DNA of 63,032 bases, the filler included, from Reticulomyxa filosa (lineage: Eukaryota; Protista; Foraminifera), in the NCBI GenBank assembly GCA_000512085.1. It is 21 parts of 21 records of this genome, joined end to end, with 100 filler letters (N's around TTAATTAATTAA, not from the genome) between each part and the next. Parts side by side here need not be neighbours in the genome. Positions count along the whole stretch, not along the records: positions 29,497 to 34,178 come from ASPP01024629.1; 20 more parts are not named here. One strand, 5' to 3'. This document shows, one piece after another, positions 1 through 63,032 of the stretch. How positions within the stretch are numbered: position 1 is the stretch's first letter; the number at the start of each line of letters is the position of its first letter. Made by a program: the position numbers and the translations under genes. Below the pieces are notes generated by a model, which made no database searches, was not told the DNA's origin, and saw nothing but the letters and a program-made list of their open reading frames with translations.

Positions 1-10
1 TTTTTTGTTT

Positions 11-45
<35 letters not shown>

Positions 46-148
46 AATGAACGAAGTAGAGGGAAAGAGAATAAAGACAAGGAAGGAGAGGGGGAAAAAA
101 AAAAAGAGTTGTTTTTGCTTTGGTTTTGTGCACAAAACATTTGTAAAG

Positions 149-1527
149 GGATATAGTCCTCGAAATTTGTTGAGACGAGAATCGACATTAGCAAACAAAC
201 GCAAGCGATATCGCGACTTGATTGAGCTGTATTACAATAACAAAACACAAGAACACAGAAGCAATCCGGAAAATAAAATAATTCATCAAATTGGACTTGA
301 CGTCCCAAGAACGTTGCCTATCTTGAAATATTTTCAAATTGATAATATCAAGAAAGTTAAGTTTTTTTTTTACTTGGATTTTTTTTTTTTTTTTGCATAG
401 AAACAAAATAAACATACAAAAATAGCTTTTGACAAGGGCACTTTACATCTGGTCACATCATCATACAGCCACTGGCTATGTTCAAGGAATCAATGATTTG
501 ATCACACCTTTTGTTTATGTGTTTTTAGATGAATTATTAAGTTGAGACAAAAGATTGATACATAAAAAGGTTACATTTTATCACTCTTTGTACCGTCGGG
601 TGTCTTTTTGGCAAAAAAAAAAAAAAGGGACCAAATTTAATGTGAACATTGAGGACAGTCAATCAATGAAATTGATTGCATCATTAAAAGAAGAAGAATT
701 GTTGGATGTTGAGGCAGATTCGTATTGGTGCTTGGATGAGTTTTTAGAAAGTTTGCAAATGAATTATACACATGACCAACCTGGCATTCAACGGATGATG
801 GAAAAATTTCAATGCTTAGTTGAAGAGTGTGATACAACTTTCATCAATGGCGTACAAACCATTTCACAAACACAAGGTTTTGTCTTATTTGGATTTGCAT
901 GTTTTATTTCTTTTTTTTTTGCTTGTGCATAATCGAGCAACGAAAACAAACAAAAATCAAATAAGAGAAGCAGCAAGAGGGACAAGGGGGGTGAATTGGC
1001 ACTTTGTAGAACGCAAGCTAGCAGACCATCTAAAAGTCGAGGGTGTTGAATTCTTCCAATTTTCGTTCAGATGGATGAATTGTTTTTTGATGCGAGAATT
1101 TACCTTGCAACAAATTATTTATATGTGGGATACGTATCTTGCAGAATATCATTTAAGCAAAGACAATGTAGAACAATTTCATGTGTTTGTATGCGTCGCG
1201 TTGTTGTTGCACTTTAAAAAAGAACTTATTGTTAAGATTTCTTATCACTGCCCTGATTGTTCATTTATTTTTTAATACATGTTTATTTCTTTCTACTTTC
1301 TACTCTATTTATTTTAATTATCTGTCTGTGTGGACGGGGGGGACAATTTTTATGAACGCTGGAGTTAGAATAAGGATTTTGCGGATCTAATGCTGTTCGT
1401 GCAAGATTTACCAACAAAAGACTGGGGAGAGATGCAAATATCTATTCTTATGGCAGAAGCGCAAGAAAAGCGTCTGCAGTGGTCTATGAGTGCCAGAGTA
1501 AGCAAGAAGGAAATCAACACACAATAA
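149..1527 (+). CDS. TBC-domain Rab GTPase-activating protein (TBC1D22/Gyp1-like), multi-exon, 5' partial
   Basis: Exons encode IGLDVPRT (IxxDxxR arginine finger), GYVQGINDLITPF (glutamine finger), VEADSYWCL, QFSFRWMNCFLMREF..MWDTYLAE and FHVFVCVALL. The last exon (VQDLPTKDW...) ends TAA at 1525-1527. Introns are GT-AG. Confidence 0.9.
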
Positions 1528-2173
1528 ACCATGTGTATACTTCAGGTTTGTTCATCACTAATTTATGTTGAATATTTGCTTTTCGTTGATGTTTTGTGAT
1601 GTTAATGTGTTATAGCTTGTGCGAATGTGACTTTAGATGTAACTATGAATCATGTTCTTAAATTTTTTCTTTGCCATCCTGTTACAAAAACCCATAAATG
1701 GCCTCCTTTTTTTTATACATAAAATTGGAGTTTTATTTTTTCTGCTCTCCTTTTCCCTCTTTACATGTGAATTACGAAATGTCAAAGAAGCACAAAGTGT
1801 TTGTTCACTTTTTTATCTAATGGACTATTCTACATCCCAGAGTCACACATGCTTTTGTTTTTGGTGCAATTTTGAAGACTCCAGCAATGCTTGATGCAAC
1901 ACTATCCAAAACAACACCAAAATTGGTGGCAAAGTATAGCATTGGCAAGATGAAGCAACGAAAAATAAGAGTTTGAAAACACCTAGATCAACCAAAATAC
2001 AAAAGAGATTAGACAAAACTCAACAAAACAAAATAAAAAAAAGTATAAGGGAAGCAAAAGCTCCTTACTTTTGGGAGGGAAAAAAAAGAAATGGATTAAT
2101 CACACTTATTGAGAGAACAACCGCAATAAAAAAAAACCCATAAGGAGAGCAAGAGAAAGACTTTGCTATGGGT

Positions 2174-3953
2174 TCATTCCTTCTCGCTACCAGTGCTATA
2201 GGCGGCGATACTTTCTTCTTCAGATAAGTCTGAAGCAATCAAATCGGTGTCATTTGGTTTTTCCATATACTTTAACAATAATTGTTTACATTTTTCGTCT
2301 GACGTCAAGTCAATGGCTTTTTTATTGTCTTGTGTGATATCATTAGGATCTGCTCGTTTGCGTAACAAGTATTCAATAATAGTATAATCATTTTTCAAAG
2401 CAGCAATATGTAATGGCGCAAATCCATCTAACCCACTCAAGTCCACTCTTGCGCCGCTATCAACCAAATATTGAATAATTTGCAAATCTCCTCGATCGAC
2501 GGCTTTATGCAATGGGGTGTGGCCATTTTGTTGTCTAAGATTTACATCCTTGTCAGTTTTTGTTTTTTAAAAAAATCATGAAGGTAGTTTGATGAATAAA
2601 CATAGCAATAAATTAAATCAATGAATAAATAAATATAACTTGTGGTCTATTCTTAACCAACACTTGTATTGTCTCGAGTGACGCATGCGAAACAGCATAA
2701 TGCAACTGCGTGCTCCTTGGCTCCATTTCAACTTGAGAAAGACGCTTTCGACCGGATTTTTTGCGTGCATGCAATGGCATACCTTTTTGTACCGACGACT
2801 GACGACTCGGATTGGCTCCTTGTCCTTGCTCGACGTTTTCTTTCTCATCTTCATGTTTTTGGTTGGATCACTATCAGTTGTATTTGCATTTGCGTTTGTG
2901 TTTATGTTTTCTTTTCTTTTCTTTTTTTTTGCATCAATTCAGATATTCTTCTTTGACGCTCTTCTCGTTCTTTTTTTCGCAAAGCATGATATTTCCTTTC
3001 GTTTAAAGGGCCACTCACTTCTTCTTCTTCCTCGCCAGAACCTATAATCTCTTCCATTTCCTCTTTTTCATTTTCAAAATCAAATAATTTTTGCAAGATA
3101 TCTGTCTCATTCAATACCACCGTCAGACGAACAGCATCATGACCTTTTTTTGTTCGCAATGTTGGATCTGCGCCTTTTTTCAGTAGTAAATCCACAATAT
3201 CCGTATTTTTGGATTTCCTGTATGCTGCAATTGCCAAGTGCAAGGGGGTGTCATTATTCTATACCATAATCATGCACAACGTATACCACGTTAATTTTTT
3301 TTTTTTTTTAACACAAGTTTTTATTTATCTTTTCTGTTGTTGTCCACTTACTCATCCAACTTAATTTTTTTAAACAAAACAAACAAAAAGATCTAAATGA
3401 CAATATACAAACAAGAGGTACAGAGAGTAAATATAATGTGAATAAAAAGTTTATGTGTGTGGTCATATATGTGAAAGCAGTATCTACACAAAAGCATAAC
3501 GAAATCAGGTCTATTTAAAACATTCAAAGCACCATAGTCAAATAAGAGCTTTACCACTTCTGCACTGTCTCCCATGCAAGCCGAATGAAGATAATTTCTT
3601 CCGTGCTTTATTTATTTATTTTTGTTGTTGATTGTTTAGCAATTTCATTTTCTCCTTTATTTCAATAGAAAGAAGGAGGGGACAGAACAACAGTGCACGC
3701 AAAAAAAAAAAAAAAAACAAACAACAAAAAACAAAGTGATGAAAACTTCGTTGACTCTTTCCCAATCAATTTGATATCCAAAGGAAAGCCAGAGTTCCAT
3801 GGTATGAACAGTTTTATTTTTGATCCACAAATCGAAGTCAATTTTGCTGCAATAAGTTTTATTCACATACTTGCGTATCCAGTAGACAGAAGGCAGCAAA
3901 CATACGCTCGCAATAATTATCCATATACACAACATCTTTAAAAATGCATCGAC
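2174..3953 (-). CDS. Ankyrin-repeat protein with a hydrophobic N-terminal segment, multi-exon, probably 5' partial
   Basis: Ankyrin motifs YLHSACMGDSAEVVKLLFDYGA, TPLHLAIAA..IVDLLLKKGADP, TQLHYAVSH, TPLHKAVDRGDLQIIQYLVDSGA and APLHIAALKNDYTIIEYLLRKRADPN across several exons. One frameshift in an A-run near 2920. Confidence 0.85.
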
Positions 3954-4597
3954 CTTTTTTTTTTTTTTTTTTGGATTATATACATACGTATATACATATT
4001 TACATATATGATATATACATCATCATACATAAAATTTATACATGTATGTATATACAAAAATATTGTATATATAACATAGATATTTATGTCCCCCTCCCTC
4101 CCTTCCTTATTTCTTATTAAAAAAAAACTTAANNNNNNNNNNNNNNNNNNNNNNNNNNNNNNNNNNNNNNNNNNNNTTAATTAATTAANNNNNNNNNNNN
4201 NNNNNNNNNNNNNNNNNNNNNNNNNNNNNNNNCCTTAAAAAAAAAACTTTTACTTGGAGTCAACAAGAAATTTTTTTTGTTTTTAATCAAAATTATAGGA
4301 AATGGGTAATTTGAATGCACAAGAATGTATAATTAAATATAAATTATTTTTTAAAAAAACTCATTCCAAATAATCACTAGCAATAGTTTACGAATCATTC
4401 TTTGTTCAATGTTTTTTCATTAATTTTTTTTTTTTATTGCAAAGAGTTCTCTTCAAAAATTTTTTTTTTTTTTGCAAATATGCAATTAGTCCATAAATAC
4501 ATTTAATAATTATTTTTATTGCAATTTGATAAACAATAAAATAAAATAAAATAGATAATTTTCTGTTATCAGAAATGTTTTTTCTTTAAAATATAAT

Positions 4598-4950
4598 TCA
4601 GTAAGGAAAAATGTTCGGATACTTTTCTTTGTCAGTCAAAATGTATGAAAAAACTAATTTTTGATTTATTTGTATTTCAAGGTATATTGCAAAATCATAC
4701 AATGGACAGGGTAGTGTGTTTTCAAATTCAGTCCATTTGTTTTCTCGAATTGAATACTTATACACTGATTTTATAACACCATTACCACATCCACCAAAGA
4801 ATAATATTGCATTATTAATACACACATATGCATAATGATAGGATTGTGCAATACCTTTACAAACAGGTAGTTTATGAAATTGAAAAATATTATTATTTTC
4901 ATCATATTCAATTGATAATCATGTCGTTCTACAAAAACAACAGCATTTGA
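4598..4950 (-). pseudogene. Degenerate fragment of the kelch-like beta-propeller family
   Basis: ILFFGGCGNGVIKSVYKYSIRENKWTEFENTLPCPL closely matches the 7010-7606 and 57625-58822 genes, but is truncated on both sides. Confidence 0.75.
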
Positions 4951-5453
4951 TTATCTTAAGATGAAATTAAAGTGTCTTTTTATCTCATTTATTAAATCTC
5001 TAAATAAGCATTTGCAATATATTTTAAATACTTATTATTTGTAATTTTTTTTCACACATTTCTGACGTAGAAATGTCTCAATATTTTTTTTCTCGTTGGG
5101 CCAAACTTTTGCACAAGCAAAAAAAAAAAAGTTAATTTTGTGACATCTTTCACATCACAAGTTGTGTTAGGCTTTCAAAAAAAGTCATAACGAACTCAAA
5201 AGGCCACCAAATAAAATATTTTTTTTTTTAAAAAAAATGCTCCTCTTCAAGCACTGCTCCATACACAAGAAATCACACAAACAACATTGCCCGTCAAATA
5301 CACATATTAAAAAGTGTGTTTAATTTATTTTAAAAAAATTATGGCATTAAAATCCGTTGGTACTCTACTGTTCACTTACATGGACAGTGATTTTTTTCCC
5401 TTCCAAGTGCACAAATGTGTCAAATCCAGGCCTTTAGTCTTCATCATTATAGC

Positions 5454-5640
5454 ACATCAATATAATGAGGTATTTATAGGTTTAAATGGTTCAAAATACA
5501 TTGATATCTTTTTTTCTTTTCCATCATCTATCATTAAACCATTTTTAGGTACTTCTCTTGCACTTGTTATTGTTGATAATACTGATAAGCGATTTACTAG
5601 CACTTATTTAGTAACAACTTTCGTATTACATTTGGTACTT
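5454..5640 (-). pseudogene. eRF1 (eukaryotic release factor 1) N-domain relic
   Basis: Manual minus-strand translation gives [47 protein letters not shown]. This matches eRF1 VNRLSVL.AITS...VPPNGL...GKEKK...[14 protein letters not shown], with internal deletions and a stop in the YxC motif. Not in the ORF track. Confidence 0.85.
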
Positions 5641-6539
5641 CTTTTTTTTTTTTTTTAAAAAAAAAGTTTCTAAATCGTGTGATTGTTATGAAGGAATTGT
5701 ACAATTCTAAATATAATAATGCTCTGAAAATTGATTGTAAACAAGCAATATATATACATATATAGATAATAATAAAATGTCTTTATTATCTTTTGGATCT
5801 GATTGGAAAGGAGGAAATAGACATACATTGGTAATAAAATATGTAAGTATTTGAGGTGATATATCAAACAAATCAAGCAATTACTATCAAAATCCAAAAA
5901 ATAAACAATGAAATATAGAGTTGAATTAATTGATATAAAGAAAGAATTATTACAAATTTCAGAAAATTATTTGAACATGAAATTATATGCAATAAGATAG
6001 TCAATCATTTTTGACCAAAGTAATTGCAAATTCTAAATTTTATGAAAATACATACAAATGTAATGATTAATTTGTGGGCATTGAGACAATGAAACTATGT
6101 TGGAAAACAATATGAAGATATGAATAAAGCACTGATTGCAGGAGAGAATTATCTAAAAAAACAATTTCTAACAACTGTTAAAGTAAAAACAACTCAAAAA
6201 ATTAATAAAATATCATATATCAAAGATAATTTCATCAAAATTTGAAAATAATTGGAAGAATATAAAAAAAAACAAGATTGATCACGATTGTAATATGTAT
6301 TTTAAAGGAAAATATAAATATAAATAATCATTTAAATACATTATCAATTAGGACACAATTTATGTTTGTGGATGAGTATATGTGAATAAAGCTTTTTGAT
6401 TTATCATTTTTTTTTTTCTCAATTAAAAACAACAAAGCAAAATAAAACAAATCTTTCAATGCTTGCATTCAATCAAATCAAACAAATTTAATATTAATTT
6501 ACTTTTTTTTTTCAAAGAAAAGCATATTTCTTATTTGAC

Positions 6540-6752
6540 AAAACAGTTAATTATCTCCAAATACGAAATTCAAATCATGTGTAAGTAACATCCTTTATAT
6601 TCTCTTTCTTTTTCAATCCAATAAACTTAAGACAGCTTATTCCATCATCTCTTTTGATCATAAACAATTCATTCTTATTTGATTGAATATCCCAAAAACG
6701 AATTGTATTATCAAATGATTCAGAACATATCACATTTGAATTATCAATACTG
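6540..6752 (-). pseudogene. C-terminal fragment of the WD40 family
   Basis: Minus strand reads NSNVICSESFDNTIRFWDIQSNKNE, matching 55907-56125 (ICSGSSDNTIRFWDIRSNKDE). No upstream repeats are present. Confidence 0.7.
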
Positions 6753-7009
6753 TTTTTTTACGCAAAAGTAGATTATTTATTAAACAATATTTTATATTTC
6801 ATTTATTTAGAAACTTTTTGTGTTTGCTTTGTTATTGTATGTTCAATAAGTATCAGTTGATTTTTGCATAAAAAAAAAAAAAAAAAGGGAATTATTTTCC
6901 ATTTAATTATTCGTTCAGTAAAAACAAAGTTTTTCAAAAAAATGAATTAAAAAATTTATTATTTGTTATTTCATTAATTTGAAATAATTCTAATCCTTCA
7001 AAATTTCTT

Positions 7010-7606
7010 TCATCTACTGTATTTAAAAATAATGTTATCAAAATCATCGATCCATCCTAATTTTATCTTTACAATTCGAACCCAATGTTCAATCACAAAT
7101 GTTATTTCTTTTTTAGACTATTCATCACATTCAACTTCATTTATTTGTGTTTCATATCAAAATAAAATATAAATCAATAAATCATTACCAACTGTGAAAG
7201 ATCCCATACACGCACTTTCGTTTTCATGTGGGTTGATACTGTTGTAGTTTTATTAGCTCTTCCTCCAATAATGTGTATATCATTGTCTTCTTCACTAAAT
7301 ATTGCAACACAATTTCTTAATGGACTGGGTAAAGTGTTTTCAAATGTCATCCATTTATTTTCTCGAATTGAATACTCGTGCACTGATTTTGAAAAATCAT
7401 TTCGACTATATCCACCAAAGAACAAGATGATATCATTGATACACACATATGCATATCCATTGAATGGTGCAATACTCTCACAAACAGATAGTTGATGAAA
7501 TTGAAAAATGTTATTATCTTCATCATATTCTATTGATAATCCTGTATTAAATTTAAACAACAGCATTTGATAATTTTGTTTATTTTTTTGATTTGTTTTC
7601 ATCATT
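7010..7606 (-). CDS. Kelch-like repeat protein, 3' part with spliced terminal exon
   Basis: FFGG..KSVHEYSIRENKW and IHIIGG kelch motifs. After the intron (CAGTTG|GTAATG), the final exon reads SKKEITFVIEHWVRIVKIKLGWIDDFDNIIFKYSR*. Confidence 0.75.
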
Positions 7607-7729
7607 NNNNNNNNNNNNNNNNNNNNNNNNNNNNNNNNNNNNNNNNNNNNTTAATTAATTAANNNNNNNNNNNNNNNNNNNNNNNNNNNNNNNNNNNNNN
7701 NNNNNNGAAAAAAAAAAAAGATACATGAA

Positions 7730-8890
7730 TTGTTATTTGTGCCAAAGAAGACACCATTTCAGCAGACGATGAAAGAGAAGAACATTAAACTCTTCGTTCC
7801 AAGAGTTTTTATTGTGAATGATTGCAAGGATCTTTCCACTGGATATCTGTCGTTCATTCGTTGTTTAGAGGATATCGAATGTTTGCCATTGAACCTTAGT
7901 AGAGAATCATTGCAGCAAAACAATGTATTGAATATCATCCAAAAAAATGTGGTAAATAAGTGTTTGGAGCTATTCGGCGAAATTGCGGAAAATAAAGCCG
8001 ACTTCATTAATTCCCAGTTTGATAATCTTGTGGAACTGCTCGTAGAATACTTTGAAGACTCAAAGAATCGCAATAAATTAGCCGATTTGCTGAAATATCG
8101 CTCGATCAAATTTAGTGAAGAACTCAAGTCGCTCAAAGAATGTGTTAGTGGAGAAAATCAAAAGAACCTCTGCTGCATTACAGGAGAATCTCGGTTTTTG
8201 GAATCGATGATAGACTTTAATGTCTTATTTTTAGTGGACTATATCGACGGATCCGCTATCCAACAATTACTAGAATATGATGGAAAGAAATTTGTGTGCA
8301 CCAAAGTAGGTTTTGATTTACCCTTAACCGAAGGAGAAAAAAAAGTGAGTTTTTTTTTAAAAGTATACTTATTTAAAAAAAAAAACTAAAAACATTACGT
8401 ATAATTGGTTTTTGTGTGTTTTTATAGAAAGTGGCTTATGAATCTCTGACGAAAAAAATGAAAGAGATCCTGGGTCACAAGGTGGAAAAAGTCATTGTCG
8501 TCTATCGAATGGTTTATTTGCCATGTTCTTTGGCTACGAGGAAATATGGATGGTCGGCGAATATTGAAAGAATTATTAAGGCTCAAGACTTAATAGATAA
8601 CTCGATGACGCAATACGTGCAGTCGAAGAAAACAATTGAAGAAAAATTTGCAGCAGACCAATTCGATAAAACAATTAAAGATATGGTGTGGCTGTTATTC
8701 GAAACAGCCTTGTTGACCAGTGGATTTAGCTTGGATGAACCAGTAAAATTTGCTTGCTGTATCCATAAATTAATTAAATTATTTTTGACGATGATGAGCC
8801 TCAAGAAAAAGATACCGCAAAAGAGGCACCAGAAGAACAAGCAACAGACAAATCAGACGTTGCAGCACAAAACGCTTACTTGGAAAAAAA
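7730..8890 (+). pseudogene. HSP90: Highly divergent cytosolic Hsp90 (middle and C-terminal domains): pseudogene or divergent paralog
   Basis: NIKLFVPRVFI, LPLNLSRESLQQN, EDSKNRNKLADLLKY, ILGHKVEKV, YGWSANIERIIKAQ and VWLLFETALLTSGFSLDEP. Intron at about 8345-8427, several deletions, a frameshift near 8787 and no MEEVD terminus. Confidence 0.85.
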
Positions 8891-9239
8891 CATGTCATTT
8901 GAAGTTTAATTTTGTTGTGAGTGGAGGAAAGAAATTGTCAGGATTCTTTTTCCCAAAACTTTGTTTTTTAAATTTTAAATTTATTTTAAATTTTATATTT
9001 CTGAAATATAACTTCCAACACATTCAGCATTATCATCAAGTCGCAAATTATGTTCTGAAAATACTTTTTNNNNNNNNNNNNNNNNNNNNNNNNNNNNNNN
9101 NNNNNNNNNNNNNTTAATTAATTAANNNNNNNNNNNNNNNNNNNNNNNNNNNNNNNNNNNNNNNNNNNNACAATAGCCCAAAACAACTCTTTTTTTTTTT
9201 TTTTTTTTTTTTTGGAGTTAAAAAAAAAAAAAAAAATTT

Positions 9240-9755
9240 CTTTCTTGCCCCCTCCCCTCTTGAACTGTTGTCGCACTGACTCCCAATGTTATACGTCTTG
9301 TTCGTGGTCTTGTCAATGCAGTCAACTTTATCATATTTGGCCTGACATATGCTCCAATCCATTCGCAATCGCACATTGTCATTGTGATTGAACACGTTGA
9401 TCAAACAGTAGCAACATTGGTCCGCCGCGTCGTAGTAGTTGTTTATTGCGCTCTCTCTTTGCAATGCCGACAATAATACAAACAACGCGATCGCGAGGAA
9501 TCGCGCAATATTCCATATTGTATACAATGACTGCTGTCGCAAATGCTGCTCACTCATCACTCTTGTCTCTCCACTCTCCGCAACCATCGGCTCTCTCCTT
9601 TGGTTTGACGGGCATACTTGCTTTTGTAACTCTATTTTTCCAAACAGTGCCACTTCCAGCACGTCGCTTTTATTGCAACCACACTCCTTGGCTGGCTCTT
9701 GTGTAATTACACTCTCAAAACTACCCGTCAATCGCTCTCTATTGTCTCGTGACAT
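9240..9755 (-). CDS. Hypothetical protein with one transmembrane segment and a Cys-rich region, 3' partial
   Basis: ATG-initiated ORF of coding-like composition with hydrophobic ARFLAIALFVLLSAL followed by CCYC..C..C..C. Confidence 0.45.
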
Positions 9756-10401
9756 GTTTTATTACTTTATTATAAGTTATTAAAAAAACTCTTCCAAAGA
9801 AAGGTTTTTCATCGGCTTCCCTTTTGTTTTTTTGTAAAATAACGTGCACATAAAAAGATTTCTCAATTCAGTAATTAAAATCGTGTGGAAAAAATATTTA
9901 AACACTACATGTATCATTGCAGTCATACAAAGTAATGATCGGCATTGGAAAAAAAAAAAGACAAAGGTCTCAAGGTGGTTGTGTAAACTTTTGATTATGT
10001 AGATATATAAAAAAAATAGTTTCTACGTTGTATAGTTGGGACACTTATATTTCTTTTGGCTTGGTTATACTCTGTGGAAATCATTCTTTTTTGCCTGTCA
10101 TACGGATTAAAAGATAAGATTTAAAAAATTTGTAAATCTTGAGTTCTCATGAATAAATTGTAAACGTTTGCAAGGGTAGTTTTAGAAAGTTTTTTGCAAA
10201 ATTTTGTAAATGATGGTTTCACAATTGGCACTATCTCCGATTTGCTCTACCCCATAGAAGCATCTAGAGAGTTAATTAAGTGTGGTCCTTTTTGTAATTG
10301 AAATACAATATCTCTAGTGAAGCTAAAAATGGAACAATGAAGTGGAAATAGTTCCACATAACTGTAATGAACAAAGTCGCACAGCATATTTAGAATAAAA
10401 A

Positions 10402-13095
10402 CTAAAAGAACGGTATTTGTGCAGTATAAGATTTAGAAAATTTTTTCTTATATGCATCTACGAGAGTATCTCCTTTCGAACCTCCAATATTTCTGAGAAC
10501 TTCCTCAGAAACCAAGTTTGTCAATTGATCTGAGCCCTTTTCTGAATTAATGTCTAATTTTTCGCATCTGCCGTTTGTGGCACAAGCTATTTTTCTAAAA
10601 CTTTGTTCTGCTCGTTCACAAATAAAAAATGCATGAACTGGAATATTAAAATCCCTCAATTGTCGCAACTCATCTTTAAAATATGTCAGACGCGAAAATA
10701 ATTTTGTATTTTTCCAGTAATTTTCTCCATTGTAAGGCCAGATCGATGTTTCGGAATTTGTTCCGTGTCTACTGTTTCTTCTCTTTTCTTCCACTTCCCT
10801 TTGGGTATTTGGTGGTGCATCACCAATCAAAATGACTTGAGAAACATCATATGTTTTAAGTTCTCTGTTGACGTAAGCTAAGACAACCTCAATTGCCTCA
10901 TTTCCATCCCCATAGCGTGGCTGTACTTTTTCCATAAAGCTACGTAGACCCTCAGGTTTGGATTCCCAAGGAGAAATCTGCAAGAGCATATCCTCTGGCG
11001 CATTGTAATTTCGATAAACAACAAATTGCATTTCAAAGTTGTTGGGAGAGTTATTTTCCTCCAAAATGGATTGATACGCTCAAACATAGTGCTTACAGCA
11101 TGTTTGCTTTTTCGTAGTAAGTGAGACATAGATCCAGTTGCATCCATAAGAACCATTGTACGTACACATTTTTTTTCGTCCGTCCCCCGATTTTGTTCAC
11201 ATAACATTTCCTTTACCGTAATGATATCGCTGTCCTTCACCGCTTTGATCAATGCCTCACTCGCTTTGTGCTGTATTGCAGCATCTGCCACATATTTCTT
11301 GCTATCTTCATATTGTGTACTGAAAAAACGGTTTCGACTACTGTTGAGCAGGGGATAAAAACTCCCTTCTTTTCGTGCTTTTTCAATGTCATTTTTGGTA
11401 ATCAAAAATCTTTCCAGTGCTTTTTCACACAAAACCAAACTATAAGAGCCACAACCCCCTTGCCTAGCAGTACGTCCTTTAATTTGCGTTTCTTCGGATA
11501 ATTCTTCCGAAAGAAAGGCTTGAATCACATGTGGCCACCATTAGGGTAACAATTTGGTCATGACAGGCAAAGTCAGTTCCTCTTCCAAATGATTTGGTGA
11601 ATAGTCCAATTTGACCAGAGGTAGTGGCACGTTTTATCAAAGACTCTTTTTCTGCAAAAGAATTCTCTTCTGTCATTACAATTGCAGCGCTCTTCATTGG
11701 TGCAAAGTTAACGGATTCGTAAAATTCTTTTAATGATTTTATGGAATCAAAGAATACCAAAACAGCTCGCTTTGTCCCCTCCGTTCTTCCAACAAGTTTG
11801 TAGTCAATTTCTGTTTTCAATGCATTAAAGTAGATGCTTTCATCCTCAATGATAATATCATTTTTTTCTGCGAAGGCAAGCTTATGCTCGCCAAACAAAG
11901 ACGGTATATATGTATATTTGGACACATGATAATCTTCTTTCACCACATTTTTTTCAATTTTGCTTAATGTCGTCAGCGTTCCACTTACCCCCATGATGCA
12001 GCAAAACTTTTTGGGGACCTCTGCATAAGAGAAATTGCCAATTTGAAAGGAAATAAAGACATTTTGTTTAAAGCTTTCGTCACTAATCTTAGCTTGTTCG
12101 TGTTCGTGATAGTATGCAAACAAAGTCTTGTATCCATAGCGGACATTGTAAGAAATACTGTCTTGGTCTTTGTATCCAATTTTGTCATTACTGACTTGAT
12201 AACTGTGAGACGCAAATGTGTATACATCCCTCAACATATCTTTAATGGCTTCGTCCAACAATGAGTCCCATCCTTTCAATATGTTACAACAGGCCCTGTA
12301 TACAGGTGATCCCCTCACCTTGTTCAATGTCAAACGAGGTTCTCGATTGCTCCAAATGAAATCAATCAATTGAGTAATGATGTCATGACGCAATGTCGCG
12401 GCCGGAGAATAGAAACTACCATAAAATTCTTTACTAAAAAATATATCGACCTCATCGATCAACAGTATTTTCGCACAAGTAGTACGAGCTGTTTCATTGA
12501 AAAATGTTTGCTCTTCTTTTCTGTCTTCTCCTGAAAGCAGTAAGTGTTCCACGAGTTTGCGTACATCTCCTTCGTCATTGATAAGTCTCTCACAAAGTTG
12601 GTTAAAGGTGCCATAATGAATATGATCGGTTACTCCAAACGCATTAAATAACGGTTCAAAGCTTTTCAAATCTCTGCAGCTTAAGTATTCACTGTACGAA
12701 GCACAACTCACATCAAAGCCAAACAATGCCAATGCACATGCAGTAACGGCCAAGATAATCGACTTTCCTTCTCCAGTTCCAATTTGAACAAAGTTGTTGA
12801 TTAGTGCAGTTTTGCTTTCTCCAGTCCCAATAAAGTTGTTGATTAGTCCAGGTTTGCCTTCGTCAATGCCCAGCATACAAAAGATTGCAATAACCTGGGC
12901 AGCATGTGGCTTCAATAAATAAGACTCTTTGTCGTTCACACCATTTGCATCGTGATAATATTGTGAATTTTGAAGTGCATAATGCAAAGATATGTGCTAA
13001 TAGACTCGGCACGCTGTCTCGGATTGTTGCGTTCCATGTGATATTGTCTGGATTTTGTTTGCTTCTGCGGTAATTCTTTTTGACATTGCTTGTAA
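10402..13095 (-). pseudogene. SecA-DEAD-like SF2 helicase plus C-terminal VWA domain, intronless, frameshifted
   Basis: PHAAQV (Q motif), QIGTGEGKS (Walker A), LLIDEVD, GVSGT, FGRGTDF, HVIQAF..QIKGRTARQG. Then a VWA domain with VLMDATGSM (MIDAS), FVVYRNY, GNEAIE and VILIGDAPP. Frame breaks near 12985, 11540 and 11068. Confidence 0.8.
12766..12861 (-). repeat. In-frame tandem duplication (about 42-48 bp unit) of the Walker A-coding segment
   Basis: Protein reads GLINNF--IGTGESKT / ALINNFVQIGTGEGKS. DNA AAAGTTGTTGATTAGT occurs twice, 42 bp apart. Confidence 0.85.
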
Positions 13096-13415
13096 TTTTA
13101 ATAAAATAGAAGCGTTAAGATTCTATTGAAACATAATATTGTCAGTTGCAGCTAAAATAATTTTCTTACTTCTGATAAAAAACTTACATTCTTTACGATA
13201 TCATTATACCTATAATTTAATATTTTTTTATTCATTATTTGTATAATTTTGTCAAAATCGTTTATCCGTTTTGATTTAATTTCCAAAACTGATTCCGCTT
13301 TTCAATTATNNNNNNNNNNNNNNNNNNNNNNNNNNNNNNNNNNNNNNNNNNNNTTAATTAATTAANNNNNNNNNNNNNNNNNNNNNNNNNNNNNNNNNNN
13401 NNNNNNNNNTTTCCT

Positions 13416-13452
<37 letters not shown>

Positions 13453-13466
13453 GACGCTGTGCTTTA

Positions 13467-14709
13467 GTACATTAATTTGGGGCCAAAATCGAAGCCCACC
13501 GTTTTATAATTTGATGGGTAGATTTGGCAAACCTGAAAACTCGTTTCAGTCTCAACTGTGGTATTATCATTATTACGTGATGACGGCCTATGGCATTGGA
13601 ATTTGGAATGGCCATTTTGCGAGGGAATATGGAGAGGATCACAATCCGAAATCGATGATGAAAACAGAACAAGAAAAAAAGTCTTACACATCACTCCAAT
13701 ATTTCCCCAAAATCACTTGGGTATTAAGGGACAGTGGAAATCGAAGGATGGGCAATTTGCAAGACATCCAAAGTTATTTCCAAATCAAAGGCGTGACTGT
13801 GAACACATGCTGTGATTGGAGTGTCACCCATCCAATGCTGTTTTGTATTTTGTTTGCCAATTGTTTTCTGTTGTCCCTTTTTTTTTTTTTTTTTTTTGCT
13901 CACACATACGTACACACACACGCACACACACACGTATACGAAAGAGAGGACAGGGGACTTGTTTCAATCAAGTGTTAAACGTCATGTGTTTGTGTGGCAA
14001 AAAAAAAAAAAAAAAAAGCACAGATTAAAAATGGATGAACACCAACGGTTCAATACGCTGAGGACGACGATGAAGCAGTTTTACGCTAGCGATGTTGTGA
14101 TTGGCTTACACGGCGCCGGATTGACGAATATTCTATATACCAAACCAGGCACCATTCTTATTGAATTGAAGGTCCATTTATGCTCTATTTTTTTTTGCTC
14201 ACAATTATAACTCTATTCTCTTAACTCATTTGTATATATGTATATATATTTGTATGTGTTGACATTAGGTGCCCTACGGATATGCTTGGGGATCATTCGC
14301 CAACATTGCATCCCAAATGGGGCTAGCATATTATTCCGCTGATGTTAGGAGGCTTTGCAACCCATTGTGCATTTTGCCAAAAAAATACATCAAACAGCTT
14401 TTAATGGAAGTATTGAGCCGCTTTAAGGATGAACTACTGCATGGCGCTGAATTAACGAAGCAACTTGATCTCAATGAGGAAGACAGCTATTGCTTGTTGC
14501 AAATGCCAAGCAGATATGATCCTACGCACACTGACCCCGTTCAATCACTGCTACGACCATTTCTCCAAAGTCGCTGCTATTTCAGTGACATGAACTCCAA
14601 TCGCACGCAATGGGCTCAAATCTTTGATCATTTTGATTACAACACTAATTTTTTGTACAAATTAGGAAATCACTATGGCACTTGGCTAGACCCCGAAAAT
14701 ACACTGTAA
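13467..14709 (+). CDS. Glycosyltransferase family 61 (DUF563-like), 3' part, multi-exon
   Basis: FYASDVVIGLHGAGLTNILYTKPGTILIEL is the GT61 signature (HGAGLxN), followed by PYGY..FANIASQMGLAY. Confidence 0.8.
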
Positions 14710-15046
14710 AACCAAGCGCTTTGAATGTGTCCAACTTTTCTCTATTTCCATTGTCCAGCACATCAACTACTCTTCATTCTTTCTTTTGCACAATTCTATT
14801 GACCACATTTCATTACGCATTCATTTTCTTTTTTTTATTTAAAATTTGATATATTTTAAAACAAGCAAAAAGTTTTTGAAAAAAAAAAAACAAATTTTAA
14901 TGGAGAATTTTAAATTATTTGAAAAAAAAAAACAAGATAAAATATAACTTTTACAGTGTCTTGTACAAATAAACGTCTGTTTTAGTTTATGTCTTTCTCG
15001 GCTTTTTTTTTACCTTTTTAAAAAAAAGCCACACAAAAAAAAGATA

Positions 15047-15957
15047 ATGGAAGAAGAAAAGGGCTTGCATCAAAACGACAACACTTTCTTTGATGAATGC
15101 AATGACAAGGCTTGGATAACATTATTAATCACTGAGCAAAATGAAATAGACAAAACACATGTTTGCTTGCTTTGTCAACGAGTAGTAAAAAACGCAATGG
15201 AACTGGTATGCAACGAACATGATACAAACAGCAAGTCATTGATAATTGGTGAAGGTTGCTTAAAACGTTATTTACAAAAAAGCGGCGGCAAATGTCCTAT
15301 TGGACAGCATAGCAATTGTAAGTTTTTGGAAAGCGCAAGGATCAGAAAGCACATAAACAATATGGTTGTGGTATGTCCTCGACAGTTTGAATTGGACATG
15401 GACCGACAAAGTAATGAGATACATAAAACGGAAGCAAAAGAAAAGAAAAGTGTTTGCACCTTTCAAGGAAGAGTTGAAGCTGTCGATGAGCATTTGAAAA
15501 ACTCATGTCCAATACAAGCAAAGGACTGTTGGTTTGAAAAGTTTGGTTGTTCCCAGCACGCCAATGAACAAGATACAAAATCGCAGACACAAACCCATTT
15601 GAAACTAGTCCTTGAATATGTTCAATGGCTGGAACAAAAGTTAAAGCATGCGAATAACTTTATTCAAGCACTGCAATCCCAAAACGTTACGCAAAGCTGT
15701 CAAGTTTTGTCTGTTGCAATTTTTGATTTTTTTGTTTTTTTTTTTGTGTTACAAATAACCACATAAACATTTGGAGAAAATAAAAAAATTTAAAAAAAGG
15801 AGTTGCTTTCACAAAGCAAAGGATATCAAAGACTATTGCAAAATTTGACAACGGAAGTAAGAACAAAAGATGAACATATTCAACAACTCAACGATGAAAT
15901 TGAAGAATTAAAAATGTCTTTGCAATCATACAGAACCAAACAAAAACATGAAAAAGT
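15047..15957 (+). CDS. RING/TRAF-type zinc-finger and coiled-coil protein, 3' partial
   Basis: CLLC..MELVCNEH..IIGEGCL..CPIGQH..VVCPRQF..CTFQG..EHLKNSC..CWFEKFGC..HLKLV, followed by a coiled coil after an intron. Confidence 0.7.
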
Positions 15958-16019
15958 TTCTTTTTTTTTTTTTGGCTTGTGTGCACATATATAAATATAA
16001 ATGTGTATATATGTAAATG

Positions 16020-16062
<43 letters not shown>

Positions 16063-16173
16063 TATATATATATNNNNNNNNNNNNNNNNNNNNNNNNNNN
16101 NNNNNNNNNNNNNNNNNTTAATTAATTAANNNNNNNNNNNNNNNNNNNNNNNNNNNNNNNNNNNNNNNNNNNN

Positions 16174-16330
16174 ACTGGTGTCCTGTACTGCTGTTGCTAC
16201 GGATTGTTGTGAAGTGGATTTGGTTGAAATGACCTGTGTAAGTTTCACAGCCTTTTGTACAATGGCCAATTCTTTCGACATAAAAATAGGATTGTTATCA
16301 TTTGAATAATCATTATTATCATTATCATCA

Positions 16331-16362
<32 letters not shown>

Positions 16363-17080
16363 GTTATTGTCATTATTTACTTTGATATCTGTTTCAAACC
16401 ATGTTGTTGAATCAATCAATTTCAATTCCTTCAATAATGGACATATGATTGTGTCACAACTTGCATTCAACATTGCCAAAAAAGCCATGGACAAAGGTAT
16501 AACTGACTCTTGTTTCCACGTGTCATTGTCCTTTTCTAATGTTTGCAACACGTCTTCCTTGTTCCTATTTTGGATCAGATGCTGTGTCATGTCAATGCCA
16601 AGTAACTTGCACTGTCCAATTTTCGGCAGTCGCGAGGTCTCCAATAATGACTTGCACGACACACATTGGCTATCTCTCATATGCAGTCGACTGCTCATTT
16701 GCGCTTGCAATTTCTCATGCAACACGTACTTCATTTGCACCATATACAGTCTTTCAAATCTAATTACACATTTTCATACCAAATTCATTAAAAAACCTCA
16801 ACAATGGGATTTTTACCGTCTCCCCTTTTTTTATTATCAAATTTTTGTTTTATTTGAATCCTTCGCTGTTTTCAATGATGTCCACACCGGTAACAAATTT
16901 TTGCAAAGTTGATCGCAGTTGCGAAAAACGCAACTCGATTTTTTTTTCACTTGTTATCATCTGCGACTTTGCTGGGTCTTTTGATGTTTTTTTTGTTGGT
17001 AAAACCTCCTTTGAATGTCTTGGATAGCTTTCGCGCTGCTCATTCTGTTGCCGTCTCTTCTTTGTGCTGCTTTTTTCCAA
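16174..17080 (-). CDS. Hypothetical multi-exon protein containing a poly-Asn tract, 3' partial
   Basis: Two coding-like ORFs (16850-17080 and 16174-16760) separated by an AT-rich intron-like gap. No family recognised. Confidence 0.4.
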
Positions 17081-17574
17081 TTAGTTCTGTGGAGTGTTGC
17101 TTGCACGAGTTACTAACGAAGAATAGGCATTGTTAAAATAATAATGCGACTGGCTCTTTCTTACAAATTGAATAGGGTAAAAATTAGTTTGTAATGTTTC
17201 TTCAACATGCATAAAAAAATGAAACACAATTTTTTGGGATTGGATTAATGTAAATTTTGTAAGAGTTTTGTTGTTATTTGAGTTTGTTTTGGATGTGAAA
17301 TATGCAATCTTCTTTCTTTCTTTTCTTGTTTTTGTTTGCTTTGTTTCGAACAGTATTGCTTTATTTCCTTGTTTTCTTTTTGCATCGACTTTTCCCTTTT
17401 TCCATTAGAGAAAACATTTTTTAATTTCAAATAGCAATTCAAACGCTTGACCAAAGGAAATTTGCATGCAGAAGGCTAAATTGATTAAAAAACTAATTGC
17501 GTCAGTTGTTACATTAAAACTTGAACCTAATACCTATATACCTACCAACTTTTTAGATATCCTTTGCTATTAAT

Positions 17575-17621
17575 CTTCCCTCCGAAGGAGGCGATTGCGG
17601 GTTCGAGTCCCGCCACAGATA
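17575..17621 (+). tRNA. 3' half of tRNA-Arg(CCG); 5' half missing
   Basis: Anticodon arm CTTCC-CT[CCG]AA-GGAGG, variable loop CGATT, T arm GCGGG-TTCGAGT-CCCGC, then CACAGAT-A as the 3' acceptor strand. No D arm or 5' acceptor strand upstream. Confidence 0.8.
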
Positions 17622-17844
17622 AGAAATTGAAATTTTTTTAAAAATAATATTCTGGATCTCAGAAAATTACATTTAAATTTATGATATAGTAAAAAATAAA
17701 ATATGTATATATATTTTTTTGCATGAACATATTTTTCGTATAATAAAAATTAAAAACTGAAAAAACGCTGAAAAAAAAAAGGGCTTGTTAGAAATTTTTT
17801 TTTGCTCTTTTTAAAGAAACAAAAGTTCATCCAACATGTAGTTC

Positions 17845-18005
17845 TAATGTCTTCCAAAGTTTGACAGAATTATCCAATTTATTATCAAGCACACAATGTA
17901 TTATGTTTAATGACAAAATCCTTGTTGTGGAGATCATGAAACTAACGAGTGTTATTCGTATTACACATTGAAAAAGCAGTACAAATCATTTGCTCATATC
18001 TCAAT
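17845..18005 (+). pseudogene. Degenerate N-terminal fragment of the kelch-like family
   Basis: FQSLTELSNLLSSTQCIMFNDKIL..ECYSYYTLKKQYK aligns with FQTLKELPTPLSLPQCVLHKHELL..CYSYHTLKNEYK of the 57625 gene. Frameshifted. Confidence 0.6.
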
Positions 18006-18582
18006 GATATATGTATATAAATTTCTTCTATTGATTTGGCAAAATGCCCATTGTATCCATAGGTGACCATTTCACTACATACTGTTTCCCAGTGTGTTGG
18101 AGTTTTACTTTACTATTCTTGCAATATAGTTTCCATATTTTGCATTGTATTTTTGATATCACTTTATCATTTTGGGATTGACTCATATGGCTATATTTTT
18201 ATTGAAATTCCCACAATTCTCGGAATAAATATGTTTGTTGGACTTTCATTGTTTCAATTCTTTTATATCTGTTAACCATTCACTCGTTTTTGTTTAGTAC
18301 TTGTTTCTCATGGGTTAGATGTGTTATATATTGTGTTTGATCTTCTATTAATTTGATAGCTTTTCCTTTTCCACCAGTTTCAATAATTGTTGTATGTTCA
18401 CATGTATGCGTGTTTTTTGGATATATCTATTGATATTAGTTCCACCAAAGTTATGTATAATATTTTTTTCGTCTATTACAGTNNNNNNNNNNNNNNNNNN
18501 NNNNNNNNNNNNNNNNNNNNNNNNNNTTAATTAATTAANNNNNNNNNNNNNNNNNNNNNNNNNNNNNNNNNNNNNNNNNNNN

Positions 18583-18617
<35 letters not shown>

Positions 18618-18620
<3 letters not shown>

Positions 18621-19746
18621 AAAAGGAAACGATATGTTGAATCAAAAATCCGTGGCTTGGTCCGACGGCTATACGAAGAATTACATGTAGGATTTATTCC
18701 TCACGGCGAGTGTTTGGAAGGTGAAACCGCCGACCATTTTTTTATGTACACAAGCGACGTGCAGACATACGAGCAAGTGGAATACGTGCAATACGTGTTG
18801 TTTCAGCAAGTGTTTGTGTCGTGGAGAAACAGCGAATACGCCAAGTACAGCTGTGGCAACGCCGTGGACGTTCAAGGCCGATTGCTAACGTGGCAAGAAG
18901 TTATTGATGTTTTGGAGACCATTCCGTCGTATGCTTCTCGCGCAGCTCAAGAGAAGAAAAAGTACTTTCACACTTGGAATGTCGAATACCACTATTCTAA
19001 TTTGTTTTCTGCTGTGCAAAACAACGTACCCTTTTCCAATGTTTTGTCCAATCATTTTGTTATTAATCCATATTTCCAAGGTTATGTACAATTTTTTTTT
19101 TTTTTTTTTTTATGTGTGGTGTGTAATGTTCAATGCCATTTCCAATGAAAATGTACAAACTAGAGAAAAGACTTGCGCTTATACGTATGACGTATTGAAT
19201 AAAAAAAAAAAAAAAAACAAAAAAAAAACAGGAAATATAGAAAAGTCGAAAGCAACAAGAAACGGTTACAATAATTCGACCGGAAATGCGCACGTAATGA
19301 CAACACATGTCCCCTCAGCATGGCATTACTATGGAAAGGGGATGATCACCACGTGACTCCTTCTCCTCCTCTGCTGGGACGCGATTCTCTTTCTTTGGAC
19401 AGAGATCATCTTGCTCATCTGCAGAAAACCCACGTTGCATCAGCCTATGTGCAAAGAACGGAAGACGTACATCCAACTGGCTTCGTCTTCCTTGCCTTGG
19501 TTGACTTATCCGTCCGTCGCGCCGTCCATCTCGTCCGTTGATCACGCCTACACTTTGGAAAGCGCAAACAAACATCTCCTCCATGGCTCGCAAAAGGTAT
19601 ATTTGCCAAGTCCAACTCCTCATGTGCGCTTCGAACATAATTACCCCTTTCTATCGAATTCGGGTCACAACGTGGCCACCACTAGTCCCGTCGTCGATAT
19701 CAACCAGCGAAAGGCATTCCAGCATCCTTCAGGTTTGCAGAGCTGA
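18618..19746 (+). CDS. Hypothetical protein fragment, possibly the C-terminal region of a poly(A) polymerase
   Basis: YVESKIRGLVRRL resembles the canonical PAP motif G.VESKIR.LV..LE. The rest is not recognised and the exon structure is uncertain. Confidence 0.35.
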
Positions 19747-19978
19747 TGAAACAACTATTATTGTTCATTCATTGATTCATTTTTTTTAATTTTTTTTTTC
19801 CCCCCCCCTTTAAAAAAAAAAAAAAAANNNNNNNNNNNNNNNNNNNNNNNNNNNNNNNNNNNNNNNNNNNNTTAATTAATTAANNNNNNNNNNNNNNNNN
19901 NNNNNNNNNNNNNNNNNNNNNNNNNNNATATATATATATATATATATGTATATATATGTATATGTATATATGTTATAG

Positions 19979-20730
19979 GCTCGATTGCGTATGGTGCTAA
20001 GCTATTTCTTAGCTCAATTACTACCATGGACACGTGGACGACGAGGGTTTTTGTTGGTGCTAGGCTCGGCTAATGTTGATGAGTCATTACGAGGGTATAT
20101 GACCAAGTATGACTGCAGCTCTGCGGATATCAATCCGATTGGTGGCATTTGCAAAACTGATCTAAAGGCTTTCTTGAGCTTTGCAGCAGACAAGTTTGGC
20201 TATCCAACGCTCCATGACATTGTCAAATCCAAGGCTTCTGCAGAACTAGAACCAACCACTTCGGACTATAAACAAGTATCCGAAGAAGATATGGGAATGA
20301 CCTATGAGGTTTGTTCTTGCTCTTTTTTTTTTTTTTTTGCCATGCTTTTGTATGAACATGGACATCCATATGTGTGCGTGTTGTTGCTGGCTTGTAGGAA
20401 TTAGGAGTCTATGGAAGGCTACGCAACATTTGGAAATGTGGTCCCGTGTCAATGTATCAGAAATTGGAAAGTGATTGGAGCCATTTGAATCCATCGTCCG
20501 TGGCCAAAAAAGTGAAAGACTTTTTCACTTATTACTCCAGAAATCGTCATAAATTGACGACATTGACTCCCAGTTATCATGCTGAAAACTACTCACCTGA
20601 TGACAATCGATTTGATCACAGGCAATTCTTATACCCCAATTGGGAAAGACAATATCGAACCATTGATGAACTTGTTAAACAGGACGAGCTGTTGAGAAAA
20701 CAAAAAGAAAATGCAACACAACCACAATAA
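19979..20730 (+). CDS. NADSYN1: Glutamine-dependent NAD+ synthetase, C-terminal part
   Basis: [62 protein letters not shown], and [32 protein letters not shown]. One intron at about 20309-20397. Confidence 0.95.
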
Positions 20731-21899
20731 TTCAAAAAAAATATATACACATATATCTTTTTGTAGTTCCTCCGTCCAAACTCCCACCCTCTCTTGAGTC
20801 TCGGTTTGAATTTTGTTTTTGGTGGTGAGGTGAGTGCAGTTTTTGAGTGATAATTTTTGATAAGTCACTCTATCCTTTGGCAGAGTTTGGTGATGTGCCA
20901 AAAAAATTTATTTTGACTCCTTTGATCGGTTTTTGATAAAATTAATACAATCAACTTCACTTAAAATGAGTACATACACACTTCAAAAACTTATTTTCGA
21001 GATCAGCAGCTCTGAATTTCGATGATTTAACAATGTGTCAACTTATTTTTATCTTTTATCTTTTATCTCTGCTTCTTCTTACTTCTTATCACTTAGTTTG
21101 GAGTTTTTAAAATTTTTATCACATAAAAATTTATTATCACTTAAAAAAAATAATAGTTTGTGGTAATTTATTGCTGTTGTTTTCTTTGGTGAAATAACAT
21201 TTAGTTTTGTTTAAATTGTTTTTTTTCATAATTCCTTCATCATGCTGTAAATAAAAGTCAAGCTTCTCACAACTAATCGTATATGCTCTATTTCACACAT
21301 CAAAGCTATTATATCACGATCTTCATCAGTATACAAAGGACAGCACAAACATACACTTTTACAATACAGTAGATGCATAGATAACAATGTCAAAACAATT
21401 GGAATAACAACAAGAACGTTTGAACAAAACTAGCTGATATAATCAATGTAAATGTCAAGCTTATTGAAATATTTTTGATTTATGAGCAGAAATCAATATT
21501 ATCATTGCTCAATACTTTTTTTTCTGACAAATTCGTAACTAGGATATCACAAGACGAAAATTTAGATTCAATAAAATCTTTGATTAAAGGTGGGCTTGTG
21601 ATGCGTGAATATAAAGCAATTGGTATAGTAACTACTTGACGATTAATCGCAAAGCAAACAAAGACAATTACTTACAAAGAAACAACAATGATAACCAACT
21701 ACAGAATATTAGTACTAACAACTCGTACATTTCAGACAGTGCTAAAATAGCTCATTAAAACGAAACAGCTGTTATTTCTATTGATCCAATCCAGAGGCTG
21801 CTTAAATCTGATATTACTGTACAAGAAAAAACTACATATACAAGATATGATGAAGCAACGAAGAATAAATAAAATTGAATGATATCAACATAAGGAAAT

Positions 21900-22215
21900 T
21901 CAAAATCGTAATCAGACAAATATTAGAAAACAACAATAAAAGGTTTGTAAAGAAAGTTAGCAGTCATGATTCAAAGTTGCATGTATAACATAAGTTTAAG
22001 TATCACATATTCTGAAAATCAAAAGAGAAATTATCAAATTATACTAGTATATTAATAGATTATTGAAAATCCAAAAAATAGCAAATTTTAAAAAAAACTG
22101 CAATACCTAAATGGCATTAAAGAAATAATGGATTGGTTTAAAGAAAATAATATAGAATTGATAAATTTTCCTACTAAATTCAATTGTGAACATTTAGTTG
22201 ATAATTAAAGTAAAA
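21900..22215 (+). mobile_element. Possible decayed Tc1/mariner-type transposase fragment
   Basis: DWFKENNIELINFPTKFNCEHL resembles the Tc1 motif W...NI..L.WP..SPDLNPIE.LW with a deletion. Upstream AVMIQSC resembles SVMVWGC. Confidence 0.35.
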
Positions 22216-22399
22216 AAATATTTTTTAAAAAATTTCAAAATTTTGTTAAAAATTACTAAAGATACAAGGCTAATTTTTTTAAAAAAAGTATCTACGTGAC
22301 TTAAAGATTCATAAAATGAAAACAAAAGATTTAAAAATTTATTATTTGTAATACATGTTCAATTTATATGAACTCATTCGAAATTTTAAAAATCATATT

Positions 22400-22655
22400 T
22401 TTTTTCAATCTAATGTATCAGGTGGCCGAACAGGACATGAATTTGGATTTGTTTAAAATTGTTTCAAACAATTCTCATCAACAACATGTGATTTATCAAT
22501 ATCTTTGTACTGTGAATAACAGATTTCGAAGGGGTATTGGCAACTTGTTCGCAAATTAAACAGATAAAGTTTTCAAATTGTTCTGGCTGATTCAATTGCA
22601 ATATCCAGTTTTTGTTGAAACATAATGACTCAATAGAAACCGGAAACCACAAGTA
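22400..22655 (-). pseudogene. Degenerate N-terminal fragment of the RING/TRAF-type family
   Basis: CFNKNWILQLNQPEQFENFICLICEQVAN parallels ECNDKAWITLLITEQNEIDKTHVCLLCQRVVKN of the 15047 gene. Frameshifted. Confidence 0.6.
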
Positions 22656-23264
22656 TTTTTTTTTTGAGTAATTTGAAGTGTTTTCAACTCGAATAACATT
22701 TGACGATTAATAAAGATTTTCAGTTTGTACAATAAAAAAAGCCATTCAAATGATTTAAACAAATAAAAAAAGAACCACTTGACAATGAACACAAATATCA
22801 AATAAAAAAACCAAATCCAAATTATCAACTTCTTCTAGAGTTTAAATAAGTCTGGAAAAATTTGACTTGTAAAATTAAGATATGTAATGTGTTATAAAAA
22901 TTGTGAAAAGTGTATATTTTTACATTCTAGTGTATTGACATCAATTTTGATATGAAACAGTACAATATGTTATTTTCTTGTATATTAGCAGTGGAAGAAA
23001 AAGCCAAATGATTTCCTAAAAAATTTCAGTTAGGAATGTGAAGAAATTACAAAAAAGAAAGAGCTGTACATTTGTTTTTGTTTTTCCATTTCATTTCCAG
23101 TGCCACCCATGAGGAAACAAAAGCGGAGGAAAAAAAAAAAAAGGGACATGTACGCACAGACGACAGTAAGTAATATTTGCATATGATAAAAACAAAATAA
23201 AAGTAAAAACGACAGAAAAAAAGGAGATAATAATAAACGATGATAAAAATTCCTGTGGAAGAGT

Positions 23265-24320
23265 TTAAGAACTAGCAGCGGCAGAGGAAGTGAGATCCTG
23301 GGTGGAATCCATATGTTTAAGCAAGCAAGTGCTACAGAAGCGAACAACAGTGCGCTGTCCATTGGCATTGACTTTGTCGTATTCCCCGTAAAGACGCGTA
23401 CTGAGATGAAGTCCGCAATCATCGCACACATAGCAATTATAGTGGAACGCGCCTGTTTCATGGACAATTTCGTCGGACGGGTTTTCGATTTCTTTGCGAC
23501 ACCGAAGACATATCTTACGTGGTGTTTTTTTCACCTCTGGTTTCGGTGTTTTCTTGGAGGGGTCAGCAGAGCGATTGCCCTTGGAATTTTTGTTTGTTTA
23601 TATGTTTATATACATATATAAACATATACAATATATATTAATATATATTTTAAGTAACCTTAAGTTTTTTTTTTATAAAAAAAAAACTTGTTGAAATCCA
23701 ATCAATTGATGTATCATTTTAATAATAAATTTGGAATGTTGAGGATTGGTAATGCCAATGGTTTCCAAATCTTCTCTTTCCATTTGTGGTAGTTGTGATC
23801 CCTTGACATCATGTTCGTAAAACAAGAGTGAATATTGAGCAAATATATTATTATTATCATTATTGTTATTGTTATTATTATTATTATTATTATTATCTTT
23901 ATTTTTTTTTCTTTTGGCTTCAATGCTCCAATCCATTGACGAACTTCTTCTTTGTTCCACAAAACCATTGGCTTGGATACCAAAGGCTTGCCATTGCTTG
24001 CCATTGGGGAATTATCATACAAGTATTTCGGCAATGGCTTTGTCGGACTTGTCGTTGCTGTTGCTGTTGTCGTTGTCGTTGTCATTGTCGTTGATGCTGT
24101 GGTGGACTCGGGTGGGGTATACTTGCCATCCAACTTGTGCTTCGTTGCTTTTTGTCCGTCCTGATTGCGCGATTGCGATTGCGATTCCTTTTTTTCGTTC
24201 GGGTTTGTCGGTTTCGGTAATGTACTGAAAAGCTTCGGACCACTGCTCGAGTTGCTCGTCACCGAGCTGCTTCGCACATGACGTCGCGACAGCATGCCAT
24301 TCCTTTCATTGCTTCCCATT
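23265..24320 (-). CDS. SAM-domain plus LIM zinc-finger protein, likely 5' partial
   Basis: SAM: WNKEEVRQWI..QYSLLFYEHDVKGSQLPQMEREDLETIGITNPQHSKFIIKMI. LIM: C-x2-C..H-x2-C-x2-C-x2-C..C-x2-C (CLRC..FHYNCYVCDDC..FCSTC). Confidence 0.8.
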
Positions 24321-25840
24321 CTTTTTTTTTTTTTTTTTTTNNNNNNNNNNNNNNNNNNNNNNNNNNNNNNNNNNNNNNNNNNNNTTAATTAATTAANNNN
24401 NNNNNNNNNNNNNNNNNNNNNNNNNNNNNNNNNNNNNNNNAAATGTTGATTTTTCATTGAGAAAATCAATTATCATCATAAGATATGTTTTAGGCGTTCA
24501 GTTTTCTTTGCAACCTACTGTATTGTATAAACAAAATTTGTTTTATTTGTTATTTAAATATTTTGATAACTATAACTCTGATTTACTACTTAAATCTACT
24601 TAACATTTTTCTTTTTCTAAACTGAAAATTTTTTTGTTTTGGAAAATCAAATAGAATTGACTAAATGTAATTGGATACAAAATAATCACTTCAAACATTT
24701 ACACATTGAACCAATTTGCATATACTATGTAAAAATCATATTTACTAAAGCAGAAACTTGTTTCAGACATTTACAATCTAATTAAAATGCAGCTAATAAT
24801 CAATATGATCTATGTTCAGCAGTGCTTCTATATGATCAATTAACTAGTCAAATCGATTATCTAATTTACATCATTTTGACATTAGCACTTCAAGTAATTT
24901 TGTAAATGACAAGATTGTGCAATATAAAGTAGCCTGACTTAGGTTTTAATGTAATTTGTATAAATCACAACAATATCAATAAATCTTTTTATTATCGATA
25001 ATAAATAAAAAACAATGACACAATTAGAAAAATAATTTATTATATACAAAATCAAATGAAAATATTCAAAGAAATATTATAATGTTTTATTTTAGTCCTG
25101 AGTTTTGTTTTTTATCGCATAAAAAGAAAATTGAATAAAAAATTACAAATAATATTATAATTAGCTACTACTTACATTGTTTTTACTAAAATTAATATCA
25201 GTATATTTTTTATCAAGTCAAGTTTTTTTGGTAGGGACTTGAGTCATATTGAATGCGTGTATTCTTTTAATTATATTATTCTTTGTAATTTTGGGACCAT
25301 TACATATGTCGCACAACACAAAAGGATTTGATTCACAAAGCTGTAACTCATGAAAAACAAAAATTTTGTGATTGTATTAAAGAATATTATAAGATTGATA
25401 TGATGAAAGATGATGTGGAAATACATTGTTTAAATGTAACTAGATATTGTGCATGCTAGCAAAACGGTGTCAGAACTTTCGCAAATAAATTCAAAATTAT
25501 ATTTACCTAAAATATTTATAATTGATATTTGCCTTGGTTCGGATTATCCAAACATTAATGGGTTTATACTTCAAGTGCGTGGATAGTATTCAAACAAAGT
25601 AATGACAAATTTTTGACAGTTTGGTCAACTACAGTTTAAATATAAATGGATGTTTTTTCTCCTTTTATTGACACCAATTGACGAATGTAAGCTAATTGTT
25701 ACTTTGTTACTTATTTATCGTTCTGGTTCTATTTGTGACAGTTTTTCTTTTTCAGAAAATTCGTTTCGAAATTCTATTTCGGTCTGTTTTATGAAATTTT
25801 CTAGTTATTTTTTCTCTTTTTCAAATTCCGTTTTCATCTT

Positions 25841-25960
25841 GTATTCTCCTGTCTTTCGCCAAAATTGAAGAATTTCTTTAGTTATCCAGTGTTTGAATTG
25901 TTTCGCCATTAGTAAACTAGAAGATAAAACTATTGAATAAAAACAAATCTCATTGATCAG
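25841..25960 (-). pseudogene. BRO-N (baculovirus repeated ORF / phage antirepressor) domain relic
   Basis: Manual translation LINEICFYSIVLSSSLLMAKQFKHWITKEILQFWRKTGEY matches the BRO-N consensus INEsGLYsLil.S..p.AK.FK.WVT.EVLPSIRKTG.Y. Confidence 0.7.
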
Positions 25961-26089
25961 TCATTAAAAAATTTCTAAATATTGTGATTTTGTCGTTGGT
26001 GGCAATATCTAAACTATTGGAATTGGATGGAAACTATACTTGGTCTTTTGATATCAATCAAAGAGAAGAAGTTATTGAAGCATTTATTA

Positions 26090-27000
26090 TCTCATTATAA
26101 AGCCCAAGGACCCGATATTGAGCGAAAAGCAGTTATTACATCAAACACAAGCAGGATTCCAATCATGGCATAGATGGGTTGTTATTGAGATTAGCTTAGA
26201 CAATCCACAAGTCATTCAATTGTAATTCAGTGACTTATGCAGTTTTATTGGATATTTCTACAGCATACGATAGTGTATGGAGAAATAGATTAAGATATAA
26301 AATAAGTTTAATAGATTTTTATCAGATCGACTTGGAATAGTACTATTGAATGGAGTTCATTCAAAATAGATGACTTATTCCAAGCATGTTAATTATGTGT
26401 ATGGTAAAGCTTCAAAAAAACTTGGATATTTGACATAAATATGTTCATACAAAGGTTTGAGACCAAGCTTATCCACATATAATCTATTATACAAGACAAT
26501 CATTCGTCCAAGTCTTGAGTATGCATCGGTATTTTGGAATATTGCTGCAGAGATGATTGGAACGAATACAAAGGATTGCAATGTGTCGCATTCTTGGTGT
26601 GATGAACCAGGCTGCTTATGGCACAATCAATGCTATTTCTCAACTTCATCCTTTGGAATGGCGACGAAGACAAGAAGATGTGAAGTTATATCACAAGTGT
26701 ATCAGATAGTCAGGTCGATTTCATTGATTGATAAATTGTCGATATTATCTCGTAGATGTATCCATGTACTGAGGCTGGATTGCCGACAGTTGAATCTGAT
26801 TGTCATTCAGCCCCAAATGTTTGAACGAAAGATAATTTGTCTGCTGATCACTGGTAAAATTGGATTGAATTATTATTTGTATAATATCCAAATATCATAG
26901 TCTCCTGATTGTATTTGGTGTGAAGAAGATACTGTCTAGCATTTCCTGATTGAATGTTTATAGTATCAAGAATTACGTCGCAGTTAATGGACAAATATCC
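26090..27000 (+). mobile_element. Decayed non-LTR (LINE) retrotransposon: reverse transcriptase, thumb and C-terminal zinc-knuckle remnants
   Basis: QAGFQSWH, AVLLDISTAYDSVWR, HVNYVYGKASKKLG, LLYKTIIRPSLEYASVFW and CIWCEEDTV*HFLIEC, interrupted by stops and deletions. Confidence 0.85.
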
Positions 27001-30000
27001 AATAATTTATCATTGGTGATCGATCTTGGAAACCAGATATCAGAATCAAAGTTGTCAAGGCAGAAGCAAAGTTCGTTATCGATACCAAGAGAAAGATTTG
27101 AACATTTTATATTCTATTTACTTTTTCATTTGATTTAATATTACCTTCTTTTCTTCTGTTTTGTATCATTTCGACAGCACGATCTTTCACAAAACAATAG
27201 ACATGTTTTTACATTTTAATAAAATAGTAAAAATGATAAAAATAAATATGTAACACCTAAAAAAAAAGGAAAATATCAAAAAAATGTTTAAAAAAAGATT
27301 TGCAAATTTCATGACTACGAGAAAAACAAGATTGTCAACTTTCTTTTTATCCTGGCACAAATCTCATTGGAAATAAAAGTAATGCATTTACATACAGAGA
27401 TCATCCCCCGATCTTGATAAAGTATTGAATCTTTTTTAGCTGTTCTACATCAACACCAAGACAATTTGTTTTATACAAAATTACAACTCTTGAATATGCG
27501 AAGTTTTAAAAATACTGAAAATTTTCTAATCTACAAGGAACTTCATGTTGTAGACAATATAATTAATTGATTTTATACGAAAATTAAACTTATAGATATT
27601 TGAATTTGTTACTTCTATTATTCAGACAAACTATATAAATCATTGTTTTTGCAAATAAAATTGTATAATTTTTCCTTTGATTCAAAGTGTTATTTCATTA
27701 AAGGACGCATCCATTGATATTGAATTTGTTTGTTGAACAGTAAAAAAATCGTCTTTAGTTCAAAAATATTATTGGTCATTTTCTTATTTGGTAAATATGT
27801 AATATAATTTGAATTATTTTTTATATTTTTAAAAAATTTATTTGTTTTGTTGTGTTGCACTTAATGAAAACATATTATATTATCACAAAAAATGTATTTG
27901 CATCAAACAATTATGTAAAATATTGGATGATATTTTTGTTCCAATATTTATTTCACTTATTTTATTTAAATACAAAAATAGCAAAATGCTGGATACAAGG
28001 AGCAATGATCAATCTTTGAATGCTATATAAATATACAAAGACAAAAAAAAAGAGAAATCAAACTCGAATGAATGAAGAGATTGGAGCACAATTGAGACCA
28101 TTTGCAATGCAAAGGTTGTAATGATTACACAAAAAAAATGAGGATTTCATGCAACAACGTATAATGCAATGCTAGTTGTGATCCTCCTCCAATCTCTGTA
28201 GACTACGAAAGAAGGAGATCCCGTTGGACTCTATGTTTCATTCTGATGATGCAATCCATTACTTCACTATAATCTACGCATGCGTAGTCTATGAGAGGAA
28301 AGAAACAACAACAGCAATACGGTGACGAAAATTGAATCGGGAAATACCATCAAATAATCCAAAAACATTAACGTCAAATAAGTAATACAATAAAAAAGAA
28401 AATTTGTTAATTCAAAAAAAATGCAAAAAGGTGATCCACTGCCAAAGGGTGGAGAGGGAGAGAAAAAATGGACGAAAAAAAAACAACAGCCAAGGGGAGG
28501 GGATGTAATGCAAATCTATTAGAAGTGCAAGCAAGACATTGACAACAAAAAAATTAGAAAATAAATGCATATACGTATAGCATAAATAAAGTTGAAACTC
28601 CAGAAATTGTGATGATAACATAATAACGGCTCCCTATCAGTCGCAACAAATAATGTATCATAAATCACGTACTATACTATACTCTTCGATTATCCGGTTA
28701 CAACAGGTAAAAGAAGAGATGACAAAATGGGTGCTTCTGCCTGGCCTTTACAAATGATTAATGATGTTACGAATACTAATACTGATCTAAGGTTTTGATA
28801 GCTTCATCCATTGCAACCTATTATATACCTCCAGTAGAATACATGAATACACGATAACGAAGACTGAACTGCCACGATCAAACCAGAATACTATCGATGC
28901 AATACCATCCATAACATACTTTGAACCAAGATCCCAATTCCAATAATCTTGAAACAAAAAGTCGCTCCATAATAACTTTCGACGTCATTGATTATTGAGG
29001 CAGTCCAAAGTTTTGACACAAAGAAAGAAGAAAGACGGTTGAGTTACCTTTGCTTGGACAAAATTGTGGAGAGAATGGCGATATTTTCATCACCGAAAAC
29101 TTCAAACTTGACAAGCTTTCTAAAAAAAGTTTATTTACACGACACAATGTAAAGAACAGAATATGAATTTAAGGTGCTGAAAAATATTGAAATGAAATTT
29201 GTATGTGATATTATCATGTTAATTTGTGATCCAGTAAAAAATATCTGTCAATCATTGATGTTTTTTTAAATCAAGATAGTCATATTCAATTGCTTTTGGG
29301 ATAAAATTTAACACCATTTCAAATATGCAAAGATTTTTATTCTCTTCCTACTATTTCATGCAAAAGAGTTTATTTGCTTTGTAAGCAAACACTTATNNNN
29401 NNNNNNNNNNNNNNNNNNNNNNNNNNNNNNNNNNNNNNNNTTAATTAATTAANNNNNNNNNNNNNNNNNNNNNNNNNNNNNNNNNNNNNNNNNNNNACAT
29501 GCAAACTTTTCATCTCCCGGCGCGCGATGTGAGAGGTGACGGTTAACAGTCATGAGTCTCCAGCGTAAGAAGCACACGCTCTCCACCCAATCTTTATCTT
29601 TTTATTTGTTTTTTCATTTTTTTATTTTTCACTTTCTAATGCTCCTTCCATCTTCAGACCATCTTCATGCCGATCTCGATTTCAATTGCAAACGACGATT
29701 TTGTTCCACAGTTACGTATGTTTGTTTATTCATACATTTTTCCTTTCTTGACATACGATTCATCTTCTCTTTCAGTCATGAATTGTCTTTTGTAAGCAAC
29801 TCTCGGAGCTGTACGTATTCGATTGGATTGATCGTTATGGCTTGTACATTCTGGTGCGTCGTTGTGGTTTGTGCTGGTCGTGGCGTATTATGGTGGAACA
29901 TTCTGCAATATTGGATTGTGATGGGATTGTTGGATTGAATTTGCTGTGTTGTGGTGAGATGATAATGGATGATTATGGATTTTGGTTGGATTGATTTTGA

Positions 30001-31201
30001 GATATTTAAAAAAACGTTAGCAAGACCCTCGTTTTTGTAATTTTTTTCCGTTGGTATTAAGATGATGAACAACGTGTTATTTTGGTGTTCAAAAACGGTA
30101 AGACTATTTTTCATTTTAAAAATATATATGATATAAACTTAAAAATCGGAGTAACAATTTTTTTTTTTGTGATGGAAAACAAATTTTAGTACGGGGCTGT
30201 CCTTTGAAATGGAGGCTTCACAGGATACAAAGAAGAAAAGAACAGTACAGAAAGCATTTCTGGAACAACTAACTTTGAACTGTCCTTCTAAGTGGTGAAA
30301 CTTACAACAAGTAGCAATACTTGAAGACACAGTGCCTGACCGTCGGAGAGAACGCTTTTGTCGAAATGTTGAACGTAAAGTTTCACGAGTTGGAAACAAT
30401 TGTCAAGCAACAATTGACTTTTTTGTTGAAGACAATAATGCTTAATGATTCAAACAACTGCAGAAATAGCAAAAATAAAATTTTATTCGAAATACTTCTA
30501 CGTTTTTGGGCTAAGTGATTAAAATATTCCGAATTTTTTTTTACAGCGGTTACTTGGGCAAAGTATCACTTTTTATTGATGAACAACCATTTTTGAATTA
30601 TTATATTTTTTGGTTCTGCAATCAACAGTGTCGCTTTTGTAGAGCAAGGCTCTACTGGTTAGGCACTTATTTATTTATGGGCAATCTGTCACTAGAAAAC
30701 AAAGTGACTTACAAGCAAAAGATTATACAACTTCAATTGATTTTCAACATTATGAATGATATCAACTTTTAATAATTTTTTTGTAAGATCATTCAAAGCT
30801 AAAATGTTTCCTGGTTGATCTTTCGGTGCTTTGTATATATAGTTTTTAAAAGTTTATTGAAATCCAAAATATTGAAAAGTGTAGAAGAAAATAAACAATG
30901 ACTTGTTATCCTTCAAGGAAATATCATGTGGCACTATTTAAGAATATAACTGACAAAGCACAATTATCATATTGGGAATGAACAATTGATAAGTGGTTGG
31001 ACTTTGTAGTCATGGACGAGCACAAGAAAAAAATCAAAAAAATCCCGTCCTACACCAAACATTCGATGGTTTGGATGGGATGAAATAAAAGTTATGAAAC
31101 GAAAACAAGAAAAAAGCACAGAAAAAGGGAGGAGAAAAAACAATAAAAAACTCATAAGAAAATGATGATGTAAGAAAAAGAGAGCCAAAATGACAATTTG
31201 A

Positions 31202-32420
31202 TCACAATTGTGGCTGGGCTTGCGTTTCAGAAGCAAGCAATTTATCTTTTTCAAATTTGAGAATCGCCTCTTCAAGCCAAACTAATCCTTCCCATAGCCC
31301 TTGACCAGTGAGTGCACAGCACCCTTGGAAATGTACCTCTCGTCCCCAATCCACAGGAACGCCAGGCAAGTATTCAAAAATGCAGCGTAAAATTTCTGGT
31401 TGGTTAAGATCATTGTCAAACCCGCAATTTTGGGTAAATTCGTTCCATGAAATTTTGCTTCCAGGGGTCATTTCTAAAAGTTCAGATATCTGAGTTATTG
31501 TCATTGCATTTTCCGAGTCTTGTTTATTCGCAAATACTTCCCAAAGTTTGTCATAAGTCAGTAATCAAACAAACCGACCAAAATTAATTTAAAAATTTTT
31601 TTTGATATTAGTATATTCCCTTACTTTTCTTTGTGATTAAAAAGAAAAAAAAAAAGATGACAACTTAGCAGTGGGATATCCCGCAATGAAGGTTCGGATA
31701 GGCTGTTATATAATTCGTCTTTGACAGTCCCTTCCCACTCTTCATCTTCTTCTTCATTCCATATCAATTTTTCCTTGTCTGTGCTATCGATTACCCATAT
31801 TAACGCATTAACGCCTTTCTGTGAGTACTTTCTTCATCGACAAACAATGCATACTCAAAAAAAAAAAAAAAGGGGGACACAACAATAAAAAAATTGTCAT
31901 GACTATACCTCCACTCAGGACCAGTCGCTTCCTTTCCTATTTGTTTATTTTTTTTTCTTTTTAAAATGCTGTATATGCATGTTATATGTTCGCTGTTAAT
32001 GATGCAAGAGAAAATGTACCAACTGCCCAACATCTGATTTTCATTGGACTCTTTGGTTTGGTAATGTCCGTGTTCAACCATTGCGGTTTTGGCACATATC
32101 TTGCAACAGACACAGTCGCTCCTACTGCTGGGAGAGTATCTGACGATTCATCCGCACTTATTTGTTCCAGTAATGTCGTTTTACCAGCCTTTTTTTTTTG
32201 TCATGCCCACACTGATTTTTTTCATTATCGTCTCAACAAAAAAACTGACCATTTCTAATCCCAACATTATGATTTCCAGTTTAAATTTCTTTTTTTTAGG
32301 ATTCCCAATCACGTCTACTGTTGGTTTGGGCATATTGAATGGCAAAGTTGGTATATTATTGCCCATGCAATCTATTAGGTCAGTAATGGGAGTTTTCAAA
32401 TGTTTCAAATACTTACCCAA
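31202..32420 (-). CDS. Divergent Arf/Arl-family small GTPase, multi-exon
   Basis: Spliced IIMLGLEM|AGKTTLL (P-loop), ALIWVIDSTDKEK, LRDIPLL|VFANKQD and FQGCCALTGQGLWEGLVWL. The protein begins with MG. Confidence 0.8.
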
Positions 32421-32853
32421 GAATTGCTAAAAAAACTTTTTCTTAGCTTGTTGGGATAGGAATTTGTCAAATGCACTAGTTAAATTTAAATGTTTTGCTT
32501 TGTGCTTAACGAGCAAAAATGGAATATATACTAAAATGAAGAGGTCGAGGTAGATCAGAGCCATTTCTTTTTGTGATTTTTTTTGCACAACGACCATGAG
32601 TCGAGTTTATACAGCTTCGATGTAGTAATCTATTAGTAGTGCGGTACACTATATTCCAATGCTGCTTTTAGTTCAGTGAGTGCAAGAGCTGAAACCAGCA
32701 ATAAAAAAGAAACTTTTTTTAATAGGAGCAAGTACAAAACAGTTGATTAAGGGTCTAAATTACAGTGTTTTGAAGAACGAGCAATAAAAAGGGTAAAACT
32801 CTAAAACACAGAAACAGAGGAACCAAGTTTTTAAAGTTCCTCGAGCGAGAAAA

Positions 32854-34131
32854 TTATTTTACCTTTTCAAATTGAAAAACCTCCCACTGCCCGACTTGAG
32901 TCTGTAAATCGATAGTGCTCCCAGCTCCACCAGGATGGGCCCTGAAATAAGTAGAGTAGCAAGTTCGAATGGCCCAACTGGAGCCAACAGGAACAAGAGT
33001 GAAAGTCTCACGATGTCTCACCTCGGTGTTCAAATCAAGTTTGCTGCCTTCTCCGCCAGGAGACGCACGGATGAAGGTACCGTGGAAAGTGCGCAGAGCA
33101 ATGCAATTACCTTTTAAGGGGATAACATCAAACTGTTCCCAATCGCTAACTTTGGTTTGCAAGTCTAATTCGCTGCCAACCTTTCCAGGATGAGCTCTCA
33201 AGTAAGTACCGTGATACGTTTTGATGGCAACACGACAATTCAAAAACCACTTGTCATTGTAACCCTCTTTGCCATCCTCGCCCTTTGTGGTCTTCTGCTC
33301 GAGCAACACGAAATAATCGGTCTTATGTTTCCAGAAGGTCTTCAAATGATTGTCTTTGAAATGCAGTCGCCGCAAATCCTCCATTTGCAAGGGCTCCAAA
33401 TGATCAGCGCAACCGAAGCCATGCTGTTTCAGTATTTGCAAATACGATTTCGGCTTGCCATCCACAATTACTTGAGTGACTCCATCTGGAGATTTGCCAC
33501 TCGTGTCGGGCAGCCATTTTCGTAGCAAGCTGTCAATCGAGTCTTCTTCACCTTCAAAAGCGTTTGTCTCGCCCTCACCTATGTCTATATCCATGTCCAT
33601 CTCTGTCTCCCCTTCTTTGACATCATTTTGATTTTGATCACTCTTCTTATCATTCTTCTTGTCATTCTTCTTATCATTGTTATTACTGTTGTTGTTGTTG
33701 TTGTTGTTGTTGGATGACAGCGATTGAAAACGCTCGCTTGTGTGCTGCAGCTTAGGTCGAATGTGCTGTGTGGCATAATTATAGGCAGTGTTCCCATTTT
33801 CGGTTTCAAACAAACGCATGCGTTTGAACAGGTAATATGAATCTTCCTTGTGCTGTTCGAACATCTTATGGTTCAATTGCACTTCGCAGACAATGTTGCT
33901 CCCTGGGCAGTTCACATACACTTGCAAGTAGCGATAACCAAATGACTCATTGCCACTTCTACTGAACAGATCTTTTGCAAACAGCAATCCTCCGTTCATT
34001 GTCTTCTCTTCATTCGCTATTTGTTTCAGTATCGTAAACGCACGATACAAATCCGAGAATGTTTCAAACACAAATGAACAACGGAGTAAGTCTCTCAATT
34101 GCTTGTAATTGCCTTTGTATACGTAATAAGT
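32854..34131 (-). CDS. RelA/SpoT-type nucleotidyltransferase plus SAM-like plus fascin-like beta-trefoil protein, 5' partial
   Basis: YKGNYKQLRDLLRCSFVF..KDLF..GYRYLQV..CEVQLNH (RelA_SpoT-like motifs). YLQILKQHGF..LEPLQMEDLRRLHF..H (SAM-like). Three repeats of AI(K/R)TxHxT(Y/F)xRAxPG..LDL.T.V..WExF (fascin-like trefoil). Confidence 0.7.
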   Translation of the reverse strand, partial: TYYVYKGNYKQLRDLLRCSFVFETFSDLYRAFTILKQIANEEKTMNGGLLFAKDLFSRSGNESFGYRYLQVYVNCPGSNIVCEVQLNHKMFEQHKEDSYYLFKRMRLFETENGNTAYNYATQHIRPKLQHTSERFQSLSSNNNNNNNNSNNNDKKNDKKNDKKSDQNQNDVKEGETEMDMDIDIGEGETNAFEGEEDSIDSLLRKWLPDTSGKSPDGVTQVIVDGKPKSYLQILKQHGFGCADHLEPLQMEDLRRLHFKDNHLKTFWKHKTDYFVLLEQKTTKGEDGKEGYNDKWFLNCRVAIKTYHGTYLRAHPGKVGSELDLQTKVSDWEQFDVIPLKGNCIALRTFHGTFIRASPGGEGSKLDLNTEVRHRETFTLVPVGSSWAIRTCYSTYFRAHPGGAGSTIDLQTQVGQWEVFQFEKVK

Positions 34132-34278
34132 CTTACGTCGCACAGTACATACATACAACACGTGTACAATAGCATTGTNNNNNNNNNNNNNNNNNNNNNN
34201 NNNNNNNNNNNNNNNNNNNNNNTTAATTAATTAANNNNNNNNNNNNNNNNNNNNNNNNNNNNNNNNNNNNNNNNNNNN

Positions 34279-35900
34279 TGGTTTCCACGATCGATCACCA
34301 ATAATGAATTGTTTCATTGATAAAGACAATACATTGATATCTGGAAGCATTCACTTTATCATTACTAGGAATCCAGAATGACCTTAATCCAATAGATCTC
34401 TGGAGCATTATCTCAATATTTTCTGACAATTCATAATTGGCAATTTATAGATATCAGAATCCCATTTGTTGGATACTTGCAATCAGTAAAAATAATCACT
34501 TCCACAATGTAATCTATAATGATTACCCAAGTATTTCAATGCAATTCCAATTGCCGAATGACAAGTCCTGCTCCAATTCCAGGATTCGTGAAAGTACTTC
34601 AATCACAAAATATCACAATGCAATCAAAATCCAATGATGACAAAATTTCGTCTCATTGCAATTTGTATTGGTGGAATATTTGGTATTGGATGTGGACCTG
34701 GTTCAACTGTCAGCATCAACTTCATTGATGCATCCACTGGATAGATATCGCCAATTTAAATCTGATATTATCTTCAACCATTTCATAATGTTTTTCATCA
34801 ACATCTTTTGGAGGCTGAGGATATTCTGCAAATGTCTTTGCCAATAGATATGCTCTATCAATATCTGGACTAGTCTCATTGTTCACCAATGCTGGAATAA
34901 TGAATATTTTATTGGTGTTCAATGCCTTGAATTGTTTAAATAAATTCCTTGTGTTCCCTTCATGCAGCGAATTTATGCTGTTTACCATATGTTGATGCTT
35001 TTCTAATTGCAATTTCCTTCGCAATTGCTTGAAGCTCTTATACGTCATCAGATTCCTTGGTATTCTTTGCTTACGAAATTTGTTCTTGATTTTGAACTCT
35101 TTCACCAATACCAATTGTCGCTTCTCCAGCTTCAACAACACATTTGCTCCAAGATCCGATTGCTTTATCCAAAGAATCTTGATTTCTCGATACAATTGGA
35201 TCAATAGATTTCATTTAATTTTCAATCTAAATCTAAATTGTTGCTTCTCAGATTCCAAGTCTCAATCTTTTGTCGTTCAATACGTGGTAAAGCCCACGTG
35301 GTCTTGATATTGAACGTGATCGGGAATGTGGTATCTATGCTTGATGTCGCATTATCTTTTATGAACGTGCAATATGTAATCCATTGGATAAAATGAAATC
35401 AAGAATACATTCACCCACATCGTCGATATTAGATCTAAACATGCGGGATAATGTGCATTTCAATCTCCTCCAATGATAATGTGTTCAGCTGATTTTATTC
35501 GTGCTCGAATGCTTGTATATTAAATTGATTACACTGCAGAATAATAGCGATTTCTTTTGATCAGGATATGAAATTTCCACCCAACACGATTTATAACCAA
35601 ATACATTGAATGTATCAGGCATGCTATTGAATGATCGTGATAATGAATGCAAATCTCTTCGACATAACACTCCAGTCTCTCCGCTGATGAACATAAAGAT
35701 ACTGGAAATTATAATCAATATCCTTCTTCTTTGATCTAAACCCTTCTTGCAATAAACAGATATGGGCTGCTTCTGATGCAAATTTGTTCGTTATCAAGAA
35801 CTTAAAGAAACATGGCGAGCAGCAATCAAGAATTTGTTGCCGCAATTTCACTTCAACATATCGTGGCAGCTGGAAAAATTAAAATAATTTTTTTGATAAT
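34279..35900 (-). mobile_element. Decayed LINE: APE endonuclease, linker and start of reverse transcriptase
   Basis: ICLLQE, HIIIGGD*NAH and AYLLAKTFAE..KDVDEKHY. Many stops and deletions. Homologous to 36820-37636. Confidence 0.75.
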
Positions 35901-36819
35901 TTTCTTTCACTTTCAATATCACTGGCAAAGTTGATTATTTGCTGATTGTATTTAGTTTCAAAAATTATTTTGAAAGAAAGATAACCATTGCTGATTAGAT
36001 GGTATTTTTCTCCTAGGAATATCTCAATCAATGATGTCCGGTGATGGCATGTGCAACGAGATGATGCAGTCTTTTCCCACGATGAGCATGATTATGTGCA
36101 ACAATATGTAGCTTAAATGTACCCTTTTTTATTTTTTTTTATTGACGAATTGACGAATTGCAAAAAGTTCAATATTACCAATTGTGAAGAATTTTTTAAT
36201 GCTAAACCACCAAAACAGTATATTAGTAATAAGCAAAAGTCTTTTTGGTGATTATAAGTGTTTACATTTTTTTTCGTATATTGAATCTTTGAAAACAATA
36301 ACTCAAAGGATTCGGTTGAGCAACGCTCCTGTAATCCCCCAAAATAAATATGTTTTTCGCTTGTTGTCGATGATCTTTCCTTTTGGGACGATGTGCTCAT
36401 AAGATTTAATTCAACTAAAATAATGTTTTTGTGGATTAAGATGCTTGATATGCTGCAATATCATCTTTGAAAATTTTTTGTTTTGATGTCACTGCACTAT
36501 TTGCTCAGCCAAATGCATAGTTATTTCAATCCACGCTTAATAGGCCGATGAGTGACTGACAATATAGACAATATTGTGGATATGTAGATCCTTGAGGAAC
36601 ATTCAATTTAAGTGAGTCCAATTCAAGAAGATATTCATCGACTTTAATTTTGACCACCAATGATGAGTTGCTTCATCGACAGTAACAATACATTAATATC
36701 TGGATATTCATTCACCAACTGTCTATTCTTTATTTAGTGAATAGCACATTAATCACGAACTTACCATTAGGTAATTCTGTAATTTCTGGTTAATGTTTGC
36801 CATTAGTTGGATATTCCAA

Positions 36820-37636
36820 TTCGGAATAATAACAAGAATGACTCGAAATGATATCAAATCACTGAATATGTTGTCATTGAATGCACATCATCCTGCATGG
36901 CTGGATCATAGCATCGGTGAGTGTATCGTATCCAATAGATTACATATATCAATATATTACCATTTGACTGTACATTCATAAAAGATAATGCGACATCACA
37001 TTGTGTTCATAGTCTATTCCATTGATTAGTAATTGGAGAACTGGATGCGCACTCAGATCATCTCTCAATCACGTTCAATATCAAAACCATGTGGCCTTCA
37101 CAAATTGAACGACAAAAGATTGGGCATTGAATTGCACCAATAAAATATAATTATTCTAGCATTGGTAAACAATGATACAGATTCAGTTGCAAGATCAGAT
37201 ATTGGTAAAGCATATCTATTGGCAAAGGCATTTGCAGAACCTCCAAGATATTGATGAAAAACACTGGAATTGATTGATGATTTTATTGATATGAGTAATA
37301 TCTATCAGATGGATCATAGTCAGTACAAAAATCATAAGCCGATTGCATTAATGTGATTGTTGAATGAAAAGCAGTTATTGCATCAAACACTAATAATCCT
37401 AATCTTGGCATAACACAGATTAACTGTTACTGAACTTGACCGAGACTATTCACAAGTCATCCAATTGCAATTCAGTGACTTATTGCAGAGTATGATAGTG
37501 TTTTGAGAAATGTATTGATATAGTAGATTGATATCTTCTTATCAGATCGATTTGGAAGGTTGTATTGAATGGAACAAATTTATATTGTATGGAATTCAAT
37601 ACTTATTAATGATTTACCAACAGTCGTCCATCAACA
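36820..37636 (+). mobile_element. Second, inverted decayed copy of the same LINE family
   Basis: NAHHPAWLDH and KAYLLAKAFAEPP. The DNA GAAAAGCAGTTATT.CATCAAACAC..CACAAGTCAT.CAATTG.AATTCAGTGACTTA is shared with 26123-26240. Confidence 0.75.
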
Positions 37637-37737
37637 NNNNNNNNNNNNNNNNNNNNNNNNNNNNNNNNNNNNNNNNNNNNTTAATTAATTAANNNNNNNN
37701 NNNNNNNNNNNNNNNNNNNNNNNNNNNNNNNNNNNNT

Positions 37738-37771
<34 letters not shown>

Positions 37772-37799
37772 GTTAACGGAATTTCACAATGAATTTTGC

Positions 37800-38482
37800 A
37801 AAGGCATATTATGGCCATTGTTGCATTATGTGATGCCAACGAACAATTTGAAATATGGATGCAAGTTTGAAAAGCTGTGGAAGGTGTTCCAAAACGTGAA
37901 CCTGCAGTTTGCAAAAAAAACAGCGGTGGCGGCGGACGCCGACGCCAATGCGATGATATGGTTCCACAACTACCACTTGTTGACGGCCCCGTATTTTCTG
38001 CGCAAGCAAGCGCCCAAGGCGTTCATTGGCTACTTCTTGCACACGGTGTTTCCGACGAGCGAAGTGTTTCGAGCCTTCCCCACCAAAGTGGAGATATTGC
38101 AAGGGATGTTGTCATCGGACCTGATCGGCTTCCACACGTTCGACTACGCGAGACATTTCGTGTCGTCGTGCCATCGCATTTTGGACTTGGAGTTTTACAC
38201 GCTGCCAAACGACGGCACATTGGTGGTCCATGTGGCCGGGAGGGATGTGAGTTTGAGGATCGCCCACGTCGGCACGAGGAGCGCCGAAATCCTGCAAGAG
38301 TGTCAAACCGCACAGATCCAACGCTACGCGCAGGAATTCCGAGACAAATTGACCGGCGGCGATCCTCATAAAAGGATCATTTTTACCGCTGGCGATTATG
38401 AAATCGTGCGTGGTTTAATTTTTACAATTAAAGTTAGGCAATGTACGCATATAAATAAATATATACATATATAAATATATGA

Positions 38483-38534
<52 letters not shown>

Positions 38535-39980
38535 ATATATATGTATATATGTACATATATACATATTAATAAAGGGGTTTGCTCGCTTTTTGGAAGAGTT
38601 CCCTCGGGCGGTTGAGTCCGTAGTATTTGTGGTACTAATCCGCTCGCCGAATAGCATTCAAGGCGGACTTCCGCAATTCAGTGTGGAGAATGACATAACG
38701 GAGGAGATCAAAAAGATCGAGGAGAAGTACAACGGGAAGAAGCTCGTGCACTTGTGGGACGAGCCGCCGTCGTGCGAACAGGTGTATGCGCTTTGCAGCA
38801 TCACCGATGTGGCTCTGTTCACTACGTTTTGGGATGGGTTCAATGCGATGCCTTATGAATGGACGGCGGCGCAAGGCGCGAACAAAGTCCCCGGTGTGTT
38901 GATCGTGAGCGACTTTATGGGCTGCGTGCGCAGTTTGAATGGGGTGATCCGCATCAATCCATGGCAAAGCAGTGAAGTGTCGCACGCCATTTATCAGGCG
39001 TTGACGATGAGCAACGCGGCGAAGCAAATGCAGCATACGCGAAGATTCGGACATGTGATGAACTACACGTTTGAGCGTTGGGCACTTGCGTTTTTGGACG
39101 ACTTGAAAAAAGCAGGCGAAGCAAAGGCATCCAATGAAATGGTGGCCATTGGCATGGGCAGCACGTTCAAATGGGTATGTCTGCCAAAGCATTTCACTCG
39201 AATCAAAGATCATGAGTCATCGCTGGTGCGATCGTTTGCGCAGTGCAAGTATCGCATTTTGCTGTTCGATTATGGCGGCACGTTGGTGTCGGATAAGAAC
39301 AACTGGGTCATCGACGACAGTCATTCTCAGCACAACACTTTGGCCCCGCTGCAGCAGCAGCAGCAGCAACACAAGTCATCGCCGATGATCATCACACACA
39401 CGTTCAAAAATAATCAACCCACTCGCTCGCCCATTGTCGATTATTTAAACGAACTCACCGAACTACCCAACACTTATGTGTGCGTCATCTCTGGACAAAC
39501 GCGGTCGCAAATACAAGTGGCTTTGTCCGAATTCCCGAACGTGTATTGTCTGGCGGCTGAAAAAGGGGCTTTTCTGCGATGGAAAGGGGATGACACCACG
39601 TGGTCGGAACGTTCCAAACTCGGCGATCACTTGTCTTGGCAACACCTTGCTATGCCTGTGTTGCAGACGTATACCGAACGCACCGATGGGTCCTTCGTCG
39701 AACGCAAAGACACGGCGCTGGTGTGGCATTACCACGACAGCGATCCGAGCTATGGAGATATCCAGGCCAGGGAGTTGGAACGCTATTTGAATGGACTGCT
39801 CGTCCCGTTTCATAATATCATCGTCCAAAAGTATGACCACCAACGCATTGTCGAAATTTTGCCCAAAGATATCAACAAAGGCAGCGCCGCTGTGGCTATC
39901 GTTCGCAAGTTGCTAAAGGACATTGAAGCTCAGTCCCAATCCAATACCAACCACAATGACCTTGAATCGAAAAAAGAAGA
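37800..39980 (+). CDS. Trehalose-6-phosphate synthase/phosphatase (GT20 plus HAD) fusion, partial at both ends
   Basis: [87 protein letters not shown] and [10 protein letters not shown]. (TA)n intron at about 38433-38574. Confidence 0.92.
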
Positions 39981-40080
39981 NNNNNNNNNNNNNNNNNNNN
40001 NNNNNNNNNNNNNNNNNNNNNNNNTTAATTAATTAANNNNNNNNNNNNNNNNNNNNNNNNNNNNNNNNNNNNNNNNNNNN

Positions 40081-40148
40081 TGGGGAAAGTTTAACCCACT
40101 GGGGGCTCCTCAGCCCCTTTTACTTTATAGGAGCTTCTCCTACAAGTT
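40081..40148 (-). ncRNA. Candidate structured element (three-way junction, CUGAGGA core), copy 1, cut by the contig end
   Basis: Reverse complement reads GTAGGAGAAG-CTCC..GGGG-CTGAGGA-GCCC-CCAGT-GGGT-TAAA-CTTTCCCCA. Homologous to 54867-54950. Confidence 0.5.
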
Positions 40149-40733
40149 CTAAAATTAAAAAGCAAAACTATCATAAACACTTGTCTCGTTATCAAAAGAA
40201 TCAATAGCCTTAATTATGACAAAAAAAATGGAATTACACCCTTTGCGCAGAACCAGTACTACAAAATTATGTGACTATATCTCTTTCTACTGTCACAACA
40301 CGCCGAAACAACCTGTTGACCATTAGATGAAAATTGAATACTATTGATAATGTGTGAATGTGTTAATGAAAATTGATTAATGTGTAGCTTTCTTTTCAAT
40401 GAATTTTAGTATTCAATTTACACAGAAATAAGCTACCTTCACGGTTAATTTGACGGCGTCATCAAAATAGAACGATCCGTTCGAAATTTTTTTGTCTGAC
40501 TCAGAAAAAATCCAGATAAAACCTAAAAAAAACATGACACTTGCGTGATCTTGTTTTTCAGGTTTCAAAGCTATTGTTGACGAAGTTGAAAATCGGGTGC
40601 AAAAATATTAGAAAAATTGTAATGAAACTCTTTTCATTGGTGCGTCGCCAAATTAAACAAATTTTCCAAAAAGACTAAACAGCCTAGCTTGTACAATGAC
40701 CAAACGTCTCTTTTATTTCAAAATTTAGTTTTT

Positions 40734-41711
<978 letters not shown>

Positions 41712-42240
41712 CTTCGAGTGCTCAGTTATGGATACAGGAAAAAATTAAAGCAAAAAAAGTAGCAAATAAAACTCTTGGGTTATTATTCTCAAAAAAAACT
41801 TTAACCTAGATAGTTCCTTCTTCCACATTTCTTTTCAATGCTAAATGGTCTCACTATACGCTTCAGAATATCTTTGCTCAAATAAAGCTTGGGTTTACCA
41901 ATCGAAACAAGCTTCTTTTTTTTTGGACTGTAGAAAAAGCGAGACTAGTTAACAATAAATAACTTAAGTAAGAAATTAAAATTGTACGCATTAAATAGAG
42001 TCTGAGAAACATAATGTTAAAAACCAAGGCAAGTGCTAGTTTTGATATCGTTGTATTGGTGCTTTATATTACATATCAAAGTAGTATCCCGTTTAACAAC
42101 TCCACGTTTTATTCCCAGTCGTGATAGCGCTGGCATTCCCAAGTACTGTCACAGAAGCAAAACTTAAGGCAATCTTTTTTCAAAAAAAATTTTCTTTAAC
42201 CAGTAAAATCGTTTTTAAAACTATTTTAAGCTTGCAAAAC

Positions 42241-43170
42241 ATGGCAGTACATGAAAACGTACATAAAAATTACAGCCTCTAGCAACCAATAAATGTTGAG
42301 TTCAGAGATGTATAACTTATTGTTTTGGAAGAAATTGAACTAGTAGAGTACTTTAAGACGTGCAACCACAAGACAGGGACCTTGGGAGTGGAAAAAGGGG
42401 AGACTCACAAGGAGAAAATCCGGCACCTGCCATCAATGAGCATGTCTGATTCAAAATTTCTCGAGCTGAATAGCCAACGAGAACATTTGGTGTGGAATCA
42501 TGTGGCAAGCTTCGACTACTCTGCACAAAAAATAAGAATGAGATAGGTCTGATGGACAAGGTGGTGGCGCAACTCCCGACATTTGAAATCGATGACCTTT
42601 CAGATCCTACGAACAAAACACCCATTTGGACCTGTTTGTTTTGCTTTTCCAAAAAAAACTTGTATAAAAATGCAGAAACTTAAGTAACTCAAAAGCTTGA
42701 ACCCCTCCTTCCTCTCCCTGTCCCTCTGTAAAGTTCGAATCAAAAGTTTAACATTAATGGAACCAATCCGTCTGAAGAAGGGCATAGTCTCAAACCCAGG
42801 CCTCCATGTGCAAAACGCAATGGGAGTAGGATCCCAAAGTACGATATATCCGAACGAATGCCGGCAATCGATGACAACGTACGCATGCGAAATGAAAGGG
42901 GTGGTGGAATTGTCGGTGCGAACAGCGAACAACACATACGACACGTATCACATTACCGTGTCCTTTGGCCACCTGCCCTGCATGGTGCGCTCGATCAAAT
43001 GCAACCTAACCAAACTACTGGTCCAACAATGCAACAACAACGTGGAAATGTTTCGAAACCGTCTGTATGACCTCAAGGAAGATCCTTTCGAATTGGGCGG
43101 TTATTTCATTGCCAATGGAAATGAAAGGGTTATTCGATTGCTTATTGCAGAAAGAAGGAACCGAGTTGAG
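42241..43170 (+). CDS. RPA2: RNA polymerase I second-largest subunit (RPA2/POLR1B), N-terminal part
   Basis: HVASFD, IYPNECRQSMTTY, GHLPCMVRSIKCNL and EDPFELGGYFIANGNERVIRLLIAERRN (Pol I-type). Exact start uncertain. Confidence 0.85.
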
Positions 43171-44737
43171 TTTTTTTTTTTTGGTTGGACCCCTTTTGAA
43201 CTTTTAAACNNNNNNNNNNNNNNNNNNNNNNNNNNNNNNNNNNNNNNNNNNNNTTAATTAATTAANNNNNNNNNNNNNNNNNNNNNNNNNNNNNNNNNNN
43301 NNNNNNNNNCATCAAGGATACATGAATCAATGAAGAAAGTAAATATTTGAAAGCTTATGTTGAAAAAATGCGATTAACAATATAAACGATATCTCGATTA
43401 ATCAATTTACAATATAATTAACAATTTAGCTCATGCACAATTACAAAAATTGTTATTTATTATATATTTCAAAACAAAACGATTTGGAACTTTTGTATAA
43501 TCTCTTTTCTTCTTCAGCTTTTCCAACAAGGAAACTTCGCCTATATTATAGAAATACAATACAATCATTTTTGCAACTTGTCCTTTTGTTTTTTTCACCA
43601 TCCATTAAAAACACGTTGTGATTTCTTTTCCAAAGGAATTCTCATAACAATACAGTAGATTTAAAAAATAAATATCTCAAGATAAAGTACTATCAAATAA
43701 ACAAACATGATCATCATTGTATATTATAAAATTGTGATGTCAAAATTATGCAATCTTTTTTAATAAACAATAAATAAATTAATTTGCTACTATTTTTGGT
43801 TTTTTTTATTGTAAATTGAATTCATTTTTCTCTAGCTGTTTTTTACCTCTTTATCTATTTTTCTCTATTGGCAATTGTTTCACTAATTCTATTCTATACG
43901 AATTGTGTTTATGTAACACTACGGCACAATCGAAGAAATTATTGCTCAATATTATTTTTTAAAGTTTTTTAAGTCTATTTATATACAATTTTCTATGCAT
44001 TACATAACCAAGTTTTTTCAATATTTATTGCAAGTTTACGAAAAAAATAAAATAGTACGCCACTTTTAGAACTGAATCTTTTTCTCTGAAATTTTGAAAA
44101 TTTAGACAAAAATTTCTTTCATACTTTCGTTTATGAAAAAAAAGTATTCATCAACTGTGGTTATACTCTGATCAGGTCACATTTCGAGTGTCATTTCATT
44201 ATTCGAATACTTGTATTCATTATTCTATAGTCAACTTTTTACCTTACAGTTTTTAACAAGCAAAAACAAACTAAATATTCTGTTGTAAAGCAAAAAAAAG
44301 CAAAGGACGACAAAACCAAAAAGAAAGGATTGAATTAGGCGGTGTGGAAAATGTACAATAAAATGTAATAATATGATAAATGCTTGCTTTGTTGTACAAA
44401 TTTAATTATTTTTATTTATATTTAATGTTTCATCTATTTTACTTTATCTAAATTACTATGTAAAGTTTAATTTTTTTTATTTTTACATATTTCCTAAATA
44501 ATTAATAAATCAGTGACAAGACGATTATCAATAGGAAATTATTGTTGTGAGTGAGTTANNNNNNNNNNNNNNNNNNNNNNNNNNNNNNNNNNNNNNNNNN
44601 NNTTAATTAATTAANNNNNNNNNNNNNNNNNNNNNNNNNNNNNNNNNNNNNNNNNNNNAAAACGACCACCAAAAAAAAAAAAAAAAAAAAAAAGAAAAAC
44701 AACAAACGTAAAAAAAAAAAAAAATGAAAGTTGGGAG

Positions 44738-45807
44738 TCACACAAAGCGATTTTTTGCATGTTCCAAGACTTGTCCATCTGGATGGGGTCGTAGATAAGC
44801 ATAAGCAGGGATTCGAATTTTGCCGACTTCAGTGAAGACACAGTTGGGAGAATTGACAACTCCATGAGTGGCAACAACGTGTTGAGTGTCAAGATCATTA
44901 GCAGTATTGTGTTTTTGTTCGTATTCGTCAGTGGCACCATGTCCCTTCAACTTCACCACGTAAGTGTCAGATTGACGATCATCAGCAGGATTCGCCGTTG
45001 TGGCGGTGATTTCATGAAGACGTGCTAGTTTGTCTTTCTTGCGTGCCGCTTCAAACTGCCAAGCAAAGAAATGTTTGATGTGATGAACAATCTTTCTCAA
45101 GTCCATTGTATTGTGATCACACTTTTCCATGATATGCAAGTCAGTGACAATGTCAAATCGTTTTGCCTGTTTGTGAAGGATTTGGGAGTGTTGGCAAGGG
45201 ATAAGCGAGTCATCACTGCCGTGAATAAGCAGTAGCGGTCCATGAATGCGTTTGATCCTCTCCAAATTATCGAATCGATCGGACAACAGATAGCTCGCCC
45301 ATGTGCCAACCTTGTCCGCGACAATTTTGGCAATACTGGAGAACGGCGACACCAGCACAAGCAGTGAATATTTGGGAATCGTGTTGCTGTCTAAGCAGCA
45401 CTTCAGTGAAGGAATCAAGTCGTGTGTCCTCGCTAATGCCAATAGCTCTTCTTTGTTGCTTCGCTTCGGAATTTCGATATCCGCTTTGTGCAGTATACTT
45501 ACCACTTGTCGAAGTGGCAGTTTTGCAAAAGGGTCACCGCCACCACTACTACCATTATTATCGTCGTCATTATTATTGTCATCATTATTATCGTCATCAT
45601 TATTGTCCTCTTCCTCTTCTTCTTCTTCGTTTTCTTTTTTTTCCTTCTCTCCCTTTGCTTTCTTCATTTCGTCTTCCTTGTGGTTTCTTCTTCGTTTGCT
45701 ATGGAACGATGGCAGTCGCAGTGATGGGTCGTCTTTGCTTTTCTCTTCTTTTGTATTTGAACTTAAATTATTTGAATCCGTGGCATTACCACTACTGATA
45801 CTACTAT

Positions 45808-45840
<33 letters not shown>

Positions 45841-46771
45841 CCTCGTCTTTTGCATTACTGAGCTGTTGCAGTTGGCCATTGGTCGCAGATTCGGATGTGG
45901 CCGCATCTACGTATACGTGCGACGTACCCATACATTCTGTTGCTGTTGCATTAGTAGTAATAGTAGTAGCGGTGGTGTGACTAATGTTTCTATCTTTGTT
46001 TTTAACTTTATCTTTATCTTTACCTTTGTCTTTATCTTTACTTTTGTCTTTGTGTTTGCCGTTGTGTCTGTGTTCGTCTTTGCCATAGGCGGTGCCCTTA
46101 ACAATGGCTTCAATTTCTTTGCTGGTAATTTTTGCAACAGCACCCAAGGCGGCGCCACAGCCGATGGAAAAGCCATACACAAGCACGCGCTCGGTGGACA
46201 CATTGAGCCCCAAAGGACTAATGATAAACTCATACGCACCCAACACGGCGTCAATGACCGAGTTTTCGTGTGGCGTTCCTTTGGCAATGCCATAGCCTGG
46301 GTACTCGGGCGCCAGCACGCTCACGGGCAGCTTTATCCGCAAATAATCCAACATCGGATACACTTTTCCCAGGTCTTCTGCATTCCCGTGACAATACAAC
46401 AAAATATGCGTGGGATGGCTTATCTTATGCTTCCTTCGCAGATACAAACATGGGATACTGTCCTCATCACAATAACGTGCTTTACCAGTCCTCTTTTTCG
46501 TTTGCTCCTGTGTCTGTGACTTTTGCTGCTCTTTTTTCAAACCCTTCTCCCCTCCTCCAAGCTGAGGCGGTTTGCACTTTGGAAGCTGTGGTTTTTCCCA
46601 TCGTGGTTTACCATAACAATTTTCAAAATTTTTTTTTAAGTTCTCCCTTTTTGGCACAAAGATGAGCTCGTCAGGAAAGGATAAGTCATTGTAACTTGGT
46701 GGCTTCGGTATAGGAAAAATTAAACGATTTACTACTGAGATATCTTTTGTATAATCCCAAAATCCAAACAT
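44738..46771 (-). CDS. ABHD17-like alpha/beta hydrolase with a large low-complexity insertion
   Basis: LLYCHGNAEDLG, EYPGYG, VYGFSIG (nucleophile elbow), LVSPFSS, DRFDNL, LLIHGSDD and CDHN. Confidence 0.85.
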
Positions 46772-49700
46772 TTCACTCTCACTGAATCTAAAATTCCATA
46801 TTCTGATCTCCCTTCTCTTTCGCTCCTTCTTCCTGCTCTGCTTCCTTTATTGGATGTTGAAAAAAAAATATTTAGTTAAAAGATACTTACAAACTCAGTT
46901 GATATTGTTCATGTCTCTTCACACTTTCAATAGATGCCAATCCTTCAAACTCAGTAAAAATCATTATAAATTCAAACATAATACCAAATCTCTTCAGTTG
47001 TTAGAACAAGCAATAAGTAGCTTGAAAAAATAGATCATCCTAGTTAATCCCATTTGAAAAAAAAGAATAAATTCCATATTGAAGTATTGCAAGATTTGTT
47101 AGTACTTCTGAATCCTTGAATAATAAAATACCTTTTAGAGAAAAAGCAAAGTAAAAGTATGACAGTTTTCATGAATGGCTATTTGTTAAAATGATATGAT
47201 TTTTGATAGTATTTATCAAAAACGTTAAGATACAAGCCAAAAGGTTTAAAGATCTTGGAGGAGAAGAGTTCATTTTTCTTTCAAAAATACAAAGTTTTAG
47301 AGTGAATATTTAATCAATAATTGAATAATGAAATATAACAAGTTCCTTCATTTTTAATCATAAAAATTTGAAGTAGGACTTGACATAGCAAATTATTTGA
47401 ATGTATCAGTGAATTGGAATTAATAAAATTTAATTAAATGATGTAAAAAAACGTTGTGAAATCACTCACTCCAAACAAGTTTTTTTCTACATTTAAATTA
47501 TCAAACTTATTTGAATTTTTCATTAGCCAAAGGAGCGATATTTTCACGCAAAGTATTGCAACAATATTTTCTTTGAGTTCTTCATATACCTCAACTACTT
47601 TTCTTTTTTGATCAGTATACTTGTCATTGCACTCATTACAAACGAATAATGCACAATCGGTCATCATTCGATTGTAATAACATGATGTGAAGCCTGTCTG
47701 CATTGTTATCAGCAACTTATTTCACTTGATTGAAGAAATGCGTCTCGCTCCTGCTTGTATCGGCAGCAATTTTGGTTGGAGAAAAGACGATGTTCATTCA
47801 CTTCTTGATGCTATTTTGTATATATCAATAAGATGTGAGATATCTTCTTACATTAGCACATCAGATAAAGAAAAAAATAAAGTATATTAAACATACCTTA
47901 TTTAACATTAGATCTCAACACTTTGACTATTTGCAAAACAAGGTCAATGAATATCAACATTAACCAGCGACTATTTTCAATTTAAATAAATTTCTTTTTC
48001 ACTTTGCTGTATATTGAATCGCATTTCAACTAAATATGATGGAAATATAATACTTGTTATGACTTGTAACAGCTTCGAGCATCTCGGAGAATATCAAATC
48101 TCACAACAAGAACCAAAGTCCATAATTGTGGAAATCCAAGCTGTATCTTTTCACTAATGTCATCAAGAGTATTATTGTCCACGATCTTTCATTACGATAT
48201 GGAAGCTCCAAATAATGATATTATATTGATAATACAATATCTCTTCAAAAAAGGGATGCATCTTCAGCTTGTTGCAGCTTCGTTTCTATTGTTAGATCTG
48301 CACAAGCTTTCAATGTTCAAGGCAATGTTTCAATGTCTTTTGGTTTCCAACGAGTAATTTCCTTTTTTCGTTTGTTAAAGCATTTGATGATCGAGAGCCA
48401 TTTGTTTCTGCAGAAATAAGCATTCTACATTTTGGATGTGTTCAGACAAGGCAGCGATATTTGCTTTAACATTTTTGTACATGTTATTTGTCTTCAATTG
48501 TGGCTCCATCGTTTGACTTAACATCACCTCCACTGTTTGTGGCCTCAGCATATTCTAGTTCTTGATGCTTTAGATAGAACACAACAAATTAATTTAAATT
48601 GCTAAGAAAAAAAGACAACAATAATAAATATTTAACTTCAATGACTTTGAGAAAGTTTTGCTTTTGGTCCATTTTTATAGCACATGCACAGCCTTGGTAA
48701 AAAATGTGCTGCATCTCCAACAGATTTGTTGTGTCGATCATCTTCATCCACATTGTCTCTGTGTGGACGTGGACACACGTCCTGTTTCTCGTGATATGTG
48801 CATATTCCTTTGGTTGATACATTGTCATCGCTGTTTCCCTTTCATACAATTGATTGCCACTTGCCATATTGCTACTATCAATCTACATTTTTTCTTTTGT
48901 TTCNNNNNNNNNNNNNNNNNNNNNNNNNNNNNNNNNNNNNNNNNNNNTTAATTAATTAANNNNNNNNNNNNNNNNNNNNNNNNNNNNNNNNNNNNNNNNN
49001 NNNTGAAATGAAATATAGTTGACATTAAGACTAATTTACGTATTCAAGGACGAAGATACATTTTCTATCACAATAAAAAGATGGAGTGAAATGTCAAATT
49101 CAAAAAAAATTTTAATTTCGTATGAATGTATACAAACTAAGGAATCCAAAATTAGACATGTAAATCAATCTGCAGTAGGATTTACAATGCATTGACAATT
49201 GCACAAAACAAAACAAAAAGCTATTTAATATTTTTTTTTTTATCTTGTTATAATTTTTTTGCTGTTATTTAGGAAAAAGTTAAACTTGTTCAATTTCCAT
49301 TGGTGCTACACATTTCAACAAATATCCATACTCTTTTTTTTAAAATATACCCCAAAAATTCCATATAATAGATATGCCATTGCTCAAGTAGATGGATCCA
49401 TATTGTACATACAGCGATATTCTTGCATTTCGTATTACTTTTTTTATCAAATACATCAAATATGACCAACTGAATATTATCAATAATATTAATCGTCACT
49501 CCTGCCATGGTAATGCGTTAATAAATTCAAGTGTATTCTTATTGACATTATTTACTTCTGCACGTGCGTTTTTGCTTTTCAGTAACGTGACCTATGAATG
49601 TGATCTTTTTGAAACAAAAGCTTTTTAAATGCAAGAGCACTCGAACAAAGATCTTCAAAGATAAGAAAGACGAGTTTATTATTTGATATCAATTTCATTT

Positions 49701-50103
49701 ATTTTACACGAACTTCGAGTAAAAATATACTTTTTGTCTGATTATCCTTAATTAGCATTTATATATCAAAAAAGTCGATTTTGTTTATTAATTTGATTAA
49801 CTACAATACTTAATGAAAAAAATTATTTGCTGATGTAATAGTTTTGAAACGTGTTGTGATTGTATTATTTATTTCATCAGCTTTTTTTACATGCATAATG
49901 GTCAACAGCTGTTTTCACATTATATATATTTTTTCAAAAATAATCAGTTTCGTTGATATGGCAAGCTTTAACACAGCTTTCCATCCATCTTCATTTTAAT
50001 TCTNNNNNNNNNNNNNNNNNNNNNNNNNNNNNNNNNNNNNNNNNNNNTTAATTAATTAANNNNNNNNNNNNNNNNNNNNNNNNNNNNNNNNNNNNNNNNN
50101 NNN

Positions 50104-50536
50104 GGTGCGCGGTGGGATAGTCGCAGCCCAGCGCCACGCCCACGCCGAACAGGAAGAAGACCAGCCAGCCGAAGCTCGGCGCCACGGTCAGCCCGGCCAG
50201 GAAGATGACGAAGACCAGCATCTCGATCACGAACATGCGCCGGCGTCCATAGACGTCGGCCAGGCCGCCCAGCGCGACGGCGCCGACCATGATTCCCGCC
50301 AGGGTGGCGGCGCTCACGATGCCCTTGGCCGCCGGCGAGAGGCCGAACTCCTCGACGATCAGCGGCAGGGCGACGCCGGTCATGAACACGACCAGCCCTT
50401 CGAAGAACTTGCCGGCGGTCGCGAGCGTCCAGATGCGCCACTGCATCTGGGTCATCGGGACGCTGGGGGTCGGGGTGCCATCGGGCCAGGACGGTGTCTG
50501 GTCGATGTAGGCCTGTACGCTTTTCGGTTCTGTCAT
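50104..50536 (-). CDS. Bacterial MFS transporter, 3' truncated by the contig end
   Basis: GGLADVYGRR (MFS motif A), multiple transmembrane helices and GVALGCDYP. GC-rich codon usage. Confidence 0.9.
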
Positions 50537-50609
50537 CTGGACAGATTACCGAAGGACGTTACGCTCGGATGTCTCAAAAGCAAAAACTAGAAGTTTTGGG
50601 GGAAATGCC

Positions 50610-51232
50610 ATGAAGAGACGCAGCCTGCTCGTCGCGGCTCTTGCCGCGCCGTCGATCGTTCCTGCCGTCGCGCTGGGGCAGGAGGCCTGGCCCAACAAGA
50701 CCGTGAAGTTCATCTGCCCCTTCGCGGCGGGCGGCGGCACCGACACGGTGAGCCGGCTGATGTGCGACCAGCTTTCGAAGGCGCTGGGCCAGACCTTCGT
50801 GGTCGAGAACAAGGGCGGGGCGGGCGGCAACATCGGCACGGTCGAACTCGCGCGGGCAGCCCCCGACGGCTACACGATCGGCCTCATCTCGGTGGCCAGC
50901 CACACGCTGAACCCGATGCTCTACACCAGGCTGCCCTACAATCCGGACAAGGACATCGTCGCGGTCTCGCGCGTCGCGCTGCTCGCCAACCTGCTGGGCG
51001 TGACGCCGTCGCTGCCGGCCAACAACGTCGCGGAGCTGATCGCGCTCTGCAAGAAGGAGCCGGGCAAGTATTCCTTCGCCTCCTCGGGGCCCGGCACGTC
51101 GCTGCACCTGAGCGGCGAGCTGTTCAAGAAGATGGCTGGCGTCGACATCATCCACGTGCCCTACAAGGGCGCCGGCCCGGTCTATTCCGACCTGATGGCC
51201 GGCATCGTGAACATGATGTTCGCCAACATGCC
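50610..51232 (+). CDS. Bacterial Bug/TctC-family tripartite tricarboxylate transporter substrate-binding protein, 3' truncated
   Basis: Signal peptide MKRRSLL..A, WPNKTVKFICPFAAGGGTD, VVENKGGAGGNIG, APDGYT, FASSGPGTSLHL and HVPYKGAG. Purine-rich SD-like sequence upstream. Confidence 0.93.
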
Positions 51233-51347
51233 NNNNNNNNNNNNNNNNNNNNNNNNNNNNNNNNNNNNNNNNNNNNTTAATTAATTAANNNNNNNNNNNN
51301 NNNNNNNNNNNNNNNNNNNNNNNNNNNNNNNNAAAAAAAAAAAAAAG

Positions 51348-52077
51348 GCGGCGTTGGCTCAATGCTTGTGCAGCTTTGTAAAAAAGTTGCCCAAATTGAG
51401 CTGGTGGTTGGTGTTGTCGGTGGCCAAGCGAAAGTAGGTTTGGCAAAAGAAATGGGATGCGATTATGTGATATGTCGCAAGGATAAGTCTGGAGGAAATG
51501 TTGACATTTGGGAAGAAATGAAAAAACAAATCCCCAAATTAAATGGGTTTGACATTGTATTTGATGCCAATGGTATCTCCACCTTGAAAAATAGTTTCAA
51601 ACATTTGAAACCCACTGGTATGCAGTAAATTACTTTGTCCCTTCTTGTTGATGTCATGTTTCCGATGCTAGACTTATTATCTATGTGCGCTGGTTTTTTT
51701 TGTTTGAAGGGAAGCTGATTGTTTATGGATTACATAGTATTCTTCCACACACTGGCTCTATTTCCATCACAAATTGGATCAGTCTTGGATTTGATGTTTT
51801 GCGGACACCATCCTTTAATGCGATGACCTTGCTGGAGAGAAATTGTGGTGTTTTGGGATTTAATTTATCATTTTTATTTAGTCGTATGGACCGCTTAGAG
51901 GAAGCAATGGCAAATCTGTTGACTTGGATTAGTCAAAAAAAAATAACTGTGTCAAAGGTTACTACATATAAATTTGAAGAAGTGTGGAAAGCTCACAGAG
52001 ACTTACAGTCTGGTGAAACTACTGGAAAATTAGTATTGCAGACTGTTCATAATAGCAATCGATGTTCGAAAGATTAA
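51348..52077 (+). CDS. MDR-family (VAT-1/quinone oxidoreductase-like) protein, 3' part
   Basis: GGVGSMLVQL, GFDIVFDANG, LKPTG|KLIVYG, VLGFNLSFLF and AHRDLQSGETTGKLVL. One intron. Confidence 0.85.
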
Positions 52078-52589
52078 TCCACAAATGAACAACTAGAAAA
52101 CGTAATCAAAAATATTGTATTGTGATATGTATTTACAAATATCATTCACAAATCTCAATTAGTTTTTTAAAAAACATTTCTCAGTAAGTTTAGTATTATA
52201 CAAATATGATCACTAATAGTATTATATTATGGTAAAATATTATAATACAAGTATTATGTATTTTGTGTGCTGCTTACATTACAATTAAATTGTGTGTAAA
52301 AGACACAATAATTAAATAATTAAAAATTGAACATTTTGTCTAGTTTCAAAAAGGTGAACTCAAAATGGCAATATTGTAAAATGACTAAAATAATGTATTA
52401 ATTACAAAATACATTCAAAATGCAACTATTGAATCATCACTTACTAAAAATGTTTCTGTTATCGAAAACACATAAAAAAGCAAATATTTATTGCTTTGTT
52501 TCTAACATTGGATAAACAATAAAAACATATAGAAAACTATAAAAATAAAATGAAACATTTAAAACATTGAAAAAAGTAACATTTGACAA

Positions 52590-54591
52590 TTCAAATGCAA
52601 AATCTGCTATTACATAACGCAACATTTGGATCACTTTAATTGGAACCCTGCACCAAATGGCCAGACGACCTATCAAGAGAGATACTTTGTCTGTGGTGGA
52701 AAGAACTGGAAAGCCAACAATAGCATCTGGTTTTACACAGGCAATGAAGCAGACGTGGAATTGTACATCAATAATACTGGGCTGATGTGGGAAAACAGCG
52801 ACAATTTTGACTCCATTATGGTATTCGCAGAGCATCGTTACTTTGGACAGTCCTTGCCTTTTGACAGCAACACACAAGACATGGACAATCGATATTTAGT
52901 GTTTCTAAACACTGATCAAGCATTGGCTGACTACGCATTTTTGATACAGACATTAAAAACCCAATGGAACTCTTGGAACTCGCCTGTCATTGGTATTTCT
53001 TTTTTTGTGTGTATGTGTGAGTGCAACGTGACGTATACACACACAAAAAAAAGAACAACATTACTTTGAACTTTGAAAAAAAAAAAAAAAGGTTTCGGTG
53101 GATCATATGGTGGCATGTTGTGTGCGTGGTTTCGAACCAAATGTATGTGCGAACGAAAGTTTTTGTTTGTTTTTTTTTTTTTCCAATGGAGAAATAATTC
53201 TCTAACTTAAACTATGAGTTATCTTTGTTTATAGTTGTTGGTCAATAATAATTGTCGTCATTGTAGTTCTTTTCTGTGACTTGTGACCAAGATCCGCAAT
53301 GGATGGACGGTTGCATTGCAGCAAGCGCTCCAGTAGTCGCTTTCGAAGGCACAAATCCTTTGGTCAATCCCAACTTTTTTGCGCAAGGTGAAACTTACGA
53401 CTGCTCTTCGCAAGTTAAAGCTTCAAACATTGTTAATGCAAGAACAACAAACATTATATTGTTTGTTTTTTGTCCGAATATAGGGCGGTGCCAGCGATTT
53501 ATGTAAGGAAAACTTTCACAGCAGCTGGGATATAATATTTAACATGAGCACGACCGAAGAAGGACGCAAGGAATTAGCACAAATCTTTCGATTGTGCCGA
53601 ACTCCCAACACTTACTTTGAGGCTTCTTATATTGCCGATTGGGTCAGCAATGCTCTCAGTTACATGACAATGGGAAGCTACCCTTATGCCTCCAGCTATA
53701 TGCTGAATGGCAATGGCTACTTGCCTCCGTATCCTATGCGATTGGGCTGCAGCTATTTGAGCCAAACTTTCGACAGTGACAACGACTTGTTGGCAGGTTA
53801 CTTAAACGTGGTGTGAGTTGTGCTTTGTGTTGGTGATGTGATGTCACACCAAAAAACTCTCGTTTCCTATATGTACATATACATACACAAAGGCGTCCGT
53901 GATGCTGCTGGAGTCTTTTACAACTATTCGCAAAGTCTGAAATGCTATGACTTGAATGTCAATGGAAACAATCAGACAACAATTGATGGCGAGTTGTGGA
54001 ATTACCTATATTGCACAGAAATATTTATGCCATTTGGACAAGATGGTATCAATGACATGTTCTGGTAATTATTGTCTAATTTATTTTTTTTATTTTTTTT
54101 TTTTGTTATCTTTGTTTGTTTGAATTAAAATATTTTCCTTTTTAAAAAAAGGTACGATCCCTGGAATTCCACTGCCTCTGCTCAAAGCTGTGCAGTTATA
54201 CTTTTTTCTACGGTCTCTTTCTCGCCTTGCTTCAACAGCACATAGACAATATATCAATTGTAATTATTTACTTCTGTAAAAATAGGATCAATACAAAAAC
54301 GGTGGACCCAGACCTTTGTGGGCAAATACAAACTTTGGAGGCTGGCAAATTGGTAAAGGTGGAGTCACCAATATCGTGTTTAGCAACGGACAATTAGATC
54401 CTTGGAGAGGGGGTGGTATTACCTTGAATTTATCACAAACAATCACCAGTATTGTAATACCAGATTCAGGACATCATATTGACTTGTTCTTCAGTAATCC
54501 TGACGATACTGCGGCGGTTAAAAACGCCAGAGAGTATGAATTAACACAAATTAAAGAATGGACAGAGCAATCTAAAATGCGATGGTTATAA
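52590..54591 (+). CDS. Serine peptidase S28 (prolylcarboxypeptidase/DPP7-like), multi-exon
   Basis: QHLDHF, FYTGNEAD, FAEHRYFGQSLPF, QALADYA, GFGGSYGGML (nucleophile), ASAPV, NIVFSNGQLDPW and GHHIDL. Start codon uncertain. Confidence 0.92.
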
Positions 54592-54866
54592 AAAAAAATT
54601 TTGAAGAAGTTTGTTCATATGTAAAAGTTTTACATGAAGAAAAAAATGAGCAAATGTTTTGTTAAATTCACAAAATTGTCATTTTTTTTGCTTCTCAAAA
54701 GAAAGATAATAAAAATTTGTTTTTAAAATTTTAAATAACAACTTTACATTGCTATAAGCTTTGAACGAAATCGCCAAGTTCTCTAATAATTTTCACTTTC
54801 TGATTTTGCAAAATAGATTAAATTCTGTTATATTCTTTTATCAAATTGTTGAGATTATTGTTACAC

Positions 54867-54950
54867 ATTTGTAGGGCAAGTTCCTATTACACACGGCTGA
54901 GCCCTTATGGAACTGATGAGCTCCCGTTGGGTTAAACTTCTCCAACAAAT
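54867..54950 (+). ncRNA. Candidate structured element (three-way junction, CUGAUGA core), copy 2
   Basis: ATTTGTAGGGCAAG-TTCC..GGAA-CTGATGA-GCTC-CCGTT-GGGT-TAAA-CTTCTCCAACAAAT. The outer arms form a 14-bp stem with 2 mismatches. Confidence 0.5.
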
Positions 54951-55868
54951 TTTCGTTCTTGTTTTTGTGTTCGTTTTCTTTTTATAAAGCCAGAAAAGAT
55001 GGCCAATAAGTTAATTAATGTTTTTTTTTTTTTTTGTTCAAGTTAATGAAGAAAAACTTGAACGGATCACAACGAAGTGACCTTCGACCCAACGGCATCG
55101 AAGATGTCGCTAATGAGTGATAATAGTTTGCTGAAATCTTTCAATTGTTTTTTATTTTGTTTTTTCTTAAAATGAAATAAAATTTGTTTGTTTGTTTATG
55201 AAAATAGATAATTTGTGCTGCGGCTTTTCGCACTTAAAAAAAACCTGTTGTGTTGGACAAGACCAAGTTCCGTTCAAGTCTTCTGTAAGCTCATGTCAAA
55301 AAAAAATTTAACACTATGTATTTTTTTCGTCAAAAATATATTACTTCAAGCATTAATTTAATAACTTTAATTACTATGTTTCATAAGAAGTTCACATTTT
55401 TGTTTCGACATGTATTTTAAGCTGTTATTAACGTTTTCAAGCAAAAAAGTGTATGAGTCTTCTGTTAAGAATAAAATCTTTGAAAACGAGGTACCAACAT
55501 CTAAATAGTTTTGCAAATTAGCTACAAAATAGAGCAATTTTTGTAAATTGATGCTAGCTATTTTGAAAAATGTATATCGTTTTTGCTCACTCAGAACCAC
55601 AAAATTGTTTCCCTTTTTCCACAAAAAATGAAGAACAAATGAAAAGAAAATCAAAAAAAGAAAAAACAAGGCAAAAAAAATAGCAAATTGGAACATAACA
55701 AATCCGAAGATGAAGAAAAAAATGTTACAAAAAGTATTCAGGTGGTGGTTTTTTCTCAGGTGCTCCTCNNNNNNNNNNNNNNNNNNNNNNNNNNNNNNNN
55801 NNNNNNNNNNNNTTAATTAATTAANNNNNNNNNNNNNNNNNNNNNNNNNNNNNNNNNNNNNNNNNNNN

Positions 55869-56125
55869 CACCATTTGTAATAAAGAATAGTATTGGTAAT
55901 TCGAATGTGATATGTTCTGGATCAAGTGATAATACAATTCGTTTTTGGGATATTCGATCAAATAAGGATGAATTGTATATGATCAAAGAAGATGATAAAG
56001 AAGATTGTGGAATGATGTGTCTTAAATTTATTGTATTGAAAAAGAAAGAGAAAACAAAGAATGTTGCATATGATTTGATTTTGTGTTATTGTTCACGCAA
56101 AGGCTCTATTCGTATTTGGAGATAA
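55869..56125 (+). CDS. WD40-repeat protein, C-terminal fragment
   Basis: ICSGSSDNTIRFWDIR and LCYCSRKGSIRIW. Confidence 0.75.
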
Positions 56126-57624
56126 TTTAATTTTTTTTCAATAAGAAATGAGAGTGTTTTCTTTGAACAGTTTGATTAAAGAAAAAGCATTATAAATGAA
56201 AATTGTATTCAAATATCAAATAAATTTAAACAACAATTTAAGAAACAACAAGTTCAATTTGGTGATTAATTGATATCTTGATATAATTACATTTAATAGA
56301 ATGATGTACAAAAAGAAGATATTTCAGATAATTATTACATTATATCATTTAATGATTGCTGTTTGGAGAACAACTAAGATGATGAAAATATTAAATTATT
56401 TACAGAAATAAGAAAAATTTATTCCAATAGATGAAATAATATTCACAACGATTATATCAAAATTTTTAAAAACAAATAAAGTATGAAAAAAAAGATAAAC
56501 CAAGAAGCTTATTCGCATATATTCATCTCCAAACATAAATTGGGACAATCATTTTTGATTTAATTTCTTCTTTCAATTGTTCAGTTTCAGTAAGTTGATT
56601 GTCCTAACTAATGAGTTATTTAAATGCTTTTCATTTTCTCTTTAAAATCATATATTATAATCATGCTCCATCAATTCAATTTTTCCATAAATCGGACTGT
56701 ATTTAAATCAAACACATTCATTTTATTTTTTGGATAAGTGATAGATAGCAAATTTTTTTTTCATCAATCACTGCAAACAATTTCCGCACCTTAAAAAAAT
56801 AATATTTTTTGGAGTAAAGAAAACTATCAAGAATTAGTTTTACTGATTTTTTTTCTTTTTGAAATTACATCAAATTTTAATTCAAAACTCATTGAACAAA
56901 AAAACCTTTAAAAGAAGTCGTTAGAACGAAATTACAAACAAAAATAATAAGATTAACACCACCAAATACTAAGAATATTTTTTAAAAATGTTCCTTTGTA
57001 AAAATTTAATTCACTTTGTCCAACCCGACCAAGTAGCGCATTGAAAAAATAAAAAAGAACAAAGAAGAAAAAACCAAGAAGCACGAACATTGTTATTACC
57101 TTGTAATCCGAGTCACAAAATAACTTATTGTTGTAACAACCAGATTGTTTTTTTCTTTTTTCTTCTGATTAGCGTTTCTAAACTTAAGTTTTTTCTTTTA
57201 AAACGTGTTTAAATGGAATTAATCAATTTCTTTGTATTAGCATTGAAATGACAACAAATAACAAATTTGTTTGTGTGGATAAGTTTTTTTAGTTTTCAAA
57301 TTGATTCCAGTTAAATCGAATTTTTCTAATATTATTTTCATTGATTGCTTGAAATGTATCAAACCCTTTTTTCTATACAAACAATTGATTGAAAGAAAAC
57401 AATTTAGAGATCTTTTTGTTGTGATATAATTATACTTTTGTATGATAGTCTGTGAAACGCTCTCATACAATAATTAAATATTTTGTCGTTGTTTATGTTT
57501 GAAAGGGATTTGACTGATTAACTTTTTTATTCAATTTATGTGCAATTTTTTGTTTTTCAAAGGGTCACATCCTCCCGTTTTTTTAAAAAGTTAAATTTAA
57601 AAAAAATTCGTCAACATTAACAAC

Positions 57625-58822
57625 ATGGGTAATCAAAACACAACCACCTTTCAAACTTTGAAGGAGTTGCCCACTCCACTTTCTCTACCTCAATGTGTGT
57701 TACACAAACATGAACTCCTCATTTGTGGAAGTTATAAACAAAGGGCTTGTTATTCTTATCATACACTCAAAAACGAATACAAGTTTATCTGTGACTATCC
57801 AAGTCATACCACATTGGATGGACACTGTGTAGTGAAACTAGTAGATAATAACAACTGCAATCAAATTACTTTGTTGTCTTTTGGTGGACTTTATAGTCAT
57901 ACATTGGTAATGAAATATGTAAGTGTTTGGGGTAATATGTCAAACAAATCAAATGAATTCAACAATTGCAATCAATGGGTCCCTTTCACATACAATCAAA
58001 ATCAGACAATTGTCATTGGAAGAGATCAAGGTCACGATTTTCAAGGAGTGCGTGCGGTGATTGGTGGATGCAATAATAATCTGTTATTTATTACTTATTA
58101 TAGAAATAATATTAGTGTATTTGATTTAAATACATTTCAATTTATTAAACATGATAAATTACCAATTGATTATATTCAATATCATTGCTTTGTATCAAAG
58201 TCAGAAAATAGAGAAGGACAAGAAATGATGAAAACAAATAAACAAAATTATCAAATGCTATTGTTTTGTTATGATGCAGGATTATCAATTGAATATGATG
58301 AAGATAACAGCACTTTTCAATTTCTTCAACTCAATGTTTGTGATGATATTGTACCATTCAATTTATATGCATATGTGTGTATCAATGATATTATTTTGTT
58401 CTTTGGTGGATGGAATCATAATCACAATATTACTTCAAAATCAGTGCACAAGTATTCAATTCGAGAAAACAGATGGATGACATTTCAAAACGCTTTACCC
58501 AGTCCATTATTTCATTGTGTTGCAATATTGAATGAAGAAGACAATCTTATACACATCATTGGAGGAAGAGATGATGAAAAAAAAAAAGTATCAGCCCACA
58601 TGAAGACAAACGTGCGTACATGGGATCTTTCACAGTTGGTAATGATTTGTTTATTTATTATTTATTTATTTTGACGAAACACAAATATTATTTCATGAAA
58701 TTGATTACCAACAGTCAAAAAATGAAATAAAATGTATTCTTGAATATTGGATTCGAGCTTTAAAAATAAAATTCGGATGGATCAACGATTTTAATAAAAT
58801 TATTATGAAATACAATAGATGA
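57625..58822 (+). CDS. Kelch-like beta-propeller protein, apparently complete, one intron (58639-58714)
   Basis: Starts MGNQN, with repeated LLICG/SFGG/VIGG/FFGG/IIGG motifs. The final exon reads SKNEIKCILEYWIRALKIKFGWINDFNKIIMKYNR*. Confidence 0.8.
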
Positions 58823-59534
58823 AATCAATCGATGAATTGCAATCAAAATATTTATTAATCATGTTATCATTAAATATAGTTTTGATTTTGATTTTATTTC
58901 ATGATTATGAAATTTGTCATTTTTTTTCTTAAGTATTTTCAAAGTATTAAAAAAAAGGGTTAATAAATATTTTATGAATGTTCTTCATAACTGATTTTCT
59001 CTTTAATCAAAGATTTTTTAATTTATATAAAAAAGCGCAATTGCTGTACACAACAAAATTTTACAATAATTTATCAAAAGAGAATAGTCACAAACGCAGC
59101 AAAAATATACATGGCTTGTTTGGAATGTGAACGTTGTTTGTTTCAAAAAATTCTTTAAAAAAATGTAACATGCCAAAAGTAAGAAAAAAGCTTTATTTGA
59201 AAGGCTTCTTAAGAAGAAAGAAAAGGGATTTTGTTCAAGCCTTTTTTGTTTTAAGTTCAAATTAATGTTTACAAAGCTATACACAAATCAATTTGAAGAT
59301 ACTTAGTCCTTATGTCTATTTTAAGGCGTAGATTTTGAGATAAAAAGTGCAAAAAAAAAATTTGAAAGAGCATTACAACTTTCAAAGCAAACTAGTTTCG
59401 TTATTTGACGAAAGTAAAAAAAATATCTTTCAATATATGCATTCAATCAAATCAAACAAATTTAATATCACTTTACTTTTCTTTTAATCAAATTTTTCAA
59501 AAAAATCAATTTCATTTCTTATTCGACAAAAAGT

Positions 59535-59744
59535 AAATTATCCCCAAACACGAATGAGATAATTGCGTGAACCATAACACAAATTCAAATCATATGTAAC
59601 TTTCTTTGTATCCTCTTTCTTTTTCAATACAATAAATTTAAAACAACATATTCCATAATCACGTATCTTATCTCCTTTGATCATATACAATTCATTCTTA
59701 TTTGATCGAATATCCCAAAAACGAATTGTATTATCCCATGACCC
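59535..59744 (-). CDS. WD40-repeat protein, C-terminal fragment (same family as 55869 and 6540)
   Basis: Minus strand reads GSWDNTIRFWDIRSNKNELYMIKGD..LCYGSRNYLIRVWG*. Confidence 0.7.
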
Positions 59745-59929
59745 NNNNNNNNNNNNNNNNNNNNNNNNNNNNNNNNNNNNNNNNNNNNTTAATTAATTAA
59801 NNNNNNNNNNNNNNNNNNNNNNNNNNNNNNNNNNNNNNNNNNNNAAAAGAGCACTTTTTCATTATTATGACTTGTTTAAAAGGGGAGGGAGGTTTGTCGC
59901 CTCTCATTCTTATTGAAGTTGTTTTTTGC

Positions 59930-61103
59930 AGAATAATCTGAAAATAAATAATCAAATGTCTCATTCACATGTACAATTTATCCCAGAAACGCCCATGGAG
60001 TTTTACTTGAAGAAGACGCGAGGTCATTGCAATGACGCGACCAGCAAAGGAAGAGACAAGCCGGAACCGGGAACAGGTGGCAATATAGGATGCAAAAGAG
60101 TAAGTACAATTCCAGTGATAGTGCTGGAGAGCGAAGACTCCTCATCGCTGGAAGACGAAGAAGAGCAGAGGAGTAAAAGACTGGGAAAGAGTGATGTGCA
60201 GAAGACATTGAAAGGTGTAAAAAGCGCAAAGTACAAGGACGACGAAGAGAAGAAGAAGGACAGCACACAAGTGAAAGGCAGAACGGAAAGAGAGACGAGT
60301 CAAGGATCAAAGAGTTGGTACGAAATGCAATTGCGAACGATGCAACACAATTACGAAGAGAGAGAAAAAAATTGAAAGATGAGTTGCAACGATTGGCCGA
60401 GTGTTATTCGAACTTGCAACAGAAGTACGAGACATTGGAGAGAAAGTACAATCGGCTGACGAAGCAAACGCCGATAGAAACGGGAGGTGGAGACATTGAG
60501 TGCACTCTCCCTCCTCCCGACATGGAGTGGCTCAAAGACGCTACTACTACTATTAATACTACTGCTGATGAAAACGCAATACAAATAAATGGCGAGGATG
60601 GCAATAGGGATGATCTACTTATCGAATCGACCTACGAAAATGACACTTCGTTGGCGGCATGTTTGTCCAACGGTGTAAAATCACTGCGTCCAAATGCACG
60701 TGCGGGTCAAACCTTTCCGTTGCATTCGATCAGCAACAACAACAACAACCCCAAAGGCAAGTGCGCAGTTCGACCTCAATTGCAAACACATGCGCATGCA
60801 CATGCACATGCACAAGTACAAGGACAAGTGCAAGTGCAACCCCACGGAGCCGATCTGTCTGTCTCTCGAGCAATTGGAAAGAAGCAAAAGCAACAAGGTG
60901 CCGCTGCTGCGCGTGATCGACACCAATTGTGTTGCCAAAATAGTCCTTGCAATTGTGCCAATCCCAAGAAAGCTGTTGCCATGTCAAACGCGGCAGCCGT
61001 ACTCTCGAGTCGCGTCACTTCACAAAAGGCCAACCCTCCGTCCAAACCTGCAATCGTCCAAGAATGTTCCAACTTTATCGTCCCCGAGTCCCTTGCTTTT
61101 TGA
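59930..61103 (+). CDS. Hypothetical protein with a coiled coil and low-complexity regions
   Basis: Two overlapping coding-like ORFs joined by a frameshift in an A7 run at 60365-60371. The coiled coil reads LQRLAECYSNLQQKYETLERKY. Confidence 0.5.
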
Positions 61104-63032
61104 ACTTTGTTTTGTTTTTTTTTAAAAAAAAAAAAAAAAAAGAGTGGATGAAACCTTTTGTGGCCATCCAATCAAACATAGTCGATTGGAACAATGCCAA
61201 TTTTTGTACAATGTTTGTTTGTTTGTTTNNNNNNNNNNNNNNNNNNNNNNNNNNNNNNNNNNNNNNNNNNNNTTAATTAATTAANNNNNNNNNNNNNNNN
61301 NNNNNNNNNNNNNNNNNNNNNNNNNNNNATATTAATAAACATACAATTCTATCAAAATAAAAAAGAAACAAATAACTCGTCGAAAACTATAAAACATTGA
61401 ATCATTAACTCGAATATTTAAAGTTTTTGCATGTGTTGACACAAAAACTAAGTCTCAAACATAAATTAATATTTCCTCCAAGCAAGTGTAAATATAGTCC
61501 AAATGATGATGCACAAAGAGGGTCCGAGCTGCATATCGAGTTATTTCGTCGAAAGAGAACGGATTGTTTAGGGAGCCATTGATCGATCGCTTGCAAAAGC
61601 ATACCAAGTACAAAAAAATTAATATATTGTTCAAGAATGAACTTGAAAGTATGTGGATATGCACATAAACTCAAAGAGAGTGTTATTGGAATTTGTGTGA
61701 GGTATTTCTCTTTGGTTGTATGCTTGCTGCTCAATGTGTGAGGAAAATTTGATATGACTTGTAACCACGCAAGTGTAATCAAATTGAGAGATAGTTGTAA
61801 ATTGGAAAATCAAAACTCTCTTGTTCAAATCGACTATAATTTTCCGGTCTAAATGTTATTACTGAACTTTTCTACAAAAAGAAAAACTTGGATTAGAGTT
61901 GAAAACATATCTTTTTTTAATTTTATTCAATTTCAACAATTTTTATCAATTTCTTCAGTTTTTGATATTTTTCAAATTTTGAAACAATAATAAGTGAATT
62001 TGTCAACTTATAACAAAAAGAAAAAACGTAAGTGTTTTAAGTTAGTTATGCTGAAATGCTTTGTAAAAAATCTTTGTTAAATAAAATAAATTTTAGCAGT
62101 TCAAAAATACAGAATTCTTAATGTCAAGAACACTTGAGCATTAAGACTATTTATACATTTAACATAAAATATACAAAAAGTTCGTTAGTGCCCACATCAA
62201 AAAGGGGCTAATACTATTATAGCCAATATACACACCAAAAAAAAGAGGTGTATCTATCCTCATATTTTTAATTATCGATTTTGTAGGCATTGCCTGCACC
62301 AATTAAGAATGATTGATAGTGCACCAGAGTTTTAGTCATTCCTTTTTCACTCTCTTGTCCAACAGACAAATCATCCTAGGCGATAGTTTCGTCGTTACAT
62401 ATTTCGCCTGATAAGATTTACAAATGCAGCAACAGCACACTGGAATGATTCTTAATTATTTAATTCAATCATTTGATTGTAAAAAATGATTACAAAAGGG
62501 ATGTCATTGCCTTCTCTTTTCATTGATAATCACAAACTATTTGCATGTGAACTTAGTGCTACCTTTTGCACAGTATTATGTCTCGACTTCATTTTTTGTT
62601 TCATTTTGAGGTCTGTTCTTTTGTTTTGTTTTTTTGTGCTATTTATTTCAAAATGAAAAAAGTTGGGTAATATTCAACTTAACTTTAGAAGGTCTTGCAC
62701 TGTGTTTTCGTTGTAACAGCGTCGTAAGAACTTTAAAAAACTTAGAAAGTCACAAATGTCAAGGAACAATAACGCCACTAGTTTTCCTTTGAAAGGTCTT
62801 GTTCAAATGTTGCTAGATTTAGATTTTCAAAAAAACTTTTTTTAGTCGAGAAATTTTTTTTTTCCTGTTGACATGAAAAGTATCGCAAATTTATCTTGAT
62901 CAAATATTTGAATTAAAAGTATTTTATTTTGATGAAATATGTTGATCAAAATTGAGAATTACAAATTTCTTTTTTTTAATGAAAGTTGTGCAATTGCGTA
63001 ATCGTAAAAACCCTTTTCTTCTTTTTTTGGTC

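What the first reader, a model, noticed from the sequence alone, without database searches (positions are those of the whole stretch)
32854..34131. Eukaryotic RelA/SpoT-like alarmone synthetase fused to SAM and fascin-like domains
Seen: one open exon, with a likely AG acceptor at 34132-34133. It encodes Y.G....L.DL.R, GY..L and EVQL.H motifs in RelA_SpoT order (about 34131-33800), an Asn/Asp linker, a SAM-like helical bundle (about 33550-33300) and three trefoil repeats (about 33240-32857). Known: RelA_SpoT synthetases transfer pyrophosphate to make (p)ppGpp or (p)ppApp, or to modify tRNA ends (toxSAS), and are mostly bacterial or plastid. SAM domains oligomerise; fascin-like trefoils often bind actin or glycans. 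Inference: a host-encoded, oligomerisation-gated nucleotide second-messenger or toxin system tied to the cytoskeleton or to ligand sensing in a protist. The Asp and the E-x-Q are retained, the usual GY..LH His is Gln, and the Syn1 motif would lie on the missing upstream exon.
Basis: partly seen in the sequence, partly recalled or inferred. Interest (0 to 1): 0.85.

Follow-up and report, generated by a model that had tools for sequence, protein, structure and literature searches.

The report
Foraminiferal alarmone-synthetase-like enzyme with lectin domain
The last exon of a foraminifer's gene, cut off at its front by the end of the assembled piece, joins the back half of a bacterial-type 'alarmone synthetase' enzyme domain to a SAM domain and a predicted glucan-binding domain, and likely acts as a sugar-triggered switch whose substrate pocket has been rebuilt.

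Summary
In detail: one open 1,278-base exon (minus strand, 34131-32854) encodes RelA/SpoT-fold, SAM and beta-trefoil domains. Three corrections. (1) The missing 5' exon is lost at a contig end 47 bases upstream; the window is 21 small contigs joined by linkers. The same contig carries a three-exon Arf gene, so it is eukaryotic. (2) The trefoil is not fascin: it is a single CBM92-like domain with two of three Trp-Glu sugar-binding motifs, so a glycan is a likelier ligand than actin. (3) This copy keeps the catalytic Asp, Arg, Lys, Tyr, Glu and Gln but has changed 7 of 21 polar sites conserved in its family (median 1), mostly at the acceptor side. It belongs to a foraminiferal family (57 relatives aligned) built on a synthetase-SAM core with swapped sensor domains, several of them lectins. 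Best reading: a glycan-gated pyrophosphokinase with an altered acceptor (0.4); a dead sensor copy is the main rival (0.3). No activity or expression shown. Three paper searches found no description of the family; this scan noted the synthetase-SAM family before on other DNA, not this lectin fusion.

The parts
32854..34131 (-). Last coding exon, 425 codons plus TAA; 5' part of the gene missing
34132..34133 (-). Splice acceptor AG, phase 0 (inferred)
   Evidence: only AG in 34132-34178; homology to relatives starts at the next codon
34132..34178 (-). 3' end of an intron (inferred), cut by the contig end
34179..34278 (.). Artificial linker between unrelated contigs; the finding's contig is 29497-34178
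   Evidence: 20 linkers of the same build in the window
33751..34131 (-). C-terminal part of a RelA/SpoT-type synthetase domain (residues 1-127); kept: D14, R17, K53, Y66, E83, Q85
   Evidence: fold of the complete relative P0002
33916..33981 (-). Rebuilt acceptor-side strand-loop-strand: Phe51, Leu55, Tyr68, Gln70, Tyr72 where the family has Arg, Arg, Asp, Leu, Asn
33544..33750 (-). Low-complexity Asn/Asp/Lys/Glu linker (residues 128-196), predicted disordered
   Evidence: pLDDT under 50 over 141-194
33298..33543 (-). SAM domain (residues 197-278) with a 19-residue insertion shared with close paralogues
32857..33246 (-). Single CBM92-like beta-trefoil (residues 296-425); WEQF at 331, RETF at 374, WEVF at 416

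Best explanation
This exon encodes the back half of a foraminiferal protein with a RelA/SpoT synthetase fold, a SAM domain and a CBM92-like beta-trefoil, which likely works as a cytosolic sugar-gated enzyme: the trefoil is predicted to bind glucose-containing glycans, binding would cluster the protein through SAM, and the enzyme would then move pyrophosphate from ATP to an acceptor that likely differs from that of its relatives. Shown: eukaryotic contig, the three folds, kept catalytic residues, changed acceptor-side residues, the family's modular build. Inferred: glycan binding, SAM clustering, any activity, the acceptor (a nucleotide with fewer phosphates, another base, or an RNA end), and a role in sensing microbes or prey.
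For: Fold: the model of the complete relative P0002 (pLDDT 88) matches RSH synthetases in all 25 rows shown by Foldseek (E 2e-5 to 3e-3) and in the top 10 VIA rows (Z 13.7, rmsd 2.7, 136 aligned to Rel 8acu; Z 11.2 to SaEAS 8vx3; Z 10.4 to Tas1 6ox6). The model of residues 1-280 of this protein has RSH structures in its first 19 rows shown (best E 1.8e-3). Catalysis: SaEAS D121, R124, K154, E182, Q184 (PMC12691689, section 5) correspond by motif spacing and the alignment to D14, R17, K53, E83, Q85, all kept; SaEAS N169 falls on Gln70, where 56 of 56 relatives have a non-polar residue or Cys; the G-loop Tyr66 is kept. Changes are not random: in the 7 most changed rows only 3 of 45 changes hit those five residues (11 expected, P 0.0006, rows not independent), while D68, R55 and R51 change in 6, 5 and 4 of 7; all 6 of 57 rows that lost R55 also lost D68, in at least two lineages. 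R51 is the Arg of the RxKD motif tied to acceptor choice in long RSHs (PMC3153485). Trefoil: its only two PDB sequence hits are CBM92 domains (E 0.009, 0.02), whose WExF motifs bind glucose units (PMC11039641). Family: 37 of 40 members with room carry SAM after the enzyme; domains after SAM include galectin, AbfB and C-type-lectin/Link hits (3 of 40 scanned).
Against: 7 of 21 conserved polar sites are changed, among them H87, H99 (and Y102) that the family shares with SaEAS; for this protein alone the sparing of catalytic residues is not significant (P 0.10). The first basic ATP-binding motif lies on the missing exon and cannot be checked. The residue mapping rests on one 46-residue alignment at E 0.58 plus motif spacing. 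One of three Trp sites is Arg, and the Arg found beside WExF in CBM92 is Gln or Asn here. Most accessory domains in the family are not lectins (ubiquitin, UBA, WW, kinesin, MATH, TLDc, C1). No member of the family has a measured activity in any paper found.
Confidence: 0.4

Rival explanations
1. A catalytically dead sensor copy: it binds glycan (and perhaps ATP) and switches on or damps active paralogues through SAM-SAM contacts, like sensor and helper pairs in immunity.
For: Joint second-highest count of changed polar sites among 55 rows (7 of 21, median 1); long branch (0.77 against median 0.32); changes reach both the acceptor strands and the C-terminal helix; the R-x-K-D-R and GYRD-x3-N signature it lost is kept even in a phage protein (L006); fold, SAM and trefoil stay intact.
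Against: All six canonical residues on the exon are kept; the same sites change repeatedly in other paralogues while the catalytic ones are spared; Gln70 puts an amide where SaEAS has Asn169.
Confidence: 0.3
2. An ordinary active member of the family making (p)ppGpp or (p)ppApp like its relatives; the changes are tolerated drift and the trefoil only places the enzyme.
For: Canonical catalytic residues kept; net charge of the acceptor segment (+1) is within the family's range; a phage relative also has Asn at position 87.
Against: R51, R55, N72 and H99 are kept in 52/56, 51/56, 54/56 and 51/53 relatives; losing them all without effect is unlikely.
Confidence: 0.15
3. One reading: an actin-bound, cytoskeleton-linked synthetase or toxin.
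For: The Atlas's nearest clusters carry Fascin, FRG1 and DUF7910 labels (score 0.96, TM 0.83); two relatives are fused to kinesin motors.
Against: One trefoil only, where fascin has four (recalled); no Fascin Pfam hit and no fascin chain among PDB sequence hits; CBM92 domains were themselves formerly labelled bacterial fascin-like (PMC11039641); Trp-Glu is kept at two or three sites in 62 of 84 trefoil relatives.
Confidence: 0.1
4. A decaying pseudogene or retrocopy with no function.
For: Many active-site changes, most one base away from the family residue (inferred from codons); it seems to lack introns that gene models of paralogues suggest.
Against: No stop or frameshift in 1,278 bases despite about 41% divergence from the closest enzyme domain (59% identity); core residues, SAM and trefoil are kept; an intron remnant with acceptor precedes the exon.
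Confidence: 0.05

Closest known systems
Small alarmone synthetases and Rel synthetase domains (RelP 6ewz/6fgk, RelQ 5dec, Rel 8acu)
   Same: Fold of the complete relative (Z 11-14); catalytic Asp, Arg, Lys, Tyr, Glu-x-Gln.
   Different: 9-19% identity; below the Pfam cut-off; no hydrolase, TGS or ACT domain; followed by SAM and a lectin-like domain; eukaryotic, spliced.
SaEAS (8vx3) and Tas1/Apk1 (6ox6), (p)ppApp/(p)ppGpp-making exported synthetases; XopAD/SKWP effector synthetase domain
   Same: EVQxH and H-x2-Y-x3-R motifs shared by the family and SaEAS; weak XopAD-model hits in 5 of 18 members (best E 0.002).
   Different: No export signal seen in complete relatives checked by eye (P0002); no immunity gene seen; this copy lost H87, H99 and Y102 of those motifs. 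VIA does not rank them above RelP or Rel.
CBM92 beta-1,6-glucan-binding modules (7zoh, 7zoi; PMC11039641)
   Same: Single beta-trefoil, WExF at the end of repeats 1 and 3.
   Different: Repeat 2 has Arg for Trp; the neighbouring Arg is Gln/Asn; attached to a signalling-type protein, not to a secreted glycosidase.
SARM1 and tankyrase (recalled): sensor + SAM + nucleotide-consuming enzyme
   Same: Design: SAM next to an enzyme domain and a sensor; the relative's SAM matches their SAMs at Z 7.0-7.4, tied with many other SAMs.
   Different: Unrelated enzyme chemistry and sensor; analogy only.
divRel[S] eukaryotic synthetases of Dictyostelium, Aspergillus, Gibberella and diatoms (PMC3153485)
   Same: Non-plastid synthetase-only RSH in eukaryotes, thought to come from bacteria.
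   Different: Described as sporadic single-domain proteins; 'Rhizaria' does not occur in the main text; no SAM or lectin fusion in the passages read.

Membership tests
RSH synthetase (SAS) domain | SYNTH fold | tested here: met
RSH synthetase (SAS) domain | Catalytic Asp, adenine-stacking Arg, Lys, Glu-x-Gln, G-loop Tyr | tested here: met
   D14, R17, K53, Y66, E83, Q85; mapping by motif, not by superposition of residues
RSH synthetase (SAS) domain | N-terminal basic motif that holds the ATP triphosphate (FaRel2 R64, K66, S70, K74) | not testable with these tools
   Lies on the missing exon; relatives have K-x3-R-x3-K (46/47, 46/48, 48/50)
RSH synthetase (SAS) domain | His or Asn four residues after the G-loop Tyr | tested here: inconclusive
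   Gln70 here; Leu in 48 of 56 relatives, which have Asn two residues later, where this copy has Tyr
RSH synthetase (SAS) domain | Pfam PF04607 gathering score | tested here: not met
   13.2 bits against 27; best relatives 18-19 bits
RSH synthetase (SAS) domain | Pyrophosphate transfer from ATP to a 3'-OH | not testable with these tools
   needs an assay
toxSAS toxin-antitoxin | Adjacent antitoxin or immunity gene | tested here: inconclusive
   Upstream DNA is missing; the downstream neighbour is an Arf GTPase
CBM92 | Beta-trefoil of three repeats | tested here: met
CBM92 | WExF motif at the end of the repeats | tested here: met
   2 of 3 (331, 416); the paper notes that some members lack Trp at one or more sites
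CBM92 | Arg beside the WExF motif | tested here: not met
   Gln325, Asn368, Gln410; Gln and Arg are about equally common among 84 trefoil relatives
CBM92 | Binding to beta-1,6-glucan | not testable with these tools
   needs glycan array or calorimetry
Fascin | Four tandem beta-trefoils that bundle actin (recalled) | tested here: not met
   one trefoil, then the stop codon
SAM domain | Five-helix SAM fold | tested here: met
   family profile hits Caskin, SHIP2 and Eph SAMs (best E 1e-7); this copy matches the family SAM at E 4e-9; P0002 model Z 8.9, rmsd 1.7, 67 aligned to 5zrz
SAM domain | Head-to-tail polymer | not testable with these tools
   needs a bench assay

The most novel reading that the evidence does not exclude
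Foraminifera run a cytosolic pattern-recognition system built from a bacterial alarmone synthetase: interchangeable lectin and other sensor domains cluster a synthetase-SAM core, and paralogues such as this one have repeatedly rebuilt the acceptor pocket to make different pyrophosphorylated messengers or to modify RNA ends. This would be a eukaryotic nucleotide-signalling immune pathway of a chemistry not known outside bacteria and plastids.
Probability: 0.2. Interest if true: 0.9.

Novelty: new variant of a known kind. Interest (0 to 1): 0.6.

Why it matters
Whether eukaryotes make (p)ppGpp-like signals outside plastids is open: a review notes ppGpp in eukaryotic cell lines with no known synthetase (PMC8118318, passage). 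A large family of synthetase-SAM proteins with swapped sensors gives that question concrete, expressible candidates. This member adds a predicted glucan-binding input and a natural pair of intact and rebuilt acceptor pockets, which would show how RSH enzymes change substrate. Its value is limited by being a fragment with uncertain activity; complete relatives such as P0002 or the galectin and AbfB fusions are better test objects.

Tried and rejected
No whole genome is held, so paralogue counts, the 5' exon and a partner hydrolase could not be sought in this organism. No RNA holder was listed for the stretch, so splicing and expression are untested. Complex prediction of two SAM copies gave no verdict (score 0.00). 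Sequence searches of the PDB with enzyme-only queries found no RSH chain; only P0003 gave SaEAS, at E 0.58. A motif scan of prokaryote genomes found 15 pattern matches, none a relative (one narrow pattern, so weak). Phage records gave only E 0.8 hits. Rejected: bacterial contaminant (GC 37%, spliced Arf gene on the contig); upstream sequence beyond 34278 as the missing exon (another contig); read-through of the 47 upstream bases as coding (no match to the family motif); fascin; RelP/RelQ versus Tas1 as 'closest' (Z values too near to rank with confidence). Paper searches gave background or nothing; passages of PMC10802352, PMC11245113 and PMC10083569 did not help map residues.

Full report
OBSERVATION. 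The frame stays open for 47 more bases, up to an artificial linker at 34179-34278; the window holds 20 such linkers and is a string of 21 small contigs. The finding's contig is 29497-34178 (4,682 bases, GC 37%). The 47 bases contain one AG, at 34133-34132, and do not encode the K-x3-R-x-F-Y-K stretch that precedes this point in relatives. The acceptor is therefore likely right, and the upstream exons are missing because the contig ends. The contig also carries an Arf GTPase in three pieces that match profile positions 24-52, 80-101 and 120-173 in order, so it is eukaryotic. Of 18 enzyme-bearing relatives looked up, 12 have a named organism and all 12 are foraminifera (Reticulomyxa, Nonionella, Bolivina, Elphidium). 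The protein falls in a moderately supported clade (90/82) with Reticulomyxa proteins. The species is not established.

DOMAINS. Pfam misses or barely sees them. Enzyme: the Atlas model aligns to RelA_SpoT clusters at TM 0.6-0.7. I folded the complete relative P0002 (45% identity over 280 columns; pLDDT 88): all 25 Foldseek rows shown are RSH synthetases, and VIA ranks Rel 8acu (Z 13.7, rmsd 2.7, 136 aligned), RelP, SaEAS, RelQ, Tas1 and CapRel first. The model of residues 1-280 of the window's protein, which lacks its first strand and helix, gives RSH structures in the first 19 rows shown, at E 1.8e-3 or weaker. SAM: a 39-row family profile hits Caskin, SHIP2 and Eph SAMs (best E 1e-7), and this copy matches the family SAM. 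Trefoil: TM 0.8-0.9 to beta-trefoils; the only two PDB sequence hits are CBM92 domains. In CBM92, once called bacterial fascin-like, each WExF motif stacks a glucose on Trp and holds O3/O4 with Glu (PMC11039641, passages and section 9). Here repeats 1 and 3 have WExF, repeat 2 has Arg for Trp; among 84 trefoil relatives, 45 keep three and 62 at least two Trp-Glu sites.

FAMILY. A search of 1.84 billion representatives gave 678 hits, of which the best 150 were listed. With relatives of the enzyme domain among 157 proteins held were aligned. The core is a helical region, the synthetase and SAM: 37 of 40 members with at least 70 residues after the enzyme have SAM (profile seeded from the family). 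Around the core, domains are swapped: ubiquitin, UBA, UIM, WW, MATH, C1/ZZ, Kelch, kinesin with EF-hand, TLDc, choline transporter, and after SAM a galectin (E 5e-26), an AbfB trefoil (E 2e-33) and C-type-lectin/Link repeats (48 proteins scanned). No other full sequence among those held joins enzyme and this trefoil; P0015 may be the tail of one.

ACTIVE SITE. SaEAS and Apk1 share R124/R330, K154/K353, N169/N370, E182/E382 and Q184, with D121 catalytic (PMC12691689, section 5); FaRel2 uses a basic R-x-K-x3-S-x3-K stretch for the triphosphate and a G-loop Tyr for the acceptor (PMC11782079, passages and section 12). By the alignment of P0003 to SaEAS (46 residues, E 0.58) and motif spacing, this protein keeps D14, R17, K53, Y66, E83 and Q85, and has Gln70 at the N169 position, where the family has Leu (48 of 56). 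But it differs at 7 of 21 polar sites conserved in at least 80% of the family (T13, R51, R55, D68, N72, H87, H99), against a median of 1 among 55 rows with enough coverage (3 short rows dropped). R51 is the Arg of RxKD, linked to GTP versus GDP preference in long RSHs (PMC3153485, passages). The pattern recurs: all 6 rows without R55 also lack D68 (57 rows), in at least two lineages, since P0123 sits with the intact P0145 at 100/99. In the 7 rows with four or more changes, 3 of 45 changes hit the five catalytic polar residues, 11 expected (P 0.0006; related rows, and those sites are the most constrained anyway); for this protein alone P is 0.10. This favours a kept ATP-side core with a rebuilt acceptor side, but the loss of H87, H99 and Y102, shared by the family and SaEAS, keeps a dead enzyme plausible.

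MECHANISM. Most likely (0.4): the trefoil binds a multivalent glucose-containing glycan, SAM clusters the protein, and the enzyme moves pyrophosphate from ATP to an acceptor other than the family's usual one. The design recalls SARM1 and tankyrase (recalled; analogy only). Rivals: dead sensor working through active paralogues (0.3), ordinary activity (0.15), actin binding (0.1), pseudogene (0.05). Only the folds, residues and domain patterns are shown; binding, clustering, activity and role are inferred.

KNOWN AND NEW. It works like an RSH synthetase and has the fold and the catalytic residues that can be checked, but it falls under the Pfam cut-off and its activity is untested, so I file it as a variant, not as a proven alarmone synthetase. 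Sporadic eukaryotic divRel synthetases are known (PMC3153485, passages), as are RelA/SpoT-like toxin and effector domains such as XopAD (PMC3482391, passage; weak NCBIfam hits in 5 of 18 members). Searches for RelA+SpoT+nucleotidyltransferase+Reticulomyxa and Foraminifera+RelA+alarmone found 0 papers; a search for three of ppGpp synthetase, SAM domain, lectin, protist listed 7, none on this family by title and abstract start. Most subscription papers are not searched, and I read no supplements; sequence tables of RSH surveys could list such proteins. Earlier notes of this scan describe the same foraminiferal family on other DNA, with SAM, 14-3-3, redoxin and ankyrin partners; one pointed me to Tas1 and SaEAS. 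None of those shown names a CBM92-like fusion or the rebuilt pocket.

VERDICT. A real, fragmentary member of an apparently undescribed foraminiferal synthetase-SAM family, with a predicted glycan sensor and an unusual active site. New variant of a known kind; interest 0.6.

Noticed in passing
whole window: The window is 21 small contigs joined by 20 identical linkers; neighbourhood arguments across linkers are void for any finding in it.
   Followed up: yes
window 50104-51232: A bacterial piece: GC 65% in the ORF, a TctC tripartite tricarboxylate receptor (E 6e-45) and an MFS-like transporter fragment by eye.
   Followed up: partly
window 32200-31205 (-): Arf-family GTPase gene in at least three exons, downstream of the finding on the same contig and strand.
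   Followed up: yes
P0008 (Nonionella stella): Family member built like a receptor: hydrophobic N-terminus, LNR-like hit, a hydrophobic segment at 283, then WW, synthetase and SAM. P0053 and P0102 also have one hydrophobic segment and WW; P0123 and P0145 are fused to a choline-transporter-like domain.
   Followed up: partly
P0015 (174 aa, unnamed): Closest trefoil relative (56% identity, three intact Trp-Glu sites). Its first 45 residues score best against P0002, P0005 and P0010 among the proteins held (4 of 2000 shuffles reach the P0002 score; coiled-coil bias possible), so it may be the tail of a second synthetase-SAM-trefoil protein.
   Followed up: partly
P0005, P0010, P0018, P0034, P0045: Their gene models break or carry odd insertions at points inside the region covered here by one exon, which suggests introns that this gene lacks; P0034 starts to match at the same point as this exon. 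Read from protein sequences only.
   Followed up: no
P0105, P0075, P0069, P0121: A supported clade fused to ubiquitin repeats; P0105 also has a Hint domain.
   Followed up: no
L004 2482-3816; L006 1501-1839: More distant relatives: a GC-rich contig with eukaryote-like genes, and a large phage protein that keeps the R-x-K-D-R and GYRD-x3-N signature.
   Followed up: partly
P0011, P0012, P0031, P0062: The same trefoil type rides on RING/TRAF, C2 and kinase proteins of other eukaryotes (P0011 is from Chromera velia) and on large bacterial proteins: a mobile module.
   Followed up: partly
window 11482-12996 (-) and 10405-11540 (-): SecA/DEAD-like helicase ORF followed by a vWA-like ORF, judged by eye from the translation.
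   Followed up: no
window 34725-35210 (-) and 26439-26897 (+): Fragments that look like non-LTR retrotransposon ORF2, by eye; other contigs than the finding's or far from it.
   Followed up: no
window 37689-40029 (+): Trehalose-6-phosphate synthase/phosphatase-like gene with an intron, by eye.
   Followed up: no
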